Source: Leptospiria bacterium (GTDB lineage Bacteria > Spirochaetota > Leptospiria > Turneriellales > CBDBES01). Taken from it: a DNA stretch of 64,000 nt. Location: the NCBI GenBank assembly GCA_965204465.1, contig OZ241995.1:933688-997687 (forward strand). Reading direction: 5' to 3'. Shown here piece after piece: positions 1 through 64,000 of this stretch (within the stretch, counting starts at the first letter, position 1; every line of letters starts with the position of its first letter). Position numbers and translations under genes: made by a program. The notes under the pieces were generated by a model. It did no database searches. It was not told the origin of the DNA and was given only the letters and a program-made list of their open reading frames with translations.

Positions 1-572
1 ATTTTTTTGCCCAATCCACACATAATTCTTTATATTCTATAATTAATAATGCAAAATTTATTTTGAACGTTCACATGGATATACATTTAATTCCTATGAG
101 CTCTTTTTTAGTTTCTTCTTTTACATTTATTTTGTCCTTTGTCGTTTTTCTAGTGATTTATTTATTCACAGAAGGAAAAGCCTCTGATCATGTATTTATA
201 CCATATAGATTATTTATTGGGTTTATTTCACTTATTATGCTCATATATGGAATTGGCTCTATACTTTCCTGGACTGCCTGCTTCTATAGAGATATACAAC
301 CAGTATGGGAACTTATTTTGATATATGGGATATTTATTTCACCCGTGATTTATACCATTCCTATACCAGATGATATGGTTTATCTTTATTATTCTTTAAA
401 CCCAATAGCTTTTCCTTTGGAAATGGTAAAATCTTATTTTTTTCCTTTAACCCCTAGAATGGAGCAAGATTTCTATTGGCAGATCATATATTTTTTGTCT
501 CTTTTTCTTTTGTTGATTTTGGGTTATGTATTCATGAAGAAAATAGAGCTTAATATTAGAGATAGTCTATGA
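1..572 (+). CDS. ABC-2 type polysaccharide/O-antigen exporter permease (Wzm/TagG-like), 5'-partial; frame is open to window start
   Basis: Frame open back to nt 3; multi-TM hydrophobic protein; 4-nt overlap (ATGA) with downstream ABC ATPase. Confidence 0.5.
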   Translation, partial: FFAQSTHNSLYSIINNAKFILNVHMDIHLIPMSSFLVSSFTFILSFVVFLVIYLFTEGKASDHVFIPYRLFIGFISLIMLIYGIGSILSWTACFYRDIQPVWELILIYGIFISPVIYTIPIPDDMVYLYYSLNPIAFPLEMVKSYFFPLTPRMEQDFYWQIIYFLSLFLLLILGYVFMKKIELNIRDSL

Positions 573-1204
573 TTCGATTTGAAAATACAAGTAAATGGTT
601 CATGCACAATAAAATGAAAAACTATATACTTAAAAATTTTTCTTATACTTTTGAATCAGGTATATTTGGAGTTTATGGTCCCAATGGATCGGGTAAGTCT
701 TCCCTTATGCGTTTAATAGCGGGAACTTTGATACCAAATAAAGGAAATATTTATAAAAAAGGTTTAGTGGTCCCCTTTTTACAGTTAGGTATTTCTTTCA
801 ATGATGAGCTTTCAGGCGAGGAAAACATTTTTGTCAATGGCTGTCTTTTAGATCTGCCATGGAAAACTTTAAAAAATATTACAAACGAGATCATATCTTT
901 TGCTGCTTTGTCAGACTATAAAGAGAAGCCTCTTAAATTTTATTCTTCTGGAATGAAAGCACGTCTGGCCTATTCCATTTCCAAGTACGCTAATGGGGAT
1001 ATTTATATTTTTGATGAGATATTAGCAGTGGGGGATGAAGACTTCCAGAAGAAGTGCTGGGAACACCTTCATTTTTTAAGAGAGAAAAAAAATCTTATTT
1101 TTGTCGTTAGTCATGACCATGATTACCTAAAAGAATATTCTGATAAAATTGTACTTTGTTCTCATGAAACGAATCCTGTAATAGAAAATAATAAATATTC
1201 TTAA
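569..1204 (+). CDS. ABC transporter ATP-binding protein (Wzt/TagH-like polysaccharide exporter ATPase)
   Basis: Walker A GPNGSGKSS, signature-like YSSGMKARL, Walker B IYIFDEILAVGD, H-loop; translationally coupled to upstream permease. Confidence 0.8.
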   Translation: MIRFENTSKWFMHNKMKNYILKNFSYTFESGIFGVYGPNGSGKSSLMRLIAGTLIPNKGNIYKKGLVVPFLQLGISFNDELSGEENIFVNGCLLDLPWKTLKNITNEIISFAALSDYKEKPLKFYSSGMKARLAYSISKYANGDIYIFDEILAVGDEDFQKKCWEHLHFLREKKNLIFVVSHDHDYLKEYSDKIVLCSHETNPVIENNKYS

Positions 1205-1577
1205 AAATAATATGAAATATACTTATTTTCAAAGTTTCTAAAAGAAGGTTTAAAGAAGTTTGTCATTTGCTGGTTTTATTGATTATGAACTTTTTGTTAA
1301 TAAAAAATGCACTCAAAGCTTGATTAGTATCATTATCATAATGACTATGAGATTTCCCGCAAGTGTTAAAAAATAAAAAAGACTTGTCATCGTAAGCGTT
1401 CAAAAAATATGCGTGTATTCCAATATGCGTGTATTCCCATAAGTCATTGATAAAGAATATGTTAATATCTCTAAAGAAGTTAATTATTATATTCATGAAA
1501 TGATAATTGTACAAAGGTAAGAAATTCTTTTTAAATTCTTTTTAATGAAAAATTATCAATATATTAACTCATAACTC

Positions 1578-2738
1578 ATGAAGAAAATAAAAATACTACA
1601 CGTTTTTCAACAATTTTCCAATGACAGTTATGGCGGCATTGAAGAAGTTATCAGGCAATTATGTATTAGGACTCAAAAATTTAACATAGAAAACAAAGTG
1701 TTTACCCTACAGAAAAAAAAGAATGTACCTTTCAAAAACAACTTTAATAATATCATGGTTGTTTCTTGTCCGACTACTTTTAGAATAGCTTCCACTAGTT
1801 TTTCTATGAATTGTTTCAAGGCATTTAAAAGAGAAACAAATTGGGCAGATATCATTCATTATCATTTTCCATGGCCGTTTGCAGACTTGCTTCATCTACT
1901 GATAGTAAGGAAGAAAAAACCAGCTATTGTAACATACCATTCAGACATTGTACGTCAAAAAATTCTAAAAATAATATATACACCTCTTATGTATTATTTT
2001 CTGAACTCTATGAAATTGACGATCACTGACTCGCCTCAATATAAAAAGACAAGTAAAATATTATCAAAGCTTAAGTCTGAAGTAACGGCAATTCAGATTG
2101 ACTTGGATAGAAAATTAATGCCCGATCCAGATAAAGAAAGAATCGCTTTTTGGAAATCAAAATTAAGCAATAAATTCTTTTTATTTATTGGACGACTGAC
2201 TTATTACAAAGGCGTTCATTTTCTTGTGGATGCTTTAAAAGGAACAGGTTATCCTTGTGTGATTGCAGGTGATGGCCAGGAAATGCATAAAATAAAAAAG
2301 AAAATTAAAGATTTAAAAATTAATAATATTCATTTAACTGGATCCATTGCACATAGAGATAAAATAGCCCTGCTCCATTTATGCTATGCTCTGGTTTTAC
2401 CCTCTATCTATCGTTCAGAGGCCTTTGGGATTGTATTATTAGAAGGAGCCATGTTTGGAAAGCCACTTATCTCAACAGAGTTAGGCACGGCCACATCTAA
2501 AATAAATATACATAATGAAACCGGTATCGTTGTGCCCCCGCATAATACAGAAATGCTTAGAAACGCTCTTACAGATCTATGGGAGAATCCACAAAAAGTA
2601 AGAAAATTTGGAAAGAATGCAAAGAAACATTTCGAACGCAATTTTGCATCAAAAGACATGTCATTTAATTATGCGCAGGTTTACCAGAGAATATATAATA
2701 ACCACATTGATCCTAATTTTGGTAAGAAACAGAAGTAG
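1578..2738 (+). CDS. Glycosyltransferase family 4 (GT-B fold)
   Basis: C-terminal EAFGIVLLEGAMFGKPLISTELG motif typical of GT1/GT4 retaining glycosyltransferases. Confidence 0.8.
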   Translation: MKKIKILHVFQQFSNDSYGGIEEVIRQLCIRTQKFNIENKVFTLQKKKNVPFKNNFNNIMVVSCPTTFRIASTSFSMNCFKAFKRETNWADIIHYHFPWPFADLLHLLIVRKKKPAIVTYHSDIVRQKILKIIYTPLMYYFLNSMKLTITDSPQYKKTSKILSKLKSEVTAIQIDLDRKLMPDPDKERIAFWKSKLSNKFFLFIGRLTYYKGVHFLVDALKGTGYPCVIAGDGQEMHKIKKKIKDLKINNIHLTGSIAHRDKIALLHLCYALVLPSIYRSEAFGIVLLEGAMFGKPLISTELGTATSKINIHNETGIVVPPHNTEMLRNALTDLWENPQKVRKFGKNAKKHFERNFASKDMSFNYAQVYQRIYNNHIDPNFGKKQK

Positions 2739-2997
2739 AATTGCTGCCAAAATAAATATAATTTGATCATTTAGCAAAAACAGTTTTTTTTCAAGTAAGG
2801 CTAAAAAGTTAATTTTTTATTTACAATTTTATAATTTTCTGTATAATATTTTTTAACCATTTTCGACCGTGATCAGCAATTTTTATTTTGTTGCTACTAT
2901 ATTCAATTTTCAAAAATTGACCATTGACTAAGATAAGAAAAATAATCGAATATTTTAAAGAGGTAAAAATTTTCTTACTAATTTATTTTTTATTTTT

Positions 2998-3219
2998 ATG
3001 GAAGAAGATACAAATGACGAGTTAAATCAAAATATCCCCGATATTGAAGAAGAAGACGATGATTTGACAGATCAAGAGTCAATAGGGATTTTCGTAAGCT
3101 ATGTATGCGAAGATTGTGATTATCGCTGGGATATCAAATTTCAGGATGAATTAGAAGCAGAAATGAATGAAGCGCAGCATTGTTTGATGTGTGGAAGCCT
3201 TAATTCTGTTCAAATTTAG
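2998..3219 (+). CDS. Small acidic zinc-ribbon protein (CxxC...CxxC)
   Basis: 73 aa; N-terminal D/E-rich, C-terminal CEDCDYRW...CLMCGS; AT-rich upstream region. Confidence 0.4.
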   Translation: MEEDTNDELNQNIPDIEEEDDDLTDQESIGIFVSYVCEDCDYRWDIKFQDELEAEMNEAQHCLMCGSLNSVQI

Positions 3220-3227
3220 TACTTTAA

Positions 3228-4091
3228 TTGATCGATAAAAATTACTTCATACTGGCAAATAAATCCAGTGGCACGACTTCTCGTTCCTTTATGGAACGCA
3301 TCGTTGAAGACCCTAAGAATACCAAATGTGGATTAGAGGGTATCCTGGATCCTTTTGCTTCTGGGTTGGTCCTGATTGGTGTTGGCTATGCGACTAAATT
3401 TTTTTCTTTTTTTGCTTCTCTATCTAAAACATATGAAGCAGTTCTTCTTCTGGGGAAAGAAACAGATACATTGGATCCCACTGGTATAGCCATAAAAAGT
3501 AAACCAGTTCCTCCTTTAAGTGGATCAAAAATAATATCTATTTTTAGTCAATTCATAGGTAAGACAAAACAAAAACCGCCTATCTATTCAAATGTTAAAA
3601 TAAATGGAAGACCTGCCAGAAAATTAGCAAGAGAAGGCACAATTGTAGAGTTAAATAAAAAAGAAGTATATGTGCATGATTTAAGGCTTTCTAAATTCGA
3701 CAGCTGCCATATACACTTCGAATGCTGTACGAGTAAAGGGGTATATATTCGATCCTTAGGACGTGATATTGCAGAGGCTTTAGGTACGGTAGGACATTTA
3801 ATTCATCTGAATAGATCCCAAATAGGCAAGTTCAGTATAAAGCAAATTGAGGATAGCACAGAAGAAAATGCATGGATGAAAAAAATGTCTATTGCTGAGG
3901 CTCTCTATTGGTTTCCTGAGATCCATTTAGAGAATAAATTTGTGACCATTCTTAGAAGAGGACAAAGCTTTCCCTATCCGGTTCCCAATGGTATATATAA
4001 ATTGAATAGCCAGAATATATTTGCTGGTTTAGTGGAAGCCCAAAACGGAATGATGAAACCAAGGAAAATGATTTTTGATAGATCATCTTAA
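3228..4091 (+). CDS. truB: tRNA pseudouridine(55) synthase TruB
   Basis: GILDPFASGLVLIGVGYATKF catalytic-Asp motif and YEAVLLLGKETDTLDPTG motif; real start may lie slightly upstream (non-ATG). Confidence 0.65.
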   Translation: MIDKNYFILANKSSGTTSRSFMERIVEDPKNTKCGLEGILDPFASGLVLIGVGYATKFFSFFASLSKTYEAVLLLGKETDTLDPTGIAIKSKPVPPLSGSKIISIFSQFIGKTKQKPPIYSNVKINGRPARKLAREGTIVELNKKEVYVHDLRLSKFDSCHIHFECCTSKGVYIRSLGRDIAEALGTVGHLIHLNRSQIGKFSIKQIEDSTEENAWMKKMSIAEALYWFPEIHLENKFVTILRRGQSFPYPVPNGIYKLNSQNIFAGLVEAQNGMMKPRKMIFDRSS

Positions 4092-4106
4092 AATATAAGA
4101 ACCCTT

Positions 4107-6401
4107 TTAGTACGTTTTCAATGAATTCTCAATCGCATTCGCCCAGGCGACAAAGGGATCTTTCAATGGAACGGAAAGATCATCTGTAAATTGAAGCTCT
4201 GGTTTAAAAGTTACTTTACCCAATGGAAGTAGTTTTGTAGAATGTTTTTTACTGAATCGGAGTAGATTGGCTAAATTCTTATCCTCAATCGCTATTAAGT
4301 AGCAATGGGCTGATTCTCCCCATAAAACTTCATCCAAAGAAATGTCTTTTGAATATGTATTTTGAATGAACGTTGGATCATAAGTGAATCCTATTTCTTT
4401 TTTGTAAGATTCCATAGTCGAAAATAACATTCTAAGCAAGGCAACCATTAGCCCCCCTAAAGAAATATCAATGGCGGCTGCAATCAGTTTATTCTGTTGG
4501 GCTTTTCTTAAAAAATTAGCGGATGTTTCTTCTGCTTTTAATTTTAAAAGAGGGAGAGGTCCTGATTTTTTTTGAAATATATATCTATACCAGGAGCTCC
4601 TGAGTTCGGGAATAAAATCACCCATTAAGAATATATTCTGTAAGGGGTTCAAGCATATACCCAAAGCAGTATCGGGGTCATGATGAATTCCCACCATACC
4701 GATCGTAGGAGTTGGTAGAATAGGCCCTTCTTTACTTTCGTTATAAAAAGAAACATTTCCACCTGTAATGGGAATTTTAAAAAACTCAGCAGCATCTGAC
4801 ATTCCCTGAACGGCTTTCTCAAAAAAATAGAAGTTGTGGGGTACATAGGGATCAGCAAAATTGAGACAATTGGTGATTCCAATCGGCTCAGATCCAGTGG
4901 ATACGATATTCCTAAAACCTTCCGCTACTATATGTTGGGCGCCATCATAGGGGTCTAAATGTACATAATAACCATTTCCATCTACAGAGGCGGTAATTCC
5001 CAGGTTCTCTTGCTTCAATTTGATCATGCCAGCATTTTGTCCCGGACCGATCCATCTTCTCAAACCAATGTCCGTATCATATTGCTCATATACATATTTT
5101 TTAGAGGCTATATTCATATCCGACATCATTTGTGTGATAATTTCTGTTAGCTTCAGGGCATTTTTTTCTTTGACCGCATGATGCATGGCCCATATATCAT
5201 ATTCTTCTGACCAATTATCTGGTTTAGGTGGCATCTGGGATTTTCTTTTGTAGCGGGGAGCTTCATTTACCAATAATTCAGAAGGAACTTTAGCGCATAC
5301 TTTGCCTTCCTGACAGAGTATTATATTCTTTTCAAAACATATTTCTCCAATCGGAACGGCATTCAATTTCCATTTATTGTATATTTTTTGTACCTTCAAT
5401 ACATTCTCTGGTTTTACGATCAAAAGCATTCTTTCCTGACTCTCTGAAAGCATGAATTCAAAAGGTAGCATATTCTCTTCTCTGGCTGGAATTTTTTCTA
5501 AATTGATCTTGATCCCCACCCCCCCAGAAGCAGACATCTCACTGCAAGAGCTGATCAATCCAGCGGCACCCATGTCTTGTATAGAAAGGATCAACTTTTT
5601 TTGAATGCACTCTAAACTTGCTTCCATTAGCAATTTCTCCATAAAAGGATCTCCTACCTGTACCGCAGACCTTTCTTGTTCAGAATCTTCGCTTAAATTT
5701 TTAGAAGCAAAACTAGCCCCATGTATACCATCTCTGCCTGTCTTAGCCCCCCCATACATTACAATATTTCCTGGACCATTTGCCTTAGAAAAGGTTATTT
5801 GATCTATTTTCGCCACCCCTATAACCATTGCATTTACCAAAGGATTTTTAGTATATGAATCATGAAAAAAAATCTCTCCACCCATACATGAAATCCCAAG
5901 CGAATTTCCATAATCGCCAATTCCTTTTACCACTTGCTTCATGAGGTATCTGTTTTCTTTATTTTTTAATGGCCCAAATCTAAGAGAATTAAGACTAGCA
6001 ACGGGGCGGGCCCCCATGGTAAATATATCTCTCATGATACCGCCCACTCCGGTAGCTGCCCCCTGGTATGGCTCTATGGCAGAAGGGTGATTATGAGATT
6101 CTATTTTAAATACAAGAGCAAGTTTATCACTGATTTTTAGAGCACCTGCATTCTCTGACCCCGGTTTGGCCAAAATTCTGTTAGAGTCGCTATAGAGTTT
6201 TTTTAAAAGTAAAATAGAATTTTTGTAGGAACAATGTTCAGACCACATTCCAGAAAACATGGCCAGCTCTGTAAAATTAGGAGAACGCCCTAATTTTTTT
6301 TGTATTAATTCAAATTCTTCTTCCAGAAGCCCAAGATCTATCGCAGTCTCGGAATTACATATTTCCGATTCTGTTACTTTTTTACTTTTCAATAATTTCA
6401 T
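4107..6401 (-). CDS. purL: Phosphoribosylformylglycinamidine synthase subunit PurL (FGAM synthase II)
   Basis: 764 aa; duplicated AIRS-like domains, GGNVSFYNES and other PurL motifs. Confidence 0.85.
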   Translation of the reverse strand: MKLLKSKKVTESEICNSETAIDLGLLEEEFELIQKKLGRSPNFTELAMFSGMWSEHCSYKNSILLLKKLYSDSNRILAKPGSENAGALKISDKLALVFKIESHNHPSAIEPYQGAATGVGGIMRDIFTMGARPVASLNSLRFGPLKNKENRYLMKQVVKGIGDYGNSLGISCMGGEIFFHDSYTKNPLVNAMVIGVAKIDQITFSKANGPGNIVMYGGAKTGRDGIHGASFASKNLSEDSEQERSAVQVGDPFMEKLLMEASLECIQKKLILSIQDMGAAGLISSCSEMSASGGVGIKINLEKIPAREENMLPFEFMLSESQERMLLIVKPENVLKVQKIYNKWKLNAVPIGEICFEKNIILCQEGKVCAKVPSELLVNEAPRYKRKSQMPPKPDNWSEEYDIWAMHHAVKEKNALKLTEIITQMMSDMNIASKKYVYEQYDTDIGLRRWIGPGQNAGMIKLKQENLGITASVDGNGYYVHLDPYDGAQHIVAEGFRNIVSTGSEPIGITNCLNFADPYVPHNFYFFEKAVQGMSDAAEFFKIPITGGNVSFYNESKEGPILPTPTIGMVGIHHDPDTALGICLNPLQNIFLMGDFIPELRSSWYRYIFQKKSGPLPLLKLKAEETSANFLRKAQQNKLIAAAIDISLGGLMVALLRMLFSTMESYKKEIGFTYDPTFIQNTYSKDISLDEVLWGESAHCYLIAIEDKNLANLLRFSKKHSTKLLPLGKVTFKPELQFTDDLSVPLKDPFVAWANAIENSLKTY

Positions 6402-6522
6402 AGATATTCTTATTTTGCGAGTAAGATGTGTCTTTTTTATTCAGTTAGTAAATAAAAATTCTTTTTTTCTATTTTTAATATACTCATCTGGATTTATTTT
6501 TAAAGTAATCTGCTGCCTCATT

Positions 6523-7797
6523 TTAATATCCAACCTTCACCAAAACATCTTCTTTCTCAATAGAGAAATTTATTCCAGCATAAAGCGAAAATGTTAAATA
6601 ATTACCAGAAATATCTTCCGCCGCAGGATTCTTATGATCGACAATATTATATTTCACTGACCAACCAAGATGCCAGGTTTTCCATTTAGAGAAAAAATAT
6701 TTTCCCCCCAGGCCAAAATTGAAGTTATAAGAAACACTCCGCAAAGATTTTTCATTATTATTGGATGGAGGCAATAGTATGAGCAAGTCAAGTCCAATAC
6801 CCGCTATGAATGAAAAATGAATCTGACTAAACTTTAGGAATTCATAATCAATTTCAAAGCCTAAAAATAAGCCAGAAAAACTATTTGATGTTTGAAACAT
6901 ATTTGTGTTAGGGTTGATTACAGTAATACTCTTTTCTTCAATGCTAAAATGACCAAGAATGATAAAATTATAGGTAAGGGGAAAGAAATACCCTCCCACT
7001 GAAATTCCAAATTCCATGAATCCACCTAAAGATAATAAATTACTATGGGGGAGCAAATAAGAAGAGATCAATGCAAAATGAACAAATCTTGTTTTATTAA
7101 CCCCTTTATTGAACTGATCGATAAAATATTTTTGTAATTTTGTTTCTTTATATTTTTCTTTCCAAATTTCTTTCAAAAAAGCTTTAAATTGATTTGAATA
7201 ATGAAGAGCTAAAAGATATTGCACATTATTTTTGTTGGTCAATTTTTTCAATATCTCTAGTGATACTTTTTGAGTAATTTGATTTAGCTCTTTATATTTT
7301 TTATTTTTTAATTTAGCATAGGCTTCCGGGTGAGTCATTAGAAACCGATAATTATAAAGATGATTTATTATGTATTCAGAATAAATATCTTCAACAAAAC
7401 TATTATTTAGAATTCGATATAGTATTTTTATCCGCGTTAAAATTTCAATTGGTTCGCAATCCTTTTCCCATTTTTCTATAATTTTTTTAAATGATCTATA
7501 CTCCTTATTTTTAAATATAATGATACTTTGGTTAATACCATCATGAGTAGTCTTAATACAAGACTTAGGATGTTTCTTCGATATATTATTTTTAGAGTTT
7601 TCTTGAGCTATTGATCTATTGGGGAATAGTGAAAAAAAAATGAATAGCACAGAGAATAATGATCTTGAATGAAAGTTTCTTATAAAATTTAATCTGCAAG
7701 AGAAGATATCTGAGGCTAGTTTAATTATCTCATTACCTGGAATATTTTCAAACTTAGCATGATCATTCATGGATTGGGAAGTGAGTAGGGGGGTCAA
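6523..7797 (-). CDS. Hypothetical outer-membrane beta-barrel protein
   Basis: Internal signal-like segment (LFSVLFIFFSLFPNRSIAQ) suggests a later, possibly non-ATG, start; C-terminal third is an alternating amphipathic beta-strand pattern. Confidence 0.35.
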   Translation of the reverse strand: MTPLLTSQSMNDHAKFENIPGNEIIKLASDIFSCRLNFIRNFHSRSLFSVLFIFFSLFPNRSIAQENSKNNISKKHPKSCIKTTHDGINQSIIIFKNKEYRSFKKIIEKWEKDCEPIEILTRIKILYRILNNSFVEDIYSEYIINHLYNYRFLMTHPEAYAKLKNKKYKELNQITQKVSLEILKKLTNKNNVQYLLALHYSNQFKAFLKEIWKEKYKETKLQKYFIDQFNKGVNKTRFVHFALISSYLLPHSNLLSLGGFMEFGISVGGYFFPLTYNFIILGHFSIEEKSITVINPNTNMFQTSNSFSGLFLGFEIDYEFLKFSQIHFSFIAGIGLDLLILLPPSNNNEKSLRSVSYNFNFGLGGKYFFSKWKTWHLGWSVKYNIVDHKNPAAEDISGNYLTFSLYAGINFSIEKEDVLVKVGY

Positions 7798-8605
7798 CTG
7801 CTAAAAAGATAATTCCATGCCGATCTGCTTCCATGATAAGTTCTTTGGCATCTGCTACAAAAATTTGGTTGGCTTCTATTGCCATAATATGACAGCCACT
7901 CTCTTTTAATACTTGTATCGTATCCGGCCCTATTGTAGGAACATCAAAACGGTCATCTTGTTTTTCTCTACTTGATTTGCAGACCACCCCTCCTTTTCCT
8001 TGTAAAAGGCCGCCCCCTCTAAGGATGCATGCATTTGTACCTTCCATTGCTTCTACGGATAATATAGTTTTATCTTTGACAACAATTGTCTGACCAATGT
8101 CCATGCTGCTTATCTTTTTAGCATAATACATCCCAAATTGTATATCCAACCATTCTTCCTTGTCTGGCTCTTTTTTAGTATATACTCTTTTGGATAGCAG
8201 TAAAGAAGAAAGAAATCTTTTTTGTGATACGATCTCTATTTTATTTCTTTGAAATTCTCTTAGGATCACCTCAAAAATACTATTATCACTTTTACTTTTC
8301 ATAGATTTGATGAGTAAAAGCGATTCTGGATCAAATTTTAGATTTCTGAATAAATGTTCTTTACTTACTTTACCTACCATAAGAGCATGAGATATTTTAT
8401 CGGTCAACAATTGATCGAAAAGGTTCTTTGTTTTTGTAAGGCTTATTTGCCTTATAATGGGCTTTAGTTCTTGATAGAATGGATTTTGATCAAAGTCTTC
8501 TTCTTTAATGATGTAGATAAGAGTATCTATTCCTTCTGCAATGGATGTTTTCGCAGCAATGGCGGGTAATATTCCAGATCCAGCGATAATTCCAATTTTT
8601 TTCAT
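7763..8605 (-). CDS. DUF1009/LpxI-like protein (possible UDP-2,3-diacylglucosamine pyrophosphatase)
   Basis: N-terminal MKKIGIIAGSGILP matches the LpxI family N-terminus; ~280 aa. Confidence 0.45.
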   Translation of the reverse strand: MKKIGIIAGSGILPAIAAKTSIAEGIDTLIYIIKEEDFDQNPFYQELKPIIRQISLTKTKNLFDQLLTDKISHALMVGKVSKEHLFRNLKFDPESLLLIKSMKSKSDNSIFEVILREFQRNKIEIVSQKRFLSSLLLSKRVYTKKEPDKEEWLDIQFGMYYAKKISSMDIGQTIVVKDKTILSVEAMEGTNACILRGGGLLQGKGGVVCKSSREKQDDRFDVPTIGPDTIQVLKESGCHIMAIEANQIFVADAKELIMEADRHGIIFLAVDPPTHFPIHE

Positions 8606-8657
8606 AAAAGGACTTGTTGAAATTGATTTTATTGATTGATTTTATTATTGACTTCTA

Positions 8658-9410
8658 TTGGCAAATAAATTTTTTAATATAATGCCTTTAAAAACAGAAA
8701 TTCGAATAGGTCGTTTTTTATCTCATACAGGGCTTTGCAGCAGAAGAAATGCTAAAGATTTCTTAGAGCGGAATGATGTTTTCTTTGATAGCAAAAAAAT
8801 AACCGATCTGAATTTTAAAATCCCTGAAAGTAAATTGAATATGCCTATTGTTGTGGGTAGAGAAAAATATTATTGGAAGGCAAAAAAAGAGATCATTTTG
8901 TTGAATAAACCATCAGGATATATTTGTTCTCATAGAGAATATAAGAATCAAAGATCAGTGATGAGACTATTACCTCCTGAAAAGAGAAAATTTTTTCTAG
9001 CGGGCAGACTGGATTTTATGTCCAGAGGTTTAGTTGTATTTTCAAATAATGGAGAAATAATCCATAAATTAATGCATCCTTCTTTTAAAATAGAAAAGGT
9101 TTATCATGTAAAGATCCATTCCCCTTTGAAGAAGGATGAAATAAATAAAACCTTAAATGGCATATATGATGAGGGGGCTCTATTAAAATTTGATAAGATA
9201 AGGCTCATCCAAAAAGAAAAAAAAGAATATGCTGTTACTCTTCATGGAGGCAAAAAAAGAGAAATAAGAAGGATCATGAAACACTTTTCGCGTATAGTAC
9301 TGGATATAAAGAGAGTCAGACTTGGAAATTTTAAATTGAATGATCTGAAAGAGGGAGAAATCATGACCATTTTATTGCATGGCATTTTACTATGTTCAAA
9401 TATAATGTAG
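8658..9410 (+). CDS. rRNA pseudouridine synthase (RsuA/RluB family) with N-terminal S4 domain
   Basis: LAGRLDFMSRGLVVFSNNGE catalytic motif (RLD...SxGL). Confidence 0.75.
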   Translation: MANKFFNIMPLKTEIRIGRFLSHTGLCSRRNAKDFLERNDVFFDSKKITDLNFKIPESKLNMPIVVGREKYYWKAKKEIILLNKPSGYICSHREYKNQRSVMRLLPPEKRKFFLAGRLDFMSRGLVVFSNNGEIIHKLMHPSFKIEKVYHVKIHSPLKKDEINKTLNGIYDEGALLKFDKIRLIQKEKKEYAVTLHGGKKREIRRIMKHFSRIVLDIKRVRLGNFKLNDLKEGEIMTILLHGILLCSNIM

Positions 9411-11653
9411 AGACTCTTTATGATTTTGCCGATTCTTACTTCACCCTATTCACCAATTCATTAGGCTATAAAAAAGTATTTTTAAGAATATTCAATTCTA
9501 AGGAAGATGATATTTTATTTGCCACAGATGATCATTTATCTGCATTTTCCAGCACCATAAATAAGAATCACATATCCGTCTATTCCAAGGTAAAGGATAT
9601 GATATTTCATATTCCCTTAGAACATGAAGGCCATTATATAGGAGAATGTATCATCTCTGTTTCTAAAAATGATGGCAAAGAGTTTCATATAAGAATATTA
9701 GAATCCATGCGAGATGCAATGCTGATGCAAATAGTAAGCATTCATCAAAGAATGAAATTAAAAGAATGCAATGAACAATTAGAGAAAAATCTTAAAAGAC
9801 AGGAAAACAATATTATAAAGATGAATAAAAGCAGATCAAATTTTTTGAGCAGCATTACTCATGATATACGTACTCCTTTGTCTTTGATCACTATGCCTTT
9901 AGAAAAATTAATTCAACAAAATAAAGATTTCAGTATGGATCAGTTTATGACAATCCAAAAAGTGAAATATAATATCTATAAAGTGATCGATATGATCAGC
10001 AATGTATTAGATATTTTTAAGATCGAGTCAGGCCAAATGAAGTCTCAATGGGTGTATCAGGATATTATAAAATTTATCCAGAAAATGGTCGATCTATATC
10101 GGGATATAATGCATTCTTATCAAATTCAATTTAAGTTTACTCTTCGATGCCAAAATATAATGACCTCATTTGATCCCGAAAAAATGGAAAAAATATTTAT
10201 TAATCTTCTTAGCAATGCTATCAAACATACTCCAAAAGAAGGTTCCATTGAATTGCTTATTTTAAAAACAAAATACAATAAGATACAGATCAGATTTAAA
10301 AACTCAGGCAAAGGGCTCACTAAAATAGAAAGGTCCTCTATATTTACGCCTTTTAAACAGATTATGGATGGTAGAGGAATATCCTCTTTAGGATCTGGCT
10401 TGGGTCTTTCCATTTCTAAAGAGTATGTAAAACTTCATGAAGGCTCTATTTGGGTGAATAGCAGGGAAAAATACTGGGCTGAATTTGTAGTGTCTCTACC
10501 CATATTGAATGAAAAAAAAGATCACTATGGATTTGATTCCATGCACCGTGATTTTCATAAAATATTGCAACAAAAAGAATTAAGCCATGCCTTTAAAAAG
10601 ATGAATGAAAAAAATGTTCCAAAGAGTTTGGAGGTATGGTTTATAACAGAAAAACCAGATGTATGGCAGCCGATCATAAAATCTGTTCAATTGGAATACA
10701 TGGTAAGGATATTCAATAGAATTGATCTTTTAGAAAAAATAAAGATCATAGAGACGGTGGCATTGGTATATTGTGTGGATTCTCTTAGTTTAAAATGGCT
10801 CGATATAGTTTCTAAGATAAAATCAAAAATAAGATTTAGATATATTCCTTTTATTATGCTGGCCAATAGATCCACTAAAAATTTAATTTCTTTATTTCTC
10901 TCAAAAGGAGTGGATCATTGCATCATCCAACCATTTCATATTTCTGAATTACTTTTGAACCTGCAGCAATTTGAAAGACAACAAAGGCTTAGGCTAAAAT
11001 TGTTTTCTTTGGGGATGACAGAATTAAGATTAAAGATCATTCTGGGAAAATTCATTAAAAAGGAAGAAGAAAAACAAAAGAAGATATCCTCTCCCTGGAA
11101 ATTAGACTTTTCAAATATATACTCTAATTCTAAAAATATCATTTTAGAAACGTTAAAATTATCGGATCATTCTTTATTGGTTTTGAGCATAGATACAGTA
11201 ACAGAAAATAGTTTATTGCACCATTCTATAAAATTGATCATTAGATTATTCTTACTTCAATGTATTCATTCTACAAAAATAAATACTTCTCAAATATTAA
11301 AAGGCCTAAATAAAGTTCTTTTACAGGATACGGATATTTTTGGATTCATTTCCTCCAGGGCATTATGTCTATACATGGATCATAAAAATAAGAGTTTGCT
11401 CTATTCCAATGCAGGTAATTATCCTGCCATATTGTACTTTGAAAATAATGTGACTTCTTTTATACAAACTGGATATGCTTTAGGAGTATCCAAAGAGTCT
11501 GTATGGCAGCAAAAAGAGATGTTTTTTTCAAAAAATTCTTTGAAAGTATTTATAGCCCACGATACCGATATAACCCCTAAAAAAATGAAACAAAAATTTA
11601 CTTCATTATCCACCTCGGGAGTTCCTTATTTAGTCATTGAATCTTTTTGGTAG
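9392..11653 (+). CDS. Hybrid sensor histidine kinase with C-terminal receiver-like and PP2C/SpoIIE-like domains
   Basis: H-box SSITHDIRTPLSLI; HATPase G-boxes (GSGLGLSISKEY); C-terminal NAGNYPAIL / TGYALGV resemble PP2C NAGHPPPLL / G.PLG motifs. Confidence 0.7.
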   Translation: MFKYNVETLYDFADSYFTLFTNSLGYKKVFLRIFNSKEDDILFATDDHLSAFSSTINKNHISVYSKVKDMIFHIPLEHEGHYIGECIISVSKNDGKEFHIRILESMRDAMLMQIVSIHQRMKLKECNEQLEKNLKRQENNIIKMNKSRSNFLSSITHDIRTPLSLITMPLEKLIQQNKDFSMDQFMTIQKVKYNIYKVIDMISNVLDIFKIESGQMKSQWVYQDIIKFIQKMVDLYRDIMHSYQIQFKFTLRCQNIMTSFDPEKMEKIFINLLSNAIKHTPKEGSIELLILKTKYNKIQIRFKNSGKGLTKIERSSIFTPFKQIMDGRGISSLGSGLGLSISKEYVKLHEGSIWVNSREKYWAEFVVSLPILNEKKDHYGFDSMHRDFHKILQQKELSHAFKKMNEKNVPKSLEVWFITEKPDVWQPIIKSVQLEYMVRIFNRIDLLEKIKIIETVALVYCVDSLSLKWLDIVSKIKSKIRFRYIPFIMLANRSTKNLISLFLSKGVDHCIIQPFHISELLLNLQQFERQQRLRLKLFSLGMTELRLKIILGKFIKKEEEKQKKISSPWKLDFSNIYSNSKNIILETLKLSDHSLLVLSIDTVTENSLLHHSIKLIIRLFLLQCIHSTKINTSQILKGLNKVLLQDTDIFGFISSRALCLYMDHKNKSLLYSNAGNYPAILYFENNVTSFIQTGYALGVSKESVWQQKEMFFSKNSLKVFIAHDTDITPKKMKQKFTSLSTSGVPYLVIESFW

Positions 11654-12002
11654 GTATTATTTTTTCTCATCCTTCAGTCCCGAGGGGAATGAACAAGCAG
11701 TGTAAGATATGCATTCATTTCTCCGCAGTATATATGAAAAGAATATCTTTTTAACACACCAAATAAGAAAACATGGGGACTATATACTTTATTGTACAAG
11801 GTGAATTTTAATCTAAATGAAAGGACTGACCTTTCTTGTCCTATCGGCATACCGTCGGGATGTCATAGGACGTGTTGAGTCTGCTAGCCATTTAAGGAAG
11901 GTCTATCTTATTTATCGGATTTTTTCTCTTTTTTGAGATAGAAATTTTTTTCTCTTTTGTAACGATAATATCTTTTTCTTTTTCAGATATTACTTTTGAA
12001 TA

Positions 12003-12171
12003 TAGACTTCGAATTACTTTTAGGTTTTTTAGATATGTCTAAAAGTGCCTCTATATTATACTTTGTCTTTCTCAATCTTCTGATCCAGAAATAATATGTT
12101 TGTAGAGCATAACCAAATTGGTCAGAAGTTAATTTAACATTGCCCGATTGTAAGGCTCTTATAAAACAGAC
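12003..12171. mobile_element. ~170-bp fragment of the IS3/IS481-type element (homologous to 26097-26257)
   Basis: Direct nucleotide similarity (~90%) to the N-terminal coding region of the transposase at 25340-26347. Confidence 0.7.
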
Positions 12172-12198
12172 ATTACTTATTTTTCTTTAGTTCTTCAG

Positions 12199-12393
12199 GC
12201 ATTTTTAAAGAGCTTACAAGACATCTGGTATTTATCGAACAGGGAAAAAATTGAATCTCTTTTTAGGAATTACTTCAAACCTGTGTATAAGGGAAATGAA
12301 AAATTGCTTGATAATTTATTTGATTATATTATACATACTATTAGTAGGCTTAATATCAGGCTTGTAGTTAAGATTGCTATTAAATCAATTTAA
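12199..12393 (+). pseudogene. Fragment of an Rpn/YhgA-like gene (copy of aa ~170-233 of the gene at 61200-62126)
   Basis: Translates to AFLKSLQDIWYLSNREKIESLFRNYFKPVYKGNEKLLDNLFDYIIHTISRLNIRLVVKIAIKSI*; near-identical to the full gene on the opposite strand. Confidence 0.75.
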
Positions 12394-12422
12394 CATTCCA
12401 AATAACAGGTGTATACATAGTA

Positions 12423-12486
12423 GCCGTTTCACCCTACGGGCACAGGTTTTACATAAAAAAAAGAAAGACCTGTGCCCGTAGGGTGA
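12423..12486. repeat. Palindromic mini-repeat (21-bp perfect inverted repeat TTTCACCCTACGGGCACAGGT ... ACCTGTGCCCGTAGGGTGAAA)
   Basis: Seen directly; the core recurs at 17091-17111, 28449-28475, 62382-62400 and 62830-62852. Confidence 0.8.
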
Positions 12487-12618
12487 AACTATAGTGGAAT
12501 GACATTCTAATTCTGATAATATTACTGGTATCCGTAGGGTGAAAGGAAAATTAAAAATAGGGGTAGCGTTAGTTATACCCAAGCGTAAATTTTTAATCGC
12601 CGACTGATCTGAAGGTCT

Positions 12619-13152
12619 ATGCAAAATATAAAACATTCTCTAAGAAAAACTTATTTTCAATTATTTACTGAATACCATACTAAAACAAGTAAAGAAGATA
12701 GAGAAGCTGATCTGAAAAAAATATCTAAAAATATATCCATCTATCTGCAACAAATTCATTTTGATCTGGATAAAAATAATGTAATGGCCTATGAACCATT
12801 TTCTTCTGAAATACCTGTTTTGGATATATTGAACCAGAATCTATGCCAGAATATTTATGTACCTCAAATACGAGGGATGGGGTTATTTCCAAGGCATATT
12901 CAAATCAAGAAGGTCATTGCCATGCATCAAATAGATCTGATCATTGCTCCTGCTCTCTTTGTAGATAGAAAAGGTTATCGCTTGGGAAGAGGAAAGGGAT
13001 ATTATGATCGATTGATCCGCTTTTTTGATTTTCATAGAATTATTTTTATAGGTTATAGTTGGCAGATTAAAGATAGTTTACCCATACAGGAATTTGACCG
13101 AAGATTGTTTACTCTGATCACTGAACGAGGTTGTAAGAACTGCTATCATTAA
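12619..13152 (+). CDS. 5-formyltetrahydrofolate cyclo-ligase
   Basis: GYRLGRGKGYYDR signature. Confidence 0.75.
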   Translation: MQNIKHSLRKTYFQLFTEYHTKTSKEDREADLKKISKNISIYLQQIHFDLDKNNVMAYEPFSSEIPVLDILNQNLCQNIYVPQIRGMGLFPRHIQIKKVIAMHQIDLIIAPALFVDRKGYRLGRGKGYYDRLIRFFDFHRIIFIGYSWQIKDSLPIQEFDRRLFTLITERGCKNCYH

Positions 13153-13218
13153 AAAATTTCATCCAGAAAAGACATAATTTTTGATATACAATCCGAAAAA
13201 AATATAAAAACAGACTCT

Positions 13219-15027
13219 ATGGACCATGAAGAGATATCTAAAGAAAATATACGTAATTTTTCGATCATCGCTCATATCGACCATGGTAAAAGTACATTGG
13301 CAGACCGCCTCTTAGAAATTGGTCAGGTTAATTCACCACGCTATCAAAAAGAGCAGGTCTTGGATAATATGGATATTGAAAGGGAGAGAGGAATTACCAT
13401 TAAGTCTAATTCTGCCAGTTTTGTTTATAAAGCAAACAATGATCAGAAATATTTATTGAACCTAATTGATACACCAGGGCATATTGATTTTGCTTATGAA
13501 GTATTTCGTTCCTTAGCAGCCTGTGAAGGGGTTCTGCTATTGATAGATGCCACACAGGGAATACAGGCACAGACCATTGCTAATTTCTACCAGGCATTAG
13601 AAACGGATCTGGTTATTCTGCCGGTGATCAATAAGATAGACCTTCCATTTGCGGATGTAAAAAAAACGAAGGAACAAATTAAATCTTCTTTGGGTCTTTC
13701 CCCGGATGATTCTGTGGAAGTATCTGCCAAAGACGGCATTGGAATAGAATTGCTGATCCAAAAGATCATAGAGTATATCCCCCCCCCTAAAATTTCTAAA
13801 GAGGATATATTAAGAGCATTGATCTATGACGCCTATTTTGACCCCTATAGAGGAGTAATTAAAAAAATACGTATTTTTGATGGAAGTATCCAACAATGGG
13901 ATAAAATAAAATTCATACGAAAGAACAAAACAGGTGTCGTCTCAGAAGTAGGCATATCCCAGATCAACCTAATTCCATGCAAAAAACTAAATGCAGGCCA
14001 GGTAGGTTATATAGTCACCGGGATTAAAAATGTATCCGAAGTAATGCTGGGGGATACGATAACACATTCAGAAAAACCAGCCTTAAAGCCTCTTTTTAAA
14101 TATAAAGAGATCAAGCCAATGGTTTTTTCGGGCCTGTTCCCCATTTATGGAGAAGAATATCCTAAATTAAAAGAAGCAATTGAAAAATTAGCATTGAATG
14201 ATGCCGCCCTGGCATTTGAGCCTGAAAGCAGTAACGCTCTTGGATTCGGTTTTAGAGTAGGTTATTTAGGATTATTACATATGGAGATTGTAAGGGAAAG
14301 GCTTGAAAGAGAATTCTCTTTATCTCTTTTGACCACGGCTCCCTCTGTTAAATATAAATTGCATACAAGAACAAATAAGGTAATAGAAATTGATAATCCA
14401 AGCAAATTTCCTGATACGGGTCAAATTGATTTCATAGAAGAACCTTATGTTCGTGCCACTATCATATCCCCTTCAGAATATATAGGGAATATTTTAGAAT
14501 TGCTACAGGAAAAAAGAGGGGAGAATGTTTCCCTGGATTATTTAGACAGTAAGACCATACAAATTGTTTATCTTCTTCCTTTAGGGGAAATGATATTTGA
14601 ATTTTACGATCGGCTTAAAAGCGTTAGCAAGGGATATGCTAGTTTAGATTATGACGTAGATAAATATCGCAGAAGTGATCTGGTAAAACTGGATATTTTA
14701 GTTCATCATGAAAGGGTGGATGCTCTTTCTATGATCGTGCATAGATCCAATGCAGATATACGAGGACGCGATATAATTAAAAGTCTAAAGGGGCTGATCA
14801 ATCGCCACCAATTTCAAATTGCTTTACAGGCAGTCATTGGCAGTAAGGTAGTCGCTAGAGAGAATATAACGGCTCTCCGTAAAAATGTTACGGCTAAATG
14901 CTATGGAGGAGATGTTACCCGCAAGAGAAAGCTTATTGAAAAGCAAAAGGCAGGAAAAAGAAAAATGAAAATGGTAGGTTCTGTTGAAATCCCCCAGGAA
15001 GCTTTCTTGGCAGTTCTTAAAATCTAG
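13219..15027 (+). CDS. lepA: Elongation factor 4 (LepA)
   Basis: [21 protein letters not shown]1 motif, DTPGHIDF, LepA C-terminal domain. Confidence 0.9.
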
Positions 15028-16245
15028 ATGAAAAGTAAACTTTGCATCCAAAAATACGGTGGAACCTCTCTAGAGAATACTGATCTTATCAAAAAGGTTG
15101 CCAATAGAATTAAAAAATACTATAATAAAGGAGATCAGATCGTGGTGGTTGTATCTGCAATGGGAGGAACAACAGATAATTTGATCCACATGGCAAGGAA
15201 TTTGAATATTGCCCCCTCCCCTAGAGAAATGGACATGCTTCTTTCTACCGGAGAACAAATATCCATTTCTCTATTGGCCATGGCGCTTGATCACATAGGT
15301 GTGCCTGCCATAAGTTTTATAGCTTCTCAAATAGATATTTTAACGGACGGAAATTTTAATAATGCCAGAATCATTAAGATAGATACAAAGCGCATTAAAG
15401 AAAATCTAAAAGAAGGAAATGTTTGCATTGTGGCTGGGTTCCAGGGAATTGACCATGAAAAAAATATTACAACCTTAGGAAGAGGAGGATCTGATACATC
15501 AGGAGTTGCATTGGCTGCCGCTTTGGGATCTTATCAATGCGAAATATTTACTGACGTGGATGGAATATTTACCGCTGATCCCAGGTATGTGCCAGAAGCC
15601 AGAAAATTAAATGAGGTCAGTTATGACGAAATGTTAGAGCTATCTTCTTTAGGTGCGGGGATACTTCATTCCAGATCCGTGGAATTTGCTAAAAAATATG
15701 GAGTCACATTGCATGTGCGTTCTAGTTTCAATAACAAAAAAGGCACATTGGTTGTACCAGAGGAAAAAAAAATGGAAAAATTATTAGTTACAGGAGTCAC
15801 CTTAAAACAAGATGAATCCAGAATCTCGGTAAATCATATTCCAGACAAGCCGGGCATTGCCGCAGAATTGTTCAAAGATTTAGCCAGGGATCAGATCATT
15901 GTGGACATGATCGTGCAGTCAACTGGTAGCGATAAAATGAATACCATTTCTTTTACTGTTCCAGAAGAAAGCGCGGATAGATCAGCCACGATCATTAAAA
16001 AATTGCTACAAAAATGGGGAACTGGTTTTGTGAATATAGACGGATCTATCGCGATCGTATCTGCCGTGGGGGTAGGGATGAAGTCTCATGTGGGCGTGGC
16101 TGCCAAGATGTTTGAAGTCTTGGCTGATAATGGAATTAATATAGAAATGATATCTACGAGTGAAATTAAAATATCTTGTGTGATCAATAGAAATAAGAGT
16201 AAAAAGGCCGTTAAGCTAATACACGATACATTTCTGATCCTGTGA
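15028..16245 (+). CDS. lysC: Aspartate kinase
   Basis: KYGGTSL N-terminus, two C-terminal ACT domains. Confidence 0.85.
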
Positions 16246-17042
16246 ATTCTAAAAGCCCCATCGGTATTTTTGACAGTGGTTTAGGAGGCCTTACCGTTGT
16301 TGCTGCCATACGTAATTTACTTCCAGATGAAAATATTATTTATTTTGGGGATACAGCAAGAGTCCCTTACGGGAATAAATCCAAAGAAACAGTAATAAGA
16401 TATTCTACCGAAATTTTAGACTTTCTTTTAAAACAAGAAGTTAAATTCGTAGTGGCCGCATGCAATACAGCCTCTTCTTATGCCATATCCTCTTTAAGGA
16501 AAAAAACAAATGTGCCTATCTTAGGAGTAGTGGAACCAGGTATAAATTCTTTGATCAAACTTTGTGGTAAAAATAAGAAAGCGGCTGTAATTGCAACCAA
16601 GGCAACGATTAAGAGTAAGGCATACGAAAAGATTTTGGCTAGAAAAGATCATACTATATCTTTATATTCTAAATCATGTCCCCTTTTTGTCCCTTTAATT
16701 GAAGAGGGGTTGTTGAACAATAAGATCACTCGAGATATAGTAAAAGAATACCTGAATGAAATACAAGAAAAAAAAATTCAACACATCATACTGGGATGCA
16801 CACATTATCCTTTGTTAAAAGAAATCATACAAGAAATTTATCCTCATTTTTCTTTGATAGATTCTTCTTTAGAAATTGCATCGGTTCTTAAAAATGCTCT
16901 ACAGCGAAAAAAAATACTACGTCAGCAAAATAGTCACAGTAGTTTAAGTCTATATGTCTCTGACATTACAGATAGCCTAAAATACCTTAAAAAATTATTT
17001 TTGGGAGGAACTTCTACTCAAATTAAAAGAGTCATTTTATAG
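16242..17042 (+). CDS. murI: Glutamate racemase
   Basis: [13 protein letters not shown] and GCTHYP motifs; GTG start overlapping lysC stop. Confidence 0.85.
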
Positions 17043-17100
17043 AGAAAAATTCATTCTTTCTTTTCTATCCTACGATAAATACGAATATAACAGAAGACCT

Positions 17101-19740
17101 GTGTCCGTAAGGTTAAAAAAAGAAAGATTGTTTACATCTATAAGTGAAAAGAAAAATAGATTTTTACTATTCATGTACAAGAGATTTTTTTTATTATTTA
17201 TTCTGTTTTGTTTTGCTTTTCTGGATAAACTTTCTGCGCAGATCAAAGTATCTGGTACAGTTCTAAGTGAAATAGATAAAAAACCAATTGAATTTGGCAC
17301 TATTGTAGTGTTAGAAGCCAAATTGAAGATCCGTTTTAAAAATGGTATATTTACTTTAGACCTAAAAGAGCCAGGAGTATTTACATTTAAAACTTCAGCT
17401 CCTGGGTTTGCGATAAAGTCCCAAAAAGTAGACGTCCAGGACGACCAGACACTGGTTATTTATCTTTCTCCTACTACGATCCGTACAAGGGGACTTAGAG
17501 TAAGAGACCAAAGAGAGGTGCAAAAACTCTCCAGAAATACATTGAGCCAAAGGGAGTTGAAGGATGTCCCAGCCACTTTTGGAGATTCTCTGAATGCATT
17601 GACAGTTTTGCCAGGTGTGATAAGGCCTCTGGATCTTTTAGGAGTATTGATCATCAGAGGTTCTCGAGAAGATTCTAACAGATATTATATAGATAGCATA
17701 CCTGTATTATACCCACAGCATTTTGGTGGATTGCAATCAGTGATCTCCAATGAATTAATAGATAAAATTGATCTTTATTCTTCTTCCTTTCCAGTTCAAT
17801 TCAGTGAGGCGCTTGGGGCAGTGATCGATATTTCTACAAAGGATACGGTCAAAGATTTTAATGGAAAAGTTATTATTAGTTTTCTTTCATCGGATGTCTA
17901 TTTTGAGGATGTATTTACTTCTATGGAAGAAGAGCCTCTGACTTCATTTCCTCTGAAATTAGATACAATAGATCCTGAATGTAATGATCCAAAGAAAAAG
18001 AAACTAAATCCGCAATGCAAAAAAAATCAATCAAATAAAGAAAACCAGCCAAATAAGGAAAACAAAAATAAAGAAAAAAAAAGAGGATACTGGATCGTTT
18101 CGGGCAGAGTAAGTTATCTGACCTTAACCATTGGCCCAATACTAAGAGCCATTATGGGAGATGATAATGATGATATACAGCTACCTCAATATTATGATTA
18201 TCAATTAAAAGGAAAATACTTTTTAGATGAAAAGGCAAAACATTCCATTAGTTTACTGTTTTTTGGTTTTTATGATACCACTAAATTTATAACCGGAGAA
18301 CCAACCAAAGAAGAGATACAAGAAGCCATCGATGATGGGCAAGATCCTCTAACAGCAAGTTCTTCAAGCCAAATCAGAAATAGTATTCTTTCTAATAATC
18401 TAGGACTTTATTATAAATATGAGCCTTCCCAAAAGATCAATAATCAATTAATATTATTTGCTGGATTCAATAGGAGTACATTCTTTGTAGACATACCAGG
18501 CCTTTCCAGAGAGGGGCTGGAATTAAGGACAATAGATGTCAATATAAGTCCAAATATTTTTGGGATCAAAGACATATCCGAATGGAATTGGCTGGATAAT
18601 ATAGCCCTATTCAGATTGGGATTAGAGATCAATTTCTATTACTTCACTTCTAATGGAATCACCCAGGCAATTACAGATCCGAGTGCAGTATTTTCTGGAA
18701 TGCCAGACCTTGGCGATCAAGATCTATTCAGATCTATCAATATAGATTTTTCTGAAGTAAATACATTCTATTCTGCCTTTTTAGAGAATTCATTCGAGTT
18801 TTACAATTTTAAAATTGTACCAGGAATCCGACTCTCTCTTTTGCAGCTTACCCAACAATTTACTTATGATCCTCGTCTATTATTGTCTTATGAATTTGAC
18901 TGGGAGATGATCATTTCTGGATCCTATGGACTGTATAGTTCTTTTCCACAAATAAACTATTTTCTTTTTAATCAAGTATTTAACCAACAGCCAGATGTGG
19001 CGCGTTCCGTTGATCTAAAACCTGAAAAAGCCAGGCATGCTTCCATTGGGCTTGAACAGAAAATTTTTCTTTTTACAGTAAAAACAGAGTGGTTTTATAA
19101 TATGTTTCTGGATCAGCTCATTCCCACCCCTAGGGGACTAGGAGAAGAGGCCTTTATTAATTCAGCGGATGTCAGGGCGACTGGGTTTGAACTACTGTTT
19201 CGTTTAAATAGATATGAAAAAAATAACTCATTCTATGGATGGGCAAGCTATACATTTACCGATTCTCAAAGAATATTGAATGTAGACACTAATATTGATA
19301 TTTATGGGGATACATATCTACCTTTTGAATTTGAGCAACCTCATTCTTTAAAATTAGCACTTGGTTATATATTAGGAAAGAATAATTTTGGAATACGATT
19401 TGAATTGAGTTCTGGTTTTCCTTATACCCCCATTGTAGACAATGAGCCGCCTCTTAGTTTGAGTAATGGTGTAGACAGATATTCTCCTATATTCGGAGAT
19501 CCTCTTTCGAGTAGATTCCCTCTTAGGCATCGTCTGGACATTCGCTATACCAGAACATCCGTCTTTAGCTGGGGTAGTATAGACTGGTATTTAGAAGTGA
19601 TCAATCTATATTATTACAGGCCCGATTCCACGGAAAATTGGAATTATAACGAGCCCTATCAATCTGGCGTAAATCCTGAACTATCTCCTTCTCCTTTATC
19701 CGTAATCCTTCTTAATTTTGGAGTAGAGATCAAGTTTTAA
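17101..19740 (+). CDS. TonB-dependent outer-membrane receptor (CarbopepD_reg + plug + barrel)
   Basis: Plug motif DVPATFGDSLNALTVLPGV; C-terminal aromatic residue (..VEIKF); likely true start at 17173 (MYKRFF..signal peptide). Confidence 0.7.
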   Translation: MSVRLKKERLFTSISEKKNRFLLFMYKRFFLLFILFCFAFLDKLSAQIKVSGTVLSEIDKKPIEFGTIVVLEAKLKIRFKNGIFTLDLKEPGVFTFKTSAPGFAIKSQKVDVQDDQTLVIYLSPTTIRTRGLRVRDQREVQKLSRNTLSQRELKDVPATFGDSLNALTVLPGVIRPLDLLGVLIIRGSREDSNRYYIDSIPVLYPQHFGGLQSVISNELIDKIDLYSSSFPVQFSEALGAVIDISTKDTVKDFNGKVIISFLSSDVYFEDVFTSMEEEPLTSFPLKLDTIDPECNDPKKKKLNPQCKKNQSNKENQPNKENKNKEKKRGYWIVSGRVSYLTLTIGPILRAIMGDDNDDIQLPQYYDYQLKGKYFLDEKAKHSISLLFFGFYDTTKFITGEPTKEEIQEAIDDGQDPLTASSSSQIRNSILSNNLGLYYKYEPSQKINNQLILFAGFNRSTFFVDIPGLSREGLELRTIDVNISPNIFGIKDISEWNWLDNIALFRLGLEINFYYFTSNGITQAITDPSAVFSGMPDLGDQDLFRSINIDFSEVNTFYSAFLENSFEFYNFKIVPGIRLSLLQLTQQFTYDPRLLLSYEFDWEMIISGSYGLYSSFPQINYFLFNQVFNQQPDVARSVDLKPEKARHASIGLEQKIFLFTVKTEWFYNMFLDQLIPTPRGLGEEAFINSADVRATGFELLFRLNRYEKNNSFYGWASYTFTDSQRILNVDTNIDIYGDTYLPFEFEQPHSLKLALGYILGKNNFGIRFELSSGFPYTPIVDNEPPLSLSNGVDRYSPIFGDPLSSRFPLRHRLDIRYTRTSVFSWGSIDWYLEVINLYYYRPDSTENWNYNEPYQSGVNPELSPSPLSVILLNFGVEIKF

Positions 19741-22226
19741 TACAAATTATCCGCAGAATCCTGTCTATATACTCTTGTTTCAGGTATACCGAATATAGTG
19801 AAATCGGATAATTGCATGGATATATATATGCTCTGTTCATAAAAGGTAGCGTTGTTTTGTAAATTGGTTCCCCAAAAAGAAGATTTTATCCTCCTCTCGT
19901 ATGTAATTCTTAGTATCCATTTATGCAGTCTATGTTCTAAGACAGCCCTTAGAAAATTCAGATTGAAGATAGAGCCTTGACTTTGATCATCTCTGGAAGA
20001 ATCGATAGAATTAATGATGTCTTCAAAAAAAGAAACATCTTCCTGATACCTTTCTAATTGGTCTGCCCGTGAATTCATTTCAAATATGATACGCCAATCC
20101 CTGTAAAAACTAAGGTCAAATCCAAATCTGAATGTAATATAGTCCTGTCGTATATGGATGAAATTATGATACCAACCTACCCTGGCATATATCTGATTCA
20201 ACCTACTCCATGAAGCAATATCCGCATTTCCAAGGGTTAAACCCAAAAATACTTCATTATCTTTATTTCTTTGGTAGCGGATCAAATAATTATGTTCATC
20301 TCCCATACTGATATAAAAATATTTTGCATCCTTTTTAGTGTTTGTACTGAGCAGATCATTTTTATTCAAAAAGTCATATTTTATTTCTGAGAAAAGATTT
20401 AAAGGATGCCAGCGAAAATGTTCTGGTAGAGTATATGGATATCTCCTAAGTTCTCTTCTTGTTTTGCTATGGAAAAGCATCCAATTATTGTAGTCTATCT
20501 TAAAAAAAAAATTGAGAAAGTGCGGCCCCTGGTTATTAAAGGTGGGGTCATTAAATCTTCTTAAAAAAAATAAATTATATTCATATTCGGTCAGTAAATA
20601 TATCCAATGCAAGCCAACTTTTAATGGGCTTTTGATCCTCATAAAATAATAACTGAGCCTCATGGACTCTAACTCAAGATCATCGGTAACAGGAGTCGTT
20701 GTTCTATATTGCATGCCATAGGCCAGGGATGGATCAAAACCAATCCAGCGGGTAAAATAAAATTGATGAATGGAGGTTAAACTCATATCCCCTCTGTAAA
20801 TGGTCTTATCTCTTTTACTTTCATTATTGAATGTACTTATGATATCGCCAGATCCTGCCAGGTCTATCCATGAACCAGAATAGAATTTATTAAATTGTTT
20901 GAGTAACTGCCATCTTTGAGTAAAATGGATTTTAGGCAATACATCCAATTCGGGCAGATATTTAGAGTCTTCGACAGTGCTGGCTTGGTTCCATCTAAAA
21001 TTTCTTTCTACCTGTATATCGAAATGAAAATTTTCCCAGTCTAATGAATACTGCGCCTTCCAGAGTAATCTCTCTGGGCCAGCATCCACAAAAATAGGGC
21101 TAAAGGAGATAATCTCTAGTGTGTTTGCAGGTTCTATTCGGTATCCAAATTCTGGTTCATAATTACGCTGGTTATAATGGTCTATTTGAAGCGAAAAATG
21201 GGATTGTACATCCTTTCCCCAGTGGGCCATTAAGTTACTGTTCACTTTCCACCAAAAACGATTGTCTTGATCGAAAGAACCATCCGGTTGTCGGATCAAT
21301 GTTGTTATGATCTGATTGCAGGATTGATTTTCGGGATCGACCTCACAAATTCTATTCTGGATATTATAATTTGCCAATCCTACATCTATATCATAACTGG
21401 TATATTTAGAACGATTTTGAGTAAAAATACCAAAGTTTTGCCCGGTATGCTGATAAAAATCAAAAATCAATTTACCATCTTGGGGCAAAAAAGAAGAATA
21501 GGGTGTCCATTCAGGAATGTTGAAATAATAGGTGTTTTGCAGAAAATGACCCTTCTCTTGATTGTTTCCATAGAAAGTCAAGATGCCTGTTCCTGATTTA
21601 GTTTGAAATATGATCGGCCAATAAAAAACAGGTGTTTGCCCTACATAATAGAATACATGAAGAGCAACGAACCGATTGTCTGGATATATCCATACTCTTT
21701 TAGCCTTAAAAAAATAATGGGGATTCTTTATATTGCAACTGCTAAAAAAAGCAAGATTAGTAATATAGACATCTTTAGGTGTCTTTTCTATGGATTCCCC
21801 CAGAAAGTATACTGTTTCTGTGTTTGTTTTAGCCTTGTAAACCACTCCATGCTTCGTTTGGTTACCATATATAAATTGATCTCCCGAAATAACTCTGTTT
21901 CCTTCTCTTAAAGTAACCTTACCTTCTCCATATATATCTCCTGTTTGGGGATTAAATTTGATCGTTTCTGCTCTTAATGTACTTTCACCTAATTGCAAAA
22001 TGATACCACCATTAAAAATAAAAACACCATCGTCCCCCTCTTGAAAATTTATATAGTCTGTATTTTCTGAACGGATCAATTCAATTATGTTTTTTCCTTT
22101 GAGTTTTGTTTTGAATATAGATTCATTCCTGGAATCGTTAGAAATCTCTTCCCTTGGCTCCTGAGGAATTACAGGGGAAATAAGAATCAAAAAAAAAGTG
22201 ATTTTTAATAAAGATGATAGGAACAA
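19737..22226 (-). CDS. lptD: LPS-assembly protein LptD-like (OstA N-terminal domain + large beta-barrel)
   Basis: Signal peptide; OstA-like N-domain (GDDGVFIFNGGIILQLGESTLRAETIKFNPQTGDIYGEGKV); 829 aa; 3' end overlaps convergent TBDR by 4 nt. Confidence 0.5.
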   Translation of the reverse strand: MFLSSLLKITFFLILISPVIPQEPREEISNDSRNESIFKTKLKGKNIIELIRSENTDYINFQEGDDGVFIFNGGIILQLGESTLRAETIKFNPQTGDIYGEGKVTLREGNRVISGDQFIYGNQTKHGVVYKAKTNTETVYFLGESIEKTPKDVYITNLAFFSSCNIKNPHYFFKAKRVWIYPDNRFVALHVFYYVGQTPVFYWPIIFQTKSGTGILTFYGNNQEKGHFLQNTYYFNIPEWTPYSSFLPQDGKLIFDFYQHTGQNFGIFTQNRSKYTSYDIDVGLANYNIQNRICEVDPENQSCNQIITTLIRQPDGSFDQDNRFWWKVNSNLMAHWGKDVQSHFSLQIDHYNQRNYEPEFGYRIEPANTLEIISFSPIFVDAGPERLLWKAQYSLDWENFHFDIQVERNFRWNQASTVEDSKYLPELDVLPKIHFTQRWQLLKQFNKFYSGSWIDLAGSGDIISTFNNESKRDKTIYRGDMSLTSIHQFYFTRWIGFDPSLAYGMQYRTTTPVTDDLELESMRLSYYFMRIKSPLKVGLHWIYLLTEYEYNLFFLRRFNDPTFNNQGPHFLNFFFKIDYNNWMLFHSKTRRELRRYPYTLPEHFRWHPLNLFSEIKYDFLNKNDLLSTNTKKDAKYFYISMGDEHNYLIRYQRNKDNEVFLGLTLGNADIASWSRLNQIYARVGWYHNFIHIRQDYITFRFGFDLSFYRDWRIIFEMNSRADQLERYQEDVSFFEDIINSIDSSRDDQSQGSIFNLNFLRAVLEHRLHKWILRITYERRIKSSFWGTNLQNNATFYEQSIYISMQLSDFTIFGIPETRVYRQDSADNLY

Positions 22227-22391
22227 TCGCTTTACTCTTTTTTTCTAAAAAACTGTTTATTCAGTATATTTTTCGGCATATTCTCTGCAATTTTTTAAAT
22301 ATTACCTACCCCCGGGTATGTGGATCATGATTTAGGAATTCATTTTTTAGCATTCCTATAACATATTCATCAAATATCTTAGTAGATCATT

Positions 22392-22464
22392 TCGGGCCGA
22401 CTGGATTCGAACCAGCGACCTCACGCCCCCCAGACGTGTGCGCTACCCCTGCGCCACGGCCCGG
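22392..22464 (-). tRNA. tRNA-Pro (anticodon GGG)
   Basis: Hand-folded cloverleaf: acceptor CGGGCCG/CGGCCCG, D-arm GCGC-AGGGGTA-GCGC, anticodon stem CACGT/GCGTG with loop CTGGGGG, T-loop TTCGAAT; no encoded CCA. Confidence 0.85.
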
Positions 22465-22589
22465 ATCTAGTATATTTTAGTCAATAACCGCTAATTTTTT
22501 ATCCATGTCAACTTTTTTTGTATCGTTCTTTGCACCCTATAAGCACAAGTATTTTCCCGTTTTAGCCTAATTGAATAGCCACTTGATCC

Positions 22590-24641
22590 TTATGGATTCA
22601 TAAATATTCGAAAAGGAGAAACTGGAAATTGCTGTATGAATTCGTGTATGGATTCTTGGGAAACGCCAATGCATTCTCCTTTTTTATCTGAAGTGCATTT
22701 TAATTTACCAGTCAATCTATAGAACTCAACTTCATCTTTGATCAAACCTGACTGATCGCTTAAAATGATCTTTTTGAAAATTTCATTTGCCTTTTTATGA
22801 TTCTTTGAATATAGAAGATATCTTGCATACCAGTAATGTAAAAAAACAGAAAATTCAGATTCAATTTTAGTTTCTTTCCATTTTTCAAAAAAATTCCAGT
22901 CTTTTTCTTCTAATCCAATTGGATAAACAGACAAATTTTTCAATAACGAAACCAGACCAGGAGTATTTTTGAAATATTTTAAAACAAAAAGAAAATATAC
23001 AGCCTTATTTCCATATCTCCCTGGATCAAATAAATAATCTTCTAATAATAGATTCGATTCTTTTATTCGCCCTTGGTTGATATTCCATATTGCCTCTAAA
23101 AATTTTTTTTCTTTTTTTAATTTGAAACTCAAATTCGAGTCAATTGTTTTTTTAAACTTTTCCCAGTCTTTCAAGAATATTAAAGTATGCAGATAGCCAA
23201 TTTCACCTTCTTCTGTAGGTACTGCTTTAAAATGATCCAATGCCTCTAAAAATTTTTTTTGCTCTGTATAAATTTGGGCTATTATATAATTTGCGTCATA
23301 GGTATATATAAAGTTATTTTCAGAAATACAATCCTGCAAATATTCAATTGCTTTTGCATATTCTTTTTTAAAATAGAAAAGACTCTTTGCAAATATAAAT
23401 TTTTCATTGGGGGAAAATAATTTCTTATCTTTTAGAATTCGATATAGAATAGAATATTGTCTTTTAGAATCTAATTGAAATAATAATTTATGCCAATTAT
23501 TTTCATTATAGGTGGATTGGCATTTAAGAATATTGGTTAAAATATCTTGTGAGATATCAAATTTTATTTGATATTGGATCATCTTCTGACAAATTTCTGG
23601 AATTTCAATAGAGAGTTTTTTAATGCCTAACCAATATTCTTTTTGATAACCTCTTGAAAGAATTTCATTACTTAAAGAAAAATATCTATGCCTAAGCTTT
23701 CTTTCATACCAATATTTCTCTAGCTTATAGACTGCTTCTATGATCTCTCCCTGAGACATCATATAAAAAACTTCCATATCATACAAAGGATAATTTTTAC
23801 GAATACCATCATGAATAAACTGGATTGCCTTTTCTACCTCACCCTTTTCAAATAAAAATTTTGCAGAAATACGATATCCATTTTCCGCATTATTTTCCAT
23901 TAAAGAAGGAAGCATTTCATAAGTTTGACTTTTTTCTCCCGTTTGCCATAAAACATTCATTTTAAATAAGATCACCCTCATATTAGATGGATCCTCTTGA
24001 ATGATTCGATTTACAATTTCAAGGCATAGATCTGGCTTACCATGGGCTAATTCAAATTTAGCCCAGATCAATTCCTTTTCATTTTTTTGCAATGAGCTAT
24101 ACATTAAAATTTTTTGTAGGGATGTTTTCTTTAAATGAGCGATTAAAATTGACCAATGCCTTTCATCTAAATGAATCGGATATTTAGAATATAGAGAAAT
24201 AAAATCATTGAATCTATAGTTAGAGATCAATGTAGAAATCATTTTTCTAAGCATAGTAGCATTTTGAGGAGATTTTAAAAAGTAAGATATAAGCGGTTTT
24301 AAAGAAAAATCTTTTTCCCCTGCACTATAAATATCCAAAAGTCTTTCTGCCGCCTGTTGTGAATGTTCTTCTACTTCTTGTATTATTTCATTATAAACAA
24401 AAGCACTTCTCTGATATTTTTTAAAATGAAATAGACATTCTGCATATATTAATTTTTCTACGGCAGATAAATTCTGTGATTCCTGTATTTTTTCCAGTTT
24501 AAAAATACATTCATTATAAAGACCCTTTTCGTATGCCTGCATGAATGTAATACTTGTTTCACTCGAAAATGCCTTCGTCGTAAAAGAAAATAAACAATAA
24601 GCAATCAAAAAAAATGAAGTACTTGCAAAAGACATACTCAT
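22590..24641 (-). CDS. TPR-repeat protein with signal peptide (hypothetical)
   Basis: 683 aa; repeated ~34-aa helical A/Y/L-pattern units; N-terminal hydrophobic leader. Confidence 0.45.
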   Translation of the reverse strand: MSMSFASTSFFLIAYCLFSFTTKAFSSETSITFMQAYEKGLYNECIFKLEKIQESQNLSAVEKLIYAECLFHFKKYQRSAFVYNEIIQEVEEHSQQAAERLLDIYSAGEKDFSLKPLISYFLKSPQNATMLRKMISTLISNYRFNDFISLYSKYPIHLDERHWSILIAHLKKTSLQKILMYSSLQKNEKELIWAKFELAHGKPDLCLEIVNRIIQEDPSNMRVILFKMNVLWQTGEKSQTYEMLPSLMENNAENGYRISAKFLFEKGEVEKAIQFIHDGIRKNYPLYDMEVFYMMSQGEIIEAVYKLEKYWYERKLRHRYFSLSNEILSRGYQKEYWLGIKKLSIEIPEICQKMIQYQIKFDISQDILTNILKCQSTYNENNWHKLLFQLDSKRQYSILYRILKDKKLFSPNEKFIFAKSLFYFKKEYAKAIEYLQDCISENNFIYTYDANYIIAQIYTEQKKFLEALDHFKAVPTEEGEIGYLHTLIFLKDWEKFKKTIDSNLSFKLKKEKKFLEAIWNINQGRIKESNLLLEDYLFDPGRYGNKAVYFLFVLKYFKNTPGLVSLLKNLSVYPIGLEEKDWNFFEKWKETKIESEFSVFLHYWYARYLLYSKNHKKANEIFKKIILSDQSGLIKDEVEFYRLTGKLKCTSDKKGECIGVSQESIHEFIQQFPVSPFRIFMNP

Positions 24642-24757
24642 AATATCCCTCTCCTATTCATTTACTTATGCCTTGTCTTGTCAAGTATAATTAGAATAGT
24701 AATGCTGAATACTTTCACCATTGAAAGATGAAAAAAGTAGTTATCTTTCTTTCCCAT

Positions 24758-24858
24758 CCCAGACACTTGGCCTCCTGGGTTGCTACGCAACACCATTCGG
24801 AGCAAGTAGTCTGCACGTGTGCCCGAATCAAAAACTAGCGGAAGCGGTTTTGATGAGG
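24758..24858. repeat. ~100-bp GC-rich repeat; a near-identical inverted copy lies at 62445-62545
   Basis: Reverse complement matches 62445-62545 with 1 mismatch. Confidence 0.85.
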
Positions 24859-24989
24859 TCAGGGTGAAATGGGTAGCAAATAGATGTTTGAGTAGATTAA
24901 AATCATAGAGAGGGAAGGTTAATTACTGGAATACCATTCCAAATAAAATGGTGTTTACATAGAAGCTGTAAATAAGAATTCTTGTATTA

Positions 24990-25166
24990 GCTAAGAAGCA
25001 GCATTAGCTAGGAAGCAGCATTAAGAAATGAAAAGAAATGAAAAGAAATGAAAAGAAATGCTAAGCTAGCAGTGCAACTGCTAGCGCAGTGCCCTTGGGT
25101 GAAAAGAAATGCTAAGCTAGCAGTGTAACTGCCAGCGCAGTGCCCTTGGGTGAAAAGAAATGCTAA
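24990..25166. repeat. Compound tandem-repeat (minisatellite) array: 17 bp x2, 10 bp (GAAAAGAAAT) x4, 51 bp x2
   Basis: Seen directly; array abuts the left inverted repeat of the IS1182-like element. Confidence 0.85.
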
Positions 25167-25317
25167 GGGGCTGTCTAAAAAGGCTTACGAGAAAAAGTCT
25201 ATTATAATTACTTGTCAGGATAAATCGATTTTGCTCTATTCTACGTTATGTCTCAGAATAATTCACTTTTATTTACAGACCTGCCTCCGCAAGAGGTAAA
25301 TGATAAGAAATTGTAGA

Positions 25318-26522
25318 AACCAATGACATATCTTACACATTAAGAAGCTATTTTAGTCATTCTATTCCGATGGAACCTTTGATATGGCGTCAAGTTATTT
25401 AATGAAGAGTGCGGGCGGATCTTATTATACCAATTCACAAAGTTATCTACGATAGTCTGAATCTCAATAATACTCATTCCATTTTTAATTTTACCTTCAA
25501 GGGCTCTCTTCAAGGTTTGATTGAAACGCTCTACTTTACCATTCAGCTCTGGCGTTCCTGGACGGATCAATTTATGCTCAATACCTGCTTCTCTTAAATA
25601 TTCTTCAAAGCCACTGATCACAGACTTTTTTTTTCTCCTGGGATTCTCTTGGGAAACATATTTAGAAGTAAACTCGACTCCATTATCTGTTTGTATTTTT
25701 TGTGGCATCTCAAATTTTTCCACAAATTTTTTGATCCCATTGGTAGCTTCATAGTTACTATGTTCATCAGCTATGTGTACCACCACAGTTCGTGAACAAT
25801 CATCTATAACTGGATAGGCCTTCACAGAATGCCCGTTGTTATCTACTATCCCAAGGTTCACAGTATCCGTCTGAACCCTCTCTAATGGCTCCTGAAGGGC
25901 ATAACGCTTTGTATGGCTGTTTTTTCGAGGTATTCTATATTGTTGGGAAATATTCTTGCGCCTGAAGATATATCCTAATGTGGAAGCATGTATCTCAATT
26001 CCATGATCCCTTTTTAATAATAGGGTTGTCAATTTAGCACCTGCATTATAGTTATCCTTTCTGACTTGGATAGCCAGATCAATGACGCTCTGGTCTATAG
26101 ACTTTGAATTACTTTTAGGTTTTCTAGATATGTCTAAAAGTGCCTCCATATTATACTTTGTCTTTCTCAATCTTCTGATCCAGAAATAATATGTTTGTCG
26201 GGCATGACCAAATTTGTCAGAGGTTAATTTAACATTGCCCGATTGTAAGGCTCTTATCAGGAATAATGCTCTCTTGCGTATTATATGATTTTTTATTCCT
26301 TTCAGATTTTCCTGTATAATTGAAATTTCTTGTTCATTATTTTTCATATTTCAATCCTTGATAATTTATTTCTAAAATAGACTTAGGGATAAACTGCTTT
26401 ATTCAGTCCAGAAAATTTCAGGTAGTCGTTCGGTTCGGTTCCCTCACCTTCCTCCTACCTGAAATCATGGCCCCTACCCTGGGGATCTAACAAGTAGTGT
26501 AAGATATGTCATTGGTTATTGT
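25318..26522 (-). mobile_element. IS3/IS481-type insertion sequence (~1.2 kb) nested inside the IS1182-like element
   Basis: Inverted repeats of at least 21 bp (AACCAATGACATATCTTACAC) at both ends; flanked by direct 15-bp TAAATGATAAGAAAT. Confidence 0.7.
25340..26347 (-). CDS. Transposase, HTH + rve (DDE integrase core)
   Basis: N-terminal HTH; catalytic core with DTVN...QTDNGVEFTS...E; 335 aa single ORF. Confidence 0.8.
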   Translation of the reverse strand: MKNNEQEISIIQENLKGIKNHIIRKRALFLIRALQSGNVKLTSDKFGHARQTYYFWIRRLRKTKYNMEALLDISRKPKSNSKSIDQSVIDLAIQVRKDNYNAGAKLTTLLLKRDHGIEIHASTLGYIFRRKNISQQYRIPRKNSHTKRYALQEPLERVQTDTVNLGIVDNNGHSVKAYPVIDDCSRTVVVHIADEHSNYEATNGIKKFVEKFEMPQKIQTDNGVEFTSKYVSQENPRRKKKSVISGFEEYLREAGIEHKLIRPGTPELNGKVERFNQTLKRALEGKIKNGMSIIEIQTIVDNFVNWYNKIRPHSSLNNLTPYQRFHRNRMTKIAS

Positions 26523-26654
26523 ATAAATGATAAGAAATATCTACACAGGCAGGTAACCTTTAAGGAATACGATACAGGACAGAGAGAGCTTTTTCCGGAG
26601 GATATTGAGCAATCCCTGCCTAAGTTTCATATTGCACGCTTTATCAAGCTTGCT

Positions 26655-28196
26655 ATGGACAAAATCAATATTGATTCTCTTATATCCAGCTATAAAGGTG
26701 GGGGAGCCAGCGCCTATAATCCCAGGTTATTGTTAAGTGTGTGGCTTCTGGCTCTTACTTACAAGACCTATAGCTGTCGTGGGGTAGCTAAATTGCTTAG
26801 AGAGAACATTGCCTTTAAGTGGCTCAGTGGGAATAAGATCATAGATTTTCGTACCCTGAATAATTTTCGTTCTCGTTTAGAGAAAGATATAAAAAAGATA
26901 TTCCAGGAGGTGATTCAAATAGGTATAAAGAATGGTATTATTACTGCTAAAGATATTTTCATAGATCATTCTAAATTCGAGGCAGATGCGAATCGTCATA
27001 AGGTGATCTGGGGCAAGCGTGTAAAAAACCAAACAGCGAAGATAGAATCAGAGTTAGACATGCTTTTTTCCTATATTTCTCGCATTGAGAAGTCAGAGGG
27101 TAAAGAATACGGTAATGGTGATTACTCTGAGACAAGTAACAGGAACTTCTCGGATTCTGATATAGATAAGATGATCACAGATGTTAATTCACAATTAAAA
27201 GATCATGAGATAAGCCGTGATGCTGGGCGGGACAGGAAAGCGAAGTTCCGTCGGCTAAAAGTATTATTACATCGGCTCAAGAAATATAATTATTCAAAAT
27301 TATTATTAGGTAAGCGTAGGAGCTATTCGAAGACAGACCCCGATGCGACAGCTATGTTTCAAAAAGACGAAGTGATCAAGCCTGGATATAATGAGGGTGT
27401 TGCCACGAGTGATGGGTTTGTTTTAGATTACTCCATCTCGCAGACCTCAGGTGATACTGATAAACTGATTGATTTAGTCGATGGCACAGAGAAAAATACA
27501 GGCGTAAAAGCAGATTCGGTTACAGCGGATTCTGCCTATGGCAGTGAAGAGAACTATCAACATTTAGAAGATAAAGATATAAAAGCTAATGTGAAGTATT
27601 CTACCTATCATCCTGAAAAGACAAAAAAGTATCATCAGGCAAAGGTTTGCAAAGATCAGTTTCTTTATGAAAAATCATCTGATACTTATCGCTGTCCTCA
27701 GGGCAAGGTGCTGACATTTATTAAAGAGAAGTTATCAAGAAAAACAGTTAACGGTTATAGAGCCAATGTTAAAGTCTATTCCGCCAGAGAAGAAGATTGT
27801 TCTGGTTGTTCATTAAAACAGTTCTGCACCAGGGGCAAAGCCCGTAGTCTTCATATCAGCGCTAATTATGACAGACTAAAAGTTAAGGCGAGGAAGCAGC
27901 TTCGCAGCTCTGAGGGGCGGGCTTTATCGAAACGCAGAGGCTTTGAGGTAGAGACCATTTTTGGTCATAAGAAACGGAATTCTTTCTATAAAAGATATTC
28001 TCTCAGGGGCATTGATAAAGTCCGAACAGAGACAGGTATGTTCTATACCAGCTATAATTTAGTAAAGATGTATCGGTATGCGATGAAGCAATTTTCTTCC
28101 TATGCTTATGGTTTAGACCGTCTTGGATCAGGGGATCATGGGAGAGGTGCGCCCCTCTTATTCGGAAAACAGCCTACTGGCTGCGCAGGGGGCTAA
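26655..28196 (+). CDS. IS1182-family DDE transposase
   Basis: 513 aa; ADSAYGSEENYQHLE motif characteristic of IS1182/IS5-type transposases; C-terminal Cys-rich region. Confidence 0.75.
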   Translation: MDKINIDSLISSYKGGGASAYNPRLLLSVWLLALTYKTYSCRGVAKLLRENIAFKWLSGNKIIDFRTLNNFRSRLEKDIKKIFQEVIQIGIKNGIITAKDIFIDHSKFEADANRHKVIWGKRVKNQTAKIESELDMLFSYISRIEKSEGKEYGNGDYSETSNRNFSDSDIDKMITDVNSQLKDHEISRDAGRDRKAKFRRLKVLLHRLKKYNYSKLLLGKRRSYSKTDPDATAMFQKDEVIKPGYNEGVATSDGFVLDYSISQTSGDTDKLIDLVDGTEKNTGVKADSVTADSAYGSEENYQHLEDKDIKANVKYSTYHPEKTKKYHQAKVCKDQFLYEKSSDTYRCPQGKVLTFIKEKLSRKTVNGYRANVKVYSAREEDCSGCSLKQFCTRGKARSLHISANYDRLKVKARKQLRSSEGRALSKRRGFEVETIFGHKKRNSFYKRYSLRGIDKVRTETGMFYTSYNLVKMYRYAMKQFSSYAYGLDRLGSGDHGRGAPLLFGKQPTGCAGG

Positions 28197-28521
28197 AAAG
28201 AAGGTAAAAAAAGTGATATTCAGGAAAAAAGTCACTTTAAATGAGATAAAACCCAAAAATATAGAAATAAAACTATACCTCCAGCCCAGCCGCAGGCTGT
28301 TCCCCAAATACTACTCAAAAGACTCTTATTAAGCGCCTGTATTGGCAAAGTCAATGAAAAATCACTCCCTTTTTAGACAGCCCCAATCCCCAGCCTTGCA
28401 AAACATCCATGTTTTGTAGGGGGTGGGGGTATGAATTAAAAAAAGAAAGACCTGTGCCCGTAGAGTGAAAAAAAGAGTGTCCACTTTATGGGGTAAGGCC
28501 ATGTTTGTAATTTTAAAAATT

Positions 28522-28962
28522 TTATTTCTTTGTTTTCTCTGATTTGTCTACAAGTTTCTTTTGGGGGACAACGATCACTTCTGACTGTTGCGTATTCGCT
28601 TTTTTCTTTTCTTTTGGGGGGGTAGACTCTTTTCGCCTCACGCTTGTAGATGGCTTTAGCAGAATGAAGGTAGTTAATTCACTAAATAAAAATAATGCAC
28701 TAAAATAGATAAAATGAACCGCTAATGACATGAAGCTAGCCTGTTCTATCTCTAAATAGGGCACAAATTGACCCACCCAAGGATAGGCTGCCATATAATA
28801 GACAATAAATAGTAAAATAGTTATAAGGTTTTTAGAGAGTTTCTTTATACGATCATTTTTTAGCATGGTAGAATAATGCGACCTGCAACATAGGAGGTCA
28901 GATAATAACAAGTCCATATTATACAGGAATTGTCCTGTTTTAAAGAATGGCAACTTATCCAA
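28522..28962 (-). CDS. Small membrane protein with Lys-rich C-terminal tail (hypothetical)
   Basis: Two predicted TM segments followed by K/E/P-rich tail. Confidence 0.3.
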   Translation of the reverse strand: MDKLPFFKTGQFLYNMDLLLSDLLCCRSHYSTMLKNDRIKKLSKNLITILLFIVYYMAAYPWVGQFVPYLEIEQASFMSLAVHFIYFSALFLFSELTTFILLKPSTSVRRKESTPPKEKKKANTQQSEVIVVPQKKLVDKSEKTKK

Positions 28963-29004
28963 CCTCCTGTATTTCAGGTAGGCACCATTCTATGGATACT
29001 CATT

Positions 29005-30357
29005 TCAAACGGGCAATGGCGACAATAATTTTTTTAACCTTTCGCTATCCTGTGCTTCTGCAATCACTCTTAAAATAGGTTCTGTATTGGAAGCTCTTAT
29101 ATGTATCCAGGGAATGCCTCCTTCCTCAGATAAATGCAATCCGTCTTCTGCATTTAGGATCATATCTGGAAAACATTCTATTAATTTTTTAGAGGCTACT
29201 TCTGGAGAAATATTTTGCGTTTCTATCTTTTTTTTGACCATGAATGTGGTGGGAAATTCTTTTACTATATCGCTCAAAGGCTTCTTTTTACTCTGTAAAA
29301 GAGAAAGTATCCATGCCACTCCGCAAAAAGAATCTCTGCCAAATGAAAGTATCCTAGGATCAATGACCCCCCCATTTCCTTCTCCTCCAAAAGAGGCCTT
29401 TGTTTCTTGCATTTTTTTTACTACATTTGATTCCCCTATTTTAGAACGATATAATTTAACGGAATTCTGTTCCGCCACCCATTGGTTCAGCCAGGAACTG
29501 GAAAGATTTGTTACAATATCTCCTTTTGTGAATTTCAATGCAGCCATAGAGGCTAGAGGTAATGTGAATTCCTCACCTATAGGATTCCCTTTTTCATCTA
29601 CCACAGAAAGTCGGTCTGCGTCAGGATCAAAGGCAAATCCTATGTCACATTGTTTTTTCCTCATGAAATCGCCAAAATTTCTCAATGCCTTTTCCGTAGG
29701 TTCAGGGGGTCGGGGAAATTCAGATATTAAATGAGGATATATAGAAACATATTCCAAGCCAATGACATCTAGAAATCTATGGATAACTTCTGTAGCAGTA
29801 GAACCCAAGGTATCCACTGCCACCTTTATTTTAGAGTCTTTATCCGGTAGGGGTATATAATGTAGAATATTTCGGATATGAAATTGTATGGCTTCTTCAT
29901 GTATATAAGAATACTTTCCCTGAAATTTATGATCTCCCCATCCATGGGAAGGATCATCTAAATATTTGAGCCAATTGGCATTATCTTCTTCAGAGAAAAA
30001 AAAACCGCCTTTCTTAATAAATTTAAAGGCATTGTATTGGGCCGGATTATGGCTGGCAGAAATCATAATTCCACCTGCCATATTTTTATGATTTATATAT
30101 GCCTTTAGGGTAGGGGTGGGCAATATTCCTAGATCAATTACCTCTCTTCCAAGGGATAATAAAGTTCCTAATACAATTTGACTGATTGCATTCCCAGTAG
30201 ATCGGGTATCTCTGGCAATGCATATCCTTCCTTTAGATAGGGTATAGTGAAATGCCTTTATAAAACCAGTTATATTTTGTGGATGAAGGTCTTTTCCAAA
30301 AATACCCCGTATGCCTGAAACAGAGAATTTAAACGTATCAGAATCGGATAAAAGCAT
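29005..30357 (-). CDS. glmM: Phosphohexomutase (phosphoglucosamine mutase GlmM-like / phosphomannomutase)
   Basis: Active-site SASHNP, metal-binding DPDADR, 450 aa. Confidence 0.7.
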   Translation of the reverse strand: MLLSDSDTFKFSVSGIRGIFGKDLHPQNITGFIKAFHYTLSKGRICIARDTRSTGNAISQIVLGTLLSLGREVIDLGILPTPTLKAYINHKNMAGGIMISASHNPAQYNAFKFIKKGGFFFSEEDNANWLKYLDDPSHGWGDHKFQGKYSYIHEEAIQFHIRNILHYIPLPDKDSKIKVAVDTLGSTATEVIHRFLDVIGLEYVSIYPHLISEFPRPPEPTEKALRNFGDFMRKKQCDIGFAFDPDADRLSVVDEKGNPIGEEFTLPLASMAALKFTKGDIVTNLSSSWLNQWVAEQNSVKLYRSKIGESNVVKKMQETKASFGGEGNGGVIDPRILSFGRDSFCGVAWILSLLQSKKKPLSDIVKEFPTTFMVKKKIETQNISPEVASKKLIECFPDMILNAEDGLHLSEEGGIPWIHIRASNTEPILRVIAEAQDSERLKKLLSPLPV

Positions 30358-30396
30358 TCTTGTGGAAATAGATTGGGAAATGTATTTTTAGATAGA

Positions 30397-31323
30397 CTAT
30401 GGATTTTCCTCTAGGAATTTCTCTGCCTCTATGGCTGCTGCACAACCAGTTCCTGCTGCAGTCACCGCCTGCCTGTAATAATGGTCTTGCGCATCCCCCG
30501 CTGCAAAAACGCCCTGTATATTTGTAGAAGTGCGGTCTGGGTTCGTGATTATATATCCTGTCTTGTCCATCTCAATATCTTTTTTAAATATGTCTGTATT
30601 GGGAACATGGCCAATGGCAATGAATACCCCCCCCGTTGGATGATCCGTAATGGAGTTATCCCTTGCATCTTTTAGTTTAACACCAGAAACCATACCAGTT
30701 TTTTCATCACCGTATATTTCATGGATCATCTTAGAAGTTAATATTTCTATTTTTGGATGGGAACGGGCTCTTTCTAGCATGATCTTACTCGCCTTGAAAT
30801 AATCTCTTCTGTGAAGGATCGTAACCTTAGAAGCAAATTTAGTCAGGAAAATGGCTTCTGTCATGGAGCTATCTCCACCGCCTACCACGACCACTTCTTT
30901 TTCTTTAAAAAAGAAGCCATCACATGTAGCGCATGCAGAAACTCCCTTCCCTTTAAATGCCTTTTCAGAAGGGATGCCTAAGAATCTTGCGGTAGCACCT
31001 GTTGCAATGATCACCGTTTTGGATTCATACCATTTTTCTCCAGAACGAACCTTGAAGGGTCTTTGGTTCAATATAACTTCATCTGCTAAGGCGGTTACCA
31101 ATTCAGAGCCAAATCTTTGGGCCTGTTTTCTTAATATTTCCATCATTTCAGGACCCAGTATACCATCTGGGAAACCTGGATAGTTTTCGACCTCTGTTGT
31201 GATCATCAACTGTCCGCCCCTCTCGATGCCTTCTAATACAAGCGTTTTTAAATTCGCCCTGCCTGCATAGATAGCGGCTGTATAGCCAGCAGGACCAGAA
31301 CCAATGATGATCGTATCATACAT
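30397..31323 (-). CDS. trxB: Thioredoxin reductase
   Basis: GSGPAGYTAAIY FAD motif, redox CATCDG, NADPH GGGDS motif. Confidence 0.85.
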   Translation of the reverse strand: MYDTIIIGSGPAGYTAAIYAGRANLKTLVLEGIERGGQLMITTEVENYPGFPDGILGPEMMEILRKQAQRFGSELVTALADEVILNQRPFKVRSGEKWYESKTVIIATGATARFLGIPSEKAFKGKGVSACATCDGFFFKEKEVVVVGGGDSSMTEAIFLTKFASKVTILHRRDYFKASKIMLERARSHPKIEILTSKMIHEIYGDEKTGMVSGVKLKDARDNSITDHPTGGVFIAIGHVPNTDIFKKDIEMDKTGYIITNPDRTSTNIQGVFAAGDAQDHYYRQAVTAAGTGCAAAIEAEKFLEENP

Positions 31324-31351
31324 AGAGTTCTATTTCTAAATACTGTTCTGT

Positions 31352-32650
31352 CTAGTCCAGCTCTTTTTTAAGGGATTTTCCAGAAGATTCTTCTTTTTTT
31401 TGCAATATCTCAGACAGATCTAAACCAGTTGCATTCTTGACCTGTTCCATTACAGACACAACAGAACCTGTTATATTTTTAACTACAGAGGGTACTCCCT
31501 TTCCTTCCCCGCTATCCACCACAGTAAGTTTATCAATATGCAGATTATTAGAGATGGTTTCCGTTATCTTACCTATGATATGCGGTAGCTGTTGTATAAG
31601 GAATAGCTCCTTTGTATTTCCCTTTTCCCATTCGGAGCGCATCATATTGACGGCCTGCGCGGTTGCCTTACCATCTTCCAATATCCTGGAAGCCTTTCCC
31701 TTCGCTAAGTTTTCGCTAGCCTCTCTTTCTGCCTTTGAAGGTATTACTTTATCCGCTTCATATTTTTTCTGATTTAGTTTTACTCTGCCTTCTTCTACCT
31801 TGAGTTCTTCATGTACGCGGGTAATTTCTCTGGCTATTATTGCCTTTTGTTCCTCTTTATTTGAAATAGTATCCAATTGGGCTGTCTTTACTTTTAACTG
31901 ATTAGAAGCCTCTGCCATTTTTATTCCGGCTGTTTTCTCTGCGATCAAAGCCGATTTATTGAGATCGGATACGGCCACCCTGGACTCCGAATGAGCTTTC
32001 GCCTCTGCAATGCTAGCCTCCTTTTTAACTTCTGCATTTTTCTTTCTACCAATGGCCTCTAAATAACCATGCTGCTCAGAAATGTTGAGTATTTTAAAAG
32101 TATCTACTTGCAGACCCAATCTCTTCAAGTCTTCTCTGGATTCAGAAATTACTTTTTTGGCAAAATCTAATCTCTTTGAATTGACTTCTTCCGGAGACAT
32201 CATTGCTAAAATGCCTCTAAAGTTTCCCTCTAAAACCTCTTTTGCCGCTTGGGTAATGTACTCTGGGCTCTTTCCCATAAAACGCTCTATGGCATTTGCT
32301 AAACCTTCTTCTACTGTGCTTGATAATTTAATATTGCCTACTCCCTGCAGGTTTACAGGGATCAAACCAGCCGCAAGAGCGTCTTGAATGGAAATTTCAA
32401 TGGGAATTGTGCTCAAAGACATAGAATATACTTTCTCTATGATCGGAATACGAAAGCCTCTGCCTCGCACGATCTTATAGCCCACTCTCTTGCTGTCTTT
32501 TAGCTTGCGCTGACGTCCCGAAAATATCAATACCTCACTCGGCCCACATATCCTGAGATTGGCCTTGATAAAAATCAGGAACCCCAGCAATAGAAATACC
32601 AGTCCTATTAAAAAAGCTGGCGTTAATAGAATAGTAAAATTTTCTAACAT
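31352..32650 (-). CDS. SPFH/band-7 flotillin-like protein
   Basis: N-terminal TM, SPFH domain, long Ala/Glu/Lys-rich coiled-coil. Confidence 0.65.
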   Translation of the reverse strand: MLENFTILLTPAFLIGLVFLLLGFLIFIKANLRICGPSEVLIFSGRQRKLKDSKRVGYKIVRGRGFRIPIIEKVYSMSLSTIPIEISIQDALAAGLIPVNLQGVGNIKLSSTVEEGLANAIERFMGKSPEYITQAAKEVLEGNFRGILAMMSPEEVNSKRLDFAKKVISESREDLKRLGLQVDTFKILNISEQHGYLEAIGRKKNAEVKKEASIAEAKAHSESRVAVSDLNKSALIAEKTAGIKMAEASNQLKVKTAQLDTISNKEEQKAIIAREITRVHEELKVEEGRVKLNQKKYEADKVIPSKAEREASENLAKGKASRILEDGKATAQAVNMMRSEWEKGNTKELFLIQQLPHIIGKITETISNNLHIDKLTVVDSGEGKGVPSVVKNITGSVVSVMEQVKNATGLDLSEILQKKEESSGKSLKKELD

Positions 32651-32665
32651 TGAAATATACCTCCT

Positions 32666-34090
32666 CTAAATGTCATAATATAGTGCAAATTCATGAGGGT
32701 GTGGACGAAGTCTTATAGAGTCTATTTCATGTTTCATCTTGTAATCTATCCACATTTCTATCATGTCGCTTGTAAATACCCCTCCCTTCAAAAGGAAATC
32801 ATGGTCTTTTTCTAACTCACGAATGGATTCTGCCAGATCGGAGGGGGTGGATTTGATTGCCGCTGTTTTTTCTGCGGGAAGTGTATATAGGTCTTTATCT
32901 AATGGTTCCGGAGGCTCAATACCATTCAGGATACCATCCAATCCGGCCATTAATATGGCAGAAAAAGCCAAATATGGATTGCAAGAAGGGTCAGGGCACC
33001 TAAATTCAATTCTCTTTGATTTTTCATCGTCTCCTTGTAGAGGTACCCTAATAGCGGCGGAACGATTTCTAGAGGAATAGGTCAATAATATAGGTGCTTC
33101 ATAACCTGGTACCAATCTACGATAAGAATTTGTACTTGGATTTGTAAAGGCCAGAACAGCTCCTGAATGTTTTATCAGCCCACCTATAAAATATTCTGCT
33201 AATTGACTTAGGTCTCCATATCTTCCTCTACCAAAAAAAAGATTTTGACCTTCTTTCCAAATAGAAACATGAGTATGCATTCCATTTCCATTATCCATGA
33301 AAAGAGGCTTTGGCATAAAGGTTACTGTCTTGTTATAGCGTTTGGCCGTATTCTTAATTACATATTTATATTTCATTAGAATATCTGCTTGCTTCTTTAG
33401 TTCGCCAAAACGAATACCAATCTCTGACTGTCCTGCTGTTCCCACTTCATGGTGATGCAGTTCCACATCGATGCCTATATCCTGCAATACTTCAACCATT
33501 TTGGTACGCAGATTTTGATAATTATCACTAGGAGATACTGGGAAATAACCTCTTTTATGCGGAATTTTATATCCTAGATTTTTACTCTCTTCAAGATGTC
33601 TTTTACCTGTATTCCACGCGCCTTCAGCAGAGTCGATAAAGTGAAAACTCTGATTACTGGTTTGATCATAGGCGATTTCATCAAAAATATAGAACTCGGC
33701 TTCAGGGCCAAAAAAAACAGTATCCCCTACTCCGCTTTTTTTTAAGTAATTTTCGGCTTTTTGAGCAATATTTCTTGGGTCCCTGCTATAATCGATCATT
33801 CCAACTGGATTGACAACATTGCATACAAAACTCAGAGTAGGTGTGTCGCAAAATGGATCAATGAATGCCGTTTCAGGGTCTGGTTTCAACAGCATGTCAC
33901 TTTCATTGATCAACTGAAAACCCCTTATGGAAGAACCATCGAAGCTAATTCCATCACTAAAAGTAGATGCTTCCAAATGCTTTACTGGGATGGAAATATG
34001 ATTCCATGTCCCAGGAAGATCAGTGAATTTAAAATCTATAAATTGAATTTTCTTCTGAGAGATGATTCTAAAAATATCACTGATCTTCAT
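32666..34090 (-). CDS. glnA: Glutamine synthetase type I
   Basis: DGSSIRGF, NPYLAFSAILMAGLDGI, 474 aa. Confidence 0.9.
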   Translation of the reverse strand: MKISDIFRIISQKKIQFIDFKFTDLPGTWNHISIPVKHLEASTFSDGISFDGSSIRGFQLINESDMLLKPDPETAFIDPFCDTPTLSFVCNVVNPVGMIDYSRDPRNIAQKAENYLKKSGVGDTVFFGPEAEFYIFDEIAYDQTSNQSFHFIDSAEGAWNTGKRHLEESKNLGYKIPHKRGYFPVSPSDNYQNLRTKMVEVLQDIGIDVELHHHEVGTAGQSEIGIRFGELKKQADILMKYKYVIKNTAKRYNKTVTFMPKPLFMDNGNGMHTHVSIWKEGQNLFFGRGRYGDLSQLAEYFIGGLIKHSGAVLAFTNPSTNSYRRLVPGYEAPILLTYSSRNRSAAIRVPLQGDDEKSKRIEFRCPDPSCNPYLAFSAILMAGLDGILNGIEPPEPLDKDLYTLPAEKTAAIKSTPSDLAESIRELEKDHDFLLKGGVFTSDMIEMWIDYKMKHEIDSIRLRPHPHEFALYYDI

Positions 34091-34101
34091 TTAATATAAG
34101 G

Positions 34102-34443
34102 CTACCCTATCGCCTTTGTACCTCTTTCTTCTGTACGAATACGAACACATTCAGTCAAATCCTGTACAAATATTTTTCCATCCCCTGTATAACCAGTTTT
34201 AGCCCCATTAATGATGGCTTTGATGGTAGTCTCTACATAATCATCATTGACCGCAATCTCAATTCTGACTTTTTTCAATAATTTGATCTCTTCTTTAATA
34301 CCTCGATAGGTTTCAGTATAGCCGCTTTGAGCACCTGCTCCAAGCGCATTGGTTACGGTCATTTTAGTTACCTGCGCATCAAAAAGCGCTTTTTTTATAT
34401 CTGGTAATTTATGTGGTTGGATCATCACTGTAATTAATTTCAT
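34102..34443 (-). CDS. glnB: Nitrogen regulatory protein P-II family
   Basis: 112-aa P-II architecture, C-terminal TGxxGDGKIFV; divergent T-loop ([14 protein letters not shown]). Confidence 0.7.
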
Positions 34444-34490
34444 AACGATTAACTCCTCAATTTCTTATTCTAACGCTAACTCAATGCTAT

Positions 34491-35828
34491 TCAGTCAGAA
34501 CTAAATATCTGGAACCCTGCATAAGATTCCATTTCATGTTCTGCCAAATCAAGACCCTTGATCTCTTCTTCTCTGCTGACTCTTATACCAACGGCTGCTT
34601 TAATTATCCCAAATATAATAAAAGCAGAGCCAAAACTAAATGCTCCTATGGATAAAACTCCTATGAGTTGATTCATAAGAGAATGTTCTGGGTTTACACT
34701 GAATATTCCCACGGCTAAAGTGCCCCATATTCCGCAAACAAGGTGCACAGAAACAGCGCCTACTGGATCATCTAATTTTATTGTATCGAGGCCTACCACA
34801 GAATAAACCACGATAAAACCAGCGATAGCTCCTATGACCACCGAGCTTAACGGGGATACTACATCTGCCCCGGCAGTGATTCCTACCAAACCGGCTAACG
34901 ATCCATTCAATACCATGGAGAGGTCTGGACTTCCGCTTATTAATGCGGAGGCCAAAGCGCTTCCCACAATACCTGCTGCTGCCGCGAGTGTGGTATTTAC
35001 TAAGACGAGTGACAGAGGTCCAGGGTCTGCAGAGAGAACGGATCCTCCATTGAAGCCAAACCAACCAAACCAAAGAAGAAAAACCCCTATGGTTACTAGT
35101 GGCATATTATGTCCATGTATTGGTTTGATAGTACCATCGGAACTGTATTTGCTTAGTCTGGGACCTAGCAAGATGATCCCGATCAAGGCTGCCCAGCCTC
35201 CCACAGAGTGAACCAATGTGGAACCTGCAAAATCATAAAAACCTAGTTCATCTAGCCAGCCTCCGCCCCATTTCCAGCTGCCTACAATGGGATAAATGAA
35301 CGCCACATAGATGCTAACTCCAATCAAAAATGGCCATAATTTTATCCTTTCTGCAACCGCACCAGACATGATGGTAGCAGCAGTTGCTGCAAACATCGCC
35401 TGGAAAAGAAAATCTGTCCAGTAAGTATAAGTACCATCTGCATACTGGATCAAACCTGCTTCTCCTTCAGGGCTTTGTATACCAAATCCTGCAAAACCAA
35501 ATAATTTTCCCCAGATGGCATTCTGGGTAAAATCAGGGTACATTAGACTGAATCCCATCAAAGCGTATGTTAAAATACCAATGGCTATGATGAAAACATT
35601 CTTAAAGAGAATATTTACTGTATTCTTAGACCTGGTTAACCCTGTCTCCAGAGAAGCAAAGCCTAGATGCATTATAAAAACCAAAAAAGTGGCTACCAGC
35701 ATCCATACATTGTGGATCAAAAATCGGGCTGCTGCATCTACTATATCTACCGACCCTGCAGTGGATTCTTCTGCAAATAAAGATGTACTGATCATGATCC
35801 CAAAAAGAAATTTACTTAAATGTATCAT
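34491..35828 (-). CDS. amtB: Ammonium transporter Amt
   Basis: DFAGSTLVHSVGGWAAL motif; ~11 TM; signal peptide. Confidence 0.85.
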   Translation of the reverse strand: MIHLSKFLFGIMISTSLFAEESTAGSVDIVDAAARFLIHNVWMLVATFLVFIMHLGFASLETGLTRSKNTVNILFKNVFIIAIGILTYALMGFSLMYPDFTQNAIWGKLFGFAGFGIQSPEGEAGLIQYADGTYTYWTDFLFQAMFAATAATIMSGAVAERIKLWPFLIGVSIYVAFIYPIVGSWKWGGGWLDELGFYDFAGSTLVHSVGGWAALIGIILLGPRLSKYSSDGTIKPIHGHNMPLVTIGVFLLWFGWFGFNGGSVLSADPGPLSLVLVNTTLAAAAGIVGSALASALISGSPDLSMVLNGSLAGLVGITAGADVVSPLSSVVIGAIAGFIVVYSVVGLDTIKLDDPVGAVSVHLVCGIWGTLAVGIFSVNPEHSLMNQLIGVLSIGAFSFGSAFIIFGIIKAAVGIRVSREEEIKGLDLAEHEMESYAGFQIFSSD

Positions 35829-36074
35829 ATACTTTTTTACTACCTCCTATTTTAATTTTAATAGATCATATACATTATAAAATCATATTTGATACTAAAG
35901 AATATGCAAAAAACATGCCATGTAATTATATTCTTTAATGTTTAATAACTATCAAATAAGTATATATAGTATACAATAGGATATATTTGCTACCATTATG
36001 AAATTTTTTATAGATCAGATAATGTAAAATCTTTAAATATAGCAGGCAATAAAAACGGAAAATCATGCTCCTAT

Positions 36075-37217
36075 TCATTTATATCTTCCATATCTTCTGC
36101 TTAGTGGATCACGGGATACAAATTGGCAAATAGTATCGTTGCCATTGTATTGTTTCTCTCTCATCCAAAAGCGGGAGAGATGCAGAATTGGTTTCTTCCA
36201 TGAGCCTGAAAATTGAATACTGCCTACATTTATATATTCATCGGTGAGACGGACCAAAAGAAAATTATAAGTGTCTTTAGCCCCGCCACTGGTAAACACA
36301 GGAATGCGTTCATCCCCCAGATGCCAGTCACAATATCCACTGATGTGCCAGTGCCCCGTAAACATGGCCACTACATTATGGTCTTTAATGAGGTTTTTTA
36401 GTCTATTTATATCTTTATTTTTCCACCAACGACAGTTTTCAAGAGTATATTTTTCTTCTGGTTCTCCAAAAGGCTGATCATAACATAGAGAAAAATCATC
36501 CAGACCATAATGCTGTATCAGTATAATTTTTTGATTCTTCTGCCTGGCTTTAGCAAAGTCTTTTTTTAGCCATTCTATCTCTTTAGCCCCGGTGCTCCCC
36601 CCATATTCATGCATTTGCACAAAATGAAATATTCCAACATCCCAGGAATAGTTTTTAGAATGAGCATCAAAACTAAAACCCGGATGCCTGATACTACCCA
36701 ATCTTTTAACAATATATTGAATAGAATAGTTGCTATCCAGATCATGATTTCCCAAACCAGGGAAAACAATTAGATCGGTCTTTTCATAGACAGAACGAAA
36801 TAATTCCCATTCACTTCGTTTACCGTGCATGGTAAGGTCGCCTGTAAAAAGAAGAAAAAGAGGACTTTCAATTTTATCTGCTACCCCAAAAGAAAAAGCA
36901 TTGGAATTGTAATATGTCCTGGGAGTCCATACTCCCTGCATTAGACCTCCATTTTGCTTTCTACCGATCATCTTATGAACTTGTTTCATCGCAGAGGAGG
37001 CTAACAGATGTATTTGTTTATCCTCCCTAAAATCAAATTGGGGGTCGCCAGCTACCAGAAAGGTGATATCTGTCTTTGAGTTAATCTTCTTCTGATATGC
37101 TTCAAAATTAAAAGGTGGGATATTCGATCCAAACCAACCATAATTCTTTAGAGGAGAACAGCAAAGAAAAATACAGGGCAGTATTAAATACAGTAAAAAT
37201 TTGATCGCGTACATCAT
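36075..37217 (-). CDS. Calcineurin-like metallophosphoesterase (secreted/lipoprotein)
   Basis: GDxxD...GNHD...GHWH motifs; N-terminal signal with Cys. Confidence 0.65.
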   Translation of the reverse strand: MMYAIKFLLYLILPCIFLCCSPLKNYGWFGSNIPPFNFEAYQKKINSKTDITFLVAGDPQFDFREDKQIHLLASSAMKQVHKMIGRKQNGGLMQGVWTPRTYYNSNAFSFGVADKIESPLFLLFTGDLTMHGKRSEWELFRSVYEKTDLIVFPGLGNHDLDSNYSIQYIVKRLGSIRHPGFSFDAHSKNYSWDVGIFHFVQMHEYGGSTGAKEIEWLKKDFAKARQKNQKIILIQHYGLDDFSLCYDQPFGEPEEKYTLENCRWWKNKDINRLKNLIKDHNVVAMFTGHWHISGYCDWHLGDERIPVFTSGGAKDTYNFLLVRLTDEYINVGSIQFSGSWKKPILHLSRFWMREKQYNGNDTICQFVSRDPLSRRYGRYK

Positions 37218-37464
37218 AGATGATCTGCCAGAACAACAACATATTCATACTGATTCAGAAAGAAAAGTAATAAAAGCATATACATTACTTTCAATTAAAG
37301 CATATCTTGTGCAACAGAAAAACTAAAAATTTTTGTTGAATCCATCCAACTTTTAGTGTAAAAAAGGCAAGACAAAAAAAATAGGGGATAGGGTATCCTA
37401 TACAGGATCCATTAAAGACTTTGCCCTGGATCAATTCCAAGGCAAAGTAATATTAATATATATT

Positions 37465-54245: not shown

Positions 54246-56229
54246 TTCTAAATCTATATAGGGATCTGAATAAATAGAGTCTTTTTTTGGCTCTGGTAAC
54301 CGCTACATAGAATAGCCTGCGTTCTTCCTCATAACTTTCTTTTGCAATAGAATAATAGCTTGGAAATATACTCTGGTCCAGACTTAGAACAAATACCACC
54401 TGAAATTCAAGCCCCTTTGCACTATGCACTGTCATTAACTGTACTCCATTAAAATCATTTTGTATTTCAATGGGGGTGGAGTAAAGGGATATTTCCTGTA
54501 GGTAATCAGAAAATAAAGCTCCTGGATTTTTCTTCTGATGATATTGGATAGAATTGCGTAGCTCTTCTATATTCTCCGTTCTTTTGCTATCCAATAGTTT
54601 ATCTTCTTCAGAATAATATGATCCCAACCCACTCTTCTCCAGAATATCTTCTAATAAAACATCCAAGGAGGATTGTCTTTTGACCCTTTCATGCATTTCT
54701 TTTAACCACACACTAAGATGAGCCATTGTCTCAGATATCTTTGCGGAAATACCTTTTACATCACTTGCCTTACCTAAAAGAGTAATGAAGTCAATATTAT
54801 GGCCGCTTTCAGAATATAATTGGTTCCTATGCGTGCATAATTTTTGAATGCTCTTATCTCCGATTCCTCTGCTGGGTGTGTTCACCATTCTTAAAAAAGA
54901 AGTTTCGTCATAAGGATTTACTAATATCCTTATATAAGAAAGTATGTCTTTTACTTCTTTTCTGCCAAAAAAAGATATACCTCCATATACCCTGTATGGT
55001 ATTTTAAAATTTAAAAGAGATTCTTCGATCAATCTGGACTGAGAATTCATTCTATATAGAATACCCATTTCAGACAGAGGAATATGTGTAGATAATTCCA
55101 GAATGATACGGCATACATCTTTTGCCTCTCCTCGATCAGAATTTACAATAATCAATTGAGGGAATTCTCCATTTTCATTTGCCGTCCAGAGTTTTTTTTC
55201 CATTCTGCTAGCATTATTCTGTATCACCTCATTGGCAATATTGAGTACCCTCTGAACAGAACGATAATTTTGCTCTAATTTGATCGTAGTCGTATCCGGA
55301 AAGTTCTCATTGAAATTCAGAATATTTCTTACATCCGCGCCTCTCCAGGCATAAATAGCCTGATCATCATCCCCTACAACGCATAGATTTTTGGATGATC
55401 TGGACAATAGATAAATCAATTCATACTGAGCTCTATTCGTATCCTGGTATTCATCTACTAAAAAATAGGAATATTTTTTATGTATCTCTTCTAATACTTC
55501 TGGATTTTTCTTCAATAATTTAACTGTCTTATAAATTAAGTCAGAAAAATCCATGGCCAATGCATTTGTTTTCTGATCTTCATACATTTTATATACTTCT
55601 TGCAGTATATCCGAATATTCATAGGAATCCAGATCAAGTATATCTGGTAACTCATGGGGAGATATTATTTCATCTTTAAAAGAAGAAATGCTGTTAGAAA
55701 TATACCTGAGCTTTATTTTGCTCAATTTTAGACTAAAATGAGAGCTTACAATAGAATCTATCATATTCAATTGGTCTGAGTCATCCCATATTGTAAAACT
55801 AGATGGATAGTCTAAATATCTGGAATAGACTCTTAAAAGATATAACCCCAGAGAATGATAGGTGCGGATCAGACAATCCGATGCAGTCTGTCCTGCCAAA
55901 GAAAGGGTTCTTTCTAGCATTTCCTGTGTTGCCTTATTCGTAAAGGTAACCGCAACGATCTTATAGGGGGGGACTTTTCTCTCATGGATCAGATAAGCGA
56001 TCCTATGAACAATCGTACGGGTTTTGCCGCTTCCTGCTCCTGCTAATATCAAAAGAGGCCCTTCTATATGCTGAACCGCTTTTTTTTGAGACTCATTCAG
56101 ACCACTTAAAATAAAATTCATCTGGACCACATCATCTAAACCTAAACAAAAAGTAAATAAAGAAAAACAGAATGCCATTCCATTTTTGACAAATAGAATA
56201 CAGAATATAATACATAGAGCACGATTCAA
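54121..56229 (-). CDS. uvrD: ATP-dependent DNA helicase UvrD/PcrA family
   Basis: LAGAGSGKTRT Walker A, DEYQDTN, UvrD C-terminal motifs. Confidence 0.85.
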   Translation of the reverse strand: MNRALCIIFCILFVKNGMAFCFSLFTFCLGLDDVVQMNFILSGLNESQKKAVQHIEGPLLILAGAGSGKTRTIVHRIAYLIHERKVPPYKIVAVTFTNKATQEMLERTLSLAGQTASDCLIRTYHSLGLYLLRVYSRYLDYPSSFTIWDDSDQLNMIDSIVSSHFSLKLSKIKLRYISNSISSFKDEIISPHELPDILDLDSYEYSDILQEVYKMYEDQKTNALAMDFSDLIYKTVKLLKKNPEVLEEIHKKYSYFLVDEYQDTNRAQYELIYLLSRSSKNLCVVGDDDQAIYAWRGADVRNILNFNENFPDTTTIKLEQNYRSVQRVLNIANEVIQNNASRMEKKLWTANENGEFPQLIIVNSDRGEAKDVCRIILELSTHIPLSEMGILYRMNSQSRLIEESLLNFKIPYRVYGGISFFGRKEVKDILSYIRILVNPYDETSFLRMVNTPSRGIGDKSIQKLCTHRNQLYSESGHNIDFITLLGKASDVKGISAKISETMAHLSVWLKEMHERVKRQSSLDVLLEDILEKSGLGSYYSEEDKLLDSKRTENIEELRNSIQYHQKKNPGALFSDYLQEISLYSTPIEIQNDFNGVQLMTVHSAKGLEFQVVFVLSLDQSIFPSYYSIAKESYEEERRLFYVAVTRAKKRLYLFRSLYRFRNGFLQKTEPSTFISEISEDSIECIERAGLHNELFIGTDSSY

Positions 56230-57200
56230 TACATAATAGAAGATATATCAAGTGCAAAACCACTGGCTGGCATACTATGATTTGAGTACTCTTTCATTAA
56301 GAAATCATAAGAACCTCCTCTTAAAGGAGGAAAAGAAAGATCAGGTACATATCCTTCAAACAAGAATCCAGAATAATATTCGGGACGGCGTACGAGTAAT
56401 GGTTCGAATATCAAAGGAATTCCTTTTTTTTGAATTCTTCTGGTAAATGCTTTTAAGATATTGAATTTGTTTTTAAATTCTGCCAGAAACTCTTTTTGTT
56501 GTCTGTTCATTTTTTTCTGAATAGGCTCTAATAGGTTTTCTTTGCCAGTAAAAAAAAGTAATGCTTGCGCAAATTGAAAAGCAATGTCTGGATCCCAATC
56601 AAAAGATGTTATGATTTCCCCTAATTTAGGAGCATTTTTATTTAGAATAAGTTTTTTTAAGTTGGATGCTTTAAAGTTCTCCTGGAATAAATAGAATATT
56701 CTAATATCTCCTATGAGTATTCGATAATTAGATTCAAAAAAAAATTTCAAAATTTTATCTGCGATCAGGATCAATTCCTCGATTGCTTTTTCTGATTTTA
56801 AACCGATCAATTCGGCGCCCAATTGCTGTACTTCTCTTAGCAAGGGATAATTTTTTTTTATATCCGTAAAAATAGAAACATTATAATAATATCGAAAAAT
56901 ATCTTTTTTTAAGAAATCATTTCCTAATTGATTTGAAAATCCTTTCATCACTTGAACAGTTACATCATTTCTTAAAGAGAGATCATCTCCCAAATGATCT
57001 TTTAGGGTAAAGATATCATCTCTACCAAAAACCTGAAAAGTTTCTTTAAAGTCTATACTCGCGGGGGTAATTGGTTTATAATCCGCGTTTGCTAAAATAG
57101 ATTCTACCTTTGCGCTTTTTTTATGTAGCTCTTTTGTTTCTTTTGTATTCAAAAAAGTAAAGCCATAAGGAAGCCTTTTTCTGCGAAATAATTCAGGCAT
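56226..57200 (-). CDS. HisZ-like / truncated class II (HisRS-like) paralog
   Basis: N-terminal LPYGFTFLNTKE (compare LP.G..D.LP.E) and C-terminal RGGSYDFL....MPASGFALDI (compare HisRS motif 3 GGRYD.L...PAVGFA.G.ER). Confidence 0.45.
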   Translation of the reverse strand: MPELFRRKRLPYGFTFLNTKETKELHKKSAKVESILANADYKPITPASIDFKETFQVFGRDDIFTLKDHLGDDLSLRNDVTVQVMKGFSNQLGNDFLKKDIFRYYYNVSIFTDIKKNYPLLREVQQLGAELIGLKSEKAIEELILIADKILKFFFESNYRILIGDIRIFYLFQENFKASNLKKLILNKNAPKLGEIITSFDWDPDIAFQFAQALLFFTGKENLLEPIQKKMNRQQKEFLAEFKNKFNILKAFTRRIQKKGIPLIFEPLLVRRPEYYSGFLFEGYVPDLSFPPLRGGSYDFLMKEYSNHSMPASGFALDISSIMY

Positions 57201-58707
57201 TTTCTAAAGATATATTGATCCTTTTTAAAACTTTATCTTTACCAAGCAAAGATAGGTATACGGGTAATTCCAGACCATGGGTTTTCCAGGTCGTTGCCAC
57301 CCTAATGGACATGAATAATTCCTTTCTTTTCACTTTCATTTGTTCCCCCGATATATTGATCATCTCTTTAATTTTTTCTGGTTTAAAATCAACTGATTTT
57401 TTTATTTCCTGTTCAAAATGATGGATCAATTGTTTAAAAAATGGCTTCGATATGTGTTCCATGCATTCTGAAGAGAAATGGGGTTTTATTTCTTCTATAA
57501 AATCGGAGATATGATCATTGATCTGTGAATAATAGTCTAAGTATACTCTCAGGGATAAGAGTATTTCATTTAATTTATTTTGATCTATTTGTTTTTTTAT
57601 ATCAATAAATGATTTTACTTCTTTTAAGTATTCATTTTCTGACTTGTTTCTAATATTGAGATTGGATATCCAGTTTAATTTTGATTTGGGTTTTAAATAT
57701 TTTCTAGTTTCGTATGCTGGTAAATCACTAATGTCTTTCTGTAGAGTGTAAGATAGATCAAAAACATCAAACATGGCTGGGTTTTTACTGCAACGATTTA
57801 TGTCAAAAGAGTTGATGATTTTTTTAAGACCCATGAATTCTTTTCCATCTGGGGGAGACCATCCTAAAAGAACCATATAATTGATAAGTGACTCAGAGGA
57901 ATAGCCCATGTCTCTAAATACAGAGACACAGGTAGAGCCATGTCTCTTAGACAATTTCTTATGATCTGCCCCTACTATTTCACTCACATGCGCCCATTTG
58001 GGCTGTTCCCAACCGAAAGCTTCATAAACCAGGGATTGTCGGGGGGTATTCGATAAATGCCCTACCCCTCTGATCACATTTGATATTTGCATTAAATGAT
58101 CATCTACCACCACGGCAAAATTATAAGAGGGAAATTTATCTGATTTTTGGATAATAAAATCGCCAATTAAAGAGGTGTCAAATCTAACCTCTCCTTGTAC
58201 AATGTCATTTATGCATATCTCTTTTTTTTCTATTTTGAAACGGATCACATAAAGCTGGCTTTGTTTTAATTTAGAGTCAACTTCCTGAATGGTCAGATTC
58301 TTGCATTTACCGTCATATACATAAGGAATTCCCATTGCCTCTTTTTGTTTTTTCTTTATTTCCAGCTCTTTATCTGAACAAAAACAATGGTATGCTTTTT
58401 CTTCTTTTAAAAGGATATTAATATGTTCTTCATAAAGGGGAAGTCTTTCGGATTGTTGATAAGGGCCATGGTCACCTCCTATTTCTATTCCCTCATCCCA
58501 TTCCAATCCCAGCCATTTCATAGACTCGAGCATTTCGAGGCAGCTTTTTTCAGTGGAACGTTTTTGATCTGTATCTTCTATGCGAAGTATGAAAGAGCCT
58601 TTTTTTGCCTTAGCATATAGATAATTGAACAATGCAGTTCTGGCGCCTCCTACATGAAGAGAACCAGTAGGAGAAGGTGCAAAGCGAGTTCTAACCATAT
58701 CACTCAT
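57193..58707 (-). CDS. gltX: Glutamate--tRNA ligase
   Basis: RFAPSPTGSLHVGGARTALFNY (HIGH region), KLSKR (KMSKS). Confidence 0.9.
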   Translation of the reverse strand: MSDMVRTRFAPSPTGSLHVGGARTALFNYLYAKAKKGSFILRIEDTDQKRSTEKSCLEMLESMKWLGLEWDEGIEIGGDHGPYQQSERLPLYEEHINILLKEEKAYHCFCSDKELEIKKKQKEAMGIPYVYDGKCKNLTIQEVDSKLKQSQLYVIRFKIEKKEICINDIVQGEVRFDTSLIGDFIIQKSDKFPSYNFAVVVDDHLMQISNVIRGVGHLSNTPRQSLVYEAFGWEQPKWAHVSEIVGADHKKLSKRHGSTCVSVFRDMGYSSESLINYMVLLGWSPPDGKEFMGLKKIINSFDINRCSKNPAMFDVFDLSYTLQKDISDLPAYETRKYLKPKSKLNWISNLNIRNKSENEYLKEVKSFIDIKKQIDQNKLNEILLSLRVYLDYYSQINDHISDFIEEIKPHFSSECMEHISKPFFKQLIHHFEQEIKKSVDFKPEKIKEMINISGEQMKVKRKELFMSIRVATTWKTHGLELPVYLSLLGKDKVLKRINISLENA

Positions 58708-59893
58708 CTTTACTTTGCATATCTAACACTAGAATGGAAATATCATCCTCTTGCGAAGATCCAGAATGTTCAACGGTATATTTTAAGAGTTCATCATACA
58801 ATACAGAAGTTGGCTTTTTCATTTGTGTATATTTTAACAGGAATTTTAATATCCCGTTCTGTCCAAAGGGTTGGTTATTTTCGTCATGCATCTCTAATAA
58901 ACCATCTGTATAAAGAATTAGAGTTTGATTTCCTGATATTTTAAATTTCTTTTGGGTATAAGTGGATTGGTAGGTAACCCCCAGTATGGACCCATTTGAT
59001 TCTAATTTATGTATTTCATTATCTTGAATAAAAAAAGGATGAGGATGACCTGCATTGGTTATTACGAAAGAATCTTCTACCAAATCGATTAACATAAATA
59101 TTCCTGAAAAAAAATAGTATTCTTTGCCTTTGATAAAATCTCTGTAAGCAATTTTATTTATTTTTTCAACCAAGGTGCTGGTATTCCTCTCTCCCATATT
59201 GACCTCTATAGCAAATAAATTCAAATATGAATATATTAAAGAAGCATATAATGCAGCGGGAAGACCATGCCCTCTGCCATCCCCAATAAAAACAGAAAAA
59301 AATCTATCGTCAATTCTATTTACATTCATCACATCTCCGGAGAGATATTCACTCGATAAAAATTTACTATAGAAATTATATATATATTTTTTTCCGTTAA
59401 TTTGGTTGATAATAGAATTATTGATATTATTTTGCATCTTTTTTGCCATCTTTAGATCGCGAGAGAATTTCTTCTTGAATTCCAGGGCTTCTATTTCTAC
59501 TTTATGAGATTCTGTTATTTCCTGCAGAATACATATCCTGAAAGTATCTTCTCGAATCTTTTTTTTATCAACGGATATTAAATAATTCATTGTTTTGCCT
59601 TCTGAATTTATAATCTCTATTCTTTGATTATCAAAGCCAATATCCCCAAATGTATTTAAAAAATGCTGTATTTTATTTACAGTGAGTTTTTGATTATATC
59701 TGAAAAGCCAACTCATCCATTTATTGCCTTCCACATCAGAAAAAGATGCCTTCATCTCATTTGATATTCTTTTATTGCAATATGATAATTGCCAATTTTG
59801 ATCGAATATGCAAATCCCGATAGGCAGGAAATCTAATATTCTAAAAATATCCTGTTCACATAAATTCAGGTCTTCTGTACTTAAGTATTCCAT
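58700..59893 (-). CDS. PAS-domain PP2C-type serine phosphatase (RsbU/SpoIIE-like)
   Basis: FIGDGRGHGLPAAL, TNAGHPHPFFI, ILGV, LILYTDGLLE motifs. Confidence 0.75.
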   Translation of the reverse strand: MEYLSTEDLNLCEQDIFRILDFLPIGICIFDQNWQLSYCNKRISNEMKASFSDVEGNKWMSWLFRYNQKLTVNKIQHFLNTFGDIGFDNQRIEIINSEGKTMNYLISVDKKKIREDTFRICILQEITESHKVEIEALEFKKKFSRDLKMAKKMQNNINNSIINQINGKKYIYNFYSKFLSSEYLSGDVMNVNRIDDRFFSVFIGDGRGHGLPAALYASLIYSYLNLFAIEVNMGERNTSTLVEKINKIAYRDFIKGKEYYFFSGIFMLIDLVEDSFVITNAGHPHPFFIQDNEIHKLESNGSILGVTYQSTYTQKKFKISGNQTLILYTDGLLEMHDENNQPFGQNGILKFLLKYTQMKKPTSVLYDELLKYTVEHSGSSQEDDISILVLDMQSKDE

Positions 59894-60906
59894 TTATTGA
59901 TTACATTCATTAGTGCCCCTGAAGAAATATGTTCGATCAACTCTGGTACCTTGCTTCTAAGATATTCATTGATCTCAGTATTTATTTTATTTTTGGATAT
60001 ATCCCATAAATAATATACTGCTGCCGCATTCAAAGCAATGCATTCTATCCCAGGCCTGAATTTACCTTCTAAGATATTTTCTGCTTTCTGGAAGGCATCC
60101 TTTTGATTCAATGCCTTGACTTCATTTAAAGAACGTATATCCAAACCAGGAAAAGGGAGAATATTCCCCTGTGTAATGATAGAGTCTCTTAAAAGCCTAA
60201 ATTCAGTATTCTGAATGGGGTTGATCTCATCTATTTTATCCTCGGAGCAAACTACCATAGCATTTTTTACTCCTAAATTATATAGCGACTTTGACATGAT
60301 GTCCAGTAAATTTTTTGAATAAACCCCTAATAAATGAATTTTGGCCCCTGCAGGATTGGTTAAAGGCCCAAGTATATTGAATATGGTCCGAACCTGAAGT
60401 TTTTTTCGAACACCGGCTACATTCTGCATAGCCGTATGGTAAAGAGGCGCGAACATAAAGCCAAAATATTCATTTTTTATCCTTTGTTCTGTCTGTACAG
60501 GGGATTCATTCAAAGGGTATCCTAGGTGGCCCAAAAGATCTGCGGAACCACATTTAGAGGAAATGGCTTTATTGCCATGTTTTGCCACAGGAATTTTTAA
60601 ACTGGCCAATGAAATAGCCGATAAAGTTGAAATATTGATCAAGTGCGCAGAATCCCCCCCCGTGCCGCATGTATCGATTACGTCAAAATCCAGGGAAACT
60701 TTTTTAGCCTTTTGATACATTACCTTTGCAAATGCAGATAACTCAGAAGAAGATTCTACTTTCATTCTGGCAGCGATCAACCAAGCCGCTATATGGCATT
60801 CTTCTAAATGGCCTTCCAGGGTTAAATGAAAAAGTTCTTCCGATTCTTTCTCAGATAGATCCACACGATTTAATAATTTTTCCAGAAGGAATTTGAAATT
60901 TAACAT
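59881..60906 (-). CDS. trpD: Anthranilate phosphoribosyltransferase
   Basis: DTCGTGGD motif, glycosyltransferase family 3 fold. Confidence 0.85.
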   Translation of the reverse strand: MLNFKFLLEKLLNRVDLSEKESEELFHLTLEGHLEECHIAAWLIAARMKVESSSELSAFAKVMYQKAKKVSLDFDVIDTCGTGGDSAHLINISTLSAISLASLKIPVAKHGNKAISSKCGSADLLGHLGYPLNESPVQTEQRIKNEYFGFMFAPLYHTAMQNVAGVRKKLQVRTIFNILGPLTNPAGAKIHLLGVYSKNLLDIMSKSLYNLGVKNAMVVCSEDKIDEINPIQNTEFRLLRDSIITQGNILPFPGLDIRSLNEVKALNQKDAFQKAENILEGKFRPGIECIALNAAAVYYLWDISKNKINTEINEYLRSKVPELIEHISSGALMNVINKWNT

Positions 60907-61199
60907 GTTAAAAAAATAGATTTAATTATATATGACTGGCTGTAAAGCAGTTTAAAATAGAAAAACATAAATTGTTCATTTTAATGGAAGTTCACAGACT
61001 TTGCTTTGAAAGTCTAAGATCGTCAATCAAAGTAGAATGCCATTCCATTTTTTCTTCTTCATGCGAACACTCCTTATCTATGGTTACGAGTATCTACTTT
61101 TTTGGGGTAAGGCCAGGGTGGTTTTTACACAAAAAAAAGAAAACGGCTACTATGTATACACCATGCTATTTGGAATGTTAAATCGATTTAATAGCAATC

Positions 61200-62126
61200 T
61201 CAACTATTTTTTCTTAATTTTTCAATTTCTTCTACCGAAATGCCAGTGGTTTCTGAAATAATATCAATCGAAATATTCTTTGTCAAAAGCCTTAAAGCGA
61301 CCTCTGCCCTGCCTTCCTCCCTGCCTTCCTCCCTGCCTTTCTGCATACCTTTCTGCATGCCTTCCTCTCTGCCTTTCTTTTCAAGTTGTTCTGCAATGGT
61401 CATGATCTTACCTCCTGAGTCTTCTGAAATATATTTAATAGCAATCTTAACTACAAACCTGATATCAAGTCTGCTGATAGTATGTATAATATAATCAAAT
61501 AAATTATCAAGCAATTTTTCATTTCCCTTATACACAGGTTTGAAGTAATTCCTAAAAAGAGATTCAAGGTTTTCCCTGTTCGATAAATACCAGATGTCTT
61601 GTAAGCTCTTAAGAAATGCCTGAAGAGCTAAAGAAAAATAAGTAATGTCTGTTTTATCTGATCTAAGATCAAATAAATCATAATGAAAATCTGGAATATA
61701 TTGCTTAAGTTCATCTCTCATCTCATCAGGAATTAAAAGAGAAGCAGCAAAATTCAAGGCAACTGTCCACTTTTCTTTACCATGATAAAGAACCAATGGG
61801 ATCACTGCGTATTTTTTAACTTTGTAAATACCTGCTAAATACAGCAATAACTGTGCATGTATGTTTTTATCAATATATGATTTATGTTCTACCAGGCAAA
61901 AAATACCAATCCTGCCTCCCTTTTGTGTGGGGATACTGTATAAAATATCTGTAAATCTTTCTTTCCCTTCAGAGTCTATAAAGTCTCCTTTTTCAATTTT
62001 AAGTTTTTTGAAGTTCAGTTTAGATGCTATTTTACTCTGAAGGATATTTTTAAGGAAATCAACAGCGTACTTTTTATTGGATAAAACTTTTTTAGTGATT
62101 ATATCATGATTGTTGATTTCACTCAT
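61200..62126 (-). CDS. Rpn-family (YhgA-like, PD-(D/E)xK) recombination-promoting nuclease / putative transposase
   Basis: N-terminal HDIITKKVLSNKKYAVDFL...FTDILYSI...IFCLVEHKSYIDKNIHAQLLLY matches the Rpn/YhgA consensus; C-terminal KGREEGMQKGMQKGREEGREEGRAE repeat tail. Confidence 0.7.
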   Translation of the reverse strand: MSEINNHDIITKKVLSNKKYAVDFLKNILQSKIASKLNFKKLKIEKGDFIDSEGKERFTDILYSIPTQKGGRIGIFCLVEHKSYIDKNIHAQLLLYLAGIYKVKKYAVIPLVLYHGKEKWTVALNFAASLLIPDEMRDELKQYIPDFHYDLFDLRSDKTDITYFSLALQAFLKSLQDIWYLSNRENLESLFRNYFKPVYKGNEKLLDNLFDYIIHTISRLDIRFVVKIAIKYISEDSGGKIMTIAEQLEKKGREEGMQKGMQKGREEGREEGRAEVALRLLTKNISIDIISETTGISVEEIEKLRKNS

Positions 62127-62283
62127 TAACGGCTAAGTTTTAAATAGGAAGATATGCAAGAAAGCATTAAATTGACTGACCTTACCCCAAAAAAGAAAGA
62201 AAGATAACTATATTAGAATGTCATTCCATTCTTTCTTTTCATTTACGGACACAGGTCTTTTTCCCCTTATCCTCCTCTTCCCA

Positions 62284-62395
62284 GCTTACTTTTAGTAAAG
62301 ACGATCGGTTGGGGTGCAAAACATGAATGTTTTGCAGAACGGAGCACCCTGTGACATGGAAGTCACAGCGCGTGGTTTTTTCACCCTACGGGTGC
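62284..62395. repeat. ~110-bp structured repeat (copy 1; copy 2 at 62729-62850)
   Basis: Conserved flanks and conserved CTGTGAC-ATGGAA-GTCACAG hairpin; the upstream 9-10-bp hairpin differs in sequence but is retained in structure. Confidence 0.7.
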
Positions 62396-62444
62396 AAAAC
62401 ACGGATGTTTTTCACTAAGTTTCCGTTCGTGAAACTTAGTATAT

Positions 62445-62545
62445 CCTCATCAAAACCGCTTCCGCTAGTTTTGATTCGGGCACACGTGCAGACGACTTGC
62501 TCCGAATGGTGTTGCGTAGCAACCCAGGAGGCCAAGTGTCTGGGG
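62445..62545. repeat. Inverted copy of the ~100-bp GC-rich repeat at 24758-24858
   Basis: Reverse-complement identity with 1 mismatch. Confidence 0.85.
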
Positions 62546-63392
62546 TGGTACTTCTTTTTTACATAAAAAAAAGAAAGAAAAATATAAGAGGGTGTTCCGT
62601 TGCCGCCGCATCCTTGCGGCGTTGCCTGCCGATCGCTCTTGCAACAAATAGCTACTATGTATACCCCCTATTTTTTCTTTTCTCTCTATGAATACAGTTC
62701 TTTTCTCTTCTCTTTTTCTTCTTCCCAATTTACTTTTGTAGATAGATGATCGGTTGATAATGCAGGCATGGATGCCTGCAAAACGGAGCGCCCTGTGACA
62801 TGGAAGTCACAGCGCGTGGGTTTTTTTCACCCTACGGGCACAGGTCTTTGTTTCTTTCTTTTTTTTACATGTCCAGCCTAACTTCCATGTGAAAAAAGAA
62901 AGAAAGATAAGTTATTTTTTGACCGATGATCTATTTTGGCAGACTTTCTTTACAAAGTGTATAAACTACCTATACCTATAAATACTCCATGGGTTAGTGT
63001 GGAACTATTCGTATTGTAAAAACGGTAGCCTAAAGATAGATGCATAGCGAAAAAAGAGCTAAATAGCCATGAAGTCTCTATGCTAGTCGTGAAAAAAAAG
63101 TTGTTTGACAGAAAACTTTCTTCCCCTGAAAAATTCTCGGAAGTGGTTTTTTGTCTACTTAAGCTTATGTAATGACCAGGAGACAATAGAGTTACAACAC
63201 GCCATTTTTTATTAAATATCCACGACCAGCCAAGGTTTACAGAAAAAGAATATAGTTGAGCATCAAAAGTATTTTGTTGTGCCTCTCCGAACCTGTTTAG
63301 TGAGCGATCCTCGAGTGAGTTTAGAAAAATACGGTAACTATACGCTTTGATACACTATATATTTTATTATTCAATATTTGTAAAATACCGAT

Positions 63393-64000: not shown

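Follow-up and report, generated by a model that had tools for sequence, protein, structure and literature searches.

TwoAYGGAY RNAs (Rfam RF01731), described by Weinberg et al. in 2010 (PMC2864571), are predicted to bind CsrA (PMC4333381). The 10-nt optimum for RsmE/CsrA binding is (A/U)CANGGANG(U/A) (PMC6849547, PMC5864733), and CsrB/CsrC and RsmX/Y/Z carry several GGA stem-loops of this type in addition to GGA in a single-stranded linker. In Leptospira, CsrA binds GGA hexaloops, and csrA-fliW is present while a csrB/csrC homologue is absent; FliW is the presumed antagonist of spirochaete CsrA (PMC8668096).

Structured repeats form the other group of relevant systems. Pneumococcal BOX (boxA-boxB(n)-boxC), Correia/NEMIS and RUP elements are modular and intergenic, contain an internal hairpin module in varying numbers and are predicted to form a stable RNA fold. 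REP/BIME elements and REPINs are short, lineage-specific intergenic palindromes that are clustered, occur in both orientations and at IS sites, and have stems preserved by compensatory changes; REP elements carry the 5' tetranucleotide GTAG. Y1-transposase systems conserve the stem sequence and flanking guide bases, not the loop apex, and perfect DNA palindromes can stay symmetric by intrastrand template switching.

Repeat units and their hairpins

The window, by which we mean the whole 64-kb stretch of DNA analysed, contains two direct copies of a non-coding repeat of ~150 nt each, at 62244-62392(+) and 62687-62838(+). The copies are ~149 nt and ~152 nt long, point the same way, lie 444 nt apart within a gene-free patch, and have a GC content of 47-54% (genome GC, 36%). 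An earlier note on this DNA had recognised two copies with conserved flanks, and the conserved strings that it quoted are exact, but its repeat length of ~110 bp is too short, as the homology begins ~40 nt further 5' (62244, 62687). In the following list, M1 is the 3' boundary motif, CACCCTACGGGCACAGG, and hp3 and hp4 are the third and fourth hairpin-1-type modules.

62244..62392, plus strand: unit copy 1, starting with M1-like TACGGACACAGGTCTTT, then a pyrimidine spacer, GATCGGTTG and hairpin 1; its 3' part consists of the linker AACGGAGC, hairpin 2, GTGG-T6 and CACCCTACGGG
62687..62838, plus strand: unit copy 2, its parts arranged as in copy 1, with a T-run of 7 T
62315..62336, plus strand: hairpin 1 of copy 1, TGCAAAACA-TGAA-TGTTTTGCA, with apex CATGAATG in which GAA replaces GGA; -8.6 kcal/mol as RNA
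62761..62780, plus strand: hairpin 1 of copy 2, TGCAGGCA-TGGA-TGCCTGCA, with apex CATGGATG; -12.5 kcal/mol
62345..62374, plus strand: hairpin 2 of copy 1, with core CTGTGAC-ATGGAA-GTCACAG at 62349-62368 plus interrupted pairs, followed by G and T6 at 62375-62381
62788..62817, plus strand: hairpin 2 of copy 2, with the same core at 62793-62812 and a GCGC/GCGU extension around a C.C mismatch, followed directly 3' by GGG and T7 at 62818-62827
62393..62414, plus strand: hp3, TGCAAAACACGGATGTTTTTCA, with apex CACGGATG and one C.T stem mismatch, directly 3' of copy 1
28397..28418, minus strand: hp4, TACAAAACATGGATGTTTTGCA, with one A.C mismatch, which is G.T on the other strand
62604..62621, minus strand: GC-rich hairpin CGCCGCA-AGGA-TGCGGCG in the opposite orientation, whose apex CAAGGATG contains the common CANGGANG

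The 29-mer CCCTGTGACATGGAAGTCACAGCGCGTGG around hairpin 2 occurs exactly twice in the window (62347, 62791), where shuffles expect none. Seven of the window's 42 perfect hairpins of at least 7 bp fall inside the 498 nt of the unit region (0.33 expected). The unit boundaries are direct M1 copies (62244/62386; 62687/62833), and the M1-like start of copy 2 at 62687 is degenerate (TATGAATACAGTTCTTT, the counterpart of TACGGACACAGGTCTTT at 62244). The repeat listing contained no terminal inverted repeats of the units, and no target duplications were found. Classification as a MITE was rejected on the direct M1 boundaries and the lack of terminal inverted repeats.

Relative to copy 1, hairpin 1 of copy 2 shows two A-T to G-C pair swaps and the loss of one whole pair. 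These changes on both sides preserve perfect pairing, in agreement with the earlier note. The two versions had also been called completely different, yet 15/22 aligned columns are identical, with the outer TGCA/TGCA and the apex CAYGRATG conserved. The 2-nt loop proposed for this hairpin is physically not sensible; its fold has a 4-nt loop on a stem of 9 bp or 8 bp, and can equally be written with a C-G-closed hexaloop, AYGRAT. For hairpin 2, the string CTGTGAC-ATGGAA-GTCACAG had been read exactly, and the cores are identical in both copies. Extended hairpin 2 (-16 to -17 kcal/mol) has one substitution only, A to G at 62347/62791, which on the folds converts an A-U pair to G.U, and U6-7 begins 1-3 nt downstream. 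A CRP-like operator was rejected: the TGTGA-N8-TCACA within hairpin 2 is wrongly spaced, and a shared operator is hard to reconcile with the variable palindrome sequence of hairpin 1.

The stability of the hairpins and the T6-7 after extended hairpin 2 on the plus strand could suggest a cluster of intrinsic terminators that insulates the neighbouring Rpn-like gene and IS element from each other. We regard this as highly improbable because there is no plus-strand gene upstream of the units to terminate, both the Rpn-like gene and the IS transposase being on the minus strand. Read on the minus strand, no T-run follows the hairpins, and hairpin 1, hp3 and hp4 are without a T-run. A GC-rich stem with an immediate T-run downstream of a same-strand gene, as expected of an intrinsic terminator, does not occur at the units. 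Neither promoters nor terminators were called at the units, by scans that both perform at chance level in this genome.

The earlier note treated structure kept without sequence as the hallmark of a functional RNA. The pairing is indeed kept, and the unit hairpins fold better than shuffled sequence, but the claim overreaches. The covariation in hairpin 1 is a single event (two swapped pairs and one deleted) in one of the four hairpin-1-type copies, its score is matched by 33/500 shuffles, and hp3 and hp4 carry disruptive mismatches. Furthermore, intrastrand template switching could provide a non-selective route to the same symmetry, the modules reappear beside IS ends and gene fragments, differently combined and oriented, and neither a promoter or terminator call nor a significant Rfam match supports a discrete RNA gene. 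The minimum-energy folds of copies 1 and 2 disagree on any enclosing stem.

A single covariation event, two units that share an orientation and a gene-free patch and lie 444 nt apart, and the lack of homologues in the collections searched could all be explained by a neutral local duplication of ~150 bp in junk DNA. The hairpins would then be functionless template-switch quasi-palindromes, and the loop would be shared by common descent. We consider this improbable. Identity between the copies is 70% in the 5' two-thirds and 93% in the linker, hairpin 2 and tail (Fisher p = 5e-4); a single neutral duplication would not be expected to yield this contrast. In addition, modules recur at 12.4, 17.1 and 28.4 kb, and hairpin 2 and the 62604(-) hairpin have the apex in common with hairpin 1, not the stem.

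A shared GGA apex and candidate CsrA sites

The apex C-A-N-G-G-A-W-G is found on six hairpins with four unrelated stems, compared with 0.15 expected by chance; we counted CANGGANG sites with at least four further stem pairs in the window and in shuffles. Occurrence of the CANGGANG apex on unrelated stems, absent from the earlier note, is the most informative feature of the locus. Five of the six hairpins lie within 0.5 kb (62355-62806), four of these five on the plus strand; one hairpin in the unit region and the one at 28.4 kb lie opposite. By sequence comparison, the apex corresponds to the central part of the consensus that CsrA/RsmE recognises, and the apices ACAUGGAUGU, ACACGGAUGU and ACAUGGAAGU fit the 10-nt optimum. 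The hairpin loops look like CsrA binding sites, and any action as RNA is hypothetical. GGA overall is at background in the unit region (8 in 607 nt, no enrichment), and no CsrA-like ORF was found in the 64-kb window. A covariance model of the apex hairpins (R1) found no match in 105 kb of DNA from relatives and, within the window, returned nothing beyond the hairpins used to train it.

At the gathering threshold, the only Rfam match in the window is a tRNA. A permissive search placed TwoAYGGAY on copy 2 at 27.2 bits (E = 0.13; gathering score, 43 bits), covering model positions 47-111 only and leaving 1-46 and 112-168 unmatched; copy 1 had no match even at E up to 10. The likeness of the apex to the CsrA consensus explains this sub-threshold match. 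The units resemble TwoAYGGAY RNAs in having two adjacent hairpins with AYGGAY-like loops, C-G and A-U closed: AUGGAU and AUGGAA in copy 2 (the last base of the latter being A, not Y), and AUGAAU and AUGGAA in copy 1. They differ in that the score is below threshold, the outer stem of the model is unmatched in the units, with no enclosing stem in its place, and the unit hairpins are modules of a dispersed repeat. Moreover, the known hosts are Clostridiales, gamma-proteobacteria and gut metagenomes, whereas the organism here is a spirochaete. The permissive search also returned sub-threshold miRNA-like matches on an A/T hairpin at 62847-62911, and found nothing upstream of a relative's Rpn gene.

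Each unit might be a plus-strand sRNA gene of ~90-110 nt, extending from near GATCGGTTG to the U-tract, and the two might serve as redundant paralogues, or paired CsrA decoys. Two CsrA/RsmE-type hexaloops (A-N-G-G-A-N, C-G-closed) and a single-stranded ACGGAG would titrate a CsrA dimer, as in RsmY/RsmZ/CsrB and as proposed for TwoAYGGAY RNAs, and hairpin 2 with its U-tract would double as an intrinsic terminator. This reading, the chief rival of the one favoured below, is doubtful. It draws on the match of the apices to the RsmE/CsrA optimum, the excess of apex hairpins (6 against 0.15 expected), the plus-strand bias of the regional ones (4/5), the alignment of the TwoAYGGAY core to copy 2 (27.2 bits), the terminator-like 3' end of extended hairpin 2 and U6-7, and the high unit GC for a 36% GC genome. 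The G.U wobble at 62347/62791 would be tolerated on the plus strand only, and the GGA sites are 32 nt apart, a distance within what a CsrA dimer could span. Leptospira CsrA offers a precedent for GGA-hexaloop binding (PMC8668096).

Several observations weigh against paired decoys. No promoter was called upstream of either unit and no terminator at their ends (again by scans at chance level), and the T-run is part of M1, a motif also found where hairpin 2 is missing. GGA has been lost from hairpin 1 of copy 1, two apex hairpins are on the opposite strand, and GGA is at background overall. The TwoAYGGAY match is below the gathering score with copy 1 unmatched, and there is no CsrA gene in the window. 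Finally, the locus is a mobile-DNA insertion that is missing in relatives, in whose 105 kb the R1 model finds no such hairpin. Compared with CsrB/CsrC and RsmX/Y/Z, the units likewise have GGA stem-loops (six sites, against 0.15 in shuffles), GGA in a single-stranded linker, a U-tract after the last hairpin and paralogous copies. Unlike those RNAs, they have only 2-3 sites per unit, lack a recognisable promoter and sequence homology, lie in a mobile island and have some sites on the other strand. The fuller proposal, that the units are plus-strand, CsrA-sequestering, TwoAYGGAY-like decoys of the Rsm type, carried and spread by a mobile repeat in a spirochaete lineage with only the FliW antagonist known, we judge unlikely.

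Dispersed modules and the mobile-DNA island

Copies of M1 and other elements in the window place the repeat in a wider mosaic.

62826..62849, plus strand: boundary motif M1, TTCACCCTACGGGCACAGGTCTTT
12428(+), 12475(-), 12531(-), 17093(-), 28446(-), 62244(+, partial) and 62380(+, partial): other M1 copies
62445..62548, plus strand: GC-rich structured element of 105 nt between the units, 97% identical to 24858-24754(-)
61200..62126, minus strand: Rpn/YhgA-like (Transposase_31) gene, on either side of which lie 20-nt inverted repeats (61097-61116 and 62176-62195)
63392..64000, minus strand: end of an IS1182-like element, which closes the gene-free stretch with the units

M1 recurs about eight times in the window, on both strands, and is present alone or as an inverted pair (12426-12487). 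The motif, CACCCTA(T)CGGGCACAGG, also occurs in a distant relative (GltX 58% identical), in part as tandem arrays on the flanks of an IS110 fragment. M1 is an old motif, and its distribution in the relative is typical of a REP-like motif. Hairpin-1-type modules accompany hairpin 2 twice and are found without it at 62393, as an extra module after copy 1, and at 28397(-), where an IS1182-like element ends 11 nt from hp4 and an M1 copy lies ~30 nt away. The element at 62445-62548 belongs to the same repeat mosaic, outside the unit.

The repeat therefore consists of separable modules in variable number and combination, as in BOX-like repeats. Hairpin-1-type modules number 0, 1 or 2 per unit or stand alone, and the units, like BOX, Correia/NEMIS and RUP elements, are intergenic with a predicted stable RNA fold. 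In contrast to those elements, they have no terminal inverted repeats, show no sequence similarity to them and come from a different phylum. They share with REP/BIME and REPINs the short, clustered, lineage-specific intergenic palindromes in both orientations, the association with IS sites and the compensatory changes in stems. They differ in their low copy number within 64 kb, in having no RAYT gene evident in the window, and in conserving the loop apex, whereas REP elements conserve the stem and the 5' GTAG.

All repeat copies but one are in gene-free patches with IS copies, an IS481 fragment, an Rpn fragment or an Rpn gene. Two aligned blocks of the IS1182-like element at 63392-64000 (380 and 158 nt) are identical to a copy at 26655-28385. 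Synteny with the closest relative extends over the Glycos_transf_3-SpoIIE-GltX-HisZ block, which in that relative is directly adjoined by CheX. The 60.9-64 kb patch (Rpn, repeats and IS), absent from that syntenic locus, is therefore an insertion. Around Rpn-like genes in four relatives' loci there are other GC-rich hairpin repeats. Three further candidates were rejected. No conserved ORF runs through the units, the frames differing between copies because the T-run length differs, and there is no Pfam match, so a coding reading fails. Membership of the IS1182 element fails on the unrelated flank of the second IS copy. Integron attC sites, which have R''/R' core sites (RYYYAAC ... GTTRRRY) close to an integrase and cassettes, fail because GTTGGGG and GTTGATA do not fit GTTRRRY and no integrase is adjacent.

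Searches for homologues of the units were negative in the collections covered. The pattern AACGGAGC-N20-50-TTCACYCTACGG gave 12 matches in genome contigs, all chance matches from unrelated phyla; neither the hairpin-2 core nor M1 had a match in metagenome contigs; and viral contigs, phages and plasmids contained no homologue.

The proximity to mobile elements raises the possibility that the hairpins act as DNA, as ssDNA or cruciform sites that a transposase or recombinase would recognise, cleave or target, or as preferred insertion targets of the adjacent IS1182-, IS110- or Rpn-like elements. Analogues would be REP hairpins for RAYTs and IS200/IS605 end hairpins for TnpA. Consistent with this are the hairpin-1-type hairpin 11 nt from an IS1182-like end, the M1-like arrays flanking the relative's IS110 fragment, the occurrence of hairpins in both orientations, the 20-nt inverted repeats bracketing the Rpn-like gene, and the other hairpin repeats that flank Rpn-like genes in four relatives' loci. 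M1 also contains a REP-like tetranucleotide, the GTAG within CCCGTAGGG, which on our reading of the sequence does not adjoin hairpin stems. Action as DNA sites is nevertheless decidedly unlikely. The flank of the second IS1182 copy is unrelated, so the hairpin lies outside the IS and is not a target that insertion requires. Here stems differ and the loop is conserved, the reverse of Y1 systems, and no Y1/HUH transposase gene (RAYT) was found among the five Pfam-scanned ORFs or is evident in the window.

A candidate modular repeat family

We tentatively favour a family of REP/BOX-like hairpin repeats, modular, non-coding and specific to this lineage, of which the units would be paralogous copies. 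Dispersed modules, the mobile setting, the insertion, decay, both orientations, the presence of M1 in a relative and the other hairpin repeats around relatives' Rpn-like genes incline us towards this interpretation, and the absence of RNA-gene signals (promoter, terminator, Rfam, ORF) may be counted on the same side. Signs of decay include the hp3 and hp4 mismatches, the change of GGA to GAA in hairpin 1 of copy 1, and the degenerate M1 at 62687.

The family would have accumulated in a mobile-DNA island from building blocks that include M1, the hairpin-1-type module, the hairpin-2 core, and A/G-rich and other short modules, with duplication and recombination joining them in varying number, order and orientation. 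We hypothesize that the hairpins, above all the C-A-N-G-G-A-W-G apex on a variable stem, are the target of a trans-acting protein, either as ssDNA or in read-through RNA. If so, selection, palindrome-correcting template switching or a combination of the two would maintain hairpin symmetry. The last 60 nt at the 3' end, nearly identical between the copies, could be the most constrained part or could have been homogenised by gene conversion. A separate sRNA gene would be an unnecessary assumption.

Some evidence counts against a repeat family. The set is small within 64 kb (two full units and six apex hairpins), no mobilising enzyme is evident in the window, and MITE hallmarks are lacking. A plain selfish-repeat model does not predict an 8-nt apex on four unrelated stems (6 against 0.15), nor 93-100% identity in the linker, hairpin 2 and tail against 70% in the rest.

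If the decoy reading were true, the orphan TwoAYGGAY motif class would gain a function; units that were transcribed and bound CsrA would represent an RNA antagonist of CsrA outside Proteobacteria and an experimental handle on TwoAYGGAY. If instead the units are members of a modular repeat family, they would add another lineage-specific structured intergenic repeat family, which would not be surprising, and would help to annotate a deep-branching Leptospirales genome and to understand how its mobile-DNA islands are assembled.

Repeat units and their folding

The earlier note had described two structured direct repeats at 62284-62850, and both are present in the sequence as described. Their extent had to be revised, as pairwise alignment places the start of homology further 5' and gives units of ~150 nt each (62244-62392 and 62687-62838), in direct orientation and 444 nt apart. 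The window has exactly two occurrences of the 29-mer CCCTGTGACATGGAAGTCACAGCGCGTGG, against none expected by chance. Identity differs significantly between the 5' and 3' parts of the unit (Fisher p = 5e-4).

Unit segments and identity between copies 1 and 2
5' M1-like start and pyrimidine spacer: 71%
Around GATCGGTTG: 69%
Hairpin 1: 68%
Linker, hairpin 2, T-run and CACCCTACGGG: 93%

On both strands the entire units are more stably folded than shuffles (z -2.5 to -4.4). Of the 42 perfect hairpins (at least 7 bp) in the window, 7 lie within 62315-62812, where 0.33 would be expected. Hairpin 1 belongs to a family of four copies.

Hairpin-1-type copies
62315-62336, hairpin 1 of copy 1, TGCAAAACA-TGAA-TGTTTTGCA
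62761-62780, hairpin 1 of copy 2, TGCAGGCA-TGGA-TGCCTGCA
62393-62414, third copy, directly 3' of copy 1, TGCAAAACACGGATGTTTTTCA
28397-28418, minus strand, fourth copy, TACAAAACATGGATGTTTTGCA

The hairpin 1 sequences of the two units share an outer TGCA and the apex; from copy 1 to copy 2, two A-T pairs become G-C and one pair is lost on both sides. As RNA they fold at -8.6 (copy 1) and -12.5 kcal/mol (copy 2), with z ~ -3 each. The third and fourth copies have one stem mismatch each; over all four copies, two pairs differ in both partners and two cells lack pairing. The compensatory change proposed from the two units is therefore real but thin, because 33 of 500 column shuffles score as well as the four-copy result. 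We consider a neutral duplication very unlikely.

Read on the plus strand, hairpin 2 lengthens into a stem of 11-12 bp with interruptions (-16 to -17 kcal/mol); its lone substitution leaves one copy with A-U and the other with G.U, and a run of U6-7 begins 1-3 nt after the stem. On the minus strand an alternative enclosing stem is also kept (GCACCC/GGGUGC vs GUGCCC/GGGCGC), the copies differing there by a compensatory change at one pair and a wobble at another, and the strand reading AUCCAU is the only one on which the fourth hairpin-1-type copy is fully paired. The strand evidence is therefore in conflict. The extended stem and U-run are what a terminator cluster would present, a reading to which we give very little credence. 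The T-run belongs to M1, the 3' boundary motif of the units, and is found elsewhere without hairpin 2, and no plus-strand gene lies up- or downstream of the units. No promoter-like or terminator-like sites were called at the units, with scans at chance level in this genome. ORFs across the units have no conserved frame and no Pfam match.

A shared apex on unrelated stems

Loop alignment reveals an apex, C-A-N-G-G-A-W-G, common to hairpin 1, hairpin 2, the third and fourth hairpin-1-type copies and a GC-rich hairpin on the minus strand at 62604-62621; these hairpins stand on four unrelated stems. The motif CANGGANG is not above chance in the window overall (22 sites vs 21.4 expected). On at least four further base pairs, six sites are observed vs 0.15 in shuffles, and five of the six fall in 62355-62806. 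The RsmE/CsrA optimum is (A/U)CANGGANG(U/A) (PMC6849547, PMC5864733); the apex 8-mer is the core of this optimum, and four to five hairpins fit it at all ten positions. In Leptospira, CsrA binds hexaloops with GGA, and csrA-fliW is present without any csrB/csrC homologue (PMC8668096).

The sole Rfam lead was TwoAYGGAY (RF01731), whose core aligned to copy 2 with 27.2 bits vs a gathering score of 43, a lead attributable to the shared GGA apex; copy 1, with AUGAAU in hairpin 1, gave no match. The function of TwoAYGGAY is not known, and CsrA binding is predicted for it (PMC4333381). The units resemble TwoAYGGAY and Rsm-type RNAs in shape and loop sequence, although membership in TwoAYGGAY fails on score and on the outer stem, and the loop pattern fits only in part.

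The main alternative is that the units are plus-strand sRNAs of ~90-110 nt, putative CsrA decoys. This would better account for the apex and the uneven conservation, but no promoter was called, the relatives' DNA compared shows no conservation and the strand is inconsistent, and we regard it as somewhat unlikely. Our preferred, if tentative, interpretation is that a lineage-specific family of modular hairpin repeats, of REP/BOX type, has built up in an island of mobile DNA and that the two units are paralogous copies of it. Their working is closest to that of REP/BIME or BOX-type modular repeats. A protein may recognise the apex, and some mechanism may keep the stems paired.

Dispersed modules and an insertion island

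M1, TTTCACCCTACGGGCACAGGTCTTT, is a separate motif whose first half forms the 3' end of the unit (T-run plus CACCCTACGGG).

Copies of M1 in the window
12428 (plus), full
12475 (minus), full
12531 (minus), full
17093 (minus), full; the only module copy in an ordinary short spacer
28446 (minus), full
62826 (plus), full
62244, partial
62380, partial

At 12426-12487, M1 is present as an inverted pair. Interleaved with M1 and the hairpin modules are the short modules AAAAAAGAAAGAAAGATAA, TTAGAATGTCATTCC and GGGGTAAGGCC and a 105-nt GC-rich element (62445-62548; 97% identity to 24858-24754, minus strand). In both places this element, with ~56% GC, no Rfam match and folding z-scores of -2.3 (plus strand) and -3.7 (minus strand), has the GAAAGAAAGATAA module after it; one of the two copies is located 110-215 nt upstream of a TPR gene.

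The host branches deeply within the Leptospirales; its best GltX match beyond the source genome has 62% identity, and named matches come from Leptospiraceae, Turneriella and Spirochaetia MAGs. The units sit in a gene-free stretch of 1.26 kb in a window of 36% GC.

Flanking genes and other module-bearing patches
61200-62126, minus strand, Rpn/YhgA-like (Transposase_31) gene on one side of the gene-free stretch
From 63392, IS1182-like element on the other side; aligned parts identical to a copy at 26655-28385
11.65-12.6 kb, patch containing pieces of the Rpn gene and of an IS481-type integrase
24.6-25.3 kb, patch
28.39-28.52 kb, patch adjoining an IS end

The closest relative compared has a syntenic Glycos_transf_3-SpoIIE-GltX-HisZ-like block with cheX directly next to it, which makes the 60.9-64 kb patch of the window an insertion island. 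The modules are dispersed and associated with IS elements and Rpn genes, and some copies have decayed. Such surroundings would also suit hairpins that a transposase or an Rpn-like nuclease recognises or targets as DNA; this reading is quite unlikely.

Several further features were observed. Inverted repeats of 20 nt (61097-61116 and 62176-62195; CTTTTTTGGGGTAAGGCCAG / CTGACCTTACCCCAAAAAAG; 95% complementary) bracket the Rpn-like gene and look like termini of a mobile unit; their core, GGGGTAAGGCC, has a solo copy at 28490-28500. To our knowledge, mobile units with termini have not been established for Rpn genes. At 12001-12429, an IS481-type integrase fragment (95% identical to 26096-26257) is fused to an Rpn fragment (96% identical to 61657-61433), followed by the inverted M1 pair. 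The 3' end of a gene for a 2607-aa repeat protein carries a 160-bp tandem duplication (48241-48582) whose junction holds a 22-nt insert, CCCCATAAAGTGGACACTCTTT (48401-48422). This insert is the exact reverse complement of 28472-28493, which adjoins M1, and has the look of a trace left within a gene by the same repeat system. At 25049-25167, in the spacer separating the TPR gene from an IS481-like element, lie TTTCATTTC(TTT) runs and a 51-nt tandem duplication (97% identical) with GCTAGCAGT-GCA-ACTGCTAGC-type palindromes. Copy 2 is followed at 62851-62910 by a long A/T-rich hairpin (TTTCTTTCTTTTTTTTACATG ... CATGTGAAAAAAGAAAGAAAG) with CATGGAAG in its loop on the minus strand; plant-miRNA Rfam matches there were sub-threshold and spurious.

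Repeats in relatives

Pattern scans gave only chance matches in the genome collection and none in the metagenome collection; the viral contigs, phages and plasmids searched gave none either, and 105 kb of relatives' DNA contained neither unit nor apex hairpin. An M1-like motif one base longer, CACCCTATCGGGCACAGG (L015 6660-6736 and 7587-7641; L013 9652), recurs in a relative whose GltX is 58% identical (ENA ERZ25068043). One copy there precedes an Rpn-like gene, and 19-nt tandem arrays flank an IS110-family transposase fragment on both sides. M1 is therefore an old, conserved and REP-like motif of the clade, and it is possibly an IS110 target.

Other GC-rich hairpin repeats lie beside relatives' Rpn-like genes as well. 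Four tandem Rpn-like genes in a relative (L014, ENA ERZ26693861) are each preceded by a GC-rich tandem array (5-660, 1746-2130, 3247-3510 and 4625-4890) of ~45-nt hairpin units, consensus CCGACCGCTAGTTGCGAGTGATGCTTTGATCGCTGGGCGGGAGTG; these have no similarity to the window's unit, and the common theme is an Rpn gene plus structured repeats. Another, covarying element beside Rpn-like genes of relatives (L013 9700-9800; L015 6150-6215, 6560-6640 and 6790-6850; L016 4890-4950 and 5985-6060) consists of a hairpin with a GNRA loop, such as CTTGATAGC-GTAA-GCTATCAAG, then CGAAGTGCT and a second variable GC hairpin. It has no Rfam match, and the window's 105-nt element has a similar end (GTTGC-GTA-GCAAC ... 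AAGTGTC).

The significance of the feature is modest; it would grow if the units were bound by CsrA and made as discrete transcripts, which we consider unlikely.
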